From positions 83,917 to 147,916 of IMG/VR virus record IMGVR_UViG_3300019886_000004: 64,000 bases of DNA; one strand, given 5' to 3'. Source of the stretch: a virus. The translations under genes and the position numbers were made by a program. How positions within the stretch are numbered: the stretch's first letter is position 1; each line of letters starts with the position of its first letter. The notes under the pieces were generated by a model. It made no database searches. It saw only the letters and a program-made list of their open reading frames with translations, and was not told where the DNA came from. This document shows, in pieces, positions 1-64,000 of this stretch.

Positions 1-341
1 TAACCTACTCCAGATCCACCAAGTAGTAAAAACATTGTTTCACTAAATGCTCGATAGTCTGAAATATGTAAAAATGCGCAATTATAAATACGATTCGGAG
101 ATAGCTCAATAGGTTTACCTGCAAATTGCGCAGCTCTCATTGACATAAGAACCTTTTTATCTCTTAGATAATGAGTGCGTTCAAAGATTTCCTTTTTTAA
201 TTTAGGATACTTTTTCATCATCATTACTTCATACCTATTGCAGATTTCTTCCCAACTTTCTCTTCTTTTAACCTCTGGCGAATATCTGGCATATTTCATG
301 AATACGCCGATATCAGATAAAATTTTTTGACTTAAATCCAT
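1..341 (-). CDS. nrdJ: Class II (B12-dependent) ribonucleotide reductase, N-terminal part, runs off the window
   Basis: Manual translation from ATG 341: MDLSQKILSDIGVFMKYARY..RRESWEE..MSMRAAQFAG..NRIYNCAF..SETMFLLLGGSGVG, typical of the monomeric NrdJ N-terminus; next to dUTPase. Confidence 0.85.
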   Translation of the reverse strand, partial: MDLSQKILSDIGVFMKYARYSPEVKRRESWEEICNRYEVMMMKKYPKLKKEIFERTHYLRDKKVLMSMRAAQFAGKPIELSPNRIYNCAFLHISDYRAFSETMFLLLGGSGVG

Positions 342-360
342 AGTTTGTATTCAATTCATA

Positions 361-392
361 CAAATGTACGGAAATAAATCCATATAAACAAA
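361..392 (-). promoter_or_regulatory. Bacteroidota sigma70-type promoter
   Basis: TTTG-N20-TACATTTG upstream of nrdJ. Confidence 0.8.
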
Positions 393-417
393 TTTTATTG
401 ACTTAATTTAAAAAATT

Positions 418-443
418 AAAGTCGATATAGAAATATCGACTTT
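418..443. terminator. Intrinsic terminator hairpin after dut
   Basis: AAAGTCGATAT-agaa-ATATCGACTTT with T/A tracts on both sides. Confidence 0.7.
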
Positions 444-470
444 TTCATTACACATTAAAACAGACTATAT

Positions 471-896
471 TTATCCAGTAGAACCAAATGCAGATGCTGC
501 GCGATCGGTGTCTTCCAGTTTTTGAACTTCTTCAAATTCTACTTTCGGTATTGGTATTACTATTAGTTGAGCAACTCTATCTCCTACTGTATAAGCCTTA
601 CTGTTTCTTATATATTTAAAACGAGCTTTAATTTCTCCTCGATATCCTGAATCCACTACTCCAACAGCATTACTCAAAATCATACCTGTATTTGAAATCG
701 AAGACCTAGGAAATATTAATCCAACGTGATTTTCTGGTATTTCCAAGGAAATTCCAAAACCATATTCATAGTATCCAAAATCTTTATTATCAACGACTAT
801 CATCGAAGTTGATGTGAGATCCATACCACCATCTCCTTGCTTCTGATACTCTGGAATTTTGGCCGAATCAACCAATTTCTTTATTTTTATCTTCAT
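471..896 (-). CDS. dut: Trimeric dUTPase
   Basis: Motifs GMDL, PRSS, GVVDSGYRGEI, RVAQL, FGSTG. Confidence 0.95.
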   Translation of the reverse strand: MKIKIKKLVDSAKIPEYQKQGDGGMDLTSTSMIVVDNKDFGYYEYGFGISLEIPENHVGLIFPRSSISNTGMILSNAVGVVDSGYRGEIKARFKYIRNSKAYTVGDRVAQLIVIPIPKVEFEEVQKLEDTDRAASAFGSTG

Positions 897-1560
897 AGTT
901 TTCGTATATTAGTTTTATGAAGTCTAAGAATTTTCCTCTATCAAAATTGAACTTTATAGTATTGACAGCATGGCAACAAAGAACTATATTTGATTTTATG
1001 TATCCGATTCTATTATCAACTCTGTCAACACTCACATGTGTTAATTTTGGTTCATTATCAATTGTCATAGGTATATTTGTATATTTACATATACCTTTTT
1101 GTTCTTTCCATAATTCTATTAAATCAGAAATCTCAATATCAAAATGTATATTTCTTTTTTTCGACATTGATCTCATCCTCTGAAATTTCATGGCAAAGAA
1201 TTTTTCGTCTTTACTATATTTAAATCTTGGATTTTTGCTGTTGTACTCGAATTTACATCCATTACAACAACAAGATGGTCTACCAAGTTGATCTAAATAA
1301 ACGTGTCTTTTTTGATAAAAGTCCTTGTTGCAGTTTGCACAATGAACCAAAACTTGTGTATTTTTTCCAACATTGAGAAATTTAGGTGCACAGTATTTAC
1401 AGTAACCTGTACCTCTTTTTAAGAAGGTGATACCGTACACCCTCATTTCTTTATTACAATCCAGATTTCTACATTTACAAATATAAATCTTTGTTGTCTC
1501 AATACACTTCTTAGTTTGCTTTTTTCTAATTTCTATTCTTATAACTTGTGATACTTCCAT
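868..1560 (-). CDS. HNH-type (homing) endonuclease with Zn fingers
   Basis: CxxC clusters, then QKGICKYT..SVDRVDNRIGYIKSNIVLCCHAVN. Confidence 0.75.
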   Translation of the reverse strand: MEVSQVIRIEIRKKQTKKCIETTKIYICKCRNLDCNKEMRVYGITFLKRGTGYCKYCAPKFLNVGKNTQVLVHCANCNKDFYQKRHVYLDQLGRPSCCCNGCKFEYNSKNPRFKYSKDEKFFAMKFQRMRSMSKKRNIHFDIEISDLIELWKEQKGICKYTNIPMTIDNEPKLTHVSVDRVDNRIGYIKSNIVLCCHAVNTIKFNFDRGKFLDFIKLIYENYEDKNKEIG

Positions 1561-1578
1561 ATATCATATATCTTTTAT

Positions 1579-1610
1579 ATAATATACTGAAAATATTCCA
1601 TATAACCAAA
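1579..1610 (-). promoter_or_regulatory. Variant promoter
   Basis: TTTG-N20-TATATTAT upstream of the HNH gene. Confidence 0.55.
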
Positions 1611-1621
1611 TTTATTTTCTA

Positions 1622-2314
1622 TTAACCTTTAACTTCATCTAATTGTTTTTTTTCTGAACATACGAATGTTTCAAGTTTTAGATTTGGTTTACTACATAAT
1701 TCTTTTACTTCTTCCAAATCTTGGATCGGAATCCCTAATTCATCTGCAAAAAATTTAAAGCAATTTCCTTCCTCATTTTTTTTATCATCAAAATTGGCAT
1801 CTGGCCAAAGATAACAATAAAGTTTCTTTTGCTCAGTTGGTAATAAAGAAGACCATTTATAGTTTTTTATAATTTGTTTAGCTTTCTCTGTCATTTGAGA
1901 GTATCTACCTTTCATAAAATTACTCCAGTCACTTGTGTAACCAGAAAGATCATATGTATATAGATATTCATCTGGTGATTCATGAAATCCAACAAACCTT
2001 TTATTAGACATTAAAATAGTTTCATATTTTTCCCAACCAGTTTCTTGAATACTTATATTTTTAAAATTGTTATTAATTTGATTATAAATATTATCTTGTT
2101 TAATCTTATAAATTTTAGAATAAGTAACAATTAATATTTTATCATCAAAACTAATACCATTTGGATAGTCACCACAAACTAGATCTGGTGAAGATATATA
2201 AGTATTTGTTTCCGTGAAGTATTTATTCTTTATTAACCCAGTCAAAGGTAATAGAAATAGTTTTGACTTTTGTAGGTAACTTTTTTGCAGTAGAGAAGAT
2301 TCTTTTTTATTCAT
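1622..2314 (-). CDS. Hypothetical phage protein
   Basis: 230 aa ORF in operon context; no motif recognised. Confidence 0.6.
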   Translation of the reverse strand: MNKKESSLLQKSYLQKSKLFLLPLTGLIKNKYFTETNTYISSPDLVCGDYPNGISFDDKILIVTYSKIYKIKQDNIYNQINNNFKNISIQETGWEKYETILMSNKRFVGFHESPDEYLYTYDLSGYTSDWSNFMKGRYSQMTEKAKQIIKNYKWSSLLPTEQKKLYCYLWPDANFDDKKNEEGNCFKFFADELGIPIQDLEEVKELCSKPNLKLETFVCSEKKQLDEVKG

Positions 2315-2342
2315 TAAACAAATAAAGTTTAGAACATTTTAT

Positions 2343-3695
2343 TTATATTACATATTCGGAAAAACCATAAGGTAAATTAATTGGTCCATCATTAAATATC
2401 AAAGTAGATTCCGTAATTTTATCTTTCAAATTTTTCTTCCATCTTATAAGTGTAGATTTCTTGACTGTGAATCTCATGTAGTTATACTCTTTGTCACATA
2501 CAAACACTCCTGTTATTACATTAATACCCTGCTTTATTTTATCAGAATATTCTTTTTGAACCAATTCATTTATCAATGCTATTTTTAAAGATAATGGTGA
2601 AGATTCAATAACCTCATATATTTCTTTAATATTATCAACAAAAGTGAAAAATTCCAAGAATATTTCTTTATTTCTTACATCTATATATGGTATTGTTTCT
2701 TTAAAATAAAAAGGTTCAGAGTATTCAATAGTTTCCTCTATTTTATTATTTAACCTGTTACTTCTATAGTGTAAATTCGAAGGATTTATTTTATACTCTT
2801 TATCATATAAATTGGATAAGTTATCAAAATATTCCTTTTGTTTTTCTGTTACTACAATTTTCTCTCCTCTTGTTAATAAATATCTAAAGTATGCGTGATA
2901 GTCCTTAGCTTCTTCAATAACTGTTTGCAAAGTCTTACCTTCATATCCAGCAAATTGATATGCTATTTTCTGTAACTCCTCCATATTGTCCAAACCATCG
3001 CATTCTAGGATGCTAAGTTGCTTATTTACTAATTCGGATAGTTTTTCTAGATATTTTTTCATTAAAGGAGACTCTGGTTTATCTGTCTCTATAGTAAATA
3101 TTTCATCAAATTGACCTGACTGTAATATAGCAGTTTTTATTAAAATATCTATATTACTATCACTAGTAAAAGCAACAGGATCATTATAGATTTCCCAAAA
3201 CTTTCTTCTATTAATTAATGATAAATTAATTAAATATAGATTTAATGGCCTTCTAAAGCTAAAGTTTTTCTCCTTTTTCTCCTTTTTCTCCTCTACTTTT
3301 TCTTTTCTCATTAAATTCTTACCAAAATAATCTTCATGGAAAAGATTTCCATCGCTTGTAAATGGCTCTAAATCATATTCACTGTCTTGAGCCTCAACAT
3401 AATTAATAGCTAATCCTTGATGATTACATATCCATGCTCTACCTTCTTTTTTGTCAACTATTCTACAATTGGCTAATTCATCTCTAGGAATTTTAACATA
3501 TTCACTAATATCATCTCTTTTGATGACACCCAAAACACCAAGATTATTATGGACTATTAGTAGATTTTCATCCATTACATCAATAATCTCAGATCCATCA
3601 AAGACTTCTTCAAAGATTTCTTCTTTGATTGAACTACCATCATATGATGGATTTTTTCCTTTTATATATTTTCTAACTGCTGCCATTTTCCACAT
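2343..3695 (-). CDS. Hypothetical protein, possibly a degenerate PD-(D/E)XK-related nuclease
   Basis: 450 aa ORF; function guessed from context only. Confidence 0.4.
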   Translation of the reverse strand: MWKMAAVRKYIKGKNPSYDGSSIKEEIFEEVFDGSEIIDVMDENLLIVHNNLGVLGVIKRDDISEYVKIPRDELANCRIVDKKEGRAWICNHQGLAINYVEAQDSEYDLEPFTSDGNLFHEDYFGKNLMRKEKVEEKKEKKEKNFSFRRPLNLYLINLSLINRRKFWEIYNDPVAFTSDSNIDILIKTAILQSGQFDEIFTIETDKPESPLMKKYLEKLSELVNKQLSILECDGLDNMEELQKIAYQFAGYEGKTLQTVIEEAKDYHAYFRYLLTRGEKIVVTEKQKEYFDNLSNLYDKEYKINPSNLHYRSNRLNNKIEETIEYSEPFYFKETIPYIDVRNKEIFLEFFTFVDNIKEIYEVIESSPLSLKIALINELVQKEYSDKIKQGINVITGVFVCDKEYNYMRFTVKKSTLIRWKKNLKDKITESTLIFNDGPINLPYGFSEYVI

Positions 3696-4044
3696 TTTTT
3701 AATACTTCGTAGAAATCTTCTTTTCTCAAAATAACGTAATCACCACACTTAAAAAATCGTGATCCGCGTTTTTCTGTAATTTCATGAAAAACAACTAAAG
3801 GTTTATCTTTAAGTTTAAATTGCTCAAATATATCTCTATATTTTAGAGGACTAGTATAGCTTTTACATTGTATATGATAAGGAAATCTTTTTAAAGATTC
3901 TGGAGTGTCAACTATGTCAACATCCATATTATCCATATATCTACTGTAAAGTCTAGATGTACCTACCAAATAACCTAGTTTCAAGTTATTTATCTCAGTT
4001 ACAATTTTTCTTTCGTAGTTTGATCCTTTTACCTTGTTAAGCAT
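3673..4044 (-). CDS. PD-(D/E)XK nuclease, Holliday-junction resolvase-like
   Basis: KGSNYERKI...VDIVD...HIQCK. Confidence 0.7.
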   Translation of the reverse strand: MLNKVKGSNYERKIVTEINNLKLGYLVGTSRLYSRYMDNMDVDIVDTPESLKRFPYHIQCKSYTSPLKYRDIFEQFKLKDKPLVVFHEITEKRGSRFFKCGDYVILRKEDFYEVLKNVENGSS

Positions 4045-4058
4045 ACATTGGTTTTAAC

Positions 4059-4090
4059 CAAATATACGCATTTTTCATGAAATTACCAAA
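4059..4090 (-). promoter_or_regulatory. Bacteroidota sigma70-type promoter
   Basis: TTTG-N20-TATATTTG. Confidence 0.8.
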
Positions 4091-4099
4091 TTATTATTC

Positions 4100-4657
4100 T
4101 TAGACTTGCGTTATCTTCATTTCTTCATCAATATTTAAACTATATGTACTACATGTGTGTTTATAGTTATTTCGTCTATTTTTAAATGAAGACATTGATT
4201 GTAATCCTAGATTTTTAACACATTTAAGTATTATTGGCTGTTCAACATCAGAAATAATGAAATCAACAGAGCTATAATACATTATATTACATATTGATTC
4301 TACCAGGTTTAAAACCTCTCTAAACATTTGTGTTGATTGTTCTGTGGTAATACTAATGGAATCTAACCCACTATGTATCATTGTATAAGAATATATGTCA
4401 TGAATTATAAGTTTTCCACAACAACTAGGATATTCTACTATGCTGAATCCCAAAATATTATATTCAGACTTAGTTAGTATAGAAAACGAAACAGGACCTT
4501 TGTTACCTATGGTTATCCTACTAATTGGACGAATCATACTATTAAATATATCATCCTCATCAGAATAAATCAAAGATTTTGATCTAGATACAAGTATTAA
4601 GTCTTTTATATTTAATATTTTACTAATATTATTCTTAAAGTCTAATATGCATCCCAT
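4100..4657 (-). CDS. GNAT-like protein of the CCG paralogue family
   Basis: PSCCGKLIIHD and C-terminal GLQSMSSFKNRR, shared with four other ORFs in the window. Confidence 0.5.
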   Translation of the reverse strand: MGCILDFKNNISKILNIKDLILVSRSKSLIYSDEDDIFNSMIRPISRITIGNKGPVSFSILTKSEYNILGFSIVEYPSCCGKLIIHDIYSYTMIHSGLDSISITTEQSTQMFREVLNLVESICNIMYYSSVDFIISDVEQPIILKCVKNLGLQSMSSFKNRRNNYKHTCSTYSLNIDEEMKITQV

Positions 4658-5508
4658 ACATCTGTAAGTTCTTTTTCCTTAATTAAGACTAGTATACCAA
4701 ACTCATCACATATTTTACCAGCAAGTTCTTTATTACTGGAATTAATTGCCTCAACAATATCTATTGACATTTCATTAATCTTATCCATTCCATGTTCATT
4801 ATAATAGTCAAACATTTGATTGATTTGATTAAAAATGTACTCAACATATTCTCTATCTTCAACCCAGAAATTAGAAAGTGTTCTAGCTTCAAAACCCCTT
4901 GATTCACTCCATTCACACAACCTCATTTCTCCAGCCTTACCATATAGTTGTCTCCTTCTTTCATCGCTATCTAAAAATAGGCAAGGTATTGTCACAAAAG
5001 TATCAAAAACTTTCATTAAATCAATGGAATTATTTACATCAGCTCCTTCAAAGCTGAAATGAAGATGACCTCCGCACACCCTCAAATTAGTATCTAATAG
5101 ATTACAAGAAGGATTCATTTCTCCATCCAACCAAGCATTATATGAAGGACTACATCCAGCCACCTTTGCTTCTGGATGCTCTAGTTGATCTTCTGTAAAT
5201 TCTGCTGAAGGACAACAAGTTATTTTTAACTTTTCTTCCTTGGCATATTTACTTAATATGTAACTCTTAATATACTCAAGATTCTCCAAAAATTCCTGGC
5301 TACCATCTAATTTTACTGGCGGCACATTACATTCTTGTAATACACCATCATACTGTAAGCAACATCCCTTTCTAGGAAGTTGTTCTGGAAATTTCTTAGT
5401 TCCGCTATTAAAGGGTATTGCAGATATAAATTTTCCTTCATCATTAGTTAAAAATAGTTCAAAATCAGAACCTATTAGTACTGTTTCCTTATTTACTTTC
5501 ATTTTCAT
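4642..5508 (-). CDS. phiEco32-like COOH-NH2 ligase (type 2)
   Basis: IGSDFELFL, QYDGVLQECN, GGHLHF, RRQLYGKAGEMR, FEARTLSNFW. Confidence 0.85.
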   Translation of the reverse strand: MKMKVNKETVLIGSDFELFLTNDEGKFISAIPFNSGTKKFPEQLPRKGCCLQYDGVLQECNVPPVKLDGSQEFLENLEYIKSYILSKYAKEEKLKITCCPSAEFTEDQLEHPEAKVAGCSPSYNAWLDGEMNPSCNLLDTNLRVCGGHLHFSFEGADVNNSIDLMKVFDTFVTIPCLFLDSDERRRQLYGKAGEMRLCEWSESRGFEARTLSNFWVEDREYVEYIFNQINQMFDYYNEHGMDKINEMSIDIVEAINSSNKELAGKICDEFGILVLIKEKELTDVWDAY

Positions 5509-5998
5509 TCAGATTTAATAGCCAAATATTTAAAGTATTTCCAGTTTTTGCATTAATAAACTCAAGGCTTTTTAACCAACCTTGTTTTTCAAATATCTTA
5601 ACTTGATATTCATTATTTTTCTTATCTGCACCTTGCAATACACCATATCCATAATAGGAAGAAAAGTCAGACATGAACTTTGTTGCAATAGAACCAATTC
5701 CTTTATTTCTAAAGTTCTTAGATACAAGAAGATTGCTTCCAACAATTATACCACAACAATTATACATATCTTTTAAATCAAAAGTAACTATAGTTAATTT
5801 ATTATAGTCTACTTTAAATATTAAGTTACATTGACCTTTTCCTATTTCTTCAGGATTATATTGATTAAAGAATTCTTCCAGGGTATACTGTACCCCGGAA
5901 GAATTTTCGTAAACCTTTATTTCAATCTGTTGTTCCTTACATCCTATAATTTTAGATATATCTGTTCTAAACTTGGACTGAATTTCTTTCGTTTTCAT
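5489..5998 (-). CDS. GNAT acetyltransferase-like protein (CCG family)
   Basis: NCCGII, acetyl-CoA motif A VSKNFRNKGIGS, IFEKQGW. Confidence 0.7.
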   Translation of the reverse strand: MKTKEIQSKFRTDISKIIGCKEQQIEIKVYENSSGVQYTLEEFFNQYNPEEIGKGQCNLIFKVDYNKLTIVTFDLKDMYNCCGIIVGSNLLVSKNFRNKGIGSIATKFMSDFSSYYGYGVLQGADKKNNEYQVKIFEKQGWLKSLEFINAKTGNTLNIWLLNLNENESK

Positions 5999-6695
5999 GT
6001 TTGTAATTTGGAGACTTTTTTATTAAGTTTGTAATAAGATATCTTGCTAGCAAATTATAGTCTTCCTCTGGATGAAATTGACAAGCGGCTATCGGAAGAG
6101 TTTTATGTTGAAATACTTCTGCAATGTCATCCTTTGCAGTATATGCAATTAATTCTAGTGGCTCAGGTAACTCATCCTTTCTAACACCTTGATGGTGAAG
6201 TGAACAACATTTCATTTTTTTACTTTTAGAATTCTTTAATAAAGATGTTTCTAATATAGTAAATTTCGGAGTGAATGTAAGATCATTAACTAATTCTCCT
6301 CTATTTTCGGAATCACTATATCCATGCGTTCCAAGGTCTATATTTTGTATTAGTTTGCCACCAAAATGTACATTAATCATTTGGAAACCTAAACAGATTC
6401 CGAATACTGGTATTCCCGCATCAATATATTTAGGTAAATTAACTTTAGCAAAATGTTCTTTGAATGGATCTGGATCACTATTAAAATATCCTGGAACAGC
6501 CTCATAATTACTTGGTAAAGTATCCTTACCTCCTGGCATTATAATTAAATCTAAATCATTATCAATACCCATTTTTGGAGTTAGAATTCTAACATCTCCA
6601 AACACTTTGAAGAAGTGTAAATAAGATTTTGCTACACCAAAAGATAATTCTCCTTGACTCCAACCCGGTATTCCAATTTTAGGAACGTATTTCAT
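5967..6695 (-). CDS. Class I glutamine amidotransferase / peptidase C26 (PuuD-like)
   Basis: PGGKD, GICLGFQ, SLHHQ, QFHPE. Confidence 0.9.
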   Translation of the reverse strand: MKYVPKIGIPGWSQGELSFGVAKSYLHFFKVFGDVRILTPKMGIDNDLDLIIMPGGKDTLPSNYEAVPGYFNSDPDPFKEHFAKVNLPKYIDAGIPVFGICLGFQMINVHFGGKLIQNIDLGTHGYSDSENRGELVNDLTFTPKFTILETSLLKNSKSKKMKCCSLHHQGVRKDELPEPLELIAYTAKDDIAEVFQHKTLPIAACQFHPEEDYNLLARYLITNLIKKSPNYKHENERNSVQV

Positions 6696-6713
6696 ATTAA
6701 TTCATTTAAAATT

Positions 6714-7373
6714 TTATAATTCATTATTAAAAAACTTCACTAAAGTCTTTTTAGTCCAATCCATTACTGGTTCAAATTGACTAGATTTATGCATCATTTC
6801 CGGATGGAATTGAAACCCGATTGCACTAATTTTAGGAAAATAAATCGACTCAATTTCTTTAAAATTCCAAGGAAGTAAGATTGATTTATCCTTTGGACCT
6901 AAATATCTATTAGACCTTCTCTTACTACTCCAAGCTAATACTTTATAGTTCCTTGGATCCTTAATTGTATAAGGATTGATCATTTGATGATGTATACTAT
7001 TTGTATTTACAGAAACACCATCAAAAGTTGTTATTGTATGGCTGCTTCCACTATGACCACTAACGTCTTGAATCAACTTACCACCCGCCATTGCACAAAT
7101 AAATTGAATACCGCGACATATACCCAGCATCTTCTTACCAAGTTTTATACCTTCCATAAAGTCTTCTTTTTCTATCTTCTCCTTTTGTGGACTAGTCCAG
7201 GTCCTGTCACTTGCTTCTTCTCCATAGGTGCTTGGATCTACATCAGCTCCTCCCCCAAAAATTATTACATCTGCCTCTTCTATATTTCTAGTATGTACAA
7301 ATCCTAAATCCTGTAAGAAATTTCCATTATTTGCTCCACACGCAGACGTGAAATACTTATTTAATTTCTCCAT
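6714..7373 (-). CDS. Class I glutamine amidotransferase / peptidase C26, second copy
   Basis: GGGADVDP, GICRGIQ, NSIHHQ, QFHPE. Confidence 0.9.
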   Translation of the reverse strand: MEKLNKYFTSACGANNGNFLQDLGFVHTRNIEEADVIIFGGGADVDPSTYGEEASDRTWTSPQKEKIEKEDFMEGIKLGKKMLGICRGIQFICAMAGGKLIQDVSGHSGSSHTITTFDGVSVNTNSIHHQMINPYTIKDPRNYKVLAWSSKRRSNRYLGPKDKSILLPWNFKEIESIYFPKISAIGFQFHPEMMHKSSQFEPVMDWTKKTLVKFFNNEL

Positions 7374-8178
7374 AAAGTCTTATTAAGTCGTTTCCTTCTA
7401 TTCTTTTTTGAAAGTCTGAAATCTTTAAATTTGAATTAAATCTTGTTTGAAATAGTTTTCCAAGATTTCCATCTTTTTGGTTTTTAATCAACACATCAAA
7501 CTCTTGCTTACTTAACAATTTACTAATGAAAGTTTCTCTATTTTCAACCCTAAGTAAGGAGAACGTTTCGTTAAATCCATGATTTCCTGCAAAATAATAG
7601 TGAGCCATTTGAAGTAATTCAAAGTCTTCAATCATTTTTGCATTGATACCATTTATAGCTTTTAAATTGACAAATCTACAAAAGTTCTTAACTACTTGAT
7701 CATAATGGTCAGAAAATAAATATCTAACCATGCAATAAGCACAATAATTTCTTAATTGATTTTCATGAGAATTTTCTTTTATTTTTATTTTAAATGCTTC
7801 CCATTTATCTTCAATTATAAAACTACCCATGTCTAATTTCAATTCGTTCTCATTTTGCCATCCTTTCACTGATGTAAAATTCGTTCCAATCTCACTAGAA
7901 GTTTTATTACCTAAGTATTTTACTTCGCAAAAGAAATTAGATGTTAAGTCTATCCAATAATTAAAGAAACTTTTATTTCTGGCTTGCCTTATTAACCAGT
8001 CACTTGGATAATAAAATTTAATCTTTCCATTCTTAACCTTGTATTTATCATTGTTTATATCAAAAGTCATTTTAATTATTTGAGAACAATGTGTTACCAT
8101 TTTCTTAATTACGATTTGATCGTCATCATCGTAAATTATGAAAAATCCATAACTATTTCTATTATTAATTGTCATCAT
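7357..8178 (-). CDS. Hypothetical protein in the ligase cluster
   Basis: 273 aa ORF overlapping both neighbours. Confidence 0.55.
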   Translation of the reverse strand: MMTINNRNSYGFFIIYDDDDQIVIKKMVTHCSQIIKMTFDINNDKYKVKNGKIKFYYPSDWLIRQARNKSFFNYWIDLTSNFFCEVKYLGNKTSSEIGTNFTSVKGWQNENELKLDMGSFIIEDKWEAFKIKIKENSHENQLRNYCAYCMVRYLFSDHYDQVVKNFCRFVNLKAINGINAKMIEDFELLQMAHYYFAGNHGFNETFSLLRVENRETFISKLLSKQEFDVLIKNQKDGNLGKLFQTRFNSNLKISDFQKRIEGNDLIRLYGEIK

Positions 8179-9743
8179 TTGATTTCCATATTATTGTGCT
8201 TAAAATTAAAATTAGGATCATCATCAAACCACTTCGATTCAACAGTTTTGTAATTTTTATAAGATCCGTCTTTATTAAAAAATGTTTCATACCTCATCTT
8301 GTAATACTCCATTATATAATTTGTGTACTTTTCTCCTAAATTTTCAAGTAATACCTCTCTTAACGTAATGGACTTTGCAGTTAAGCAAGTTTTCACATTC
8401 TCAGCATATTTAAGAATGGAAGCACAAGTCAACATCCAAATTAATATTTTAGTTGAATTCACACTTCCTTCAGCGCAACGAAATTCTAGAGTTCCAATTT
8501 TATTAAAATATAAATTTAGAAAATTAACCCAAAAATATCGAGATTCTTTTTGCCACTTCTCACCAGTTATAGCATGATAAACTGTTTTAGTAGAATAGAT
8601 ATTCTTTAACCACTTATCATAAAACATTTTTTTACCATCTACAACAACACTGGTTCTTATCAATTCCGGATCTCCATGTATAGCAGCTAAACTTTTTCCA
8701 TTATTTAACCAAGTATATATTTTATTGAATTCATTGACAACACATTCATGGAATTTTTCCTCTGAATTTTGTTTGAAGATGAGATCATATTTTACATCAA
8801 GATCACCTAGTGGTTTACAGTATATTTTACCATCTGATTTTATACTATTAAATCTACTATATGGAAAATATTTAACCATTTCACCTTGAAGTAAATAACC
8901 TAATCTATACATTGATAAAGTAAATAATTTATCTTTTCTGACTTTTCCGAAGTGGAAATGCACTGAACAATAATTATTTACTTCACACCTTTTGGTTAGT
9001 TCCTTGCAGAACTTTTTAATTACTTCTATACCCTTTGCACCACTCATCGGCATGGTTACCATCTCGATTCCCTCTCCATTATCACTCCTTAAAGATCCGT
9101 CCTTTAAAGCTTTTATCCCGTACTTATTTCTTATTCTTCTAGGAATAAAACCATTTATGACTTCAGCTTCCATTCCAAAACTATAATCACCTACAAACTT
9201 AGCTAATCTCTTAGAATCAGCTGATACTTTAATTTCTAGTTTTGCATACACTTCTTCTAACTGTTTCTTTCTTTCAGGATCAGCTTCTAAGTTATAACTC
9301 TTAGATCTCTCAACATTTGGAATATGTTTCTTATTAAACCATTCTTTTATATCTTTATCAGTTATAAAAGACTTTTCATAAAATATTCCATCATAAATAG
9401 ATTCAATGAATGAAAGCTTTTCTGCTAGTTCTTCATTTAATATATATATAAAGGAACCTATTCTTTTATCCTTAGCTGTCACGTATAAATCATTATCGCA
9501 AAACCAACCCTCTTCCCCATTCTCATTTATAATACCCTTAATTAATGCAGTATTTGCTTTCAGCACATATTTTTTAGAATAGTTATCATAAATTATTTTA
9601 TCAGTGGATGTAATTCTATACCATTGATCGTCTTCCATTTTAAAACAAGCCTCATTTTCCTTGTAATACTTATCAAGTATTTTATGAGCGCTATCTTTTG
9701 GTATTAGATTACCTAAATAATCCTTTACAAGTTTCTTGCTCAT
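8175..9743 (-). CDS. Putative amidoligase (Amidoligase_2 / GCS-fold)
   Basis: FGMEAE, KDGSL..GIEMVT, CSVHFH, RYFWVN, GTLEFR. Confidence 0.8.
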   Translation of the reverse strand: MSKKLVKDYLGNLIPKDSAHKILDKYYKENEACFKMEDDQWYRITSTDKIIYDNYSKKYVLKANTALIKGIINENGEEGWFCDNDLYVTAKDKRIGSFIYILNEELAEKLSFIESIYDGIFYEKSFITDKDIKEWFNKKHIPNVERSKSYNLEADPERKKQLEEVYAKLEIKVSADSKRLAKFVGDYSFGMEAEVINGFIPRRIRNKYGIKALKDGSLRSDNGEGIEMVTMPMSGAKGIEVIKKFCKELTKRCEVNNYCSVHFHFGKVRKDKLFTLSMYRLGYLLQGEMVKYFPYSRFNSIKSDGKIYCKPLGDLDVKYDLIFKQNSEEKFHECVVNEFNKIYTWLNNGKSLAAIHGDPELIRTSVVVDGKKMFYDKWLKNIYSTKTVYHAITGEKWQKESRYFWVNFLNLYFNKIGTLEFRCAEGSVNSTKILIWMLTCASILKYAENVKTCLTAKSITLREVLLENLGEKYTNYIMEYYKMRYETFFNKDGSYKNYKTVESKWFDDDPNFNFKHNNMEIK

Positions 9744-9757
9744 TGATTTTAATTTAA

Positions 9758-12220
9758 TTATTGTAGTATCTTACTGATATACATTATACTTCCTGCTAAA
9801 GATACATTTAATTTATTAAATCTTTCAGTCCTTAAATTTGTCTCAGTCTTATCCATTCTGCCTTTGATTTCTTTAACTGATTCAAGTAACTCTTCTAATT
9901 CGGATAGAAAAGATGACTCATAATATTCAGCATCTAATACTTCTGCTTCTGGTTCTACTACAATCTCTTTGGAATTTTCTCTTACACATTCATTTTCACT
10001 AATCTGTAAGTCACCACAATCTCTCATAAAATTATGCCATTCTCTATATGTAGAATGTGCTTTTGCAGAAAGATCTTTTGGATCAGACTCAAGTGCATAT
10101 AATAGTTCACTTTTACTTATTCTTTCTACAGTATTTAAAGATAGTAAAACCGCCTCATAGAAATCATATAATTCTTTATCTGAATTATTAACAACCCATG
10201 AAGTTTTTAAGTCATCTAATATCTCTTCTTTAGCCTCATGAATGTCATTTGCAAAATTAGGACTCTTATAAAGAATATTACAACACTTTATACTATTTAT
10301 TATATCATCTTCTGTAAATATATTCTGATTCTGTTCATGTATTTGTATCTTTTCCTTAGTAGTTAAATCAGTACTTATGTGCATATTGTGATTTGTCATA
10401 TTGGATATGTCTTCATCTTTTACTTTTGTTTTAATCAATGAGGTTATTTTCTCCATATCCTTTAGGAACTGCTTACCACTAAACATACTTACTTCAGCTT
10501 CTTTTCTTAGATCTTTAAGCATTACTTTACTTACAACAAGGTAATTTAAACCTATTCTCATAATTAATTCAAAGAAATATTTCTTTAATGAATCACTAGT
10601 ATTCACTCTCCATAAATCTCTTCTAGTAATCGTATAATAGTAATTAGGATTGTCAGATTCTTCAGTCTTAAACTTATCTATTAACCAAGCTCTTGTTGTA
10701 ACTTCAGATTCAATAGAAGTTAAATCATCATTATCAGCATCCACAGAGACTTCTTTCTTTCTAAATCCTATATTATCACATATTACTTTTTTAGTGATTT
10801 TTGTCCATTTACATCTAAATATTAATTTAAATTCTTCATCAGATAAAAACGGGGAAAAGCTAAGAGTATCTCCTCTTTTCTTAAGAGAAGAAGTATAATG
10901 ATTATCTAATATCCAACCTTCTTCTTCATCTATAAGAGTTAATACCGGATAACTAAAAAACTCTACAAATTCAGATACACGAATAGATTTAAACTTATCA
11001 AGACTAAATTTATCATGTTGGTCTTTAACTCTTTCAAAAACAGTATCATATGCTTTCTCAGATAAACATTTATAGCCACAAATAAAGAACATTGGTTCCA
11101 TGTTAAGTTTTACTGCTTCCAGTTCACTTTTCATTTTACCAATATCAGTTATAAAGTTTTTACCTTCCAAAGGATGACCATTTCTGTAATACCTTTCATT
11201 TATAGTGTACACTTTATTACCTCTATTGTCATGGTTTTTACTTTCATTTGGTCTATTCTTTATAAGTATAACTTCATCTTTTTTGGATGTCATTTCTATA
11301 AATGACTCTCCTCCTTGATTCTGCCATGTTTCATAGTCTGTATTGTAGTGTTTTCCTTTTTTATAACCTATTCTATTTCCTATCGGGTATGTCACTATAG
11401 GTTTAAGAGGTTTTCTATCAACTATCTTATCATAAGTAATTTTACCTTCTACTATCTTGTATAAAAAGTTAGGTTTGAAATATTTAAGTTCATTTTGTGC
11501 TGCTCCTATTGCAAGTAATGGTTCTTCCATTGATGATATATACATTTGATCCGGAGCAATATTCCAAAGATATAATGGACGATCTGGATCTTTATATATC
11601 ATCAATGTATTTTTTTCCAGTGGATGAAAGAATGCTAACGTTGCCCATCCATCATAAAGCTCCAGCGCTTCACGATAATTCTCTTCACCCAGTTTAACCA
11701 TAGCTTTAGCCAACATTTGAGTGTCAGAATTGGTATTAGTTTTAAATTCTATATCCCATCTGTTAGCTAATAGTTCTGTATTAGATAAGGTTCCATTCAT
11801 TGCAAGAATTAAGTCATAGTCTTCTTTTTCTGTGTCATTTTCATAAATACCAAAAGGATGAGCTAATTCTTTTGAATATCTTAACCCAGAACTTGCCTTT
11901 CTAGCATGTGCAACAATGGTGAAATTATCATCTTCTGGAGTTATAATTAAAGGATTTTTTTGTATAAATTTCATTACTTTTTCTGTATCCTTAATTATTT
12001 TATTGTTTACTGCCCATCCAGTACTATCTTCACCTCTTTCTTGATTATACATCATAATCATCTTTATCTTGTCTGGGTCAGCAGGTTTCGAACCTGAATA
12101 AGCCGTGATTCCGCAGCTTAATATACTTCGATCTATATTTAATCCAAATTTCTTTGAAATCAAAGAAAATAAGGAGTTTAAAATCCATATTAAAACCATT
12201 ACTAACATTAAGATTTCCAT
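9758..12220 (-). CDS. Class II (Ntn) glutamine amidotransferase with a hydrophobic N-terminal leader and a long C-terminal extension
   Basis: CGI at residue 36, RGEDSTG, AHARKAS, AHPF, MNGTLSN, DTQ, RPLY. Confidence 0.8.
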   Translation of the reverse strand: MEILMLVMVLIWILNSLFSLISKKFGLNIDRSILSCGITAYSGSKPADPDKIKMIMMYNQERGEDSTGWAVNNKIIKDTEKVMKFIQKNPLIITPEDDNFTIVAHARKASSGLRYSKELAHPFGIYENDTEKEDYDLILAMNGTLSNTELLANRWDIEFKTNTNSDTQMLAKAMVKLGEENYREALELYDGWATLAFFHPLEKNTLMIYKDPDRPLYLWNIAPDQMYISSMEEPLLAIGAAQNELKYFKPNFLYKIVEGKITYDKIVDRKPLKPIVTYPIGNRIGYKKGKHYNTDYETWQNQGGESFIEMTSKKDEVILIKNRPNESKNHDNRGNKVYTINERYYRNGHPLEGKNFITDIGKMKSELEAVKLNMEPMFFICGYKCLSEKAYDTVFERVKDQHDKFSLDKFKSIRVSEFVEFFSYPVLTLIDEEEGWILDNHYTSSLKKRGDTLSFSPFLSDEEFKLIFRCKWTKITKKVICDNIGFRKKEVSVDADNDDLTSIESEVTTRAWLIDKFKTEESDNPNYYYTITRRDLWRVNTSDSLKKYFFELIMRIGLNYLVVSKVMLKDLRKEAEVSMFSGKQFLKDMEKITSLIKTKVKDEDISNMTNHNMHISTDLTTKEKIQIHEQNQNIFTEDDIINSIKCCNILYKSPNFANDIHEAKEEILDDLKTSWVVNNSDKELYDFYEAVLLSLNTVERISKSELLYALESDPKDLSAKAHSTYREWHNFMRDCGDLQISENECVRENSKEIVVEPEAEVLDAEYYESSFLSELEELLESVKEIKGRMDKTETNLRTERFNKLNVSLAGSIMYISKILQ

Positions 12221-12240
12221 ATCTTTTCTAGTTTTTTTTA

Positions 12241-12963
12241 TTAAATTGTCTCTGCTAATTGAGCTGTTTCCTGTTTTTTATAATCTTTATAATTACATAT
12301 ACCAGAATAGTTATGTATATTACTTTGATTAGTATAATCTAAATACTTCTGCCTATAATCTAATATTCCATTCTCTATATCTTTTACTATTTCAGCTGAC
12401 TTTTTTAAATACATTTGATCATGTGGAGAAATGAACTTTTCAGGTTTATCAAAATATTTAACAATACTTTCATCACCTTCATATTTAAATCCTAATCGTA
12501 GAAACATGAAAAATGCACTTATAAGATATGGAATCTCTGTCCATTTTCTATCAAATGTCAAGATAATGTGAAATTTTTCTTCGCATAACTCAGCAATTGA
12601 TAAGTTAAAATTATTTTTTCTTTCTATTTTATTTAGTAAAGATAAAATAGAGTCAACTTGTTGTTGAGTAATGGTTTCCTTCACATGGGTTATCCTTTGT
12701 GATAATAGAATAGCAAGTGTGACATTATCCCTATCTAAAATACCTTTATCTTCGCCAACATGCCAACTAAAACCATACTGACTAATAACATTATTTCCGG
12801 TATATTTAACCCAAAATACGTCACTAAAATAATCTTTACATTTACAAAACGGAGTCATTGTTTCTCCACTTTCCTTGTTAATTAAGGCAAATTTTACTTC
12901 AGTTTGACCATGACCACTCTCAATTAAATGAAATTTTGCACTAACATTATCTATTATTTTCAT
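12241..12963 (-). CDS. Hypothetical accessory protein of the ligase cluster
   Basis: PFCKCKDYFSD motif; lies between the ATP-grasp and GATase genes. Confidence 0.55.
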   Translation of the reverse strand: MKIIDNVSAKFHLIESGHGQTEVKFALINKESGETMTPFCKCKDYFSDVFWVKYTGNNVISQYGFSWHVGEDKGILDRDNVTLAILLSQRITHVKETITQQQVDSILSLLNKIERKNNFNLSIAELCEEKFHIILTFDRKWTEIPYLISAFFMFLRLGFKYEGDESIVKYFDKPEKFISPHDQMYLKKSAEIVKDIENGILDYRQKYLDYTNQSNIHNYSGICNYKDYKKQETAQLAETI

Positions 12964-13850
12964 AAAGAATATTTACGCTGTATAATTTTGGGTAACTCTT
13001 CAGTATATTTTTTTAAAGTTCCTTCACCAAAAGATGGGGCAGAACAAGACTCTATTAATATATATCTCGCCTTCTTATCTTTACTTTCTTTAACGGAGGT
13101 ACATTTAATATCAAATCCTAAAACATCAGCACCTAGAGCTTTTACTGCCTTCTTACAATCCTCTACCATCTCATTCCAATTCTCTGGTTTATTAAATTTT
13201 GGATTGGTTTCTACAAACCAGCTACAATTATCATCATGTCTTTGAAAACGATCTTCCTTTGGAGTATTTTCCTTAAGCATTTTTCTGCAAGTGTAGAAAT
13301 ACCCTTCCTCTGTTACATGAATTCTATACTCAACAGAATAATTTTTGTATTCTTCAACAATATAATTTTCCAAAGATTTTGTCTTTTCTTTTAAAAATAC
13401 ATCTAGTTGTTCTTTAGTCTTTACTAGAGTATTTCCAACTCCTCTACTTCCCCATCTATTTTTAATAATAAGCCAAGAATCTTTATCCTTGATAAAATCT
13501 AAATTTGCTAGGAATTTATCCCATGATATTTTATCAGTAGTTGCTTTAGCTAAGTGAATCCAAGGTGCATGTTTAACTTCAGATCTATCAAACGCTTCTT
13601 TCATTAGTTTTTTATCAGCACTATTCTTTATAGATTCTACACTATTAATTTCAAACTCAAAATCACTATTAGTTGTAGATCCATGTCTATAAACTGCTTT
13701 CACACCTTTTATTAGTATGGAATTTCTTAATGGTGATATACTTGGATGTCTTGAAAGAATCCTTAAATAAAAATGTGTAGGTTTCTTAATAGACTTAATT
13801 TCTTTCTTTGCAGTTTTTGCTAACTTTTTTTCTTTAATAGTGTTGTTCAT
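12960..13850 (-). CDS. ATP-grasp (RimK-like) ligase
   Basis: SADKKLMK, GSRGVG, EYRIHV, GFDI, ILIESCSAPS. Confidence 0.85.
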   Translation of the reverse strand: MNNTIKEKKLAKTAKKEIKSIKKPTHFYLRILSRHPSISPLRNSILIKGVKAVYRHGSTTNSDFEFEINSVESIKNSADKKLMKEAFDRSEVKHAPWIHLAKATTDKISWDKFLANLDFIKDKDSWLIIKNRWGSRGVGNTLVKTKEQLDVFLKEKTKSLENYIVEEYKNYSVEYRIHVTEEGYFYTCRKMLKENTPKEDRFQRHDDNCSWFVETNPKFNKPENWNEMVEDCKKAVKALGADVLGFDIKCTSVKESKDKKARYILIESCSAPSFGEGTLKKYTEELPKIIQRKYSL

Positions 13851-14256
13851 TTTCTACTTTTTTTGTTTTTTCAATATTATTAAGTAATGATACCCAATCT
13901 CCTGATTCAACTAAATGACTTTCATTCACCTTTCCAGCATATGGAAATATTTTGTAATAATGTTCATCTATTTTTATATCATCTTCATAAAAATTAGAAG
14001 ATATTTCCATTCTATACACACAATCAAACACCTCTTGGTTTATCTCAAATAGATCCACTACTATACTTTTACTTCTATCTGAATCTTTTATACCTGGATA
14101 TTGACCAAGTATATACATTTCATATCCAAAAAGTTTTATCGTCTTTTTATAGTGCATTGAATCCTTACCAAAAGATTGACACATTCTTATATAATTATAC
14201 ATAGGTCTTCTTAGGGATCCATAGAATGCACATTTGATCATTTTATTGTCCATCAT
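13834..14256 (-). CDS. Gamma-glutamylcyclotransferase (AIG2-like)
   Basis: FYGSLR, GQYPG, C-terminal SGDW. Confidence 0.8.
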   Translation of the reverse strand: MMDNKMIKCAFYGSLRRPMYNYIRMCQSFGKDSMHYKKTIKLFGYEMYILGQYPGIKDSDRSKSIVVDLFEINQEVFDCVYRMEISSNFYEDDIKIDEHYYKIFPYAGKVNESHLVESGDWVSLLNNIEKTKKVENEQHY

Positions 14257-14593
14257 AAATTTCTTTTATTTCTCCACTTTCTGTATATTTATATATATTA
14301 GAAAGTATTTTATAAGTATGTGGAAATACCGTTTCTCTGGTACCATCATTCCATATCATGTAAAGCTTGTCTTTTTCATTTGGATTTACAAACATATATT
14401 TACATAATATTTCTTTTTTTTCTTTTTTGGTGTACCACACGTGGTATATGTAATCCTGAAAAGCCTGCATCATTTCAGCATTAAGTTCTTCAGAAGTCAT
14501 ATTCTGCACATCATCTATTATGTCTAGATTTTCTATGTACTCACCATAACCATCAAATACACATAGAAGTACTTTCTGTTTTTCACATATCAT
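14243..14593 (-). CDS. Hypothetical protein
   Basis: 116 aa ORF overlapping both neighbours. Confidence 0.5.
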   Translation of the reverse strand: MICEKQKVLLCVFDGYGEYIENLDIIDDVQNMTSEELNAEMMQAFQDYIYHVWYTKKEKKEILCKYMFVNPNEKDKLYMIWNDGTRETVFPHTYKILSNIYKYTESGEIKEIYDGQ

Positions 14594-15576
14594 TTCTCAT
14601 TTATTTTCTTATTTATCAGCTCACTATATAGCAATCTTAGCTTCTCCAGTGGAAAAGCCTTGTTGTTATCAGCTTGATCTTTTTTATATTTCTGATGAAC
14701 ATAGGGTATACCATACACTTTCTCATATCTTCTCATAGCTTTTAATCCAGCTTCATCATTATCTAACATACTTAATACAAACTCATATTTTGATTTTAAC
14801 CAGTCTATTCTATCTTTAGGTATTAAAGTATTCTCTGAAGATGGAGCGACATATTCGCAACTAAGTTTTATAACATCCATTGCACATATATCTTTTAGTC
14901 CAGAAATAATTAAACATATATTATATTTTTGTTTTAGTTGCTCAGAACCTATTAAATAACTTGTGTCTATGTTTATATACTTTATCTTTGGTAAATTTGG
15001 TTGATATAACTGGTAAATTCCTTTCTCATTACTAAAAAATCCATATATACGTCCTCTAAATTCAAATGATTCTTCTCCTTTTTTTATGTTATATTCTGGA
15101 ACTTTTCTTATCTGAAATTTATTTAACGTTGTTAAGTCTATCTTGGATGTATCCCAAAAATCTAAGTCTTCACTTTTAAAGTAGTCAGTTACTATAGTAT
15201 ATTCAGGTTTAGAGACACTGCGAAACACTACGTCTTCCTCGTAATCACAACCTGATGATAAAAAAGTTTCATAGTCTCTTATTATCATACCAATTGATTG
15301 ACCTTCTGTTTTATTATAATGAAAGGCTACAAACCTTATTATATTTCCTCCTTGTCCTTGAGAAAAATCCCTCCAAAAATACTTTTCATTTTTATAAAAA
15401 AAGCAAAGTGATGGATTGGAATCTCTATTAACCACAGATTTCATCTTTATTATCCGACCATCAAATGGTTGACTTATTTTGTTGCCAGTTAAGTTTTTGT
15501 AGTAATGTTTATAGACCCAGCTCTCAGGAACATCAGATATATCACCAATAATATCACTTACGTCATATGCTACCAT
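14590..15576 (-). CDS. dnaG: DNA primase (crAss-like, TOPRIM)
   Basis: RDSNPS..WRDFSQG, SGLKD, APSSE, LDNDEAG. Confidence 0.8.
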   Translation of the reverse strand: MVAYDVSDIIGDISDVPESWVYKHYYKNLTGNKISQPFDGRIIKMKSVVNRDSNPSLCFFYKNEKYFWRDFSQGQGGNIIRFVAFHYNKTEGQSIGMIIRDYETFLSSGCDYEEDVVFRSVSKPEYTIVTDYFKSEDLDFWDTSKIDLTTLNKFQIRKVPEYNIKKGEESFEFRGRIYGFFSNEKGIYQLYQPNLPKIKYINIDTSYLIGSEQLKQKYNICLIISGLKDICAMDVIKLSCEYVAPSSENTLIPKDRIDWLKSKYEFVLSMLDNDEAGLKAMRRYEKVYGIPYVHQKYKKDQADNNKAFPLEKLRLLYSELINKKINEK

Positions 15577-15590
15577 ATTTATTTAATTAA

Positions 15591-15613
15591 AAAGGCTCCA
15601 AATAGGAGCCTTT
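15591..15613 (-). terminator. Intrinsic terminator
   Basis: AAAGGCTCC/GGAGCCTTT stem followed by a U-tract on the minus strand. Confidence 0.7.
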
Positions 15614-15633
15614 AAGTTTTATTACTTCTTATT

Positions 15634-16377
15634 CTAGAACGGTAAATCTAAGAAATCTTCTTTCTGATCACCTAGTTTTTCTTCAATTGGATTATCCAAA
15701 TTCAGGGGAGTGTCATAAACAGAAGACTTATAATTAGAACTTTGATTATTCCACGATGGTGTGGTAGTTGTATCATACACAGTTCCAGCAGGCTTCGAAA
15801 TTATCTTCTTATAGTGGTATTGATTAGTTTTATCGAATACGATTATGGTGGAAGGAGTAGCATTTTCAGATTCTACAAATTTAAATCTAGGTAAAGATAA
15901 AGTAATACCAACCTTACCATCTGATTTTGGATATTCAGAAGCTACTATTGTATATCTAGCATACTTACCTTTTAGGATGGCTGCTATCTTAGATACCACT
16001 TCTTCGAAGCTTTCAGACTTAATTTCATTGATCTTACTTTCTAAACCAATTGCTGCTGCAATAGTCTTCATCTTTTGAAGAAATTCTCGTTTCAGTAGTT
16101 CACTATTCATGTAAACACCAACGCCAACTCTACCCACTTTACCTGTTGCTCCTTCAATTGGTTTGAAGTTCTCATCATTGATAGGTTTAGTTTCCATATG
16201 TAGAATGGCCTTCTTTGCACCAGTGTTCTGGCTCTCCTTTAATTCAATATCATTTATTTTTAGAATCTGACCACTACCATAACCAACATATGGAGATATA
16301 TTATCGGACTGTGGTTTTTCAGATCCTACTTCTGACAAATCATAATTATTCATAAATACGGGATTTAAATTATTCAT
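15634..16377 (-). CDS. Single-stranded DNA-binding protein-like
   Basis: Acidic DLPF C-terminal tail; follows the Sak4-like ATPase. Confidence 0.6.
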   Translation of the reverse strand: MNNLNPVFMNNYDLSEVGSEKPQSDNISPYVGYGSGQILKINDIELKESQNTGAKKAILHMETKPINDENFKPIEGATGKVGRVGVGVYMNSELLKREFLQKMKTIAAAIGLESKINEIKSESFEEVVSKIAAILKGKYARYTIVASEYPKSDGKVGITLSLPRFKFVESENATPSTIIVFDKTNQYHYKKIISKPAGTVYDTTTTPSWNNQSSNYKSSVYDTPLNLDNPIEEKLGDQKEDFLDLPF

Positions 16378-17050
16378 TATACGCTATAATTGTTCTTCTA
16401 ACCAGTTCCAAGTCATTTGGTATTTCTTTTTGTTCAAACATGCCTTTCGGAGTCTTGGCTGGTGTTTGACCATCTGTTTGAGTCTCAAAGATATACTTCA
16501 TACCCTCATCTGTTTTTTTAGCTCTTCCATATAAAACAACGGTAAAAAGGCTTTCAACAGTTATTTTATCATTTACTAATTTACCTACTGTTCTAGCCTT
16601 ATATATAGCATCTCCATCTATGTTTTCATGCTTTTCAGGATGAGTCAAATAAAAAACGGTTAGATTACCTCTTAGCTCTTTAGGAATAGTAGCTGTACTA
16701 AAAATACCATAGGCAATTGAATTAAACTTATCAAATGTCTTTTCACTCAATCTATTCATAAATTCAAATGTGCTAAAAAAACTCCAGTCGTCAACAACCA
16801 CAGTTTCTATTTGAGGCATTTCTTTATCTATCATTTTCAATATACCTACAACATCACTAGGATTAACTACTACTATATAGTTTCCTTTTCTTGTCTTTAG
16901 GTCAAAAGGAGGATACATTTTCTTCCATCCTCTAAAAGGTAGATCTTGTCCTTTCGGATTGATTATAAAAGTTGTCTTGGGATCTAAGGTTTCTATTGAA
17001 GTAGATTTACCTGAGCCAGTCTCAGCTTCTATTAATACTGCATTTGCCAT
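16370..17050 (-). CDS. AAA_24 / Sak4-like ATPase
   Basis: ETGSGKSTS, VVVDD, PAKTPKGMF, IPNDL. Confidence 0.85.
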   Translation of the reverse strand: MANAVLIEAETGSGKSTSIETLDPKTTFIINPKGQDLPFRGWKKMYPPFDLKTRKGNYIVVVNPSDVVGILKMIDKEMPQIETVVVDDWSFFSTFEFMNRLSEKTFDKFNSIAYGIFSTATIPKELRGNLTVFYLTHPEKHENIDGDAIYKARTVGKLVNDKITVESLFTVVLYGRAKKTDEGMKYIFETQTDGQTPAKTPKGMFEQKEIPNDLELVRRTIIAYNE

Positions 17051-17063
17051 TTATTATATTGGT

Positions 17064-17552
17064 TTACATTACTAAGGATGAATTCACCTCAGAAAAGCTA
17101 TCAGTAACAATATGTGACTTGTTCTTAAGTAGGTGAAATTCAGGACTTTCTAGGAAATTTTTATACAATCCATAATACCTTTTCATTTCATCTAATTGTA
17201 CAAATTTTCCAAACTTTTCTTTTCTTTTAATATTTCTTTTTACTGATTCAGCAAAGCTGACATCAAAGAGTCTAATTGTTGTTTTTTCAGCAAAAGCTAT
17301 CATATTACTTAAATCTTTGGATTCTAATGGAAAACCATCTACAACTGTATTACCTTCCATTAACATACCAAAAATGGCGCTCATGGATTTATCCTTTATT
17401 TTAGTGTCATAGTTTCCATTTCCCTTACACATAAGTAAAAATTCATCAAAGCAAAATCTCATTGCTTTTGGATTGTCTTCTAAGTATTTTAAGCTCCACG
17501 TACTTTTTCCGGAGCATATAGGACCAAGGCATATTATTAATTCATTTTTCAT
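17064..17552 (-). CDS. P-loop kinase (polynucleotide kinase-like)
   Basis: GPICSGKST, VVDG, KRNIKR. Confidence 0.7.
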   Translation of the reverse strand: MKNELIICLGPICSGKSTWSLKYLEDNPKAMRFCFDEFLLMCKGNGNYDTKIKDKSMSAIFGMLMEGNTVVDGFPLESKDLSNMIAFAEKTTIRLFDVSFAESVKRNIKRKEKFGKFVQLDEMKRYYGLYKNFLESPEFHLLKNKSHIVTDSFSEVNSSLVM

Positions 17553-17566
17553 AAAGTGGATTAAAA

Positions 17567-17927
17567 AAACAAGTCGGGCAAAATTACTACGATTTCACAT
17601 AACCCCATCTAGCACACGGACGTCCGCTAGTGAGCTTACCATTCTTATCTATCTGTTTTACCATATTTTTTTCACTAAAACGATTTAAACACTTGCTTAT
17701 TTGCGTTACAGTCAATCTAGTCTTGGATCTTACAGCCTTGAAACTATCATTGATTGCATTACAAATTTGTTCACTTGTTAGGTTTCTACGGCTGTTACGT
17801 TTAAGATATCCTATTACTAATTGATTCTGATTGATTATGCTACCTGTTACTTTATTATTCTTAATACTCATTTACTTGTTTTGTTTTTTGTTTTAAAATT
17901 AGAAATATGTCAATGTCCGACTTGTTT
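17567..17927. repeat. 14-bp inverted repeat pair flanking a small wHTH gene
   Basis: AAACAAGTCGGGCA (17567-17580) and TGTCCGACTTGTTT (17914-17927), 13/14 complementary. Confidence 0.7.
17587..17871 (-). CDS. Small winged-helix DNA-binding protein
   Basis: LTSEQI..ISKCLNRFSEKNMV..SGRPCARW wing pattern. Confidence 0.55.
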   Translation of the reverse strand: MSIKNNKVTGSIINQNQLVIGYLKRNSRRNLTSEQICNAINDSFKAVRSKTRLTVTQISKCLNRFSEKNMVKQIDKNGKLTSGRPCARWGYVKS

Positions 17928-17933
17928 ATGATT

Positions 17934-18998
17934 TTACCAATTTGGTTTTCTATTCTTTATCATCTCATAATGAGATGAATTTATTTGGTCTGATCTAGGT
18001 AATTCTTTGAAAAAATTTATTGCACCATCAAAGTATAATCCTACATTTAGATTGGATGAACCATATCTACCCTTGAATATATTTATACTCCTATAGGCAT
18101 CTCTCATTTCAAATACATTATATCCTCCATCAGTTTTAATATTATGTTTTTGTGGCTGAAATATACCAATTGCTGTATCACAATCGTTATATGTTAATTT
18201 GGACTCAGCTAATCCGTTTTTTGATGGTAGTAACTTATCACTTTTAAAATGATCTAGATTTTCAGATTCGCTATTCATCTGTTGAATGGGTACAGGTGTG
18301 TAACCATATCTATTTCTAGCTAGTACAAAATACCTGGAAAGTTCCTCTATTGTTTGTTTTGTGTTCGCACCATTTTCTCCAGTCAATAAGCTATAATGAT
18401 CTAAAATTATAAGAACATATTGTTTTGGATTATTGGCTACGTATTTATCAAACAATAATTCACCATCTATACCTTTTTTATACAGAATTTTTCCGTTCTC
18501 TCTTGCAAATGATTCTATATCTCTTATTATTCTCTTAGGACTGATCATACCGTCATGCATCTTAACTGAATCTTCCAATCCTTCAAAATACTCTCTAGTC
18601 TCTTGAACAGCCATATAAAGATTATCATTAAGTCTATTTTTACCTACCGACTTTAATATTCTAACACCTGATCTAATACCATAATTTGTGAATAACCTCC
18701 TTGCCATCCATTGATGCATTTTAGTTATTTTATCCATTTCAAGAGAATAATATAGGATTTTTACCTTTAAATCAGTATCCTCTTCTTTAATAAAATCATA
18801 TGGAGTAAAAACAAAGAAATCATCAGTAAATTGAGACTTACCTGCACCAGATGCACCTGATATTAGATAATACTGTTTTTGTTCAATACCTGGTAGGTAT
18901 TCTGAAAACCTTGGTAGTTTTTTATCATAAGGTATACAATTAAATTGATTATTTCTATTCTGATCTATTATATCCAGTGCTTCATCAAATATTGACAA
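17934..18998 (-). CDS. dnaB: DnaB-like replicative helicase
   Basis: GASGAGKS, YSLEM, ILDHYSL, IQQMN, KGRYG. Confidence 0.85.
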   Translation of the reverse strand: MSIFDEALDIIDQNRNNQFNCIPYDKKLPRFSEYLPGIEQKQYYLISGASGAGKSQFTDDFFVFTPYDFIKEEDTDLKVKILYYSLEMDKITKMHQWMARRLFTNYGIRSGVRILKSVGKNRLNDNLYMAVQETREYFEGLEDSVKMHDGMISPKRIIRDIESFARENGKILYKKGIDGELLFDKYVANNPKQYVLIILDHYSLLTGENGANTKQTIEELSRYFVLARNRYGYTPVPIQQMNSESENLDHFKSDKLLPSKNGLAESKLTYNDCDTAIGIFQPQKHNIKTDGGYNVFEMRDAYRSINIFKGRYGSSNLNVGLYFDGAINFFKELPRSDQINSSHYEMIKNRKPNW

Positions 18999-19020
18999 CT
19001 AGTTATGTTTTTACCCATAT

Positions 19021-19578
19021 TTATACATCAATTCTATAACTTTCCTCTTCTTGCACTCCTTCTAATATTTTGTCACACCATTCAGATAAGGTTGATGTTC
19101 TTACTTTAGTGTTTTCTTCTTTATATATAAAGTATGCTGAGGTCCTCATAAAGGCCCATGATCGATCTCTATAGTAAACTATGTAATTCTCTGTAGCTTT
19201 AAGTATAGTACTCCAGTCATAGTTATAATGTCCTAGAAACCACTTAAACCTTGACTTCAAATCTACAGAACTAGATCTTGCTGTTTTACCAGAAGGTAGT
19301 GTTACTAAAGGCCACATAGACCTATAAGTTTCAACATTTTTTCCAAATGTTTCATCTTCGAAATCATCAAAAATCTTACTTCTCTTTACTTTTTCAGTCG
19401 GATTGTTTCGAATATCTAGCCAGTCATTTATTACTAGATATTTTCTATATCTATCATAGTTCATTCTTTCTTGTAAAGGTCTGTCTTTCAATATTCTAGC
19501 TAACGCAAAATACTCATTTGGAGTTATTCCATGACTACAAATTTCTTCAAATAGCTCATTTATTTTATTTATTTTCAA
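19021..19578 (-). CDS. Replication-associated protein
   Basis: Directly upstream of the helicase; YRSMWP..LPSGK motif. Confidence 0.5.
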   Translation of the reverse strand: MKINKINELFEEICSHGITPNEYFALARILKDRPLQERMNYDRYRKYLVINDWLDIRNNPTEKVKRSKIFDDFEDETFGKNVETYRSMWPLVTLPSGKTARSSSVDLKSRFKWFLGHYNYDWSTILKATENYIVYYRDRSWAFMRTSAYFIYKEENTKVRTSTLSEWCDKILEGVQEEESYRIDV

Positions 19579-19628
19579 CCTTTTTTATTACAAAGCTACG
19601 AATAAAAAATGACATAACCAAATATTTT

Positions 19629-19985
19629 TTACTGATCCTCTGGCCACCTTCTTTCATCCTTCGGATTACTGTAAGAATCGTCATCTTGAAAAAACATGCG
19701 TCCTTTATTGTTTGCACATATAGTTTTACCTTTCGAGATAGAAAAGTCATCAATAGAATCTATTGCTTTCCATGGTGGTCTATGAAAATCTTGAGATTCC
19801 ATTTTCACAATTCTTGCTTCAGATTCTGGTTTTTTCATCGTAAAACAACAACTATCATACTTAGTGTCTAATAGTTCAAGTTCATTATCTTGTTTTATTA
19901 TTTCTGATTCTTCTGGTGGATGATCTCTATTAGCTAATGCTCTTTTTTGTGCATTAGTAAATCTTTTACCTTTTCCTCTAGACAT
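19629..19985 (-). CDS. Hypothetical protein
   Basis: 118 aa ORF with ATG start. Confidence 0.45.
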   Translation of the reverse strand: MSRGKGKRFTNAQKRALANRDHPPEESEIIKQDNELELLDTKYDSCCFTMKKPESEARIVKMESQDFHRPPWKAIDSIDDFSISKGKTICANNKGRMFFQDDDSYSNPKDERRWPEDQ

Positions 19986-19987
19986 AT

Positions 19988-20725
19988 TTAATCTTTTAAT
20001 ATAAAAAAATTATCAGATTTTGAAAGACAATCTGTAAAGATAACAGTAGGACCTCCTTTATGTTGATATATTTCTATATCATTTACTTGATTATGACCCA
20101 CAATATGATTAAACCTGTGTACACAACCGTCTTTCTTTATTTCAGATGTATCAGCCCACATAATTCCTCCAATAGATCCCGCTACACCTCCTCTTATTGT
20201 AGGCACTGTATTTAATATCCATTCATCATGTGAGTCGTTAATTGCATTGAGTAATACATCAAGGTTATTTCTTTTATCTATACCCAGCTTTTCTTCATAG
20301 TATGATAATCTATCATTATATCTGTACAACCAATCAGATAGAATACCGGCATGCGTACACATATAATTACCATTTAACCATGCTACCTGAAACATTTCTC
20401 TATTATCTCTGAACAGTTTATATAAATCTGGCTGCAGTTCTGCTCTAAATCCACTACAACGATAAGCTGGAGAATGTATATATTGTTGGTCATGATTTCC
20501 TAATAAGCAAATAACTTTATTAGGATTTTTCTTTTTATAACTTATAACTTGTTCCAGTAGATATTTAATTTCAATATTCGTACAATTAAAAGAATCCACA
20601 TAGTCTCCCATGAAAACTATTTTATCCAATTTATCTCTTTCAAACATCTCAATGGCCCTTTCAAAATGGTATATTCTCCCATGTAAATCTCCTACATGTA
20701 GAGCACTAAACTGAAGATTCTTCAT
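19988..20725 (-). CDS. Calcineurin-like metallophosphoesterase
   Basis: GDLHG, GDYVD, GNHD, HAG, GHN. Confidence 0.9.
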   Translation of the reverse strand: MKNLQFSALHVGDLHGRIYHFERAIEMFERDKLDKIVFMGDYVDSFNCTNIEIKYLLEQVISYKKKNPNKVICLLGNHDQQYIHSPAYRCSGFRAELQPDLYKLFRDNREMFQVAWLNGNYMCTHAGILSDWLYRYNDRLSYYEEKLGIDKRNNLDVLLNAINDSHDEWILNTVPTIRGGVAGSIGGIMWADTSEIKKDGCVHRFNHIVGHNQVNDIEIYQHKGGPTVIFTDCLSKSDNFFILKD

Positions 20726-21068
20726 AATATTCTATTATATTACTTTCCGGTATTTCTTCTGCACTTTCCTGATTTGCCATCCTTCTTTCTATTTCTTTTT
20801 CATAAAGAGTTATTATTGAGTTAACATCTTCTAAATCAATAATTACATTTCCTAGCTTAAAATAGTTAGGTAAAGAATGATAGAGTAATGTTATAATAGT
20901 TATTGTTTCCATTCTACAACCTTCTTCTAATCCTTCATGGTTAGAGATAGTTACTTGATCATCATACATATAAGAGATCTTGGAATTAGTCCTTTTTGCT
21001 ACATATCTCGCTATTTCTTCTACTTTCTTTTTTTCATTATATGATAAATGTAGTCTTTTTGTATGCAT
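20706..21068 (-). CDS. Hypothetical protein
   Basis: 120 aa ORF. Confidence 0.5.
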   Translation of the reverse strand: MHTKRLHLSYNEKKKVEEIARYVAKRTNSKISYMYDDQVTISNHEGLEEGCRMETITIITLLYHSLPNYFKLGNVIIDLEDVNSIITLYEKEIERRMANQESAEEIPESNIIEYYEESSV

Positions 21069-21069
21069 G

Positions 21070-21704
21070 CTATTTGTTTTTATTTATATCTATTACCGAA
21101 TCACCTACTCCACCAGTAATAGGTATCTTTTCTAATTCTAATATAATCTCCCCTATAGAATAAGGATAAGAAAGTGTTCCTCCTTTATCTATTCCAACAT
21201 CTATTTTTCTACCAGGTCCAATTCTGCTTGAATGTTGATGTCCAAATAAATGAAACCATCCTTTAAATGTACCCATCCAACTCTCTAATGGATAGTGATC
21301 CAATATGAAATTATAGTTACCATATTCCAAATGAGTTCTATCACTGACAGATGTGAAGATGGATTGTATATTCTCCTTATTACTTTCAATATGATGGTCG
21401 TGATTTCCTAAAAGCAAATGTATGGTTTGACAATATATTTGATCTCTAAATCTTTTTATATTTTCAAAACCACCAAAACTCCAGTCTCCTAAATGAAACA
21501 ATATGTCATTCCACCGGACAAAATTGTTAATCCTTTTTACCAAATCTTGATCGTGTTCTTCCAATGATTTGTAGTCTCTACATATACTTTTATCCTTCCA
21601 TTTAGAGCATGATCTAACTATATTTGAATGACTAAAATGTGTTAAGTGTCCGCAAGAAACCAAATGTTATGATCATCTTGCGGACTTAATTTTATGTGTT
21701 TCAT
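21070..21704 (-). CDS. Metallophosphoesterase interrupted by a 5-nt gap (recoded gene or pseudogene)
   Basis: ATG 21704 gives MKHIKLSPQDDHNIWFLADT-stop; another frame continues HFSHSNIV..HLGD..GNHD..HYP..FGHQH; skipping 21644-21640 restores the DTH motif. Confidence 0.75.
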
Positions 21705-22162
21705 TAGAATTTTATATTTTTATTTCCAAGTTTTGTCCGTAAAGAAGGTAAGTTTCTGTCCCTCAAACTTGAAGAGAAATATACTTCCCTTCTAACAGTA
21801 ATACAATAATGACTTCCTATAACTCTATGATTTATCTTTAAATCTTCAACTATTTTATATAATTCCTCATAGCTTATATTAGGTTTATAATTAACTACTA
21901 TATTAAATAAGTCTTGTATACTTCTTGCTCTACCAGAAATGCATTGAGTTTTTACTTTAGTATTACTTAATAAATATGCACTTCCTGTATTTTTAATTAA
22001 TAACTCATATATGACCTCAGCTAGATCTTTAGGTGGAACACTTATCTTTATTATATTTTTATAAGTATCAACACTAAAGTTTGGTTTTATATCTGCTAGG
22101 ACTATAGGATATTTTCTATTTCTTAATTTCTTTTCTATACTTTTGAAACTAGGAGCTGCCAT
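21704..22162 (-). CDS. Hypothetical protein
   Basis: 152 aa ORF. Confidence 0.5.
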   Translation of the reverse strand: MAAPSFKSIEKKLRNRKYPIVLADIKPNFSVDTYKNIIKISVPPKDLAEVIYELLIKNTGSAYLLSNTKVKTQCISGRARSIQDLFNIVVNYKPNISYEELYKIVEDLKINHRVIGSHYCITVRREVYFSSSLRDRNLPSLRTKLGNKNIKF

Positions 22163-22527
22163 TTTTTAAGTTTTTTATATTCTTTATACAAAAGATCAAT
22201 TATATGTTTACCTTCAGTAGTAGCAAAAAACAACATTTCTCCACCTGTTTGAAACTGACCATGTAAATCATGGTGTTTTATGAGTTCATCCTCTCTTGTA
22301 TAACGATCTAATTTTTCCAATATTACTCTTGGTAATTCTGTCACACAGAGTTCAAACCAATGAAATTCTGTCGGATCTGGTAAATTATCTGGTAAATTAT
22401 CAAACCAAACCTCATGTGTTCCATACCTTGTAGTAAATTTAATGTTACAATATTCGGGAAATGAATCTTTACACATTTCCAACATTTTATCTACTTGTTC
22501 TCTAGTAATTGAAATATGTTTGTTCAC
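22135..22527 (-). CDS. Hypothetical protein
   Basis: 130 aa ORF. Confidence 0.5.
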   Translation of the reverse strand: MNKHISITREQVDKMLEMCKDSFPEYCNIKFTTRYGTHEVWFDNLPDNLPDPTEFHWFELCVTELPRVILEKLDRYTREDELIKHHDLHGQFQTGGEMLFFATTEGKHIIDLLYKEYKKLKKWQLLVSKV

Positions 22528-22530
22528 AAT

Positions 22531-22746
22531 TTAGATTTTAATGTAATAAAAAATAGACCAAATAGAAAATGTAAATAATAGAAGTAACGATACAAGTAAT
22601 GCAATTGAAAAGAAATTATTTATTGTCTTATCTGTCCCTTCTATATTACCTTCATTATTTGCATGAACTATTAAGCAAATCAATGTTAATACTAAGGAAA
22701 GTAATCCAGCTTTAAACGGGGTAATAAAAAAAAGTAATGTTATCAT
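22531..22746 (-). CDS. Small two-TM membrane protein
   Basis: Two hydrophobic stretches. Confidence 0.5.
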   Translation of the reverse strand: MITLLFFITPFKAGLLSLVLTLICLIVHANNEGNIEGTDKTINNFFSIALLVSLLLLFTFSIWSIFYYIKI

Positions 22747-23237
22747 ATTAGTACGAAGTGTTTTAAAGTATTACTTGAATTATGATTTATGAACTCACCT
22801 ACTTCTACAAAACCTACTTTCAATGCAGCCTCTATAAATAAGGTATAGTTATTCGAATGTCCTTCAACATTTACAGGAACAGTAAAAGTTAATCCATACT
22901 TAGTATCTGCAATTGGTGTGTCATCTTCAAATGTAAATTGCTTAATTACCTGTCTTAACATTTTTGTTACTAAATCTCTAATTAAATTATCTGGTAATAG
23001 GTCACCATTCGAAAGTAGAATTATATCACCTATTTCTTTCATACCACAGCAAAATGCATATGTTTTATATTTAAATGACACATAATCACTTCCTCCTATC
23101 CACGTTATAGTAGTTTTTGTCTCTTCTTCTCCCATGCTACTAGTTACAATTGGATTTACCTTATCGTTATGTGTCAAATATTCTTTTATTTTTGTTTCCG
23201 TCAGCTTTTTTACTGGCACTTTTACTTTTTTTTCCAT
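22743..23237 (-). CDS. GNAT-like protein of the CCG paralogue family
   Basis: FCCGMKEIGD, GFVEVGEFINHNSSN. Confidence 0.5.
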   Translation of the reverse strand: MEKKVKVPVKKLTETKIKEYLTHNDKVNPIVTSSMGEEETKTTITWIGGSDYVSFKYKTYAFCCGMKEIGDIILLSNGDLLPDNLIRDLVTKMLRQVIKQFTFEDDTPIADTKYGLTFTVPVNVEGHSNNYTLFIEAALKVGFVEVGEFINHNSSNTLKHFVLI

Positions 23238-23244
23238 ATTAATT

Positions 23245-24279
23245 TTATTTAAAAGAATTTATTAATTGTCTCCTTAGTAGATTTACTTTAAGTAAGTCAT
23301 ACTTTCTTTTAACATACTCATGTAATCTCTCCCCGTCATCTAAAACTAAATTCATATTCTCCATTAGTGTTCTTGCCTTTGCAAACCAATCGCTTGGTTT
23401 ATCGCAGAAATATATTCCACTATTTTCCATTTCTTCATCTTCTAGATATGGAAATAATCTACTTGCCATTACAGGAGTTTTCATACAACCAGCTTCAATT
23501 ATCTTTAAGTTTGACTTAAAGTAATTAAACTGATTATGTTCCAGTGGAGCAAGAGCTACATCAGTGTAATTATAATGTTCCATATATCTATTTAGAGATA
23601 ATGCATCTCTAGTAGAATAACTTGGACTAATCTTCATCACATCATTCATTTCATGAAGAGCTTTCTCCTTATAGTTACTATTAAAACCTGCTAATATAAA
23701 CTTAGTCTTTATTTTAAAGTTTACATTCATATTAACCATAGTGAAAAAATCTTTTATAGACTCTAAGTCATATTGATGACTTGGTCCTCCAGAATACATA
23801 AATCTAAGTCGGCTTGCCTCCGTTTTCTCTGATTTAAACTGTTCATGACCAATTGGTAATGCGTTTGGTATAACTATACACTTTTTATTAATATCGCTTA
23901 CCCTTCTAAATAATCTCTGGTTAGTTACTGTAACTATATCTGCATTGGTAATAGATTTTAAAATAAGATCTGCTATTTTATTTTTAGTCCAAGTCTCATA
24001 AAGATAATGATGTTCATATAGCTCCCAAATATCATCTATATCTACCCACATTTTAAATCCATACCTTTTCTTCATTTCCAGTAGAATATCTAAATCTACA
24101 GTTGGATGTCGATTAAAAATAACAAGATCTGTATTCTTAAACTCACCAGTAGTATATTGCTCATCATCAGTTTTATACTCTATGTGTTCACCAGACTCTA
24201 GTGGTAGATAACGAAAAGGGTTGTAAATCCTATGATAATCACTTGCGCTTTTAGGTCGGTGAAGTAATAGAATGTTCAT
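23245..24279 (-). CDS. Glycosyltransferase (GT-B fold)
   Basis: YHRIYNP, DIDD, IPNAL, SGGPSH..DL, APLEHNQFNYFKSNLKIIEAG. Confidence 0.8.
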   Translation of the reverse strand: MNILLLHRPKSASDYHRIYNPFRYLPLESGEHIEYKTDDEQYTTGEFKNTDLVIFNRHPTVDLDILLEMKKRYGFKMWVDIDDIWELYEHHYLYETWTKNKIADLILKSITNADIVTVTNQRLFRRVSDINKKCIVIPNALPIGHEQFKSEKTEASRLRFMYSGGPSHQYDLESIKDFFTMVNMNVNFKIKTKFILAGFNSNYKEKALHEMNDVMKISPSYSTRDALSLNRYMEHYNYTDVALAPLEHNQFNYFKSNLKIIEAGCMKTPVMASRLFPYLEDEEMENSGIYFCDKPSDWFAKARTLMENMNLVLDDGERLHEYVKRKYDLLKVNLLRRQLINSFK

Positions 24280-24458
24280 TAATTTGGTTTTATTTTAGTT
24301 AAAGGTACACAATACGAATCTTGCATATTTCTTTCACCTTCTTCATATATTACACATCTACCTTCTGTTTTGGAAAAATATCCAAAATCATACGTTTTAT
24401 TCTCTGGAATATAAATAATCTTATCTCCAGGTTTATAATTTAATAAGTTTAATTCCAT
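24279..24458 (-). CDS. Small hypothetical protein (59 aa, not in the ORF track)
   Basis: MELNLLNYKPGDKIIYIPE...; its stop overlaps the next ATG. Confidence 0.5.
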   Translation of the reverse strand: MELNLLNYKPGDKIIYIPENKTYDFGYFSKTEGRCVIYEEGERNMQDSYCVPLTKIKPN

Positions 24459-24468
24459 TAATTAAATT

Positions 24469-25005
24469 TTATAAGTTTATTACTGATAAGTAAACTCTAT
24501 TGTTCGTTCTTTTATTAATTACATTATATATGTCTTTCCATCCGTTTGTAGCTAGAAGTTTGCGCTGGTGTTCATTCTTATCCACATCTGTGCATAAAAG
24601 TAAAGAATACCCAAGTGCCCTTCCAATGTCCTGTCTTAGTGTATTTAAAGTAGTGGCTATTCTTTTATTCCTAAATTCTGTATCTACAAATGACTTACAA
24701 GAAACAAGTATGGCACAACAATGTGGCATTCTATAAAGTTCAAATGAAGAAACAAACCTATCCCTACAGCAAAGTATGTAATTACCTTCAGACCAATCAT
24801 TTAACTCTTGTTTTTTATTCTCATCAAAAATAGGTATAATTCCGGTAATCTTCTTTTCAAATTTACATAATCTCTCATAAAGACCAGTAGTAATGTGTGT
24901 ACTATAAGGAATTTTTGTTATGAAGAAAGATATATCTTCTGGTTTTACATTTAGTAACCCGGCAATTAATTTACAATATTTATCTAATATTTCTTTTGTT
25001 TTCAT
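24469..25005 (-). CDS. GNAT-like protein of the CCG paralogue family
   Basis: PHCCAIL, VDTEFRNKRIAT, LLATNGW, INKRTNN. Confidence 0.6.
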   Translation of the reverse strand: MKTKEILDKYCKLIAGLLNVKPEDISFFITKIPYSTHITTGLYERLCKFEKKITGIIPIFDENKKQELNDWSEGNYILCCRDRFVSSFELYRMPHCCAILVSCKSFVDTEFRNKRIATTLNTLRQDIGRALGYSLLLCTDVDKNEHQRKLLATNGWKDIYNVINKRTNNRVYLSVINL

Positions 25006-25014
25006 GAAAATAAA

Positions 25015-25046
25015 TTTGTTTATATTAAAAATTAGTTGTATCTTTG
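25015..25046 (+). promoter_or_regulatory. Bacteroidota sigma70-type promoter pointing into a non-coding region
   Basis: TTTG-N20-TATCTTTG. Confidence 0.75.
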
Positions 25047-25049
25047 TTT

Positions 25050-25450
25050 ATGGTTTTTAATATGTTTCTATCCAGTTGCTTTTAGTTTGGCAATAAATAA
25101 AAAGATAAGATTAAGATAGACAGCCACCTGATTAGACGAAACTTGGTCGGGATGGAGTAATTCAAAGGTAGGGTAATACCAGTGTTAGCAACGTCTGCAC
25201 AGCTTGACGACTAATGACCTCAGATCAAACTTAAAAATTTGACTTTACCTTCATCGTTAGGTCTAACAACCTATATCTTTAAGATGGATGCGATGAGTTT
25301 ACTTAATCAGTTACAGAAAAAACTAATTTACTTAATTCTGTAACAATATAAACTTCTTTAGCTACTATTTTTTCTACGGTGGTAGCTATTCTGAGGGATG
25401 TAGAAGCTGTACTATGTTAGCTACCCAAAAGGTAGCTTTCATAGTTTTTA
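25050..25450 (+). ncRNA. Candidate ~400-nt structured ncRNA
   Basis: Own promoter, no ORF of 60 aa or more, several helices with G-U pairs on the + strand, terminal hairpin followed by a U-tract. Confidence 0.55.
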
Positions 25451-25522
25451 CGAATTACCTAAAAGTTTTTTTATACTTAGTTAATTCCATATCAGTGTTC
25501 TCCATACTTATTGATGAAGTTT

Positions 25523-25741
25523 CTATTGCTTCATTATTATTGTACCTTTAAATAATCTAGTTGTCTTTTTACTCCAAGTTTCTATCTTAGAAAGCCCAAA
25601 ATTAAAGACGTGATGTGACTCATTATATTTAATAGGATTGGTGGTAACATGTCCAATTCTAGCATTATCAATTACTAAAGATCCTGATTCTATAAACTCC
25701 TGATTTTGTTCTTCTAGTTCTATTTTAAGTACTGGTTTCAT
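25523..25741 (-). CDS. Hypothetical protein
   Basis: 72 aa ORF. Confidence 0.45.
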   Translation of the reverse strand: MKPVLKIELEEQNQEFIESGSLVIDNARIGHVTTNPIKYNESHHVFNFGLSKIETWSKKTTRLFKGTIIMKQ

Positions 25742-25750
25742 AAAGATTTA

Positions 25751-25782
25751 TTTGTTTATTTGAGTTAATTTTTGTATATTAA
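25751..25782 (+). promoter_or_regulatory. Variant promoter at the start of the + strand block
   Basis: TTTG-N20-TATATTAA, with ATG after a 3-nt gap. Confidence 0.55.
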
Positions 25783-25785
25783 GAT

Positions 25786-25887
25786 ATGAAAAAGATAACT
25801 AATAGTTGTGGCGGTTCTGGTTGTTCAGTCCCAGCTCACGAGCAAATCCTTCCAAAAGGTGTTATAGTTGTGAAACCTCTAAAATAA
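25786..25887 (+). CDS. 33-aa Cys-containing peptide
   Basis: MKKITNSCGGSGCSVPAHEQILPKGVIVVKPLK directly behind a promoter. Confidence 0.4.
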   Translation: MKKITNSCGGSGCSVPAHEQILPKGVIVVKPLK

Positions 25888-25931
25888 CTAAAAGATTTTT
25901 CGCAATATAACACTAAATCAGATCATTTAAA

Positions 25932-25963
25932 TTTGTTTAGATGATCTTTTTTATTTATATTAT
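25932..25963 (+). promoter_or_regulatory. Variant promoter for the fibre/lysis operon
   Basis: TTTG-N20-TATATTAT. Confidence 0.55.
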
Positions 25964-26033
25964 AATACAGGAGCAAATGCCTGTTTAAAAAAATAAAAGC
26001 TTGTTCTTTCAGCTATAAGATAGATCCCAAAAT

Positions 26034-26288
26034 ATGAGAACTTCATACTACATTCAGTCCGGTTTTATCGTTAAACGTAATGATACGAAAAATGATACTT
26101 ACGGACTTTTTAGTTTAACAAAGTGGTTTAAGAAAATGCTTACTGCTTTTCATGTAGCATTTAATGATGATTGTTGTGATGCAACTGCTGATCCCACTAA
26201 TGCACCTGTTAGATTCAATGCAACAGCGGGACATCTGCAGTACTACAATTACGTAAATAACACGTGGACTAACGTACCTAGCCTCTAA
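26034..26288 (+). CDS. Small putative virion protein
   Basis: DDCCD and fibre-like RFNATAGHLQYY...W segment. Confidence 0.5.
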   Translation: MRTSYYIQSGFIVKRNDTKNDTYGLFSLTKWFKKMLTAFHVAFNDDCCDATADPTNAPVRFNATAGHLQYYNYVNNTWTNVPSL

Positions 26289-26297
26289 ATCTAATTA

Positions 26298-27848
26298 ATG
26301 TCTACTAATTGTTCACCTATACAGAGTTGTATACCACAAGGTATTGTTAGTGACCCTTTATGTACTAGTCAAGCTTTATCGCTTGATTGTGACACAGGAG
26401 TACTTTCTCTTTCCAGTGCAAATTCTATTAACTTAGATTGTGCTGTTAAACTATTGGAGACAAAAACTATACTTAGTTCGGTAACACTCACTGGCACAAT
26501 ACTTCAAATAATTTATTTAGGAGAAGATAGTGTTCCACAAGCAAAAAACGTAGATTTAAGTTCAATAGCTGGCACAGGAGGTAATATTGGTGTTCAGAAT
26601 AGTAACTCTATTCTTTTACACAATGGTAATAATACCTTAACTGCTACTTTAAACATTGATCCTGCTTCTAGTCTTCCAATAAGTTCTAGTCCATCTGGTG
26701 TTTTATTCGGTTGTTGCCCGGAGACTGTTAATATTACTAATAATACTAACACAATTCAATTGGCAGCTACAGGTTCTGTAGGTCATATATTTACCGCTAA
26801 TTTGAAGTATCAAAGTTCTGGTACCATACTACTATCCGATAGCTCAAATGGTCTTAGCGCAGCTGTAAAGTACTCTACAGATGCTAATAACGCTGTAGTA
26901 AGTGGTACAGATGGTGGAGTATATGTTGCATCTGCATCTTCTCAGTTAGCAAATCTTTCCAATAACGGATTTGTAACAACCGGATCTGCTGGTACCCTTT
27001 TAGTTGGATCAGATTCTAAATTATATAGAATACCAGATCCTATTGCTGAAAGTCAAATAATTGGCAATAATACCAATACTGTTGCTTTAACAGTAAATGG
27101 ACCCAATAATCACACAATTCAAGCTGGTGTTAGATATACTAATACTAATAGCGCTTTAATAAGTGAAACAGGCAGTGGTCTACAAGTAGATGTTAAATTA
27201 GATACTGTCACTCCTGGCAATGTTGGTTTTACTGAAACAATCAATGGTTTGGTTGGAAACATAACCGAAAGTTCGATACTTGGAGTTCAAAATTCAGTAG
27301 CTACTGTTCAGAATCCAATAACCAAGATATATGGTAATTTAAATAACGGTGCTGGTGGTTATGCTGTAGGTTTCCTAAGTCAATATGGATTGAAGACACC
27401 TAATTTCACAACTACACAAAGATTTGCCATACCAAGTACTGACTTGTATGACAGTCTTTTAGTATTTGATACTACTCTTAGACAATATTATTGGTATGAT
27501 GCTGTAACACCTGCTTGGATTCAAATTGGAGCAACTACGAGTCCTACTACACCAACTATTTACACGTGGTCTAATGCTGCAAATACTGGAAATTACACTA
27601 TAAATGCAGCTAATGCTATAAGACTTTCTGATTTAACAGGTCAAGCAAATAGAAATATAGTATTACCGGCATCTCCTACTACTATACAACAGTTGCTTAT
27701 AATAAAAAATGTTAATTCAAGTGGTTTCAATTGGACATTTACAGGAACCACTGTGTTTGATATGAGCGATAGTGCGGTAACAACGTTATCAAATAACACC
27801 ACATACCAACTATCTTGGGATGGTGTAGCATATAATATAATAAATTAA
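26298..27848 (+). CDS. Tail fibre/spike-like structural protein
   Basis: S/T/N/G-rich beta repeats; paralogous to 29675-31036 (KNVDLS motif). Confidence 0.65.
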
Positions 27849-29482
27849 TGAATAAACTATACTTATTTCTACTTTTTTTAATCTTTTCCTTTAGTGTAAA
27901 TGCTCAAGTAGGAAGAGATTTCTCTAATAGTATTAGTTTTTCTAGATGGGCTAAAGTTGGAGATGGTACCACAGATTACACAGGTGCATGGAATACTGCT
28001 ATTAATTATATTATTTCTCATGATAAAGTTCTTGAGATACCAGAAGGAACTTATAATCTGGCTGGAATTTCAGATTTAGCTGGTATTTTTGGTAATCCGG
28101 GTAGATTAAGAATACATGGTAGAGGACCATCCTCTATTTTGCTTGTTCCAGCTAAGACTTCTGCTCTTATAAATATTGCCAGCTCAGCTATTACAGCACT
28201 GGAAATAGATGGAATATACTTTAAAAGTACGCATGATACCACTAATGTTGGTAATGTTGCTTTATTGCTTCAAGGTACAGCTCCTAATTTAATAACCAAT
28301 GTAAAAATAGCAAATTGCATATTTGAAGGTTTTACAACGGCTATCATTGGTAAAGGAGTTAGAGGTTTAGAAATATGTCATAATACATTCAAATCTCCTA
28401 CTGGACATGACAATGCAACAACTACATCTAATCCAGCTATATTTATCCTTGCTGTGGACAACAATGCAACAGATTTAAATAAAAATTGGAATATTCATGA
28501 TAATTTCGTAGATGGTTATTCTGGAACGCTGTCCATTACTACTACTAAGACAGGTGGTCCAATGGATGGATTCTTCTATGGACATGTAAGTGGATTAAAT
28601 ATTAACAATAATACAGTTCTAAATACAGGTCAAGAAGCAATTTATCCAAAAGTTAACATTTCTATAATTGATTCTGGTGTAACTTCTATAAAAAATAATA
28701 TTATTTATTCATACATACCAACCGGAAGTAAGGATATGAACGGAGTGCTTATGAGATCTAATTACGCTATAAGAGCTGAGTCTCAACACTTATTAATAGA
28801 AGGTAATACCATACTAGGTGCAACAATCGGAATATGGTCTGATGCAACAAATGATGTCTTTCAATGCCGCGATTTAACAATAAAGGACAATCATATATTT
28901 TTTATAAGAGACACTACAAAAAGAGTACAGTATGGAACATATATTAGAGGAAATGCAAATGGATTTCGTTTTAAAAATGTTATAGTTAAAGGTAACATTT
29001 CTATTCTTGATAGTAGTTTTATATATAGTACATTTAGAAATATTGCATTAACATACGTAGATAGTGCTCAGGTTGAAGGCAATTCATTGAGTATTGTGAG
29101 GTTAACAAAATCAGGAGGAGGTACTCAAGGCATCTCTCTTTTATCTTCAGATAGTGCTTATATTGGAGTAAATATAATGAGAGGAGTAGATACTACCATA
29201 AACTCAGTTTCTTCTAGTTATGTAAATATACCTGTTGTAAGCGGAAGTGGAGGACCACCAACAGGATCTGCGGGTGGACGTCTTACTGGTACTTATCCAA
29301 ATCCATCTCTTGCTAATACAGCGGTAACTCCTGGAAGTTACACTAATGCAAATATAACGGTAGCACCAGATGGAACTATAAGCTCGGCAACTAATGGAAC
29401 TGGAGGAGGTGGACTACTTTCAACATCAGCTGGTCAGCAGTGGCACCTAACATTTGATTCTGGAACTACAACGTGGTATTAA
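27848..29482 (+). CDS. Pectate-lyase-like beta-helix protein with signal peptide
   Basis: Leader ending VNA-Q; [17 protein letters not shown]; beta-helix repeats; C-terminal [13 protein letters not shown] / [13 protein letters not shown] fibre motifs. Confidence 0.7.
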
Positions 29483-29492
29483 AATATAAGAA

Positions 29493-29675
29493 ATGGCAGA
29501 TCATCGTTCTATTTTATTGTGGCTCGGATCTAGTTTTACAACAGTAATTGGACTTATAACAGTGAATGATTTAGCAATTATGGTTGGTATAGCTGCAGGA
29601 ATAGGTAGTTTAATATCAAGTGGAGTAAATATATACTTCAAATTTAAAAATAAAGGTAAAAAAGATATACAATAA
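29493..29675 (+). CDS. Small membrane protein, holin-like
   Basis: Hydrophobic core and basic C-terminal tail. Confidence 0.45.
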   Translation: MADHRSILLWLGSSFTTVIGLITVNDLAIMVGIAAGIGSLISSGVNIYFKFKNKGKKDIQ

Positions 29676-31036
29676 TGTCAATACCGGTATCAAATTCATG
29701 CTGCGAACCACAAAGCTTAAAGCTAAATAACTCTACAGGTTATTTATCCATTTCCGATGGTAATAGTGTCTATTTAGGTACTATAATAAAAGCATTAGGT
29801 ATAAGTACACCTGTCATTGACTTCACTTTGGGTGGATTTATATTAACTTTGACTTATACAGATGCTGGTGGTGTTATACAACATAAAAATGTAGACCTTT
29901 CAGCACTTGCTCAGGGTGGTAGTTTTAGTGTAGCAGATACTCCAACAACTCATTTAGTATATACTAATGGTGTTTTAACTGCAAATGTAAACATATCAAC
30001 TGCAACCAATAATTCTATATTAGCAAAAACAGATGGTATATGGGCTCCTAATTTTACTGAGACTATACTTACAACTACGGATAGTCCATCTATAGCCTTC
30101 ACAACAAGTGGAGTAGATGGACATAATGTATCCGGATCAGTTAAGATATCTCAGACAGTAGGTAATAAAATTCAGATAGCTAGTGATGGATTATTAGTCA
30201 ATGATATGACTACTTATTTGCTTGCTGGCACAAATATAACTTTAAGTGGTAGTGGTACTGCCTCATCTCCTTACATAATAACAGCAGGTGGTTTTTCTCA
30301 AGTACCTCTTTCTGTTAATGATAGTTCTTCCTTCCATTTTATTTCTTCTGGAACAAGCGGAATGACTTTAAGTGGTAATGTAAAAGTATCTGGATCTACA
30401 GCCAATGCGCTTATTGTTAATGCTGATGGTTTGTATGTACCGCAAGCAAGTACAAATAGTTATAGTGATGTTCAAGCAAGAGCAGCTATAAGCGCAATTG
30501 CACCTCTTTTGTATAATAATACAACTGGTGTAATGAGTTTAGCTCAAGCAACTAGTTCAACTAGTGGTTATCTTGCAAATGCAGATTGGCTTACTTTTAA
30601 TGGTAAGATATCTACAGGAGCTTCAATAGGAACAGCTAGCTCAGTACCTGTATATGCAGGACAAAATGGGACTACTTTAAACTTTAATGGTTTAAGAGCT
30701 GGCACAAATGTAACACTTAACCAGTCTGGTAATGATATAGTTATTAATGCATCCAGTAGTGGTGGAGGTACACCTTCAAGTGTATTCTCTATAGACTTTA
30801 TAGTTGGTGATGGTGGAGCATTAACTCCAACAGCTAATGCATCTCAGTTTAATCCTTCTTCAAATCCTTTAGCGGGTAAAACAATACTTGGTTTTTGGGT
30901 AGAAGGTATTAAGACAGCTGGAGTTCCGAGAACTGGAGGAGAACTATATTTTACTTTTAGTCAATCGGTTGGAACTATAACTCTTACAAATGGAGTTTTT
31001 TCCTTAGATACATATTATTCAATACTTTATAAATAA
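29675..31036 (+). CDS. Tail fibre-like structural protein
   Basis: AGTNITLSGSGT, QATSSTSGYL..DWLTFNGK fibre repeats. Confidence 0.65.
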   Translation: MSIPVSNSCCEPQSLKLNNSTGYLSISDGNSVYLGTIIKALGISTPVIDFTLGGFILTLTYTDAGGVIQHKNVDLSALAQGGSFSVADTPTTHLVYTNGVLTANVNISTATNNSILAKTDGIWAPNFTETILTTTDSPSIAFTTSGVDGHNVSGSVKISQTVGNKIQIASDGLLVNDMTTYLLAGTNITLSGSGTASSPYIITAGGFSQVPLSVNDSSSFHFISSGTSGMTLSGNVKVSGSTANALIVNADGLYVPQASTNSYSDVQARAAISAIAPLLYNNTTGVMSLAQATSSTSGYLANADWLTFNGKISTGASIGTASSVPVYAGQNGTTLNFNGLRAGTNVTLNQSGNDIVINASSSGGGTPSSVFSIDFIVGDGGALTPTANASQFNPSSNPLAGKTILGFWVEGIKTAGVPRTGGELYFTFSQSVGTITLTNGVFSLDTYYSILYK

Positions 31037-34000
31037 TGAAAAAATTATTTAAATTCATACTGCTCCTTACTTTACCTTTCCTATTACCTAAGATATCTTT
31101 TGGACAAACAGGTGTTCAGTGGTTAGGTACTAAGGATAATGTTGTTGTTACTAGAAATATAGCAAGAGAAGATAGTGCTCATGAATTTGCGCTAACTGAT
31201 ACTAGCAAGCACCCAGCACGTCCAGGTAGAATGATATCTTTTAATGGATCTCCTTACTGGTGGAATGGTATTTTCTGGTATAGACTAAACGGTGATACTT
31301 CAACAGTACCTGGCCAAGTTAATGCTGACTGGACAGCTACCACTGGTGTGGCTCTTATTTTACATAAACCAACCTTTGCAACTGTTGCTACAACTGGATC
31401 ATATACAGATTTAATAAATCCACCAACAATACCTGCAGCTCAGGTTGCTGTGGATTGGAACGCAGCTAGTGGTATAACTCATATTTTAAATAAACCAAGA
31501 ATAACAGATTCAATATGGAGAGTTATAGGTAAGGACTCTATACTATTCAGAATAGTTGGACCAGATGGAGTTGTTAGAAACTATTCAATACTTGACTCCG
31601 CTGGTGGAGCAGGAGGAGGCGGAGGAGGGACTGTATTTAGCGTGGCAGCAGCAAATCTTACACCTTTATTCTCAACAAATGTTGCAACTGCAACAACTAA
31701 TCCAAGCATTACTTTTACTTTAAATAACGCAGCAGCACATACATTCTTCGGAAATAACACTGGATCAACTGGACCACCTACATACTCTACAATAGGTTTG
31801 GGAGATCTTCCAACTATTCCATTAACAAAAACAGATGTTACAAATGGTATTGGTATATCAGCTATAGTTAGTGGTGTGATAAAAGTAGATACAAGTGTAA
31901 TAGGTTATCCTAAATTCATATCGATTTCTAGGAGTCCTAATACAGATAGTGTTTATTACACAGTTAAAACTAATGCAGCTACTACTGTAAAGACACTTGG
32001 TTTAATAGATAGTGTGAGATATACTAGTATTGGACTTGCTGGAACTACTAATTTAGGTTATCAAACAGGACCTTCTAGTTTCTATACTAGAAAAGTTAGA
32101 CCAGGTACCAATACTGCTTTTACAGCAGATACTGATAGTACACTTGTAATAGCGAGTACATTAACTAATGTAATCAATACTTTACAAGTAATAAATTCTG
32201 GTGCTGCTAGAAGTATTCAAGTTGGTACATTTTCTGGAAGACCTACTGGTAATACTGGAGATTTTTATGTGGTAAGTGACTCTAGCTATCGTGAAAGTTA
32301 TAAAACTGCTAGTGGATGGATATGGATGACAGTAAGTCCTAAGCAACTAGCAGATAGTTTTGCTATTGTTGACACGGTAAAAATAGCACATGTTGCTCCA
32401 ATAAGTAACCTTTATACGAATAGTAATGGAACAACAATAGTTGATGTAGGTTCCAGACAGGGTTGGGGTATGTTAATAACCAAATTAACTGACTCTAGTA
32501 ATCAGTACATGGTTGATAGTAATGCCATAAAAGTCTTAGTTGGATCTGGAGTTACAAGTAGTGTTCAGAGTCAATTTTCTGTTTCGGGTAATGGCACATC
32601 AGCCAATAAACTACAGTTAGTTAATGACTCAGCTGCTGGACCTAATTATGCCTATTATCGAAATAGTGCTGGAAGGCTTGGTTGGTATCCAATAATTAAT
32701 GGTCCATTAGCCACACCATCTAGTCCGGGTTTTCTTTCAGCTAATGATTATATAACTATACATACTAGAATAACAGCTATAAATGCTCCAGGATCTGGAG
32801 ATAGTTTAATGTATGCGGTTCCAACAGCTGACACTTTAGTCACTAAAAGAATAATAAAAGGTTATGGATTACTGGCCACAGTAACTCAAAATAATATTAA
32901 ATATGATGTAGATACAACTACATTAAAAGCTGTATTTGGAGCTGGTTCTGGAAGTGGATTAGGTACTGTTACTAGTTTTTCTAGTGGTAATCTAAATCCG
33001 TTATTTACTACCAGTGTAGCAACAGCTACAACTACTCCAACACAAACATTTACATTATCTAATGCTGGTCCTTATATGGTATTTGGAAATAATAGTGGAT
33101 CAACAACTACTCCTTCTTACTTTACTCCTATTTTAGCTAGTCTTCTATATCAAAACCAAGGAACTACAACTACATTGCTTCATGGTAATGGGGTAGGTGC
33201 ACCTAGTTGGTCTACTTTAAATTTAGCTAGTGAAGTATCAAATGTGTTAGGTACTACAAATGGTGGTACAAACATAAGTTCTTATGCACTTGGAGATATC
33301 ATTTATTCTAATGGTACTAATTCTCTAGCCAAATTAGCTGGTAATGTTACAACAGGCAAACAAGTACTCATTCAAACAGGTAACGGATCTATATCTGCAG
33401 CGCCAGTTTGGGGTAATTTGACAAATGTTGATGTGGGATTGGGAAATGTTGAAAATACAGCATTATCTACTTGGTCTGGATCCACTAATATAACAACATT
33501 AGGTACAATAGGTACAGGTGTATGGAATGGTACTATTATTGATGCTGTACGTGGTGGTACCGGACACGGTTCTTATACTATAGGTGATGTTCTAGTAGCT
33601 AATAGCACTACAACATTAGGTTTAGTAAGTGACGTAGCGGCAGGCAATGTATTTTTATCCGGAGGTGTAGGTGCACAACCTACTTATGGTAAAGTTAATC
33701 TTGGTACAATGATAACAGGTAATCTTCCTGTTGCTAACTTAAATAATGGTTCTGGAGCTAGTGCTTCAACAGTCTGGACAGGCAATGGCACATGGCAACC
33801 CTTTAACACAACCCTTTACAGTGGTGATGGAACTCTTGCTAGCAATAGAACTGTTACAATGGCATCTAACTCTCTTACTTTTACAGGAGGTAGTAAAGTC
33901 ACTTTCAATCAGGCTGTTCAAATAGCCGATGGTACACAAGGTACTAGTAAAGTTTTTACTTCTGATGCTAGTGGTAATGGAGCGTGGGGACTAGTAATTG

Positions 34001-34359
34001 CTTCTGGTGTTTATACACCTACTATTACTAATTCAACAAATGTAGCATCTAGCACTTTTTCTAGTGCTTTTTATAAAAGAATTGGTAATGTAGTTGAGGT
34101 AACTATTACATTTGGTATGGTATGTACCACTGCTGGTGTTCCTACTACTATAACTTTTACAACACCACCTGGTTTGACTGGAGTTTGGTCGTCAAGCACA
34201 TCATTCTTAGGTATTGGTAGTTATGGTGTTAATGGAGTATATACACCTGGTGTAGCTATATTTTCCGGAACCTCTGGTGGTATAGTAGCTTTTCAATGTA
34301 ATGGTCTATCCGGTAGTTCTAATAGTGGATGTATTAAATTCACCTATTCACTTATATAA
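31036..34359 (+). CDS. Large fibre-like protein with signal peptide
   Basis: Leader ending SFG-Q; QVNADW..ILHKP, ATTGSYTDLIN, DVGLGNVENT, NGGT repeats. Confidence 0.65.
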   Translation: MKKLFKFILLLTLPFLLPKISFGQTGVQWLGTKDNVVVTRNIAREDSAHEFALTDTSKHPARPGRMISFNGSPYWWNGIFWYRLNGDTSTVPGQVNADWTATTGVALILHKPTFATVATTGSYTDLINPPTIPAAQVAVDWNAASGITHILNKPRITDSIWRVIGKDSILFRIVGPDGVVRNYSILDSAGGAGGGGGGTVFSVAAANLTPLFSTNVATATTNPSITFTLNNAAAHTFFGNNTGSTGPPTYSTIGLGDLPTIPLTKTDVTNGIGISAIVSGVIKVDTSVIGYPKFISISRSPNTDSVYYTVKTNAATTVKTLGLIDSVRYTSIGLAGTTNLGYQTGPSSFYTRKVRPGTNTAFTADTDSTLVIASTLTNVINTLQVINSGAARSIQVGTFSGRPTGNTGDFYVVSDSSYRESYKTASGWIWMTVSPKQLADSFAIVDTVKIAHVAPISNLYTNSNGTTIVDVGSRQGWGMLITKLTDSSNQYMVDSNAIKVLVGSGVTSSVQSQFSVSGNGTSANKLQLVNDSAAGPNYAYYRNSAGRLGWYPIINGPLATPSSPGFLSANDYITIHTRITAINAPGSGDSLMYAVPTADTLVTKRIIKGYGLLATVTQNNIKYDVDTTTLKAVFGAGSGSGLGTVTSFSSGNLNPLFTTSVATATTTPTQTFTLSNAGPYMVFGNNSGSTTTPSYFTPILASLLYQNQGTTTTLLHGNGVGAPSWSTLNLASEVSNVLGTTNGGTNISSYALGDIIYSNGTNSLAKLAGNVTTGKQVLIQTGNGSISAAPVWGNLTNVDVGLGNVENTALSTWSGSTNITTLGTIGTGVWNGTIIDAVRGGTGHGSYTIGDVLVANSTTTLGLVSDVAAGNVFLSGGVGAQPTYGKVNLGTMITGNLPVANLNNGSGASASTVWTGNGTWQPFNTTLYSGDGTLASNRTVTMASNSLTFTGGSKVTFNQAVQIADGTQGTSKVFTSDASGNGAWGLVIASGVYTPTITNSTNVASSTFSSAFYKRIGNVVEVTITFGMVCTTAGVPTTITFTTPPGLTGVWSSSTSFLGIGSYGVNGVYTPGVAIFSGTSGGIVAFQCNGLSGSSNSGCIKFTYSLI

Positions 34360-34367
34360 CAATTAGT

Positions 34368-35693
34368 ATGAAAAAATTATTATATCTCTTTTTATTTTTA
34401 ATACCTGTGTTTAGTTTCGGTCAATTACCAATACTAAATTTGAGTAATATGGTGCAACCAGGTAATACACCATCTATATCTATTGCTACAAGCTCTATAA
34501 CATTTGCACCAATAGTATCTGGTAATAGTTCTGCGTCCCAGAATACAACAACTACAGCTGCTAATCTAACAAATCCCGGATCAATAACTTCTCCAGGTAC
34601 ATGGTTAGAATTATCCTTTAATAATAGTACTCCCTGGTCATCTAGTTTAAGTCTTCCAATAACATCAGGTAACTGGACTGGAGCACCGGTAGTATTTTAT
34701 TTTAGAGTAACTTCCGTAGCTCCTGTTGGTCCTAACACTGGTAATATAACAGTAGCATCAAGTGGAGCATCACCTAAAACTATAGCTGTTACTGCAACAG
34801 TAACGTCTCCAGGAGCGTCTTTAAATGCTAGTCCGTTATCTTTTACAGGTATGTCTGCTGTGGCTGGTACTCAAGGATCAAGTGTTAACTATCTTTTAAC
34901 CGGATCTAATTTGGGTGCAAATAATGTAACAGTAACTGCTCCAACTAATTTTTTAGTATCTAAAGATAATTCATCTTTTGCTACTTCACAAGTAGTAACC
35001 CCTAGTAGTGGATCTGTTAATCAAACTATATATACAGCAATAGCTTCTACAGCCCTAGCTGGAGCAGTATCTGGTAATATATCAAATGTTGTTTCAGGTG
35101 CAAGTACAGTTAATGTATCAGTTTCAGGCGTTGTAAGTTCTCCAAGTTCAGCTGATAGTATAAATGTCAATTTTTGGAATAGTGCAAATGGTAATGTTAA
35201 TCCGGCTAATGGTTGGAATAATATAGCTTTAATTGAGTCAGGTTCACCTCAAACAAGTGCTACTTTACTTAGAACTACAGGTGTCTCTTCTGGAGTGACT
35301 GTAACTATAAGCACTGTAGATCTTTTATTTGATAATTTTGATAATGGTGCTGGATATGGCAATGCCACCACTCTTCCTATACCACCTGTTGTATGGAGAA
35401 TAGAGGCTGTTTCTACCGCATCTGAAGCTGTTACCTTAACACTTAATGGATTAGTAGTTGGACATCATTATAACTTCTTGATAGGTTCTGGTGCTAACAC
35501 AGGTACAGCAAGACCACAATCCTTTGCAATACCTGGTCAAACTACTCAAAATTTAGATGCTAGACAAAATATAAATACTTTAGTTTCATTTACTAGTATA
35601 ACAGCAGGAGCTACTTCACTCGTACTTACTGTAACACCAACAAGTGGAGCTTCTACTTCACTTAATTTCTTCCAGTTAGTAGATAATCATTAA
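34368..35693 (+). CDS. Secreted Ig-like/beta-sandwich protein
   Basis: Leader ending SFG-Q; two Ig-like repeats and a C-terminal beta domain. Confidence 0.6.
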   Translation: MKKLLYLFLFLIPVFSFGQLPILNLSNMVQPGNTPSISIATSSITFAPIVSGNSSASQNTTTTAANLTNPGSITSPGTWLELSFNNSTPWSSSLSLPITSGNWTGAPVVFYFRVTSVAPVGPNTGNITVASSGASPKTIAVTATVTSPGASLNASPLSFTGMSAVAGTQGSSVNYLLTGSNLGANNVTVTAPTNFLVSKDNSSFATSQVVTPSSGSVNQTIYTAIASTALAGAVSGNISNVVSGASTVNVSVSGVVSSPSSADSINVNFWNSANGNVNPANGWNNIALIESGSPQTSATLLRTTGVSSGVTVTISTVDLLFDNFDNGAGYGNATTLPIPPVVWRIEAVSTASEAVTLTLNGLVVGHHYNFLIGSGANTGTARPQSFAIPGQTTQNLDARQNINTLVSFTSITAGATSLVLTVTPTSGASTSLNFFQLVDNH

Positions 35694-35695
35694 TA

Positions 35696-38600
35696 ATGAG
35701 GAAATTACTATTTCTAATATTATCTTTTATAGGTTTTTATGCTAATGCTCAGGTAGAGTCTACAATCTCAGTGCCTTATACTAGTTCTGCTAGTCCTACT
35801 TTTCAGGCATTATTATATTTACCTTCTGATTATAATACTACAAGTGGTAATTATCCTTTGATAATTTTCTGCCATGGTTCTGGAGAATCATGTCCTCCTC
35901 TAAGTAATATTTATAATAGCTCAAGCGCTGGTGGACCACCTTATGAAATAGAACATGGAACCTGGCCAACTGATGGAGGTTTCATAAACCCAAAAGATGG
36001 CCTAAAATATAAGTTTATAGTTGTTTCTCCTCAATCTGCTTGTAATAGCTGGTCTGCATCTGGAGATCAAATAGAGAACATAAAAATCTATTTAGTTACA
36101 CACTATAGAATAGATATAAATAGAATTTACGGCACCGGTTTGTCTTCTGGTGGTGGTGGTATGATAGAAAATGTATCTCATCAAAACGGTAATGAAACAG
36201 GACCTGTCTTCACACCTACATATCCTTTTGCTGCTGTTGTTCCAATGAGCCCTGCTACTAATAGTCCTCAGCAATCATGGATGGCTACAATGGTTCATGA
36301 CAGTACCTCTGGATGGTGGTTTGGTGACCAGTCTGGTGACACTTATGGAGAATGGGCTTTAAATGAAATTAATTTTGTCAATGCTATTAAAACAAACTAT
36401 GCTAGATTAACAGGTCATCCTGGAACTAGTGGACAAAATAGCTTTACAACAGGTCATGGCCCTTGGAGACCATTTTATATTCCAACATATACAGAAACAT
36501 TTGTAGCTGTTGGTATGACTACACCAGCTACTATGAATATGTACCAGTGGTTTTTAACACAAACCAGACCAGGAGCAGTAGTAACAACTCCAACAGCTAA
36601 CGCTGGATCAAATCAAAATATAACATTACCAACAAACTCTGCTACGTTAAGTGGCTCAGGTACGCCAGGTAGTGGACATCTAATAAGTTCGTATGGTTGG
36701 ACGCAAATTTCTGGACCTAATACTGCTAATATTAATCCATCTAGTTCAACTACTACTGGATCTACCACTGTGAGTGGACTTATTGCTGGAACTTACGTTT
36801 TTCAATTAACAGTAACTAATAATATATCAGCTACTGCTACTAGTACTGTTTCAGTAACAGTTAATCCAGCGCCTGCTCCAACAGCCAACGCAGGACCAGA
36901 TCGTACATTGGTCTTACCAACTACGACTTTAACATTAGATGGGTCCGCATCAAGTAATACTACTTCTTACAGTTGGACTTTCATATCCGGACCAGGCACT
37001 CCAACTATAGTTTCTCCTACTTCTGCTATAACAAATATAAATAATTTATCAGCAGTTGGAGTTTATATATTTCAGCTTTCTGTAAATGGTGGAGTAAGTA
37101 CAGATAGAGCAAACGTAACAGTTAATGCTGCATCTACTTATCCCGCCTGTGGGACTGGAACTAAATATACTCCAGTACCAGATCCATCTGATTCAGGTGT
37201 GTTTATAGGTGTATCATCTGCTGCCAACTATAAACCTGGTGATACTATTGTTTTAAGTAGTGCTTTTAAATGGAGTTATTTCGAAATGGATGGATATCAA
37301 GGTAATCCTTCTTGTCCATTAGTAATTATAAATGATGTAGGTATAACTAAACTAAGAAAGTTTATACGTCTAGATGGTTGTACATACATAAAAATAGTTG
37401 GAGGTGGTAATTCAGGTAATTTCTATGGTTTATTTATAGAATACGATCCTGTAAATATATGGCAAGGATTTGCTGGTATACAACTAGTTGGAAGAACTTC
37501 TAACATAGAAGTAACAAGAGTATTTACACACCACACAGACATTGGTATAGTTTGTGAGAATAATGGTAGTTGTGATCCCAGTCAAAATTATCCTAATTGG
37601 ATAATAGATTCAATTTTTATACATGATAACAAAATTGTTGGCACCTGGAATGAAGGGATGTATATTGGTAATACCGCTCCAGACAATCAAGGTAATGATT
37701 TAAGACCAGTAGTTTGTCCGATTGGTGTTGGTGGTGCAGATAGCACTATTTATCCAGCTCCAGCTAAAAATGGATATACAAAAATTTGGAACAATATAGT
37801 AGATACAACTGGGAGAGGTGGTATACAGTTAGCTAATGCAATAAATGGTCCTAGTGAGATATATAACAATACTGTCAGTCATAATGGAATAAATGGAGAT
37901 GATGCTCAAGGAGCAGCCATTAACTTAGGATTATACACACAAGTGTATGTTCATGACAATACAATAAGTAATACTTATACATGGGGTATATCTAGTATAG
38001 GATCGGGAGCTACTAATAAGCCTGTTAGACTAGAGAATAATCATATTGATAGTTCGGGTTTCTTAAGAACTTTTGATCTATCTCAAACTAGTAGAGATCA
38101 TTATAATCCTGCTACAGAACCAAGTTTTATTGATAGTTTACCTTGGCCTTATCCTTTATTTATAGATACAAGACCTCGCCATTATACTACAGATTCACCA
38201 CATCCTGGTACAGCAATAGTTGGACAAGATAGTACTCAATTCTGGATAAAAAATAATGTAGTAGGATTATTTAAAGCAGTAACAAGAACTGATGGTGGGG
38301 CAACTGCAGCTATTCAAATACAAGATGACTTCCTAGGTATACAAAAATTTGGTAATATAATTTGTAACAATACAAATAAGAATGGTAGTCCTGCTACAAT
38401 ATTTGTAGATAATAGTAATGGTACAATAAATTATTCTACAAACTGTTCTGCTCCTCCTACAGTAAATGCTGGTACAGATCAGTTCCTGTCTAGTGGATCA
38501 ACTAGTGTTAACTTGGTTGGCACAGCGGTTCCAACAAGTGGAGCAACTATAACACAAGTTACATGGACACAACTTTCTGGTAGTAATCCGGTTTCGATAG

Positions 38601-38779
38601 GTTCTCTACATTCTCTTAATACAATAGCAACTGGACTTACACCATCAGGAGTTTATACGTTTAGATTATTTGCACTAGATAGTAATAACAATACTTCCAG
38701 TGATGACATAATAGTTGTAGTAGCTAGTGGAGCTCCGGCTCAATATCTTTTATTTAGACGAAAAACATACATACAATAA
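35696..38779 (+). CDS. Secreted alpha/beta-hydrolase with PKD repeats and a right-handed beta-helix
   Basis: Leader ending ANA-Q; YPLIIFCHGSGE, RIYGTGLSSGG; three PTA/VNAG PKD-like repeats; parallel beta-helix repeats. Confidence 0.75.
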   Translation: MRKLLFLILSFIGFYANAQVESTISVPYTSSASPTFQALLYLPSDYNTTSGNYPLIIFCHGSGESCPPLSNIYNSSSAGGPPYEIEHGTWPTDGGFINPKDGLKYKFIVVSPQSACNSWSASGDQIENIKIYLVTHYRIDINRIYGTGLSSGGGGMIENVSHQNGNETGPVFTPTYPFAAVVPMSPATNSPQQSWMATMVHDSTSGWWFGDQSGDTYGEWALNEINFVNAIKTNYARLTGHPGTSGQNSFTTGHGPWRPFYIPTYTETFVAVGMTTPATMNMYQWFLTQTRPGAVVTTPTANAGSNQNITLPTNSATLSGSGTPGSGHLISSYGWTQISGPNTANINPSSSTTTGSTTVSGLIAGTYVFQLTVTNNISATATSTVSVTVNPAPAPTANAGPDRTLVLPTTTLTLDGSASSNTTSYSWTFISGPGTPTIVSPTSAITNINNLSAVGVYIFQLSVNGGVSTDRANVTVNAASTYPACGTGTKYTPVPDPSDSGVFIGVSSAANYKPGDTIVLSSAFKWSYFEMDGYQGNPSCPLVIINDVGITKLRKFIRLDGCTYIKIVGGGNSGNFYGLFIEYDPVNIWQGFAGIQLVGRTSNIEVTRVFTHHTDIGIVCENNGSCDPSQNYPNWIIDSIFIHDNKIVGTWNEGMYIGNTAPDNQGNDLRPVVCPIGVGGADSTIYPAPAKNGYTKIWNNIVDTTGRGGIQLANAINGPSEIYNNTVSHNGINGDDAQGAAINLGLYTQVYVHDNTISNTYTWGISSIGSGATNKPVRLENNHIDSSGFLRTFDLSQTSRDHYNPATEPSFIDSLPWPYPLFIDTRPRHYTTDSPHPGTAIVGQDSTQFWIKNNVVGLFKAVTRTDGGATAAIQIQDDFLGIQKFGNIICNNTNKNGSPATIFVDNSNGTINYSTNCSAPPTVNAGTDQFLSSGSTSVNLVGTAVPTSGATITQVTWTQLSGSNPVSIGSLHSLNTIATGLTPSGVYTFRLFALDSNNNTSSDDIIVVVASGAPAQYLLFRRKTYIQ

Positions 38780-40266
38780 TGACTATATATAAACTAGTTA
38801 CAGATAGACTTCTAGATAAGTTACAAAGAATGGTGAATAATCTTTACTTTATAATGGGTAAAGCTAATGGTGTTGCTACTCTTGATAGTACTGGAAAGGT
38901 ACCTACTTCTCAAATACCAAGTGGTGGAGGAGGTGGAGTAACATCTTTTAATGCTAGAACCGGAGTTGTTGTTCCAGCTTCTAGTGACTATACGTTTGCT
39001 CAGATAGCAACCACTCCAACTACTGTGACTGGTTATGGTATAACTGATGCGGCTACTTTAACAGGTACTCAAACGTTAACTAATAAGACTATATCTGGAG
39101 CATCTAATACGTTATCTAATATAGCAGAATCTTCAGTAACAAATCTAACTACTGACTTAGCAGCTAAACAAGCCACTATTACTTTAACTACTACTGGTAC
39201 AAGTGGAGCAGCAACACTGGTTGGAGCTACTTTAAATGTACCAAACTATGCAACAGGTGGTGGAACTCCTGGTGGATCTACTACGCAACTACAATATAAT
39301 AATGCTGGTGCCTTTGGTGGAACTAGTGGTGCCACCGCAACCGCTACCGTGGTAACTCTAGTGGCTCCTGTCTTAGGCACGCCTACTTCAGGTACACTGA
39401 CTAGTTGTACAGGACTTCCAATTTCAACTGGAGTTAGCGGACTTGCAGCAGGTGTTGCTACTTTTTTAGCTACTCCTACAAGTGCTAACTTAGCGACTGC
39501 TGTGACTAATGAAACTGGAAGTGGTCTTTTAGTATTTGCTACTTCTCCGGTGCTAACCACTCCTAATATTGGAGTAGCTACCGCTACTACGGTAAATAAT
39601 GTAACTATAACTGCGCCTGCTACCTCTGCTACCTTAACATTGGTTCAGGGATCAAGTTTAATAACTGCTGGTGCTTTTGCAACTACTCTTGCGGCCACTG
39701 CTGCTACAACCACTACTATACCTCCCATATCAAGCACTTTGGTTGGAATGGTGGCTAGTGGAACCGCTGCTGCTCAGGCAACATTAGATATTAACTTTAG
39801 TTCTTATTTTAGTCAATTTTCAGTTATTGAGATACAACTAAATAGTGTGATACTAGCTACAGATAATGTGGATATGTATTGTAGATTAAGTATAGATGGA
39901 ACTACTTTCGATTCTGGAGCAGGAGCATATTCTTGGGCTCTTACCTTCGGTAAATCAGATGCTTCTTCCGGTGGAGATGGTAGTAATTCTGCTACTCAAA
40001 TAGTATTAAATGGAACAGGATCTCATGTAGCAGGAAGTGCAACTATTCCATTAAATGTCACTGTAAAAATCTTTAATCCTGGTGTATCAACTTTTAGACC
40101 AATGGTTGGGTTTTCTACTCACTATTATAATGGAACTACAGCAAATATACTTTCGGCCATAGGGACCGGATCTAGAAATACTAATCAAGTAACGAAAGGA
40201 ATAAGATTCTTAACAAGTTCAGGTAATATAACATCTGCAAATTACAGAGTTATAGGATATCCATAA
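38779..40266 (+). CDS. Tail fibre protein
   Basis: GKANGVATLDSTGKVP, VTSFNARTG, PTTVTGYGITDA, QTLTNKTI repeats. Confidence 0.75.
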   Translation: MTIYKLVTDRLLDKLQRMVNNLYFIMGKANGVATLDSTGKVPTSQIPSGGGGGVTSFNARTGVVVPASSDYTFAQIATTPTTVTGYGITDAATLTGTQTLTNKTISGASNTLSNIAESSVTNLTTDLAAKQATITLTTTGTSGAATLVGATLNVPNYATGGGTPGGSTTQLQYNNAGAFGGTSGATATATVVTLVAPVLGTPTSGTLTSCTGLPISTGVSGLAAGVATFLATPTSANLATAVTNETGSGLLVFATSPVLTTPNIGVATATTVNNVTITAPATSATLTLVQGSSLITAGAFATTLAATAATTTTIPPISSTLVGMVASGTAAAQATLDINFSSYFSQFSVIEIQLNSVILATDNVDMYCRLSIDGTTFDSGAGAYSWALTFGKSDASSGGDGSNSATQIVLNGTGSHVAGSATIPLNVTVKIFNPGVSTFRPMVGFSTHYYNGTTANILSAIGTGSRNTNQVTKGIRFLTSSGNITSANYRVIGYP

Positions 40267-40287
40267 ATAATTAAAAATTCAAATATT

Positions 40288-40632
40288 ATGTTACAAAAAA
40301 TCGAATCGTTTTTTTCAGGGAATAAGGTGTTTATCCTTGGTAGTCTATCTGCCATTGGAGTTGCTTTACAGCAATATTTAACAGGAACAATAGATTGGAA
40401 AGTAATTGGTTTTGCAATTGTCATTGCTGTTCTATCTTATCTTGCCAAGAGTCTTAGTGGAACAGTTGCTTCCATATTAGGTATACTTGGTGGTGTTGCA
40501 ACTACAGTTTCTCAAGTAGCATCAGGTGGAAAAATAGGGTGGAGTGCACTTATACTTAGCACTGTCATCTCTATAATCGGAGTAGTAACAAGCTCAGCAA
40601 CCAGTACAAAAATAACTAGTCCCATAAGTTAA
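40288..40632 (+). CDS. Holin-like multi-TM protein
   Basis: Several hydrophobic helices; directly upstream of the lysozyme. Confidence 0.6.
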   Translation: MLQKIESFFSGNKVFILGSLSAIGVALQQYLTGTIDWKVIGFAIVIAVLSYLAKSLSGTVASILGILGGVATTVSQVASGGKIGWSALILSTVISIIGVVTSSATSTKITSPIS

Positions 40633-40655
40633 TTAAACTCAAATAAGTAAAAGTT

Positions 40656-40684
40656 AGCCAGAACCAAGAATGATTCTGGCTTTC
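40656..40684 (+). terminator. Hairpin between holin-like and endolysin genes
   Basis: AGCCAGAA/TTCTGGCT followed by TTCGTT. Confidence 0.45.
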
Positions 40685-40707
40685 GTTGTTATTGATCATC
40701 AACTAAA

Positions 40708-41148
40708 ATGAAAATTATGGAAATTACATTTGCAGACACAGTAATTATAAGGCAATTTGAAGGCTATATACCACATGTATATAAGGACCAAATTGGTGTA
40801 CTAACTTGTTGCTGGGGATTAACTGGACCTAGCTTAAGAGAAGGAACGACATTTACTCAAGACGAATGTACAGAGATGTTCATGAAAAGAATAAATGATT
40901 TTTCTTCTAAACTAAATAATCTCATAAAAACTCAAGTAACCAAAAATCAATACATTGCTCTTTTGAGTTTAGCGTTTAATATTGGAGAAGGCGCATTTGG
41001 ATCTAGTACTCTCCTTAAGAAGGTAAATGTAGATCCTAATGATAAAACTATCGAAGCACAATTTAAACTTTGGATTCATGCTGGTGGCAAAGTATTAGAT
41101 GATTTAGTTAAAAGACGTGCTCAAGAAGCTGCACTTTATTTTAGTTAA
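40708..41148 (+). CDS. Endolysin, GH24 lysozyme
   Basis: FEGY..YKD..GVLT.CWG.T, LAFNIG, LVKRRAQE. Confidence 0.9.
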   Translation: MKIMEITFADTVIIRQFEGYIPHVYKDQIGVLTCCWGLTGPSLREGTTFTQDECTEMFMKRINDFSSKLNNLIKTQVTKNQYIALLSLAFNIGEGAFGSSTLLKKVNVDPNDKTIEAQFKLWIHAGGKVLDDLVKRRAQEAALYFS

Positions 41149-41540
41149 TTCACTAGCCTATAAATGTGACTAACTTTGTTAATTGAATCCTGTAATAATA
41201 TTTGCAATCCAAGCTTATGTAGAATGTTTATAAGATTCTGAGCTTGTTCAGTGATTCTGAAATTAGCCTCATGCACACCATTCCATGTAGAATATTGGAA
41301 TGGTTTCGTTATAGTAAGACCTTTGTAAACAGTATTTCCAGATGTACTATACAACCATCCTAAATATTTGGTTGTATCGCTTCCAAATCTTATGGCATAT
41401 AACTTAGTATAGTCACAGTATACAATTTGAAACTTCTCTTTAGCCTCGCTTGCATAGGCTCCATAATCTGTTATAGTATCTTTCTTTTGTGAATATCCTT
41501 TCAAACCAACTAAAAGGAGTAATAAGATTAGTATTTTCAT
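41145..41540 (-). CDS. Secreted hypothetical protein
   Basis: Signal peptide ending GYS-Q. Confidence 0.55.
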   Translation of the reverse strand: MKILILLLLLVGLKGYSQKKDTITDYGAYASEAKEKFQIVYCDYTKLYAIRFGSDTTKYLGWLYSTSGNTVYKGLTITKPFQYSTWNGVHEANFRITEQAQNLINILHKLGLQILLQDSINKVSHIYRLVN

Positions 41541-41980
41541 TGTATGTAATGATTTGCTTTTCTGATTGAGTCTTTTGCTTTTCTATCATAGTGCTTATAA
41601 CTAACTATAACATGTATCATACTATCTGCTTGAGCTTGTGTCTTAAAGTTTAAACCTTTTGGACAGTATGGTGTGATAGTATATTTATTTATTCTTGTAG
41701 TATAGTTTTGTGTTTTAAAGCTATCTACTTTAATACCTACGTATCCTACTTCTGTGGTTTTAGTAGTAAAATTCCTACAGTAATCTTTAATTACATACCT
41801 GAAAGGAACAGCTAAACTATCTTTCTCAACTACAAACATATGATTTTTATCTGAAAAAAAGTTGTAAAAATTATGACTATAATAATGTTGTAAAACTTTA
41901 CCAGACGTGTCATGTTGATGTCTTTGAGCATTTATCTTAGTAAAACCAAGACATAATATAAAAAACAGTATATATTTCAT
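41537..41980 (-). CDS. Secreted hypothetical protein, probable paralogue of 41145-41540
   Basis: Signal peptide ending INA-Q; NFKTQAQA versus NFRITEQAQ. Confidence 0.55.
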   Translation of the reverse strand: MKYILFFILCLGFTKINAQRHQHDTSGKVLQHYYSHNFYNFFSDKNHMFVVEKDSLAVPFRYVIKDYCRNFTTKTTEVGYVGIKVDSFKTQNYTTRINKYTITPYCPKGLNFKTQAQADSMIHVIVSYKHYDRKAKDSIRKANHYIQ

Positions 41981-41996
41981 TTTCTTTATTTAAGTT

Positions 41997-42026
41997 AAAA
42001 AGAGACTCAATTAGAGTCTCTTTTTT
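41997..42026. terminator. Bidirectional intrinsic terminator
   Basis: AAAAAGAGACTC-aatta-GAGTCTCTTTTT. Confidence 0.75.
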
Positions 42027-42049
42027 GTTTTTTGATAGGAGGTGTCTAA

Positions 42050-42241
42050 TTACTTATTGAGAGCACCACCTTTCTTCATTTTCCCACCCTTGGCACCAGA
42101 GGGTTTCAAACTACGACCATCAGTGGGAGAGGTCTTAGGACCACCCTTTCCCACTCCTGCACCAGAAGGTTTCGCCGTTCCTGATTTTGGCTTCATGTTT
42201 GTTACATTACTGTCTGTAGTACTAACTGGTTGATTTTTCAT
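42050..42241 (-). CDS. Small basic Gly/Lys-rich protein
   Basis: MKNQPV..KPSGAG..KPSGAKGG; internal ATG chosen as the likely start. Confidence 0.45.
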   Translation of the reverse strand: MKNQPVSTTDSNVTNMKPKSGTAKPSGAGVGKGGPKTSPTDGRSLKPSGAKGGKMKKGGALNK

Positions 42242-42411
42242 CTTGTTCTTTTTTTGTTTTGTTATTAAATGATTAGTATATGGAATCTCCGAATTCAAAT
42301 TGTGCTCTCTTTCAAATAAACTTCTATCATGTGGTCTCATATCTTTCTTAAGTTTTTTTTCTGGAACCGGATAATCCATGTAATTATAAGTCCAATCTAA
42401 TGACATCATGA

Positions 42412-43425
42412 TTAATCCATTTCTGTAATATATGATTTATTTATTTTTGCAAATTTATCTAGCAACACCTGATGTTGATCATAATCACCACATTGTGGAG
42501 TTAAATAAAGAATGTAGGGTTGAAAGGAACCAGACATACAATGAAGATTACTTCTAATGGTCACTAGTTCGGACAGAAGATTACCATAGGTTCTAAAATT
42601 ATAACAGTACTTGTCACGTAGTGTTTTAGGTTCTGGGGGAGTGTATCTTTTTTCTGTAATAGATAACATTTCAGCCAACATATCACTATACTCAAACCGA
42701 CTTACATCTATAATGTATAATAGATTTTCCTTTGCTTTTCTGTCACTCAAATGTTCCCATAATTGCCACATTGTCTTTTCTCCAATCCATTTTTTATCTT
42801 CTGGAATAGCGATGTGTTCACTTAAAGAACTATAACTATTAAAAGTAAAAATACTACTTTTACCACAATACAACCAAGTTCCATCTGAGTGAAAATTTTT
42901 ACCTTGAAAGGTCCAGTGATACTTATATCTTTTGGGATCTCCTTTGTTATTTCCAATATTTTCACCTACATATGTAAAACCTAGTAAATTTAGTATGTCA
43001 ACATCACCGAATTCAAGACATCCTTTTCCTCTTTCACTACCATGGTCTTCTTTAGCTAAGAAGTCATAAATCCCTCTATCGATCCACATATATGGCCACT
43101 CTTTACATTCATCATAATTGTGCATTTTTTCCCGAATAGGATCTAACTCTTTTCTATGGTATGTACAACCACCATCTATGATAAAAGAAGTAAACTCATC
43201 TATACTAACACCAAAGTGCTCTTCTATAAGTTCGGTGTTTTTGTCCTTCTCAATCTGCTCGATAGATCCATAGTCATCATACTCACCAAAGATTGGTAGT
43301 GTTGCCGGTAGATAAGGTAGATATGTTTCATAATCTTTCCTCTTTTTAAGGGGTAGTAATACACATTTTTGTCCACTAGTGATACTTATATTACTTATAC
43401 TGCAATATACAGAAAAGCTTCCCAT
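42412..43425 (-). CDS. Hypothetical protein
   Basis: 337 aa ORF; MGSF..CSIS..GEYDDYG. Confidence 0.6.
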   Translation of the reverse strand: MGSFSVYCSISNISITSGQKCVLLPLKKRKDYETYLPYLPATLPIFGEYDDYGSIEQIEKDKNTELIEEHFGVSIDEFTSFIIDGGCTYHRKELDPIREKMHNYDECKEWPYMWIDRGIYDFLAKEDHGSERGKGCLEFGDVDILNLLGFTYVGENIGNNKGDPKRYKYHWTFQGKNFHSDGTWLYCGKSSIFTFNSYSSLSEHIAIPEDKKWIGEKTMWQLWEHLSDRKAKENLLYIIDVSRFEYSDMLAEMLSITEKRYTPPEPKTLRDKYCYNFRTYGNLLSELVTIRSNLHCMSGSFQPYILYLTPQCGDYDQHQVLLDKFAKINKSYITEMD

Positions 43426-44075
43426 TATATTATACTTTTATTTATGAAGAAATAAGTACCCACAGCAATAACTATACCCATAACTATGATCCAAATCAGA
43501 CGTAGTCTTGACGTGGACTTTTGTTCTGTATACTTGAGTATGTACTGATTAGTAGAGTCTCTAGACATCTGTAATTGATCTGTAAGACCTTTTATCTGAC
43601 TATCGTTGACTACTATCTTTGTTATTGTATCATGTATGTAAGCGTACTGTCTTAATAGAATAGATTTAGGTGGATGGTTCTTAATCCAATTGGCGCAGTT
43701 ACTACCGCTGTCGAGATTTAGCCAGAGTGTGTCAGTAGTTGGAAAAATAGGAATCGTACCGGAAAAAAAGCCTGGATCGATTTGATTGGGAGCATTATCC
43801 CATGGATGATAAAAATGGAGTCCGGAGATACTATCCCAATAAACAGGAGGATTTTCCCAGGCCGAACTAATTGTATCTATAGATCCCCATGTTGTATCGG
43901 ACTTGCTTTGTTTAATAGTTGTATCAATTTTCTGCGGATGTTTGACAGCCATCCAGTCTTGTAGTTTTCCAGAAAATTGATTATTCTTTGAATCCTTTTT
44001 ATCGATTCTCGGTACCGTGATACAGGACGATACGAGAACCATACTAAAAAGGGATAGAATCTTGAACTTGTTCAT
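43425..44075 (-). CDS. Lipoprotein with C-terminal TM helix (u-spanin-like topology)
   Basis: Lipobox LVSS-C and C-terminal LIWIIVMGIVIAVGTYFFI. Confidence 0.55.
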   Translation of the reverse strand: MNKFKILSLFSMVLVSSCITVPRIDKKDSKNNQFSGKLQDWMAVKHPQKIDTTIKQSKSDTTWGSIDTISSAWENPPVYWDSISGLHFYHPWDNAPNQIDPGFFSGTIPIFPTTDTLWLNLDSGSNCANWIKNHPPKSILLRQYAYIHDTITKIVVNDSQIKGLTDQLQMSRDSTNQYILKYTEQKSTSRLRLIWIIVMGIVIAVGTYFFINKSII

Positions 44076-44895
44076 TTTTTTTTTGTTTTATTTTTAAGCA
44101 GGCGTAATTACCAATATATTGATCTATTTCTACGTAGCTTTTTGACTTAAACTGATCTGCCAGTTTTATCACATGTTTGTCATTGTTTGGATCAAATTTA
44201 CCTTTCATTAGTTCAGAATAAGATTTGCCAGCATATTCTAATATCGAATTTATTGAAGGAGTACTTAGGGAGCCACTAACGTAAAGGTATTTTTCTTGTA
44301 TGTAAAAGTCAAGATCTTCATATGGTTTGTCAGTATATGCATTAAGTGGTAGATAAATTTTAATACCTTCCGGACTATATAAGGAAACTATTTCCATCTC
44401 CTGTATGGGATGTAGTTCATTTAGTTTCTTTCCGATTATGCTGTAAGATTGTTTGCTTAATCCAAGAATTTCAACAAATTCAACTCCATATTCTAACCAC
44501 AATTCTATGGCCTTCTTTACTCTATTAGTATTAAAGTCAATAGCTTTAGTTAATTTATCACAGCTAATCCATCCGCCTGGCAAACATCCATCTATAACTA
44601 CTTTTCGCTTATCATCATTTATAAATGATACAACTGTTGATATATCTCCTTTTTTTAGACTGGTTGTTGAATTTATTAATACTACTTTATCTCCTTCCTT
44701 TAAAGATTCATTTAGTGATGAAACAAACTCATAGCATTCTTCTCCAGCGCTCCATGTATCTAAGATGTTTTCAAGAATAACCCTTCTTTTATCTATAACT
44801 CTGTCTATTTTGTAAACAGCACCTTTTGATAAAAAACTTGCACCAGCAGTGTTTTTTATTCTTATTTTCCTATCTTTATCTGATGGTTTAAACAT
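44044..44895 (-). CDS. Hypothetical protein with SH3-like N-terminal repeats
   Basis: 283 aa; LKEGDKVVL-type segments. Confidence 0.5.
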   Translation of the reverse strand: MFKPSDKDRKIRIKNTAGASFLSKGAVYKIDRVIDKRRVILENILDTWSAGEECYEFVSSLNESLKEGDKVVLINSTTSLKKGDISTVVSFINDDKRKVVIDGCLPGGWISCDKLTKAIDFNTNRVKKAIELWLEYGVEFVEILGLSKQSYSIIGKKLNELHPIQEMEIVSLYSPEGIKIYLPLNAYTDKPYEDLDFYIQEKYLYVSGSLSTPSINSILEYAGKSYSELMKGKFDPNNDKHVIKLADQFKSKSYVEIDQYIGNYACLKIKQKKNEQVQDSIPF

Positions 44896-44897
44896 AT

Positions 44898-45320
44898 TTA
44901 TATAGAGTTTAAAAAATGAATATCCTCATTCGTTAGAAGAGGTAAATTTAAAGTTGAAATAGACCATTGATTAGTAAACTGTATAAGCTCAGATACCTCC
45001 AATTTAGTAAAATCTGATAATGACTTACAAACTGTTATATTTTCTCCTTCTATAGTGTGACTAAAACAGAGTCCGGCTTTTAATTTTAAAATAAGCTTAA
45101 TATCTTCAACTCCTTGTCCAGTGTGGTAGGCTATCTGTCTAAAACATGCATAAAGAAGTCGAAGTTGTCGTGAACTCTTGTATTGTTTTGATATATTGAA
45201 CTTAATAACTATATCTTCACCCTCTAATAAGTTATCAATCCATTCTTTTAGAATATGCTTGTTAAAATATTCAAGTTTTCCATTGGTTTTTTTACAATAT
45301 ATGTTGATTTGATTGCTCAT
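44898..45320 (-). CDS. NinB/Orf-like recombination protein
   Basis: SRQLRLLYA..QIAYHTG..SLSDFTKLEVSELI. Confidence 0.55.
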   Translation of the reverse strand: MSNQINIYCKKTNGKLEYFNKHILKEWIDNLLEGEDIVIKFNISKQYKSSRQLRLLYACFRQIAYHTGQGVEDIKLILKLKAGLCFSHTIEGENITVCKSLSDFTKLEVSELIQFTNQWSISTLNLPLLTNEDIHFLNSI

Positions 45321-45325
45321 AAGAG

Positions 45326-45357
45326 CAAATATAGTGATTTTTTAGCTATTTTCCAAA
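45326..45357 (-). promoter_or_regulatory. Bacteroidota sigma70-type promoter
   Basis: TTTG-N20-TATATTTG, with ATG after a 5-nt gap. Confidence 0.8.
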
Positions 45358-45468
45358 TTTATTTTAATAGAAAACGCTGCCTCCATCTACAGGACGAAAG
45401 CAGCGTTGTAAAGTTATAGGGCACGAGTTGAACGTGACCTGTCTAGAAGTTTTGGAAGCGACTAGACA

Positions 45469-45738
45469 CTAGGCAGAAGTTGCGGCTTCTCCTAATTTGC
45501 CTACTAATTCAGGAGGAATTTCTTCAGAGTTTTCTCTAGGTTGAATCGAGAGTTCATGAAGAATTTTCCTACCTTTCTCAGTTATTTCATACTTTAAATT
45601 ACCAATATTTGTTACTAATTTATAGGATGCTAATACATTCATAGATGTTCTTTGTATACCTACGTACTGATAGTTAGGACATTCATTACAAAAGTTTAGT
45701 AAGTATTTTTCTACTGTACTCAAATCGAAGTTTTCCAT
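45469..45738 (-). CDS. Small wHTH-like protein
   Basis: YEITEKGRKIL wing motif. Confidence 0.45.
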   Translation of the reverse strand: MENFDLSTVEKYLLNFCNECPNYQYVGIQRTSMNVLASYKLVTNIGNLKYEITEKGRKILHELSIQPRENSEEIPPELVGKLGEAATSA

Positions 45739-48328
45739 AGTCTTTCTCTTATTTCAGACAAACTCTGATCTTTTATGAGCTTTCCGTCCTTGAACACAAT
45801 CTCCAGCGCTCCTTGCTTTTCTTGATCCCAAGTTTGTTGATCATGTAAAATGTAAGTACCGTCTTTCTCTTCTACTCGAAGAAGTCCTTTTGCACTCTTT
45901 TTAGTTCCATCATCTGTTATTGGATCTTTATAGATTTCATGAGGAGTTTTCTTCGTAATAGTGATATCATCTTCGTGCTCTTCATCCTCAAGTATTTCTA
46001 CATACGTAGCTTTTAATGCCAACCCCAGTGAATCCCTCGTATTCATTTGATAGGTGAATGCTTAATTTAAGTATTCTAATTTTATAGGTAATATATTTTC
46101 TGTAAATAATTCTGTTGACCACCTAAAGAATGTTCTTTTATCTTTATATTTTTCTAATATTTCTTGTTCTTTTTTGAAACAATTATATAAGGTATCTTCC
46201 ACACTCCATAAGATGTCAATAGATTTTATAAATCCATTTGACTTTGATTTTATACCGGCTATTCTTTTCTTTAGAGAACTTGCTATGCCAATTTTATATA
46301 ACCTTCCGTTGTTTATGGAAAGATAATATAAATTCACTAATTTATATTTTAATTTCGGTTTATTTTGAAATAAGCTTTCACAATATCCTCCAATTAAAAT
46401 ATTTTTCTTTATTAGATCCTTAATTCTACATTTAAAACAGCCTTGTCCTGCTAAATGTTTTTGAGCGGATTTTACAAATTCACCATGTTCACTACAAATA
46501 ATTCTAATCTTAGATTTTCTATTTTTATAATCTTCACATATGTATTCATATTTATTATTATGAATAATATTTGCCTTTTCTAAAAAGTTTTGAAAATCTT
46601 TGGTTTTAGACTTATTTTTGCTTTCTAATCCGCATTTTTTACATCCTGTTTTACATTGCCGTAAAATGAGATTTCGTGGTGACTGCTCAAATTCTCCATG
46701 TATTGGACAAAACACTTTTATTTTATTCCCCGTAATACCCGACCAATTAGAAAAATCAAATGTGAACTTATTACCATATTTTTCGTAAATTTTCTCTAGA
46801 TATTGCTCTACTGATTTACGACTACTATAATACTTCAAATTTTGGACTATATCATTACCTTCAGCATTATCTGTTAAGGTAGGCACCGCTTCGGAAATTT
46901 CTTTCCTACTCTCTTTCGAGATAGTCTCTGAACGTTCAAGGATATTTCTATCCAAGCTTCGCTGCTGATTTTCTATTTTTATATCTTGCATGATATAAGA
47001 TAAGTAAAAAATCCAAAAATACCAAATTTATTTTTGATAATTTTAGAACTTTTACCTATCAATAGGGTTCCAGCAATTCAATGCCTTTTTTCAATATAGA
47101 TTTCTCTATAAGGGGGCCATTATGTTAACCCTACACCAAATACTATATTAGAAGACGCAAAGCCCTTAGATTTAAGTCTTTCTAAGATTTCCCTCGCTCT
47201 CTCTAAAGTGATAGAATCACCATAAATAGCTCCAATGTGTGGATCAAGGACCTTATATCCCTTCTCGTTAGTGGTTCCACCAAAAACATCCCAGAGAAGT
47301 TCTATAACACCTTTTCCTATTGAACTTAATTTTTCAAAATCTTCTTCGCCAAAATTTAATACAATTTTTTCTCCTGTTCCACAAATAATATCTATAGGAT
47401 CACCTGAGTCAGGACGAATTACTACCTTACCATCTCGTGCAAGAATTACATCTTTTAGTTCAGTTAAATACTCAGTGCAAACCTTCCAAAGGTCCCATGT
47501 GTCAGATACAATTGAAATGATACCTGACGGGAAGACATTTTGAATTAAGTCTTTAAAGCTTTCTAATTCACCCATTTCAGCAGCATTTACACACATAATA
47601 CTGTGTTCTGTAGCTGGTACAGACGTCCCAACTAGTTCTTTCTTGATATCTGCATCATAATACTCTTGTAAAAATAATATGGCAGGTATAGTATCTGTAC
47701 CAACAAAACTTAATAAATGGCCAGCACCCGATGTCATAGATGTTTCTACTGAAGAATAACCTCGTTGGGCAAAATCATGTGCTTGAAATTGTATAAATCC
47801 TTTATCAGCACCTGTCATTTCAGCAAAATTATTTAGTAATTTTCTGTACTCAAGAGCTATAGTAGCTGTTGTGCACGGACTCCAAATAACATTACTTAAA
47901 CAAGTCTCAAGGAAATTTACCAACCATCCAAATCGTGGTTCAGTATTCTTAATAGTTAAGCAGGGAACTCTCATAGGAACTAAACTACCTTCGGGAAGAG
48001 CTTTAATTTCGAGTGGTAAATGACCTAAGTCATGCAAGTCCTTTATGTGCTTTATTTCTACTTCTTTAGTACCTAATGTTAAGGTGATGAAATGTGCGTA
48101 ATTAACTATAACCTCTTCTATGGGCTTTTTAAAGAATAACTCGTCCCATTGGTTGATCAAATATTCTTTGATAAAATATTGTAATCCAAAAAATACCATT
48201 TTCTCTACACCAGGTATTCTACTTTTACGTGGAGTTAAGTTTGAATATAGTAAGGTCATATTCGGAGAGTACATTAGATGGTGCGATTGTTTATAAAAGT
48301 CGCTATTAAGCAGTGGATTTATTCTCAT
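45720..48328 (-). CDS. nadV: Nicotinamide phosphoribosyltransferase-like enzyme (NAMPT/Namat), spliced join(48328-47128, 46060-45720), 513 aa
   Basis: DFYKQSH, HDFAQRG, VPATEHS, VSDTWD, IRPDSGDP, IYGDSIT; splicing restores NIVFGVGSFTYQMNTRDSLGLALKAT. Confidence 0.9.
46062..46991 (-). CDS. Intron-encoded homing endonuclease (two Zn-finger repeats plus a GIY-YIG-like domain)
   Basis: CPIHGEF..GCKKC, CSEHGEF..GCFKC, LYYL..LYKIGI..RI..E. Confidence 0.75.
   Translation of the reverse strand: MQDIKIENQQRSLDRNILERSETISKESRKEISEAVPTLTDNAEGNDIVQNLKYYSSRKSVEQYLEKIYEKYGNKFTFDFSNWSGITGNKIKVFCPIHGEFEQSPRNLILRQCKTGCKKCGLESKNKSKTKDFQNFLEKANIIHNNKYEYICEDYKNRKSKIRIICSEHGEFVKSAQKHLAGQGCFKCRIKDLIKKNILIGGYCESLFQNKPKLKYKLVNLYYLSINNGRLYKIGIASSLKKRIAGIKSKSNGFIKSIDILWSVEDTLYNCFKKEQEILEKYKDKRTFFRWSTELFTENILPIKLEYLN
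46995..47026 (-). promoter_or_regulatory. Intron-internal promoter for the endonuclease
   Basis: TTTG-N20-TATCTTAT, with ATG 46991 after a 3-nt gap. Confidence 0.6.
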
Positions 48329-48329
48329 T

Positions 48330-48737
48330 TTAATTTAAGTTGAGTAAATTATTTTTAACTAAGTAAACAAGTAAAGAAAGTTCATTGAATTGTTGTGTTA
48401 AACCTGAGCGATCATCTAGAATGTAATTATAGAAAGGTTTTCTGGTTTGCCATTGAAGAGGAATGTCATCAACATTAACGCCGTAACAAGGTATTTTATT
48501 AAGTCTACAGTAATCTTTAACATATTCATGATCTTCATATGCTGTCCAACAGTAGATTATACAATTCATCTCATCGAGATCTTGTAATAGCTTAATAACC
48601 TGAAAATAAGTTTCACCTTTATTATGATAGTCATGAACTGTACCGTCAAAGTCAAATCCTATGACAAGGTTTTTGTGTTTTTTGTACTCACCAAGCATTC
48701 TTATAAAAGAAGTGTTTGATTTGAGAAATTCATCCAT
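48330..48737 (-). CDS. HAD-superfamily hydrolase-like protein
   Basis: GFDFDGTV, CWTA, RKP...ILDDRSG. Confidence 0.7.
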   Translation of the reverse strand: MDEFLKSNTSFIRMLGEYKKHKNLVIGFDFDGTVHDYHNKGETYFQVIKLLQDLDEMNCIIYCWTAYEDHEYVKDYCRLNKIPCYGVNVDDIPLQWQTRKPFYNYILDDRSGLTQQFNELSLLVYLVKNNLLNLN

Positions 48738-49525
48738 TAGGATATATTTATAAGTTTAACAATGTTAGATTCACCAACAAAGGGATAACTATTAGAAACT
48801 ATGATCTTTTCAAATACCTCTTCAAGTAGTGGGAATCCTTTCGAAAATATACCGTGTGAGACAATAAGTGTTAGATATTTTGGTTGTATTTGGTTAGCTA
48901 TTTGTAAAAAAGTTCCTCCTCCATCACATAGGTCATCAATTATTACACAATTTCTATTAAGACAAAATTGAGGTGTTAAGACTTTCAATTTTATACTTCC
49001 ATCGTTGAGATCTCTGCTTTTAATACATTGGACAGTGTTAATTATATTTTTGTTCCACTCTAAGTATCTATCAGCTTTTTTAGCTGCACCGGCATCTGGA
49101 ATTATTAAAACAGAATTCTCTCTCTTATACTCCCGTACTAATTTCTCATTTGACATATTATGAGAGTTTTCTATTAGTGCCGTAGACACATCAGAATGTA
49201 CATCAAATAATATAACATGGTCATACTTCAAAGAGTTTATAATTTTTGCGATCACTTTTAGATCAAAACTATCTCCCTCTTGCATAACTCTATCAAATCG
49301 GGCTCCCATTAGGTATGGTATGAATAGTTTTTTAGTTTTAACGCTTTTACTATTTAAACAATCTGTGATCATGCATAGTTCAAGTAACTTCTGACTATCT
49401 GTTATTGAGCAAATTACAAAGGCTTCCTTGGAAATAATTTCTGCCTCTACATTAATGTGTGGTTGGTTATCTGGATAAAGAAAGGACTTGTATCCCAATT
49501 TATCATTCATATTAATTACATACAT
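48737..49525 (-). CDS. prs: Ribose-phosphate pyrophosphokinase-like enzyme (Prs/Adps)
   Basis: PYLMGARFDR, DVHS, PDAGA, IIDDLCDGGGTF, VSHGIFSKG. Confidence 0.85.
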   Translation of the reverse strand: MYVINMNDKLGYKSFLYPDNQPHINVEAEIISKEAFVICSITDSQKLLELCMITDCLNSKSVKTKKLFIPYLMGARFDRVMQEGDSFDLKVIAKIINSLKYDHVILFDVHSDVSTALIENSHNMSNEKLVREYKRENSVLIIPDAGAAKKADRYLEWNKNIINTVQCIKSRDLNDGSIKLKVLTPQFCLNRNCVIIDDLCDGGGTFLQIANQIQPKYLTLIVSHGIFSKGFPLLEEVFEKIIVSNSYPFVGESNIVKLINIS

Positions 49526-49526
49526 A

Positions 49527-50003
49527 CTAAAAGGTTTCTGGATAATAAATAATTAATTTAATTTTTGTGCATTCTTCCTGTAAAATCTTCTTGATAATTT
49601 TAGAATCTCCACGTGCAAGCCCACAACCTATAAGACCAGGTACTCCAACTTTTTCATTTGGAAATAACTTATTTATTTTGCGAAAACACAAGCGAAAAGC
49701 ATCATAATCAAGTGGTATACCATAGGGTCCGTGATTGTACCAATGATACTGACAATAAGCGTTTACTACCCATATGTTTTTAACTTTTGTATTCACAAGC
49801 TTAAAGTCAATTTGTCCTAGTTTATTGTAGTCAGCTTCTTCTTCCTCCTTTTCAAGTGGAAATTTATCAGTTCCAAAAGCTTTTACCATTTCTAATGCAA
49901 TACCTTTTTTTTGTGTACAAAAGCAGTTACAAGACTGAACAATAGCATTCAAGTCACCGTTTAATGCTGCTCTTATCACATCTCCCACTACTTCATTTAC
50001 CAT
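49527..50003 (-). CDS. Macro domain protein
   Basis: GD.., QSCNCF..KGIA, VNAYCQ, IGCGLARGD. Confidence 0.8.
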   Translation of the reverse strand: MVNEVVGDVIRAALNGDLNAIVQSCNCFCTQKKGIALEMVKAFGTDKFPLEKEEEEADYNKLGQIDFKLVNTKVKNIWVVNAYCQYHWYNHGPYGIPLDYDAFRLCFRKINKLFPNEKVGVPGLIGCGLARGDSKIIKKILQEECTKIKLIIYYPETF

Positions 50004-50340
50004 AGTGTTTATATTTTACAAATCCTAAACTCAACTTCCAAACTTTACTATAGGTTACTAAATTATGAAAAAATAAATCTGGTCTAAATAAAAATAACCA
50101 TTGACCAATAGCGAAGATATGAGAAGTTGACCAAAATTTACATCTCCCACAAAGTTTAATATTTAAGCGATAGTGAGCACCACCTTCTACTGGATCCCTA
50201 TGAATGGGAAGCTGTTGGTTTGGTTCATATCTTAATAAATATCCATCAAAACCCCAATATAAGAATCTAAAGTATAGAAAGCAAAACCTCTCATATTGTG
50301 TAGTATTTTGTCTACCTTTTACCCATTTAAAAAGTTTCAT
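49993..50340 (-). CDS. 2OG-Fe(II) oxygenase/cupin-like protein
   Basis: LRY..PIHRDP..HYRLNI..FRPD..H. Confidence 0.6.
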   Translation of the reverse strand: MKLFKWVKGRQNTTQYERFCFLYFRFLYWGFDGYLLRYEPNQQLPIHRDPVEGGAHYRLNIKLCGRCKFWSTSHIFAIGQWLFLFRPDLFFHNLVTYSKVWKLSLGFVKYKHYGK

Positions 50341-51215
50341 TTTATTAAGGTTATTAGATTGGTTATTCTTTTCTGCAAAATCTCTGAAAATGCCGTATCT
50401 TTTAAAGTGTTAAGTACTTCCTTATTAGCTAATTCCAAAGTCTGTTTACATGCTTCTTTCATTATTTCAAGAGTAGTTTCTCTGTAAGTTAGAGTTAATC
50501 TATCAAATATATTTCTTTCTGTTTTTTCAGTGGATATCTTAATATATATAGATTCTAAATCTACACTAACCTTTTCATAAATAGGTTCCCAGTATTCAGG
50601 AAAATCTATATAATATGTATTTTCCTTTATATCTTTTTGAGAAGATCTCGATAAATCAATAATCTTTCCAGTTTCTTTCCAACCAGGATACGTTTTAATA
50701 GACTTAAATCCGACTATTTTCTTTTCCATATTAAAGTATTATTGGATAAATGTTATAATTATTCTCTTTACTATCAATTAGTACTTTTTCTCTAAGATCT
50801 TCTGCATACTCTATATCACCATAGTGAACTTGACAATTATAAATCATGTACACGTTTAACTCTTTCTCACCTTTTTTCCAAGGCTTAGCTATTACGAAGT
50901 TGAATCGATTATTTGTTATAAATTCTCTTTTAGCCATTTTTTAAATGATTTTATGCTTTCTACATCATTATTCTCTGAGTAAGAATTAGAAAATTCCCTA
51001 ACTGCCTCATCCCAGGTGTCTTGTAATAATGATTTAACTTGTGCACGAGTAAATATCCTTTTAGGAACTTTTATTGGTCTGGCTTCACAATCTTCACGTG
51101 AACAAGGTACATTTGTATCACATTTGGAACCTGGTCCGGGTTTACATCTCGGACATACTAATACTATGTCTGTTAGCTTTTCCATACTATTTAACTTTGT
51201 AATGAACTCCACCAA
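50337..51215 (-). other. Three small hypothetical genes (50337-50729, 50731-50937, 50916-51215)
   Basis: Tightly packed minus-strand ORFs. Confidence 0.45.
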
Positions 51216-51456
51216 AACTAAGATTAGTAATTGTCTGAGGATTAACTAGCCTAATTCCCTTATTTTTAAGAGAATGTACTTTAATATAACCAAGTGGATT
51301 GTCTTGTATCTTAAATCGCATACCGTTGATAGTATGAGGTTTCGCGTCTTTACCAACATGAGTACTGGTGAAAAATCTACCTTTTGTGTCATTGATTAGT
51401 TTTACTATTTCTGTACGAGAAACGCGTTTTACTGTAAAATTTTTATTATGTGACAT
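51187..51456 (-). CDS. Small SH3-like phage protein
   Basis: KGRFFTSTHVGKD..ING pattern. Confidence 0.5.
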   Translation of the reverse strand: MSHNKNFTVKRVSRTEIVKLINDTKGRFFTSTHVGKDAKPHTINGMRFKIQDNPLGYIKVHSLKNKGIRLVNPQTITNLSFGGVHYKVK

Positions 51457-51489
51457 GTTATTTAGTTTTTTTTATAAGTTAAAATAATT

Positions 51490-51577
51490 GTTCCTGCTGT
51501 TCTACCAACTGAACTACGTAACCATGGCCTGGATAGGGTGGGCTTCGCTAGGATTTGAACCTAGGCAAGCCAGGAGC
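51490..51577 (-). ncRNA. Circularly permuted tRNA-like RNA (YrlA-like topology)
   Basis: T arm CTAGG-TTCAAAT-CCTAG precedes D arm GTTC-AGTTGGTA-GAAC; acceptor CGAAGCC/GGTTACG closed by a linker; ends pair TCCTG/CAGGA. Confidence 0.7.
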
Positions 51578-51595
51578 GAGATGCATAAATATAAT

Positions 51596-51622
51596 AAAAA
51601 ATCCGGGAGATTAATCCCGGAT
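51596..51622 (-). terminator. Intrinsic terminator
   Basis: ATCCGGGA-ttaatc-TCCCGGAT followed by TTTTT. Confidence 0.75.
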
Positions 51623-51657
51623 CTGACTTACAAAATGGAAATTTCGAACTATTTAAT

Positions 51658-52407
51658 CTAATCTGTATGTTTTCTTGTCCAAAATACGTGATTAACGCAC
51701 GCTAATTTTGTTCTATTCAATAAATTAGCAGCTATTTCAGAACCTTTCATCAATCCATTTTCTTTAACACATTTTAATAAAATTTGTTCTTCTTCTTTAT
51801 TCCAAACCATGAAACTCATTTCTGTTTTTGCTTGCCTTTTTATTATTCTATTTTTTCTTCTAGTTGTTGGTCTTATTTCACAAAACTGATCGCCGTTTAA
51901 ATAATTCCATTTATATCCATAACCTGTTATCTGTTTCTTCCTACAGCATTTTATAATGTTTGTTCTAAGAAATCCAAGCTCTCTTTCAATTTCCATTGGA
52001 TTCTTCCAGGTTCTTATTTGATTGTTATCTAAATCCAACTGCTCGATGGGTAAATCTCTGTCTTTTATTGTACCTGCTCCACCTCCTGTACCACCTATAT
52101 CATGATTAACTAATGTCCCACCTCCATGTTTTTTTCTGCCATAAAAGGCTATCAATTCAATTTCCTTAGCTTTTATGTGTTCAAGATCATCATTTTCTTT
52201 TATGATTTCTATTTCATATTCAACTTTCCTCGTAACATTTTTCCAATAATCACTTCTTTTCGAACATTCAAAAGCCCTGGAGTACCTAGTTCTATGTCCA
52301 TTTATTTTCTTAGGATTTGGAGTAGTACCCATACCAATATAAAAGATTTCCTTGGTATCTAACCTTTTATGTGAATAAACATAATATTTCTTAGACTTAT
52401 CTATCAA
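51658..52407 (-). CDS. GIY-YIG homing endonuclease with NUMOD1-like domain
   Basis: YYVYSH..FYIGMG..R..E..LVN; EQLDLDNNQIRTW..IIKCC..GYKW. Confidence 0.75.
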   Translation of the reverse strand: MIDKSKKYYVYSHKRLDTKEIFYIGMGTTPNPKKINGHRTRYSRAFECSKRSDYWKNVTRKVEYEIEIIKENDDLEHIKAKEIELIAFYGRKKHGGGTLVNHDIGGTGGGAGTIKDRDLPIEQLDLDNNQIRTWKNPMEIERELGFLRTNIIKCCRKKQITGYGYKWNYLNGDQFCEIRPTTRRKNRIIKRQAKTEMSFMVWNKEEEQILLKCVKENGLMKGSEIAANLLNRTKLACVNHVFWTRKHTD

Positions 52408-52853
52408 TTTGATTCCTCAGTCTTATCCATATTATCTACATCTATTCTAGATATGCTCCAACCTTTTTCATAGGCTAAGAGGGGATGAGCTTCCAAAAAA
52501 ATGTGGCAGGAATAGCAAACTGCGAGAAATTTGGTCTTATCAAGTAGTAAAGATCCAATGCGCCCAGCACGATGGTGAACTTGCATTAAGGAAGGATGAC
52601 ATTCACTACATCCTGGAAGATTTACTTCGCAGCATGGGTGCTCTTTTAGGAACTGAGCTCTTACTTTACCATATTGATTCAATAAATTCTTCTGTTTATC
52701 CGAAACCTGCTTAATTCTAGCTCTTGGTTTAACTGCCTTTAGTTTCTTCTCTTCTATTTTTTTTCTGTTGTAACAAACTTTGCAGAGCTGGTATCCAAAC
52801 AAATATTGTTCGGTATTACAGCCTTTACAAAGTTTCTTTCGGTGCTTTATCAT
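52404..52853 (-). CDS. HNH-family nuclease
   Basis: CEVNLPGC..QVHHRAGR..LAVCYSCH. Confidence 0.7.
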   Translation of the reverse strand: MIKHRKKLCKGCNTEQYLFGYQLCKVCYNRKKIEEKKLKAVKPRARIKQVSDKQKNLLNQYGKVRAQFLKEHPCCEVNLPGCSECHPSLMQVHHRAGRIGSLLLDKTKFLAVCYSCHIFLEAHPLLAYEKGWSISRIDVDNMDKTEESN

Positions 52854-52858
52854 ATACC

Positions 52859-52890
52859 CAAAGATACGACAATTTCAGCACTTTTCCAAA
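52859..52890 (-). promoter_or_regulatory. Bacteroidota sigma70-type promoter
   Basis: TTTG-N20-TATCTTTG, with ATG after a 5-nt gap. Confidence 0.8.
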
Positions 52891-52901
52891 TTTAAGATTT
52901 C

Positions 52902-53273
52902 CTATAAACCTTTCACATTTTTAGGTATAATAAAGTAATTTGACTTTGGCTCACCATGTTTCCAATCCTTTTCTCTAAAACCCCAAATTCTGTCATTGTT
53001 TATAGTGAAATAATTTTCATCTGTAAATCTCTCCTTATGAAACATCTTTCCGATTGGATGTGGATTACCATAGCTTATGAACTTTCTTACTAGGTAGCCA
53101 TTAATGAGAACAGCTAATCCAGGTCCATCATCAATCTGTATTCTTACCTTGATAGTGTCTAGTTGAGTTCTGGCAGTGTCTTTAAGGTTAAAAGGATTAT
53201 TTAATGGATGTGTTTCTTGTGCATTGCTATTAATATATATTAAGAACAGCAGAATAAATAATATTTTCATCAC
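52902..53273 (-). CDS. Secreted hypothetical protein
   Basis: Signal peptide ending SNA-Q. Confidence 0.55.
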   Translation of the reverse strand: MMKILFILLFLIYINSNAQETHPLNNPFNLKDTARTQLDTIKVRIQIDDGPGLAVLINGYLVRKFISYGNPHPIGKMFHKERFTDENYFTINNDRIWGFREKDWKHGEPKSNYFIIPKNVKGL

Positions 53274-53283
53274 CGTTTAAATT

Positions 53284-54393
53284 TTAAGATCCATATTCAA
53301 CAAAAAAAGCACTTCGATTCTTATAATCTATCATAGTAAAAGTACTAGTGGCTATGTCACTAAACACTAAAATTATTTCATAGTCTATGTCATTCTCATT
53401 TGCTGAGTAGAATTCCGGAAGTATTTTCTTTATATCTCCAATAGTTAATCTGTCACCGTAGTAATTTAGTGCCTTATCTTTTTTCCAAAATGATGTATCC
53501 ATATCTATAAGTTTAAATACCGGCTATAACGGTTAGTTAGTCACTGATACCTAACTAGCTTGAAATTTCACTTTCTTTATGGACCACAGGAAATACTATA
53601 TTTAAGCAGGTTGTGTAGTTTCTACTTTCTTCTTTTTCTTTGTGTCTTTTCTCCAGTTCCCATGAATCATATCCTCATAAGCCATCCAGAAAATACCACG
53701 TGTGGTTCTGTCGAAATTAAGTGTCTTTAAGACTCGTGTGAATGCCTTGAGGCGCCCACATTGTTTATAGAAGGTATCTCCAAGCGCACAATAAGAACTA
53801 GCTCTAGCAAGCTCTTCAGCTTCTTCACCAGTCCCTTCTCTGATTATACATTGTGTCTCCTTACATGTTTCATTGTGTTTCCTTGGATTCTGTACTTCTT
53901 CGTTGTATCGAAATACAAAAGAGAAAGTCTTATTACCTACATGAACTAGCATATTAAGTTTTTTTTAGATTTTAATTAAATGTTCTTTTATAAGTTCTTC
54001 AAAGATTTCTTTTTTAGTAATACCAATGGAAGCAAAACTAGCACTTACTTCACCTGTTAATGGTTCCTTTATAATCTCATCTACTAATGTTTCCATTTTT
54101 GATGCAGGTTTTATTCCCTTTTTATAATAGGATAAAAAAGTGTTAATAATAGGCTCAGCTCGTTCACTCTTCATTTTATTGAGTATATTTTGACCTTTAG
54201 GAGATTGAAGAGCTTCTACTATTTTCTGTGACATTTTGGCAGATAAAAGAAACTTAGGTTTAAATTTCTCTACTTGAATGTCTTTCATGTCATAGATTGT
54301 AACGAAACTAGTTTTCTTTTTTTTATCATCAATTATGGTATTAACCATTAGTCTACCACTTTCGCTGATGTTAACGCAGGATACTGTATTCAT
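53284..54393 (-). other. Three hypothetical genes (53284-53502, 53602-53952, 53965-54393)
   Basis: Minus-strand ORFs with ATG starts. Confidence 0.5.
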
Positions 54394-54490
54394 GTGAGTT
54401 TTATTTTATGTGTTTATAAATACTTTGATTTACCTTCTTGAAATTTTTTGCTGTTTTGTGTGAGCATTTGTTGATATTAATAAGTTAAAT

Positions 54491-54522
54491 AAAAAAGCTC
54501 CTACTAAAAACTAGTAAGAGCT
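54491..54522 (-). terminator. Intrinsic terminator
   Basis: AGCTCTTACTA/TAGTAGGAGCT stem followed by a U-tract. Confidence 0.7.
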
Positions 54523-54545
54523 ATCTGTATGCAAAAACAAAGAAT

Positions 54546-55013
54546 CTATTTTAGATCTTTTACTTCAACTGTGTATATGGTTTGCTGGTAACCTTTTTCA
54601 TGATTTTTGTTCTCAAAAGAGTAAACAGGTTTAAAGCCAAAAGACTCTATAAAATCCTCATATATTCTGGAGCTGTTTTTTCTTTCTTTATAATCATCTC
54701 CTAATGTAGCCATTAAGCAAAACCAGCAGTTTAGAGTGCATTCTCTCTTTATTATTTTAATAAAACATTCCCTCGTTTCTTTAGTGAATTTGACGTTTCT
54801 AACTAGTCCAATCCAGTTTGCAATTAGACCAAGACCACATCCACTAGAAGCTGATTGAAGAGTAAAATTAAAATTAGCTAAAGAGGAGTTTACCACATTA
54901 GTAACGTTATAATTGGTGGGAGATAAACCATTAGCATTTTTTGTTACAATTAAAATTTCTGGTTTAGGATCTTCTTTAACAATAGGAAGAACATTATCGT
55001 TAATTTGATTCAT
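54546..55013 (-). CDS. GNAT-like protein of the CCG paralogue family (divergent)
   Basis: SSGCGLGLI, ESFGFKPVYSFENKNH. Confidence 0.45.
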   Translation of the reverse strand: MNQINDNVLPIVKEDPKPEILIVTKNANGLSPTNYNVTNVVNSSLANFNFTLQSASSGCGLGLIANWIGLVRNVKFTKETRECFIKIIKRECTLNCWFCLMATLGDDYKERKNSSRIYEDFIESFGFKPVYSFENKNHEKGYQQTIYTVEVKDLK

Positions 55014-55227
55014 CTATTTCTTTTTTAATTTTATCAATTGATTCTTCGTCCAAGGGATCTAGATATTTTTGATGGAAATCTTTAAATTTAATATCAGAAA
55101 AAGGATCATTTATTTCCATACCAAGATCTTTGGCAATAATTTCTTGAATCTTTTCATCATCTAAATCCAAAATTTGCTCTATAGTTAGCATTACTGTTTT
55201 TCCGTTTATCTCGTAGGGTATAGACAT
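55000..55227 (-). CDS. Hypothetical acidic protein
   Basis: ATG 55227 (MSIPYEING) downstream of a promoter. Confidence 0.5.
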   Translation of the reverse strand: MSIPYEINGKTVMLTIEQILDLDDEKIQEIIAKDLGMEINDPFSDIKFKDFHQKYLDPLDEESIDKIKKEIDESN

Positions 55228-55245
55228 TTTGTTATCTTTTAACTG

Positions 55246-55277
55246 CAAAGATAATCAATATAACTGATAATACCAAG
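55246..55277 (-). promoter_or_regulatory. Bacteroidota sigma70-type promoter
   Basis: CTTG-N20-TATCTTTG. Confidence 0.7.
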
Positions 55278-55306
55278 AAATTTAGTAACTAACTTTAAAA
55301 ATTAAT

Positions 55307-55555
55307 TTAAGATTTTCTCGCATCTGATAACCTTTCTGCCCATCTATCCAATAAATACTTTTTGTCCGGACTGTTTCTACACAAATTGACCATTTTGTAA
55401 TAGAGAGCATTTAGCTGCTGTGAACCATAATTCTTTAACAACTGATCAAAATCAAATATAAGGCTGTTATAAGCCTGTTCTGTGCTGCTTTTCTGCTCCA
55501 GCAGAGCATTGTATTGAGTCCTTGTATATAGACCCAATCTATTCAATATATTCAT
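55307..55555 (-). CDS. Hypothetical protein
   Basis: 82 aa ORF. Confidence 0.45.
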   Translation of the reverse strand: MNILNRLGLYTRTQYNALLEQKSSTEQAYNSLIFDFDQLLKNYGSQQLNALYYKMVNLCRNSPDKKYLLDRWAERLSDARKS

Positions 55556-55962
55556 TAAGCGACTTTTTTTAAAAAACTGATAGGGTATTCAACTATTGTA
55601 CCTTCATTTATAAATAATTTAGGTAGATTTAGCATTATTGCAGACCTTTTATGATAATCTTCAACTTTTGTTCCAATGGAGGATTTTGTTAAAATAAGGA
55701 CAGCACGCTCATCTTCAACTGCAGCTAGTTTTATATCTCCCAGTGTAACTAATCCAAATAACGCTCCTCCTTCAAAAAATGAATTGCATTCTATGTAGCA
55801 TCTATCATAGTTTTTATATAAAGAGTCAATTTTCTCCACTCTTGCATTATACCAACTATTATCATATCCCCATTGTTTGTAATTATATCCTTTCTTACTA
55901 ATAGTAACAAGATGAGTACCAACACCAATTGTTTGATTTCCATATTTTATATTGCTGCACAT
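55555..55962 (-). CDS. Compact SRAP (YedK/HMCES-like) domain protein
   Basis: N-terminal MC, WG..YNARVE, RCYI...FFE, ILT, YHKRSAIML. Confidence 0.6.
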   Translation of the reverse strand: MCSNIKYGNQTIGVGTHLVTISKKGYNYKQWGYDNSWYNARVEKIDSLYKNYDRCYIECNSFFEGGALFGLVTLGDIKLAAVEDERAVLILTKSSIGTKVEDYHKRSAIMLNLPKLFINEGTIVEYPISFLKKVA

Positions 55963-55979
55963 GATGATTAATTTAAGGC

Positions 55980-56206
55980 ATGGTTTCTGTAACAGAAGTC
56001 ACTATCTGGTTCGTTGTTCACCCAACGATCTTCCACTATCTTATTCAAATTGAATGAGCGCTTTTTATTTCTTTCATTTAGCTTCTGATGCTATGCAATC
56101 AGATTGAAAACTACTTGTCATTTCCAGCGTAATTCTGTATGAATACGACTCGTTTAGAATTATTATTACCTTTTTGAAAGCAACTTCTGCTACAGTGCGA
56201 AACCAT
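55980..56206 (-). ncRNA. Candidate ~227-nt structured ncRNA closed by a 24-bp stem
   Basis: ATGGTTT+CTGTAGCAGAAGTTGCT pairs with AGTGACTTCTGTTACAG+AAACCAT (three G-U pairs on the minus strand); internal hairpins. Confidence 0.6.
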
Positions 56207-57567
56207 TAGTTTATGTTTGATGGTAACATTTGTCTTGTTCGTTCATACTCAAGAAGAGATCTTGCCATTTCTGCATTTTCCTCCCAAAGATTTGATCCTT
56301 GCGCACGTATTATTCTTTCTTCTCTTTCCTGTTTCTCTTTCTTGGTGATTCTTGGCCTTTTGATATAACTTTCCTCTGGTGGATGATCCTTTTCAGGTAT
56401 TATTGTCATCTTTTTAGGCATGTTATTAATTTTTTTCTCCTATAGTATTTTCAAGTGTAAGATAGCTAAAAAAGACCACAATTTTGTAAAAAGTAGCACA
56501 ATAATCTTCTGGTATATGTAAAAGTATTACGATTACAAATATATAACCCTGTATTCTTACACAAGCTTCCAAAAAATTAGATGTAATTTGTTCTATACTC
56601 TTTTTACTTGAGTCACTTACTTTATATTTCTCTTCGAAGTCTATTATCTCCTTATTCACCCCAAGTAAGTAAGATAAATATTTTTTTAGTCTCTTTTGTA
56701 GCTCTTCATCTTGCTCATAAATTAGATGGTCTCTATCTTTTGATCTAACTGGTGTTATTGTTATACTAGCTCCAAAACCAGCATAATATTCTATTCTAAC
56801 CGTTTTGCTTTGTAGATAAATTGTATTATAACTACTCATTTTGTGTTTGAAACCCTCCCTTAGTAGCCAAGTTTTCATTCTATTAATCGCATCTGGATAG
56901 TCTTGATTACATTGTAGAATCTTTCTGATTCTTTTCGTATTCCTCTTAGGAGTAGTATGGGAGCTATCATATATTTTACCTATTGATATATAAACTATTG
57001 CGACTAGAATGTAATAAAGACCTAAAAGAAGTATTACCTTACTGGTGGGACCAATGAATATAGCAAAAAGTATGACTAAAAAAGATAACAAGTTCCTTTT
57101 TACACTCATATTAAAAAGTTTAAATCTTTTCAAACCAAATCGACATTAAGTGAGCACTATGATAAACCCTGTCATCATGAGGTAATTGTTCTGTATTGAT
57201 TATCCTACTTATGTGATCTAGTGCTTCATATTTATCCACGCCTTTTTTGACTACTAGATTACTGGTGTCTGGCAATCTTCTGAATATCCACTCAGAAGCC
57301 AAATGAACAAATGGACTAGACCATCCTCTATTTATCTCAACTTTATCTAGCAGGTCTCTCACATCAACTCTCCTTGGGTCCTTATTTGGTAGCATACCTT
57401 TCGGTTTTTAAGTTTTTCATAGTGGCAACCAGATTATGTAGCTTTTCTTTTTCGTGTTCCACCACCAATCTCACGCCAAGTTTTTCTGCGCCCTTCATCT
57501 TTTTTATAATCTCTTCTCTTTGTGTTAAGGCTTTTCTTTCTAATTTGTTGAATTGTGATGGTTTCAT
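56206..57567 (-). other. Four hypothetical genes (56206-56421, 56426-57133 membrane, 57120-57395, 57382-57567)
   Basis: Packed minus-strand ORFs. Confidence 0.45.
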
Positions 57568-57578
57568 AAAGTTTATTT

Positions 57579-58061
57579 TTAGGTTAATTCAAGTGTGTTT
57601 ATTAAAATAACTTCCTTATTCTGATTCTCGGCATATGCTAATGCATTTTGTATTCTATTATTACTTTTTGTATTCCACACTACAAAAATAATGTCACATC
57701 GGTCAATGATTGCTTTATCTCTAAAATTCTCTTTAGCGTCACTGGATGAACCTTGACCAAGTGTTATTGTTTTTCCTGCTGCTATTTTTATATTTTGTAG
57801 TCTCTCTTTATTATCTAAAGTCCAGTTTTCCCCATATCTTTGACAAGCTGTCAAGCACACTAGATCTCCAATTTCAGCCATAGCAACCCAAGCCCAAACA
57901 AAATCAGCTCCTGGAACTGCACCAGTTATTGCTTTATCTATTTGTAATGTGCCTACATATTCTGTTAATAGGTTGTACAAAGCGTTGTTGTATGGACCAT
58001 GATAATCATACTCGAATCCCAGTTCTTCTATACTACATCCTATTAAACCTGCTACAGTCAT
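57579..58061 (-). CDS. SLOG/YspA-like protein
   Basis: ITGAVPGADFVWA, RDKAIIDRCD..VVWN..NALAYA. Confidence 0.6.
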   Translation of the reverse strand: MTVAGLIGCSIEELGFEYDYHGPYNNALYNLLTEYVGTLQIDKAITGAVPGADFVWAWVAMAEIGDLVCLTACQRYGENWTLDNKERLQNIKIAAGKTITLGQGSSSDAKENFRDKAIIDRCDIIFVVWNTKSNNRIQNALAYAENQNKEVILINTLELT

Positions 58062-58584
58062 GATGGATATGATTTAGTTTGCAATAGATGTTCTACAACG
58101 AATTCCTTTGGAACCCAAGTAAAAAAGTTTCTAGTTGATTCTGTTAACTCACCTATCCATTTTTTTACCTCTTCCAATGTTCCTCCAAATGGATAGGTAA
58201 AATGAGGTTCGTTATCTTCAAAGTAAGTACTTCCCTCTGCCCTGGCTGCAAACCACTCATGGTTTAGCGTTTTGTCTATTTCACCAAGTGTTAACTCTTT
58301 GTTTGTGCTAATGTAGAGTTTTCTGCAAATACCTGTTCTAATGTTCATAATTGATAAAATTTAAGATCTGTATTTTGTTGCATTAAATTATAAAGTGATT
58401 GCGCTTTAGTACGTATGTCTCGTCCTTTAACGTTTACAATACATACATCTAAACTTTCACCATAAAACGTAATAAATCCAACTAATTTGTCTTGAGAATC
58501 TTTAACAATTATTCCATTATTTATATTTGCTTCATTAATTGATAACGAAATTTGATTTACGTTTGGGATAAACAATAGTTTCAT
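58058..58584 (-). other. Two hypothetical genes (58058-58348, 58345-58584)
   Basis: The second start was moved to MKLLFIP, downstream of a terminator-like hairpin. Confidence 0.45.
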
Positions 58585-58653
58585 ATTAAATAAGTTTAAA
58601 AATGAAAAGCCATCAGATCTCTCCAATGGCTTTTATTGTGGTTTTGGTTACGA

Positions 58654-58980
58654 CTAAAGCTTAAATTCTGCTAAGACTTTCACTTGTTTAGGTTTGATAG
58701 CTATTACTTTAAAAGGAGATATAAAATAATATTCAGACTTTACCGGAACCTTTTGTTTTTTAACGGTAAAGCTATCAACACCAGCTGGTGCCTGTTGTTG
58801 TACAAATTGATATTCATACGTTGTAATTTTATTCAACCATCCTGTAGTAGTTGTAAAAGTTGCACTATCCACTACATACATGCATGCGGCTCGGGTAGTA
58901 TCACTGAACGTTTGAGCTTTTACGAACATACTAATACTTGAAACTAAGAATACTAAAAGAACGGATTTGATTTTACTCAT
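58654..58980 (-). CDS. Secreted hypothetical protein
   Basis: Signal peptide ending VKA-Q. Confidence 0.55.
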   Translation of the reverse strand: MSKIKSVLLVFLVSSISMFVKAQTFSDTTRAACMYVVDSATFTTTTGWLNKITTYEYQFVQQQAPAGVDSFTVKKQKVPVKSEYYFISPFKVIAIKPKQVKVLAEFKL

Positions 58981-59012
58981 CTATATGGATTTTTTATTTA
59001 CGAATTATTGTT

Positions 59013-60401
59013 TTATTTTGGTACGCTTTTTGGATTTCTTGGTTTACGTGCTGGTACATAGGTATTACCAAATGCTTTATTAGCCTCTATAGAAGCTGCA
59101 TTTTTACTTCTTCTGTTGCTGCCAGCACAAACAGTACAGAATGCTTCCCCATTGGTATTAACATTATGCACTCTTCGTTGTTTCCCATACATCTCATCTT
59201 GTTGTTGGTGTGTACAGGTACACGGTAGTATCTCAGTTCTTTCTGCCATGTTAAATCTTTTTTTTGATATTTTCTATTTCACTCATTACTCGCTTTCTGT
59301 CTTTCTCATCCATTGGTCTATATGGTTCTATAGAAGATCCAGTTCTTATTTTACCCGTTTTCAGATCTTCCTCAAGCATCTTTAAAGCTTGCTTTCTTCT
59401 AGCAATAGCGTCTCCACCCATGCTTTTCTTTCCTCTGGTCCATTTTGCCATTTTAATTAATTTAAATTTACCATTTAGCTTTCTTATTCCAAAATTCTAT
59501 AGTGATTAAATAAAAAACGAGGATTAAGAATACCACGATTGGAGAACCTAGTATACAAATGGATAAAAGAGTTAATCTCTTACCCATTGTCCATTCACCA
59601 TCCTCTATTGCATTTTCTCTACAAATCAAATAGCAAGGTACTATTAAAAGTACATGAATTATCAAATATACTATCATAAAACTGATTTAAGAAAATAACC
59701 ACCAAAATAATAAAATAGCTATTACCCACCAAAACCAGCTATTATTGTTTTCACCATCATCATTATCATAGCGTCGATTGTATTCATAGTAACACATAAA
59801 ATTAAGTTTAATGTGAAAAAATAAAATAAGTTATTATTAGTATAATTAGGAACCAAAACACAATCTTATCTCCCATGTCATCATACTCGTCATATTTCTT
59901 CATGTGGAGGATATTTTAAAGTATTATAAGCCATTATTACAAACCAACCAAAGAAAATAAATAGGGATAAAAACCATATAAATAAACATTCTAACCAATT
60001 TATTTCCTTTATATTATGTTCTTCTTTATAAATATCTCTAATTATAAAGTAACTACCTATTATTAAAAGAAGATATATAGTTATTGTCATGGTTTTGATT
60101 TTGTATAAAGATACGCACCACCATAAATTAAGTAACAATCATTACTTGGTAAATGCATTAATAAATCATCGCCTTCCTTACTTAAGTAATATACTTCATG
60201 ATCTAATGTGGAAAAATCATTGTTTGCTCTTATGAGCTTTACATTCTCCCATACATAGAGGCTATTAAATATCCATCCATCTTCGCTATTCCGTGTTAGA
60301 CTTGAGCTGTTATTCCATTTACCCAACGTATCTATTGTTGGATATAGTTCTGCTACTAAAACTAATCTTTTATTTTCTTTATCATACAAAAAGTTTCTCA
60401 T
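59013..60401 (-). other. Cluster of small hypothetical and membrane genes (59013-59249, 59251-59451, 59468-59677, 59890-60138, 60087-60401)
   Basis: Short minus-strand ORFs, several hydrophobic. Confidence 0.4.
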
Positions 60402-60574
60402 CTTGTTGCTAATTTTTGAGTTTTTAATCTATTCACTCTATTCATGTGAATGTGGAAGATGTCTCTTATCTCCTTTGGAATTTCTATGTTTCTTTTTATA
60501 ATATCTTGATATAGACTATTTATGCCACGTTCAACTGCTTTTATTTCTTCTATTTTGTTCATATAGTATGGATT

Positions 60575-60650
60575 TGGAGCCTGAAAACGGGATCGAACCG
60601 ATAACCTCTTGTTTACAAAACAAACGCTCTACCAATTGAGCTATACAGGC
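60575..60650 (-). tRNA. tRNA-Thr(TGT) with encoded CCA
   Basis: GCCTGTA-TA-GCTCAATTGGTAGAGC-G-TTTGT-TTTGTAA-ACAAG...TTCGATC...TTCAGGC-TCCA. Confidence 0.9.
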
Positions 60651-60654
60651 TTAA

Positions 60655-60763
60655 TGGGAAAGTAGTGGGACTCAAACCCACAACCGTACCTGTTACATGA
60701 GTAAGAATACTCATCGGGTCCGCTCTATCTACAGGGACACATCCCATTGGAGCTATACTTTCC
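60655..60763 (-). ncRNA. tRNA-like RNA with remodelled D loop and anticodon arm
   Basis: Acceptor GAAAGTA/TACTTTC plus CCA, D stem GCTC/GAGC, T arm GTGGG-TTTGAGT-CCCAC; inserted hairpins; no 7-nt anticodon loop. Confidence 0.6.
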
Positions 60764-60770
60764 TTATAAG

Positions 60771-60846
60771 TACTACCTCTCGGGATCGAACCGAGCTGAA
60801 CCAACTATCCTTTCGATACGATATAAGCGTAAGGGAATAAGGTAGC
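60771..60846 (-). ncRNA. tRNA-like RNA lacking a D arm, with a UAU-containing 7-nt loop
   Basis: Acceptor GCTACCT/AGGTAGT, T arm CTCGG-TTCGATC-CCGAG, TACG-CTTATAT-CGTA. Confidence 0.55.
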
Positions 60847-61055
60847 ATAAAAGAAACATTAGCACTTTTACAATACACTGTTTTATACAGTTTGGTCTCC
60901 TTTAATTATTAATTATTTTTAGTAGCATAGTAAATAAGCATACATGCTCCACAACATAAAAAGAATATAATAACGTTCTGTAGTATTGAAACTTGCAGAT
61001 CTTCTTGTTCCGGATCGTATTTTTTTGTTATTTCATTATATTTCATAAAATTAAT

Positions 61056-61544
61056 TTAATAAGCTAAGTAAATCATTCTAAGTATTGACAAAATCCTTTG
61101 ATTTGGTTTAATACATTTATTGTTTTGATTGAATACTGTACTATCTTCATTTATAGCTTCATCAATGAATTTAGCTACTGCTCCGCTTCTTGAGAAACCA
61201 GCAGCACAATGCACTATAAAAACATTAGCATCTTGATTTGCCTCAACAAACTCCACTATTCTTTTACCCTGTCCTTCATTCATAGGTATTACTGGAATAT
61301 ACTCTCTGCTATCTTTTATATTTCCTAATAGTTTGACAGTTAACTCAGTATCCACGTCATCAAAGCATAATCTTAATACATTGTGATGCTCGTGTTTGAA
61401 ATAAAAAGGATGAATTAAGAGATCTTGTTCTCCCATTATTTCTATGATAGCAGCCTTTTTTTCTTCAATATTATACTCATGAACCGCATTAATTACCATG
61501 TGTTTAATAAATTCATGATAAGACAACGCATATATTAACTTCAT
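61056..61544 (-). CDS. Protein tyrosine/dual-specificity phosphatase-like protein
   Basis: FDD, VHCAAGFSRSGAVA (CX5R), PN. Confidence 0.85.
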   Translation of the reverse strand: MKLIYALSYHEFIKHMVINAVHEYNIEEKKAAIIEIMGEQDLLIHPFYFKHEHHNVLRLCFDDVDTELTVKLLGNIKDSREYIPVIPMNEGQGKRIVEFVEANQDANVFIVHCAAGFSRSGAVAKFIDEAINEDSTVFNQNNKCIKPNQRILSILRMIYLAY

Positions 61545-61559
61545 TTAGCTTGGATTTAG

Positions 61560-61632
61560 TAGTCCCGGATAGATTCAAACTATCGACTTTCATTTTAGAA
61601 AAATGACACTCTATTCACTGAGTTACGGGACC
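61560..61632 (-). tRNA. tRNA-Arg(TCT)
   Basis: GGTCCCG/CGGGACT acceptor; TCATT-TTTCTAA-AATGA; A19/U56 variant. Confidence 0.8.
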
Positions 61633-61683
61633 AATAAAACCACCATAAAGTGCAATTATGATGGTTTGTAGGTAACTGCATGA

Positions 61684-62777
61684 CTAAGACGAAATTTCGA
61701 ACTTTTCCAGCCACTCTTGCGGGTCACTAACGGCTCCATCCAGTATCCTCATAACATCTTGTCTTGTAAAGTGTTGTTTTCTAATTATATTTGTAACCTG
61801 AAGTAAACCATCATAACCGAACACTGGAACTTCCTTTGTTTGCATTTTGATCTCAAACTTATTAATCCCTTTTTTGTACTTTTCCACAACGTACTCTGGT
61901 AGAAAAGCCAAGCAATCATTCAGTTTTCTTCCGTTTGTTGATGCAGCATGGATCCTACAGTTTACACTTAAATCTTCAGTGCCGGTGAATCTTATGATAT
62001 TTTTAGTAAACGTGTTTACCATGAGATCCAGGTAGCTTGGTTTTTCATCACTTATGAGTAAGTAGTAATCTAAACCTACTTCCATTATCCAACATTTAAC
62101 CTTTCTTATTTCCATTATTAGCAAGTTTTTTAATAAGTTTAAGTGATTCAAGATTACCTTTTAATCTTGAGATAGTGTGACTACCAGTGATATCTGTTTC
62201 ATGTGTTAGTCTCTTTAATTCGTTTTTGACTGTTTTTATTTCGTTATTTAAGAATTTAACACCAATTTTTAAACTTTTCATATTATTTAGTTAAATTTGA
62301 ACTTTATTACTTATCTCCATCAGCAGTTGTTAGTAGGAACATTGATTTATTAATGCCTTCTCCTTTAAAGTAATGTGTACATTTCTCTTTAGTAGTCATG
62401 AACATTTCTTTTTGATGACTAGGTAAATAATCAAAGTCTTTCTTACTAATAATAAAACCCTCCCTTATACTTTTAAAATTAATGGTGTGTGGTTTTACTT
62501 TATGAAATCTAGAAGGATGACACCAATGAGCATCTCCTGGTAGCATCTCTTTGGTTTCATAACTTCTAATGTAATTAAGCTCAGAGATTAAACCAATATC
62601 TAAATGCTGGTTGCCTTCTTTGTCTGTGAATATATTTTTTACTGGATATCCTTTGCTAAAGTCAAGTGGAGGTGAGTGATCATTACCTTTAAGTGGATCA
62701 ATCCAATCACATATTATTAAGTCTCCCACACAATACTCCTCTATATAATTGAATTGTTTTGTTACTTTTACTACCAT
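61684..62777 (-). other. Three hypothetical genes (61684-62151, 62096-62281, 62307-62777)
   Basis: Minus-strand ORFs. Confidence 0.45.
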
Positions 62778-63250
62778 TAGATATAACTTTTATATTCGCG
62801 TGGTAAAATAATAGTGGCTCCCTGTGGTAATCCTCCTACATTACAAAATCTGTAATTAAATTTGGACATTGCCGCGTTGTATTCTGCTGCTAGTGTGTTG
62901 AAGGAGGCTTTAACACCACTTTCTTCACTTTGCCATGTGTTATACTGTTCACGATCATCACGACTCCATTTGGATCTGTTTAAGCTGTCAGCACCATATC
63001 CTTCTTTTATAGTAGCATATCGTTGTCTGTAGTCATTTAAATTAGCTAGTTTAGCATCTAATTGCGCAGATGCATCCTTAAACCATTCATATTTACGAAG
63101 TAATTCTTCTGGCTTAAATTGATCGTAAACTACTTTATTGGCGTTGTTTACCATTTTAACTGCTGTGTTGCAAGTCCCCATTATTAATGAAAGGATAAGG
63201 ATGAATAGCCCTCCTAGAGCTACCCATCCAAATATCTTTAATGTTTTCAT
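62777..63250 (-). CDS. Membrane-anchored helical protein
   Basis: N-terminal TM; YEWFKD..AAEYNA. Confidence 0.6.
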   Translation of the reverse strand: MKTLKIFGWVALGGLFILILSLIMGTCNTAVKMVNNANKVVYDQFKPEELLRKYEWFKDASAQLDAKLANLNDYRQRYATIKEGYGADSLNRSKWSRDDREQYNTWQSEESGVKASFNTLAAEYNAAMSKFNYRFCNVGGLPQGATIILPREYKSYI

Positions 63251-63810
63251 TACTTAATTTCCTCCAAATTGATTGTTATATTTTTTACAGAAATAGGTTG
63301 ACTAGAAACATGTACAATCATTCCACCAGTGATATATTGTTGATGATAAATATTTTTACTATCAAACCAATAAACATACTCTACTGATGATCCATATGTT
63401 CCGTCATCCTGTAAAACCTCACCTGTCTTATATGTTGTTCCACTTATATCAACATCTATTCCATCAGGTGCTTTTGTATTCGGTTGGTTGGTTGATACAG
63501 TAGTAGGACTTAATCTTTTACCAGAAGAAGTTACTTTACCTTTTACAGTGGAATAAAGAATCACTTGACCTGAATAAGCTGATATAATATAAAGATGCTT
63601 GATAGCACCGGGTTTATTATCCTCTGCATACCGGGCAACTATATTATTTTGTTCTGTTGTATGTCCATTGAGATCTGTAGCTACTTTAGTAGTAACTTTG
63701 GTAACACCTGAACTACTGGAAGGAGTTGCTGTTGGTGCATTTAAATCGCAACTTGTTAATGTTATACACGCAATGATAAATACAGATAAGAGAACTTTTA
63801 AATGTTTCAT
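63250..63810 (-). CDS. Lipoprotein
   Basis: True start MKHLKVLL at 63810; lipobox LTS-C; GKVTSSGKRL, DGTYGSS. Confidence 0.7.
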   Translation of the reverse strand: MKHLKVLLSVFIIACITLTSCDLNAPTATPSSSSGVTKVTTKVATDLNGHTTEQNNIVARYAEDNKPGAIKHLYIISAYSGQVILYSTVKGKVTSSGKRLSPTTVSTNQPNTKAPDGIDVDISGTTYKTGEVLQDDGTYGSSVEYVYWFDSKNIYHQQYITGGMIVHVSSQPISVKNITINLEEIK

Positions 63811-63841
63811 ATTTTTATTTAAATTAGTTTGTAAATATAAG

Positions 63842-64000
63842 TTAGTAGCCATTACCATCGCCATAGCCATAGCCATCGCCATTGCCATTACCATAGCCAT
63901 AGCCATAGCCATAGCCATTGCCATTGCCATAGCCATCGCCATTGCCATTACCATAGCCATTGCCATTACCATTACCATAGCCATTGTCATAGCCATATCC
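63842..64000 (-). CDS. Gly-X (GYG/GNG/GDG) repeat protein, C-terminal part
   Basis: Hexamer repeat GGY-(T/A/G)AT reads GYGYDNGYGNGNGNGYG...GY-stop. Confidence 0.7.
   Translation of the reverse strand, partial: GYGYDNGYGNGNGNGYGNGNGDGYGNGNGYGYGYGYGNGNGDGYGYGDGNGY

Follow-up and report, generated by a model that had tools for sequence, protein, structure and literature searches.

A candidate programmed 5-nucleotide ribosomal hop over a stop codon in phage metallophosphoesterase genes

How could a gene whose reading frame is closed by a stop codon in the middle of its first catalytic motif, and taken up again in another frame a few nucleotides further on, give rise to an enzyme? This question is raised by a locus on the minus strand of the window, as we call the whole 64,000-nucleotide stretch of viral DNA analysed here (positions 83,917 to 147,916 of IMG/VR record IMGVR_UViG_3300019886_000004). 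The TAA stop codon of an upstream gene for a 152-aa protein overlaps the ATG at 21704 (-) in the sequence TAATG, and from this ATG the first open reading frame, ORF1 (21645..21704 (-), MKHIKLSPQDDHNIWFLADT), runs over 20 codons from the start codon to the proposed take-off codon and encodes strand beta-1 and the Asp of motif I. Its Asp codon GAC (21650-21648 (-)) is followed by the take-off codon ACT (21645..21647 (-)), which specifies the Thr of a D-T-H motif, and then by the in-frame stop codon TAA (21642..21644 (-)), which would occupy the A site at take-off. The stop codon is part of a 5-nt coding gap, TAACA (21640..21644 (-)), whose last three bases, ACA (21640..21642 (-)), overlap the stop and constitute the proposed landing triplet at +5; take-off ACU and landing ACA are both Thr codons, though not identical ones. 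The codon at which decoding would resume, CAT (21637..21639 (-)), encodes the His of D-T-H and opens ORF2 (21070..21639 (-); 189 codons and a stop at 21072-21070), which begins CAT TTT AGT CAT (HFSH), lies in the -1/+2 frame relative to ORF1 and carries the rest of a metallophosphoesterase (GDWSFG, GNHD, DHYP, GHQH). When nucleotides 21644-21640 are omitted, the two parts join as ...W-F-L-A-D-T-H-F-S-H... in a 209-aa protein. An earlier note on this DNA had described the coupled start, the 20 codons up to ACT, the TAA, the overlapping ACA and the HFSH behind it, and had pointed out that a 5-nt skip would rebuild D-T-H and the 209-aa product at once; all of this is borne out by the sequence. 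The same sequence, including the 5 nt, is present in two other assemblies, ENA ERZ27268022 (L165) and Logan SRR7026236 (L206), which possibly derive from the same reads, and a blastn search of the locus against GenBank phages gave no match.

ORF2 matches the calcineurin-like metallophosphoesterase family PF00149 with 24.3 bits against a gathering cut-off of 21.5 bits, and the invariant columns of the family are G52 D53, G79 N80 H81 D82, H116 and H135/H137. The motifs D-x-H, GD, GNH(D/E), H and GH are all present, motif I being complete only after the +5 join, so that the statement of the earlier note that the remaining enzyme motifs are intact holds good. In the nearest relative of solved structure, Aquifex aq_1665 (1xm7), the stretch FISDTHFYHENI aligns to the family's FTADTHFSHSNL, which identifies D-T-H as motif I with one residue between two metal ligands. 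About 155 intact loci, collected by tblastn and not by a pattern, all read D-T-H with no spacer, as 1xm7 likewise does, and only a +5 step restores this motif in the window's gene. The peptide encoded by ORF1 in frame 0 resembles the N-termini of intact homologues, for example that of P0005 (MRHMKISPREDQNIWFTADTHF), and the frame-0 N-terminal peptides of other alleles with the same gap keep the pattern (W/F/Y)-x-x-(S/A/G)-D-T.

The interruption is not private to this phage. Besides intact homologues of 200-215 aa, the first protein search yielded the gene calls P0008, P0011 and P0036, whose starts are out of frame just as that of the window's ORF is; at the DNA level the sites read GAC ACT TAG CT CAC in L001, GAT ACT TGA TT CAT in L002 and GAT ACT TAA CT CAC in L205 (P0036/L205). 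A further two gapped alleles (L118 and L132) turned up in a set of 160 loci collected solely by protein similarity, and an interruption of any other kind was not found among these loci. A DNA pattern that an intact gene cannot match returned 25 IMG/VR stretches, and all 25 are phosphoesterase genes, of several subfamilies, that read ...D-T, stop, 2 nt, then H-(F/Y)-x-H-x-N-I.... Altogether, 29 distinct alleles, the window's included, carry the same 5-nt gap at the same codon in very different phage lineages, with the common anatomy ...GAY-ACN-stop-NN-CAY... at the identical site; most of them were collected with a pattern that presupposes this anatomy, the unbiased finds of the protein searches being the window's allele (WIN), L001, L002, L118, L132 and P0036/L205. 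L001 and L002 are 61-65% identical to the window's gene and L118, L132 and L205 about 47%, and other metallophosphoesterase subfamilies are represented among the gapped alleles as well. No further stop codon or frameshift is present in either half of any of the 29 gapped alleles.

The strictness of the arrangement was examined in two control scans, whose patterns had GAC and TAR fixed and so did not extend to GAT alleles and TGA stops. When the five gap bases were left free, 30 stretches were returned, 21 of them true metallophosphoesterase genes with a stop as the first gap triplet in every case (21/21); the remaining nine (L191-L199) are chance matches with no downstream ORF. With no constraint on the take-off codon, a single new allele appeared, L200, which reads GAC TCC TAG CT CAC. 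Among cultured phages, Moby and Hena1, chosen as those whose matches carried two annotated features, and Flavobacterium phage immuto all have an intact gene, with no gap carrier among the three. Within the 148-kb genome, a scan for other sites that combine a stem, a codon, a stop and a shifted ORF found only the present one, the other matches being a tandem repeat and ordinary gene-end hairpins.

The 29 alleles follow rules at the level of codons. The take-off codon is ACT in 16, ACC in 7, ACG in 5 and TCC in one, i.e., 28 of 29 have a Thr codon there, and every gap opens with a stop codon (TAA 17, TAG 8, TGA 4). The two bases after the stop are CT in 20 alleles, CA in 3, TT in 3, CG in 2 and CC in 1, and the triplet at +5 is ACT in 14, GCT in 6, ATT in 3, ACA in 3, GCG in 2 and ACC in 1. 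This triplet is R-Y-N without exception (29/29), so that all of its positions are open to Watson-Crick or G.U pairing with the Thr anticodon 3'-UGN-5'; the triplets at -1 (C/U-A-C) and at +2 do not allow such pairing. The take-off and +5 triplets are synonymous or identical in 18 alleles and near-cognate (GCN or AUU at +5) in the other 11. The codon ACA is absent from the take-off position of the gapped alleles (0/28) and present there in 29 of 121 intact ones, a difference with a naive probability of about 5e-4 when alleles are treated as unrelated. Immediately 5' of the gap stands a U in 16 alleles and a C or G in 13.

A hairpin stands immediately behind the take-off codon. In the window its conserved stem is formed by a 5' arm at 21676..21685 (-), GTCCGCAAGA, and a 3' arm at 21648..21657 (-), TCTTGCGGAC, whose last three bases are the Asp codon GAC, and the predicted minimum free energy is -21.0 kcal/mol, compared with -6.95 +/- 2.43 kcal/mol in 200 shuffled sequences (z = -5.8; 0/200 as stable). 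The earlier note had proposed a 14-bp stem ending exactly at the stop codon. The stem itself is real, but its core is of 10 bp and reaches only as far as the Asp codon, with the take-off codon between it and the stop; the TTAA/TTAA extension across an AC bulge occurs in some folds and is not conserved in relatives. The conserved hairpin is thus confined to the region 5' of the take-off codon and leaves the stop outside. As for a take-off stem-loop in the A site that would contain the stop, all that is found is this 4-bp TTAA/TTAA pairing across the bulge, which is missing from most relatives.

Defined with a relaxed anchor as 6 or more bp, of which 4 or more are G.C pairs, with the end of the 3' arm 0-1 nt away from the final base of the Asp codon, the stem is present in 29 of 29 gapped alleles and in 4 of 124 distinct intact ones, and the median minimum free energy of the 63 nt upstream is -19.8 kcal/mol in gapped versus -4.2 kcal/mol in intact alleles. 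The four intact carriers (L163/L164, L201, L202 and L203) are exactly the nearest relatives of the window's gene; as the stem is not exclusive to gapped alleles, it could have some other role. Since MAFFT was unable to align the 5' arms because of the variable loop length, pair types were tabulated from the base of the stem. Position 1 is G-C in 17 gapped alleles and A-T in 7, which tracks GAC versus GAT; position 5 is G-C in 27 and C-G in 2; position 6 is C-G in 9, A-T in 14 and G.T in 6; position 7 is G-C in 18, A-T in 5 and C-G in 3; and position 8 is G-C in 22 and A-T in 4. The pair types thus covary through compensatory changes. With loops of anything between 5 and 44 nt, the 5' arm falls in different codons in different alleles, and this indicates that it is the pairing and not the peptide sequence that is selected. 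Conservation along the stem is highest in the bottom five pairs (G-C, U-A, C-G, C-G, G-C), and five bases is the length of the proposed step.

Taken together, these observations make it likely, in our judgement, that the gene is decoded discontinuously into one 209-aa enzyme by a programmed +5 hop of peptidyl-tRNA-Thr. The programmed hop that the earlier note had put forward for a single gene gains support from the comparison of relatives, which adds a recurrent 5-nt gap, a constant stop, a +5 triplet able to pair and a covarying stem. From these features we infer the hop itself and the role of the stem as its driver, and the sequence of events may be pictured as follows. After 20 codons have been translated, the P site would be occupied by ACU (Thr) and the A site by UAA. 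Termination would be slow there, the stop being followed by C; a stop codon followed by C is a weak termination context in Escherichia coli. The ribosome would at this moment cover the 3' arm, located immediately 5' of the P-site codon, in the E site and the exit channel, and the 5' arm would be outside. Zipping of the stem at the mRNA exit would pull the mRNA forward, as its completion needs forward movement; peptidyl-tRNA-Thr would leave ACU and re-pair 5 nt downstream at ACA, and decoding would resume at CAU, so that the product reads ...F-L-A-D-T-H-F-S-H... and has its D-x-H metal site intact. The residues before take-off (W-F-x-S/A-D-T) are conserved, yet they are also residues of the enzyme, so that any constraint by a nascent-peptide signal in the exit tunnel would coincide with that of the enzyme, and the peptide made up to that point is of 15-32 aa in the different alleles.

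The genome, a single contig of 147,916 bp with 31.7% GC, has two tRNA genes, Thr(UGU) and Arg(UCU), and the phage tRNA-Thr(UGU) invoked in the earlier note is indeed encoded at 60578..60650 (-). It may be the tRNA that hops: it is cognate for ACA and reads ACU only by a U:U wobble. The closest cultured carriers of the enzyme are Flavobacterium and Cellulophaga phages of 145-160 kb, with Flavobacterium phage immuto as the nearest cultured relative, and a Bacteroidota host is therefore likely for this phage.

The gap also appears to have a history of its own. L205 is a mosaic, with a 66-nt 5' piece that is 91-94% identical to the gapped L118/L132 and about 63% identical to the intact L029/L158, and with a body that is 85-87% identical to L029/L158 and 66-67% to L118/L132, which places a recombination boundary at the gap. 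Many gapped alleles have an ORF of endonuclease type directly upstream: a LAGLIDADG ORF in L183, L186, L175 and L189, a NUMOD3-bearing ORF in L118 and L200, a TnsA/PD-(D/E)XK-like ORF in L171 and a DUF723/treble-clef ORF in L177. Relatives of these ORFs adjoin 15 of 29 gapped and 1 of 124 intact alleles, a comparison that is partly circular since the queries were taken from gapped loci. The genes that flank the window's locus, L001 and L002 include no endonuclease and are the same as those of the intact L163, so that the endonuclease beside the gapped gene, which a MobA-like arrangement would have, is absent at the window's locus. Judged from these comparisons, the gap is the 3' seam of a cassette that comprises the 5' coding piece, the stem and the gap, and that in other phages would often travel with a free-standing homing endonuclease; the gap probably shields its carrier from cleavage by the endonuclease. 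In the window's clade the endonuclease is absent and the gap persists alone. Hairpin-guided insertion of the IS200/IS605 type, an idea suggested by the gap region TTGAT of L002, was rejected, as the gap sequence is variable and there is no transposase.

On a quick tree with SH-aLRT support only, the gap state needs at least 13 changes, at least 8 of them forced by well-supported branches. In the window's clade five of the eight members are intact and all eight retain the stem or a remnant of it, which makes an ancestral gap followed by several later losses the simplest history; on this history the gap would have been kept in WIN, L001 and L002 through saturated synonymous divergence. These three alleles have saturated dS and a dN/dS of 0.09-0.18, and the gene bodies have a dN/dS of 0.09-0.19. 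In L118/L132 dS is 0.14 in the N-terminal part versus 0.76 in the C-terminal part, so there the cassette is younger than the body, and a low dN/dS of the body is no proof of selection after the gap was acquired.

This history lends some substance to the view that the gene is dead or dying, the 5 nt being the scar of a selfish or lost cassette that is not read across, with the enzyme not made. The gap state changes readily, the L205 mosaic attests to horizontal movement of the cassette, endonuclease-type genes flank 15 of the 29 gapped alleles, the five intact members of the window's clade look as though the gap were being purged, and a second, intact metallophosphoesterase gene lies 350 nt downstream in the window. 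However, both halves of all 29 alleles are free of further stops and frameshifts, and the cassette brings with it a replacement N-terminus in which the beta-1 strand and the Asp are kept; gap length, stop, R-Y-N triplet and stem are conserved amid diverging surroundings; and, as the stronger argument, WIN, L001 and L002 keep the gap with no endonuclease beside it at saturated dS and low dN/dS. We therefore give this view only a small chance of being right. A quite improbable reading is that the ribosome merely shifts frame in one step, either by -1 at ACU-U, giving D-T-L-T-H, or by +2, giving D-T-T-H, and makes a full-length protein with two or one extra residues in motif I. The downstream frame is indeed the one reached by either shift, and -1 reading would in all alleles add Leu or Val plus Thr, Ala or Ile, which is chemically mild; but the site, G GAC ACU U, is no slippery heptamer X XXY YYZ and offers no -1 re-pairing, and tRNA-Thr would face C/U-A-C at -1 or N-U-R at +2, with at most one or two positions paired, whereas at +5 three positions pair in 29 of 29 alleles. 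Moreover, the D-x-H spacing is exactly one residue in all of the ~155 intact homologues and in 1xm7.

Removal or absence of the 5 nt at the level of nucleic acid, whether by RNA excision, in a subpopulation of genomes, through an assembly or sequencing error, or as a one-off template-switch or intron scar, is a further alternative. It draws on the fact that the three agreeing assemblies may share reads and on the group I intron with an endonuclease-like ORF that is present elsewhere in the genome. The same gap, however, occurs in 28 other alleles from independent samples and assemblers, and a private mutation or error would not recur with three different stop codons, which also counters the alternatives that the earlier note had listed (a mutation at a quasi-palindrome, an intron scar, an assembly error). 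As to the intron scar in particular, C or G precedes the gap in 13 of 29 alleles, at odds with a 5' splice-site rule of group I introns, and the Rfam intron match in the genome is at 46825-47136 only. We know of no mechanism for excising 5 nt from an mRNA, and consider this group of explanations very improbable. Two separate polypeptides, finally, could be made: a 20-aa peptide ending at TAA and a remainder of 190-197 aa started at TTG 21663 or by re-initiation, acting alone or in a complex with the peptide. A TTG does stand 8 codons before the His in the downstream frame, and gene callers annotate the locus in this way (P0001). Yet the NTG is a by-product of the Trp codon (N-TGG) and elsewhere the sole candidate, in 11 of the 29 alleles the downstream frame offers no ATG, GTG or TTG ahead of the motif-I His, a separate product would be deprived of the motif-I Asp, and the stem abutting the take-off codon, the fixed 5-nt length and the R-Y-N triplet would be left unexplained; such an arrangement strikes us as hardly credible.

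The proposed +5 hop has its closest counterpart in phage T4 gene 60, in which, as Huang reportedly described in 1988, ribosomes bypass a gap of 50 nt during translation. In this system a forward "driver" role has been assigned to mRNA pairing on exit from the ribosome (10.1101/2024.12.09.627546), and the stop or rare codon after the take-off codon is conserved (Manning & Atkins, 10.1101/2022.08.31.505936). The latter preprint, in which phosphoesterases are not mentioned, also describes the gene 60/MobA homing-endonuclease cassette, including endonuclease-free "hit-and-run" alleles (10.1101/2022.08.31.505936). The metallophosphoesterase genes share with T4 gene 60 a take-off codon beside a stop, a proposed landing on a codon of the same tRNA and a 5' stem-loop behind the ribosome, and with gene 60/MobA the position of the gap at the seam of a mobile cassette, the homing endonuclease in many relatives and the existence of endonuclease-free alleles. 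Unlike in T4 gene 60, the gap is of 5 and not 50 nt, which makes the landing triplet overlap with the stop; a conserved take-off stem-loop with the stop is lacking, as is a Shine-Dalgarno element in the gap; no nascent-peptide signal is demonstrable, about 20 residues having been made at take-off; and the product is a metallophosphoesterase and not a topoisomerase. Unlike with MobA, the endonucleases are of varied families (LAGLIDADG, NUMOD3-type, TnsA-like, DUF723), and none is beside the window's gene.

In the prfB gene for RF2, a programmed +1 frameshift between overlapping codons is driven by Shine-Dalgarno:anti-Shine-Dalgarno pairing and tuned to RF2. The present site resembles this "shifty stop" in having a stop in poor context (followed by C) in the A site and a 5' element that would push the ribosome at the mRNA exit; it differs in the +5 step, in the intramolecular stem and in the use of all three stops, which leaves no room for feedback by a particular release factor. 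Nearer in geometry are the synthetic "stop-hops" that Weiss, Dunn, Atkins & Gesteland obtained in E. coli in 1987, which included +5 and +6 hops and occurred at low level without stimulators (reviewed in PMC5009743); according to the same 2016 review of recoding, no natural stop-hop was known, though shorter natural counterparts of gene 60 had long been presumed (PMC5009743). Like the hop proposed here, these are short forward hops of peptidyl-tRNA over a stop between codons of the same anticodon, +5 being among the distances; the present site differs in being natural, conserved and equipped with a covarying stem. In the terminase gene of Streptomyces phage Hau3, candidate 10-nt bypasses triggered by the rare codon UUA and dependent on the stage of the host have been put forward, with support from one phage group and from heterologous mass spectrometry (PMC10732093). 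In both cases the coding gap is short and lies in a phage gene, the codon in the A site is slow, and a 5' stem-loop has been proposed along with a landing codon; here, in contrast, the trigger is a stop, and the case is built on broad comparative data from sequence alone. In the literature that we searched on bypassing in connection with phosphoesterases, and on "stop-hops", no account of a natural 5-nt hop in a phosphoesterase was found.

For decades translational bypassing rested on one elaborate natural bacterial case, that of T4 gene 60. A natural 5-nt stop-hop in dozens of diverged phage genes would be a much simpler system in which to define the minimal requirements of a hop, which here seem to come down to a stop, a triplet that allows re-pairing and a hairpin on the exit side. 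Tentatively, and with somewhat more doubt than belief, we go further and suggest that the stem, the Thr codon, the stop and the R-Y-N triplet could constitute a minimal portable bypass module, sufficient for an efficient +5 hop in very different bacteria, from Bacteroidota to Proteobacteria, with neither a nascent-peptide signal nor an A-site hairpin. Such a module may have arisen again and again in unrelated homing-endonuclease cassettes, as their self-protecting seam, and in this phage it would be an orphan served by the phage's own tRNA-Thr(UGU), which would move from a wobble-read ACU to its cognate ACA. As the gap is the seam of a mobile cassette, recoding would be tied in this system to the biology of homing endonucleases. 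The natural variants provide, in effect, a set of mutants that is already at hand, with three stops, several landing triplets, many different stems and loops of 5-44 nt. There is also a consequence for annotation: gene callers split or truncate such genes (P0001, P0008, P0011, P0013 and P0036), and enzymes that would be functional are stored in the databases as fragments.

The allele at L205:1-1071, compared with the homologous phosphoesterase genes L118, L132, L029 and L158 of other phage sequences, is a mosaic: its 5' piece resembles the alleles L118 and L132, which carry the 5-nt coding gap within the D-T-H motif, its body resembles the intact alleles L029 and L158, and the two meet at the gap. 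Among the intact alleles, only L027 (IMGVR_UViG_3300033066_002434) has a LAGLIDADG-like match nearby; this locus might be a freshly invaded target, or its endonuclease might have a different seam. At L177, a DUF723-type endonuclease-like ORF sits upstream of the gapped phosphoesterase. A long ORF at about 46419-46814 of the window (minus strand), which contains zinc-finger repeats and the motif ...YKIGIA..., is 36% identical to it (E = 7e-14). This ORF lies directly downstream of a group I intron (46825-47136, minus strand; Rfam match) that splits a NAMPT-like gene, and thus the DUF723-type family is present in the window's genome at a locus other than that of the phosphoesterase.

Four intact genes closely related to that of the window retain the GC-rich stem, which ends at the Asp codon of the motif or 1-2 nt before it. 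The stem regions are L163:1501-1600, L201:294-390, L202:238-330 and L203:1201-1300, with the arms GTCCGCGG/CCGCGGAT, TCCGCAG/CTGCGGA, CCGAGG/CCTCGG and CAGAGGAG/CTCCTCTG, respectively. The stem in these alleles could be left over from a gap that has since been lost, or it could point to a second role of the stem. Many gapped alleles, e.g., L172, L173, L184 and L200, share the 3' arm CACCUCGGAC. The 3' tail of 16S rRNA contains …CACCUCC…, to which this common arm is similar, and the partner arm (…CCGAGGUG) is therefore Shine-Dalgarno-like, unlike the window's own stem (GUCCGCAAGA). The Thr codon just upstream of the gap, from which the proposed +5 ribosome hop would start, is ACA in 0 of 28 gapped alleles versus 24% of intact ones (the sets comprise 29 gapped and 124 intact alleles); this absence may reflect a requirement that the P-site tRNA be held weakly.

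A second metallophosphoesterase gene, uninterrupted and encoding 245 aa (19988-20725, minus strand; PF00149, E = 4e-15), is located two genes downstream of the gapped one, and the pair is syntenic in the relatives L163, L202 and L203. The genome-wide scan also matched two minus-strand sites that look ordinary: a 15-bp hairpin where a gene ends (window about 5867, genome 89783) and, at the start of a gene, a tandem repeat of the TGGCTATGGC type (window about 63890, genome 147806).

What the first reader, a model, noticed from the sequence alone, without database searches (positions are those of the whole stretch)
51490..51577. Circularly permuted tRNA mimic standing alone in an intergenic gap
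Seen on the minus strand, in this order: anticodon-stem 3' strand (TCCTGG), 5-nt variable loop (CTTGC), perfect T arm (CTAGG-TTCAAAT-CCTAG), acceptor 3' strand (CGAAGCC), 17-nt linker, acceptor 5' strand (GGTTACG, 6/7 pairs), U8-A9, perfect D arm (GTTC-AGTTGGTA-GAAC), anticodon-stem 5' strand (GCAGGA). The tertiary residues U8/A14, G15/C48, G18G19 and TTC are all kept, but the chain is open at the anticodon and closed at the acceptor. Known: this is the topology of bacterial YrlA Y RNAs (normally next to Ro60/Rsr) and of permuted tRNA genes in some algae and archaea. No Ro60 gene is in the window and I see no Ro-binding motif. Inference: a phage tRNA-elbow mimic or decoy with no cleavable anticodon loop, or a precursor for processing and religation.
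Basis: partly seen in the sequence, partly recalled or inferred. Interest (0 to 1): 0.85.

Follow-up and report, generated by a model that had tools for sequence, protein, structure and literature searches.

The report
Phage back-to-front tRNA look-alike RNA
This uncultured gut-type phage carries a small RNA gene that has every part of a tRNA written in rotated order (amino-acid end sealed, anticodon loop missing), and four related phages keep the same fold through compensating mutations, so it is a working tRNA look-alike of a known general kind and not gene debris, though its job is still unknown.

Summary
It reads 3' anticodon-stem strand, variable loop, T arm, acceptor 3' strand, 17-nt linker, acceptor 5' strand, U8-A9, D arm, 5' anticodon-stem strand. 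ARAGORN calls a tRNA only after re-permutation. Rfam gives only a weak YrlA match (19.4 bits, cut-off 69), and only to the tRNA-like module.

It is not debris. Homologues lie at the syntenic place in four Logan contigs. All four tRNA helices covary: 11 of 24 pairs change on both sides, 95% of cells pair, and 0 of 500 shuffles do as well. A 9-nt single-stranded leader (GCAUCUCGC), an A5-purine68 mismatch and a U-rich trailer are also conserved.

In two relatives the element lies 10-13 nt after a tRNA-Cys. In this genome that tRNA is missing, beside homing-endonuclease-like genes. The complete 148-kb genome has no Ro60/TROVE, vWA, RtcB, RNA ligase or CCA-enzyme gene.

Best reading: a Ro-independent, YrlA-type permuted tRNA mimic, probably opened by RNase P. 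Its function is inferred only. This scan has found permuted tRNA mimics in other phages before. This one is a new variant of a known kind.

The parts
51576..51586 (-). Conserved single-stranded 5' leader ATGCATCTCGC (core GCAUCUCGC). Homology to the relatives starts exactly here.
   Evidence: Nearly invariant in 4 of 4 full homologues, with one change in L124. The blastn homology boundary is at 51584-51586.
51571..51575 (-). 3' strand of the anticodon-stem analogue (TCCTG)
   Evidence: Pairs with 51492-51496. CG, UA and UG occur at one pair across homologues (helix 1).
51565..51570 (-). Invariant G (G.G with 51497) plus the 5-nt variable loop CTTGC, ending in C48
   Evidence: G15/C48 is kept in all copies.
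51548..51564 (-). T arm CTAGG-TTCAAAT-CCTAG
   Evidence: 4 of 5 pairs change on both sides among homologues (helix 2).
51541..51547 (-). Acceptor 3' strand CGAAGCC
   Evidence: Pairs 6 of 7 with 51517-51523. 4 pairs covary. The 5:68 mismatch (A.A or A.G) is conserved in all 5 copies (helix 3).
51524..51540 (-). 17-nt linker that closes the acceptor stem. It holds a small conserved hairpin (CCT-N4-AGG) and AT just before G1.
   Evidence: (helix 4). Position -1 is U in 4 of 5 copies.
51517..51523 (-). Acceptor 5' strand GGTTACG
51499..51516 (-). U8-A9 and the D arm GTTC-AGTTGGTA-GAAC
   Evidence: The UA to CG change at one D-stem pair occurs in 2 homologues (helix 5).
51492..51498 (-). A26, the invariant G, and the 5' strand of the anticodon-stem analogue (CAGGA)
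51481..51491 (-). U-rich trailer ACAATTATTTT, a possible 3' end or terminator tract
   Evidence: The TTTT run is invariant in 5 copies. That it is a 3' end or terminator is inference only.
51599..51624 (-). Intrinsic-terminator-like hairpin of the upstream gene, about 12 nt upstream of the leader. Relatives have a tRNA-Cys(GCA) between such a hairpin and the leader.
51187..51456 (-). Downstream 89-aa gene encoding a WYL/Sm-like beta-barrel protein. It is the conserved neighbour and a candidate, unproven, partner.

Best explanation
The element is a gene for a small structured RNA of about 105-110 nt, from the leader to the U tract. Its body is a complete class I tRNA in circularly permuted order. 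The acceptor end is closed by a 14-18 nt linker and the chain is open where the anticodon loop would be. [quoted passage not shown]

Shown: it is conserved in a small clade of uncultured crAss-like phages, and all four tRNA helices and the tertiary nucleotides are under selection.

Inferred:
- It is transcribed with the neighbouring tRNA gene, or here by read-through or an unrecognised promoter, and folds into the tRNA L-shape.
- It has a 7-bp acceptor stem, G1 and mostly U at position -1. Host RNase P would therefore cut it in the linker, followed by 3' trimming and CCA addition, as shown for Mycobacterium smegmatis YrlA. That would give a two-piece tRNA-shaped molecule that cannot decode.
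- It acts in trans as a tRNA mimic that engages a tRNA-recognising factor through its elbow and acceptor. The invariant single-stranded leader would give specificity, for example as a binding site for the adjacent WYL/Sm-like protein.
For: - Anatomy and re-permutation test.
- The only Rfam match is the tRNA-like module of YrlA.
- Syntenic homologues are in L121, L124, L126 and L138.
- Model R1 scores 121-152 bits on the full copies and finds a single copy in the window.
- Covariation: 95.4% of cells pair, 11 of 24 pairs change on both sides, 0 of 500 shuffles reach this, and slid registers give 29-49% pairing.
- RNAalifold recovers the same fold.
- The tRNA-like fold is the minimum-energy fold in L124 and L126.
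- The element is about 85% identical to L126, against 68-78% for the flanking genes.
- L120 keeps the tRNA-Cys without the element, and this genome keeps the element without the tRNA-Cys, so the two are separable genes.
Against: - There is no expression, processing or binding datum.
- Only 5 homologues, one of them cut, from one narrow clade.
- No promoter is recognisable upstream in this genome: a TATATTTA box has no TTTG at the -33 position.
- In the window copy the acceptor stem is the weakest of the family. A competing GGCU/AGCC pairing gives -23.1 kcal/mol against -19.3 for the tRNA-like fold.
- The element always ends 25-35 nt before an ORF, so a cis role is not excluded.
- No partner protein is identified by a known family.
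Confidence: 0.55

Rival explanations
1. It is a cis-acting tRNA-like punctuation or stability element. The fold is recognised by RNase P, and possibly other tRNA-processing enzymes, to separate the upstream transcript (tRNA-Cys or the endonuclease mRNA) from the downstream mRNA. The base-paired halves then cap and protect the new ends. It has no trans-acting role.
For: - The element ends 25-35 nt before a start codon in all 5 copies.
- In more distant relatives the same 89-aa gene is preceded at 33-38 nt by an ordinary tRNA: Thr in L128, Asn in L129, and one in L142. The slot upstream of this gene is therefore regularly filled by a tRNA-shaped RNA.
- The 7-bp acceptor stem with U at -1 fits an RNase P site (PMC4201824).
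Against: - An ordinary tRNA would serve this purpose. This reading does not explain the permuted order, the invariant leader, the conserved A5-purine68 mismatch or the G.G pair.
- In L126 the downstream gene is a different small ORF.
- A conserved U tract right after the closing stem suggests the RNA ends before the ORF.
Confidence: 0.2
2. It is a precursor of a working tRNA. The permuted transcript would be joined at the anticodon end and opened at the acceptor end, as in Cyanidioschyzon merolae, or used as a two-piece aminoacylated tRNA.
For: - The body is complete and tRNA-like.
- If the 5-bp stem is taken as the anticodon stem, the leader reads U-CUC-G-C just before it, like the 3' part of an anticodon loop.
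- Wang et al. 2018 raise this possibility for YrlA in general (10.1101/312249).
Against: - Leader and trailer add at most 2 bp, with no bulge-helix-bulge.
- Bacteria have no known tRNA splicing endonuclease (10.1101/312249).
- The phage has no RtcB or RNA ligase.
- The would-be anticodon differs between copies: CUC, and CGC in L124.
- The discriminator base varies (C, G, A, A, A).
- G3:U70 is not conserved.
Confidence: 0.07
3. It is a relic of a rearranged tRNA cluster, for example made during homing-endonuclease-driven turnover, with no function of its own in this genome.
For: - Two HNH/homing-endonuclease-like ORFs lie directly upstream.
- The tRNA-Cys that precedes the element in relatives is gone.
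- L120 lacks the element.
- The window copy has the weakest acceptor stem.
Against: - Compensatory changes occur in every helix across five lineages, and the leader is invariant.
- The element is more conserved than the neighbouring genes.
- All tertiary nucleotides are intact.
- No matching halves exist elsewhere in the genome.
Confidence: 0.08
4. It is a true Y RNA that works with a Ro60/Rsr protein supplied by the host, or with a Ro60-like phage protein too divergent for the profiles used.
For: - It has YrlA topology.
- The Bacteroides thetaiotaomicron control genome has both a TROVE and an RtcB match, so a Bacteroidota host could supply Rsr.
- Earlier notes of this scan report Ro60-like genes beside such RNAs in other phages. 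These are leads only and were not tested here.
Against: - There is no helix beyond the 5-7 bp closing stem and no GNCGAAN0-1G motif (motif from PMC4201824).
- The complete genome has no TROVE, VWA or VWA_2 match.
- T-stem sequences vary freely, unlike in YrlA (10.1101/312249).
Confidence: 0.1

Closest known systems
YrlA (Y RNA-like A; Rfam RF02553; Chen et al. 2014, PMC4201824; structure in Wang et al. 2018, 10.1101/312249)
   Same: The segment order is the same: variable loop, T arm, closed acceptor stem, U8-A9, D arm, with the chain ends at the anticodon stem. The tRNA tertiary nucleotides are the same. Like M. smegmatis YrlA, it has a 7-bp acceptor stem, the form that RNase P cuts.
   Different: It has no Ro/Rsr-binding helix or GNCGAAN0-1G motif. 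The genome has no rsr gene. It scores 19.4 bits against a cut-off of 69. T-stem sequences are free to vary. Instead it has an invariant 9-nt single-stranded leader, a conserved A5-purine68 mismatch and a G.G pair beside the closing stem.
Permuted tRNA-like modules in phage tRNA clusters (13 found here in IMG/VR, for example L088, L102 and L030, with sub-threshold YrlA matches), and similar cases noted earlier in this scan
   Same: They share the permuted T arm, closed acceptor and D arm core, and a location in or beside phage tRNA genes.
   Different: Those elements match the full YrlA model (1-114) at 30-53 bits and carry an extra hairpin and a long closing stem. This family has neither, and it shares only the generic tRNA core with them (R1 positions 29-98, 29-40 bits).
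Circularly permuted tRNA genes of Cyanidioschyzon merolae and some other algae and archaea
   Same: The 3' half is encoded before the 5' half, and the acceptor end is closed by a linker that RNase P and RNase Z would open.
   Different: Those precursors have a leader-trailer helix with a bulge-helix-bulge motif and are ligated into real tRNAs with an anticodon loop. Here there is no such helix, no conserved anticodon and no ligase in the phage.
Two-piece (permuted) tmRNA (Rfam RF04321)
   Same: The gene order, acceptor 3' piece before acceptor 5' piece, is the same, and processing would yield two base-paired pieces.
   Different: tmRNA lacks a D stem and carries pseudoknots and a tag reading frame. 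This element has a full D arm and none of those, gives no Rfam match, and does not conserve the alanine identity pair G3:U70.

Membership tests
YrlA (RF02553) | tRNA-like domain in permuted order: T arm, loop-closed acceptor stem, D arm | tested here: met
   Read. cmscan aligns it to model positions 24-84. ARAGORN calls a tRNA after re-permutation.
YrlA (RF02553) | Score at or above the Rfam gathering threshold (69 bits) | tested here: not met
   It scores 19.4 bits, E 0.14, in a 401-nt search. It gives no match at the gathering threshold.
YrlA (RF02553) | Ro60/Rsr-binding stem carrying the GNCGAAN0-1G motif (PMC4201824) | tested here: not met
   Model positions 1-23 and 85-114 are unmatched. 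The flanks add at most 2 bp. The motif is absent from the leader, trailer and conserved columns.
YrlA (RF02553) | Encoded next to an rsr (TROVE) gene | tested here: not met
   There is no TROVE match in the complete 147,916-bp genome, and no VWA_2 or VWA match. The relatives' full contigs could not be searched.
YrlA (RF02553) | Sequence-conserved T and D stems (10.1101/312249) | tested here: not met
   4 of 5 T-stem pairs change on both sides among five close homologues. The D stem changes at one pair.
Functional tRNA (RF00005) | Contiguous cloverleaf with a 7-nt anticodon loop and a free acceptor end | tested here: not met
   ARAGORN and Rfam find no tRNA at this place. The chain is open at the anticodon and closed at the acceptor.
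Permuted tRNA genes (C. merolae type) | Leader-trailer helix with a bulge-helix-bulge motif, and ligation that restores a conserved anticodon loop | tested here: not met
   Only 0-2 extra pairs form. The would-be anticodon is not conserved. The phage has no RtcB or RNA ligase.
Two-piece tmRNA (RF04321) | tRNA-like domain without a D stem, plus pseudoknots and a tag reading frame | tested here: not met
   There is no Rfam match even at E 10, and a full D arm is present. The same model does find a permuted tmRNA in locus L068.
RNase P substrate (tRNA-like) | 7-bp acceptor stem stacked on a 5-bp T stem, G1, and U at -1 | tested here: met
   All 5 copies have a 7-bp acceptor stem with one conserved mismatch. 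All have G1:C72. Position -1 is U in 4 of 5. Actual cleavage cannot be tested with these tools.

The most novel reading that the evidence does not exclude
The RNA would be the core of a Ro60-independent particle. [quoted passage not shown] Its invariant single-stranded leader would be held by the adjacent WYL/Sm-like protein. The complex would titrate or misdirect a host factor that recognises the tRNA body, for example a tRNA-targeting defence nuclease or an enzyme that modifies the acceptor end. That would make it an uncleavable decoy protecting translation during infection.
Probability: 0.1. Interest if true: 0.8.

Novelty: new variant of a known kind. Interest (0 to 1): 0.5.

Why it matters
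YrlA-type tRNA mimics are known only as partners of Ro60, and their effector is still unknown. Here the tRNA-shaped module is under clear selection but has neither the Ro-binding stem nor any Ro60 gene in a complete phage genome. That suggests the tRNA mimic has a function of its own. It also gives a minimal system of about 100 nt, with one conserved single-stranded tag and one conserved small neighbour protein, in which to find what such mimics bind. It further shows that gene finders and Rfam miss a conserved RNA gene in crAss-like phages.

Tried and rejected
- **Interrupted tRNA with distal halves:** rejected. No other T-loop or D-arm fragment exists in the genome.
- **Two decayed tandem tRNAs:** rejected by covariation between the halves.
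- **PreQ1 riboswitch:** a 14.6-bit match (E 2.2) rests only on the A-rich tract before the start codon, and that tract is not conserved in relatives.
- **L20 leader, ncS16 and isrK matches:** these are the upstream terminator hairpin.
- **Natural permuted intron-exon arrangement:** the flanks are only about 25-35 nt long, and the one group I intron is 4 kb away.
- **Leader pairing with a target in the genome:** there is one exact antisense 9-mer, as expected by chance.
- **ACAGCAA 'handle' reported in earlier notes:** it is not present at the element. Only ACAGCA occurs, across the junction of the D stem and the anticodon stem, as in ordinary Lys-type tRNAs.
- **Searches for further homologues that found nothing real:**
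  - INPHARED phages, near and distant modes.
  - IMG/VR exact and degenerate patterns; 7 hits, all chance matches in coding sequence.
  - JGI metagenomes; 1 chance hit.
  - GTDB genomes.
  - Protein-guided IMG/VR scans.
- **Access limits:** relatives of a virus record are not drawn, and Logan contigs cannot be searched whole.
- **Paralogues of the 89-aa protein in the genome:** none.
- **Foldseek against the PDB for the 89-aa protein:** no match at E <= 0.001.

Full report
**1. The observation**

- The anticodon-stem analogue is 5 bp (TCCTG/CAGGA). It is flanked by an invariant G.G pair.
- The acceptor pairs at 6 of 7 positions, with an A5.A68 mismatch.
- U8, A14, G15/C48, G18G19 and the T54-T55-C56 loop are present.

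ARAGORN and the Rfam tRNA model find only the two ordinary tRNAs of the window, Thr-UGU and Arg-UCU, and nothing here. I then placed the 5' half in front of the 3' half with any 3-9 nt loop. ARAGORN called a tRNA in 35 of 43 such constructs.

The core is 52% G+C in flanks of 31-33%. A scan of the whole 147,916-bp genome finds no other T-loop or D-arm fragment. This is therefore not a tRNA split by an insertion.

**2. Database identity**

In a permissive Rfam search of 401 nt, the best match is YrlA (RF02553). It scores 19.4 bits against a cut-off of 69. Only model positions 24-84 align, which is the tRNA-like module. The positions that form the Ro-binding stem do not align. The other weak matches are the upstream terminator hairpin and an A-rich tract before the next start codon.

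**3. Context**

The record is an IMG/VR virus genome rated complete by CheckV, 31.7% G+C. Earlier notes of this scan call it crAss-like. My only checks are distant protein matches to crAss-like records: an uncultured phage cr111_1 and Cellulophaga phage phi14:2.

Reading along the minus strand, the order of features is:
1. Two HNH/homing-endonuclease-like ORFs at 52404-52853 and 51658-52407. The second has a Myb-like DNA-binding end.
2. A terminator-like hairpin at 51624-51599.
3. About 12 nt of A+T.
4. The element.
5. After 35 nt, an 89-aa ORF at 51187-51456.

The genome has no match to TROVE (Ro60), VWA_2, VWA, RtcB, RNA_ligase or the CCA-adding/poly(A) polymerase family. In each search the controls gave matches as expected.

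**4. Homologues**

DNA searches of INPHARED, IMG/VR, JGI metagenomes and GTDB genomes found no relative of the element.

The 89-aa protein has 16 homologue clusters at 55-83% identity. Their contigs, mostly Logan assemblies, are syntenic with the window at 68-80% nucleotide identity.

| Locus | Element | Note |
|---|---|---|
| L121 | present | |
| L124 | present | |
| L126 | present | |
| L138 | present | cut by the contig end |
| L120 | absent | keeps only a tRNA-Cys |
| L128, L129, L130, L140, L142 | absent | more distant relatives; ordinary tRNAs around the 89-aa gene |

In L124 and L126 the element lies 10-13 nt after a tRNA-Cys(GCA), which itself follows a terminator hairpin. In the window that tRNA is missing, and homology to the relatives resumes exactly at the leader TGCATCTCGC. 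The element is about 85% identical to L126, more than the flanking genes.

**5. Structure conservation**

I built a covariance model from four copies using the tRNA-like structure. I then realigned five copies to it. Pair counts give:
- 24 pairs, with 95.4% of cells paired.
- 11 pairs with changes on both sides, spread over all helices: anticodon stem 1, T stem 4, acceptor 4, linker hairpin 1, D stem 1.
- 0 of 500 shuffles reach the observed values.
- Only 29-49% pairing when the partners are slid by 1-3 columns.

The alignment was fitted to the structure, and five related sequences are few. However, RNAalifold predicts the same fold on its own and extends the closing stem by two G-C pairs. 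In L124 and L126 the tRNA-like fold is the minimum-energy fold. In the window copy a competing GGCU/AGCC pairing is 3.8 kcal/mol better than the tRNA-like fold, so its acceptor stem is the weakest of the family.

Features conserved as sequence, not as pairing, are:
- the leader GCAUC(U/G)CGC;
- the G.G pair beside the closing stem;
- the A5-purine68 mismatch in all five copies;
- AU just before G1 in four of five copies;
- a U run 7-9 nt after the closing stem.

**6. What this excludes**

That test fails to refute, so the element is a selected structure.

A route to a real tRNA is unlikely, for these reasons:
- Leader and trailer form no splice-type helix.
- The triplet in the anticodon position of the leader is CUC in three copies and CGC in L124.
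- The discriminator base varies.
- The phage has no RNA ligase.

It is not a tmRNA: it has a full D arm, no Rfam match and no conserved G3:U70.

**7. Comparison with YrlA**

Chen et al. 2014 (PMC4201824) define YrlA by three features: a tRNA-like domain, a Ro-binding stem with GNCGAAN0-1G, and a position next to rsr. They show that the M. smegmatis RNA, the one with a 7-bp acceptor stem, is cut by RNase P and receives CCA in vivo. Wang et al. 2018 (10.1101/312249) describe YrlA as resembling a circularly permuted tRNA with conserved T- and D-stem sequences.

The present element shares the permuted domain and the 7-bp acceptor stem. It fails the other defining features. So it works like the tRNA-like half of YrlA but is not a member of that family.

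A pattern scan of IMG/VR found 13 other permuted modules with 6-7 acceptor pairs inside phage tRNA clusters. Many match the full YrlA model at 30-53 bits. They share only the generic tRNA core with this element. Earlier notes of this scan report many such mimics in other phages, several beside Ro60-like genes. I used those notes as leads only.

**8. The neighbour protein**

The 89-aa protein has no Pfam family. Its AlphaFold model is confident, with a mean pLDDT of 87. Fold comparisons give:
- WYL domains of PafBC, CapW, BrxR and DriD at Z 6.2-7.7.
- Hfq at about Z 5.
- Nearest structure clusters in the Atlas are viral, and one carries WYL_2.

These Z values are in a range where only the fold, not the function, can be claimed.

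The gene lies in tRNA clusters in every locus examined. In 8 of 11 distinct loci a tRNA or this mimic ends 33-38 nt before its start codon. This fits two readings: a protein that deals with tRNA-shaped RNA, or tRNA-punctuated expression of its mRNA.

**9. Verdict**

The most likely reading (0.55) is a Ro-independent, YrlA-type permuted tRNA mimic expressed from a small tRNA operon. It is probably opened by RNase P into two paired pieces and probably acts in trans through its tRNA shape and its conserved leader.

| Rival reading | Probability |
|---|---|
| Cis-acting processing or stability element | 0.2 |
| Partner of a host or hidden Ro60 | 0.1 |
| Relic of tRNA-cluster turnover | 0.08 |
| tRNA precursor | 0.07 |

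Nothing about expression, processing or binding has been shown. I rate it a new variant of a known kind.

Noticed in passing
window 51187-51456 (-); also L120-L142: The 89-aa neighbour belongs to a phage-only family with a WYL/Sm-like beta-barrel fold. The gene sits inside tRNA clusters in every locus seen. In 8 of 11 distinct loci a tRNA or the mimic ends 33-38 nt before its start codon.
   Followed up: partly
L121:3698-3775: A second, unrelated permuted tRNA-like module with a 9-bp loop-closed acceptor stem and a 7-bp closing stem. It lies about 100 nt upstream of the homologue of the element.
   Followed up: no
L121:3788-3870: A Cys(GCA)-like tRNA that appears to lack a D arm. It has a 15-nt anticodon loop and a long A+T hairpin in the variable region. 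It occupies the place where relatives have a normal tRNA-Cys. ARAGORN does not call it.
   Followed up: no
window 51658-52853 (-): Two HNH/homing-endonuclease-like ORFs overlap by 4 nt in different frames. The second ends in a Myb-like DNA-binding domain. L124 has homologues of the first ORF and of the start of the second, and still has the tRNA-Cys that this genome has lost.
   Followed up: partly
window 46825-47136 (-): Group I intron match (Rfam RF00028, 52.4 bits, just above the cut-off of 50).
   Followed up: no
L033, L050, L053, L056, L068, L088, L089, L090, L102, L008, L010, L030, L114 (IMG/VR): Thirteen permuted tRNA-like modules inside phage tRNA clusters. ARAGORN calls none of them as a tRNA. 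Many match YrlA at only 30-53 bits, below Rfam's cut-off, so standard annotation would miss them.
   Followed up: partly
L068:6477-6635 (-): A permuted (two-piece) tmRNA match (RF04321, 64.3 bits) inside a phage tRNA cluster.
   Followed up: no
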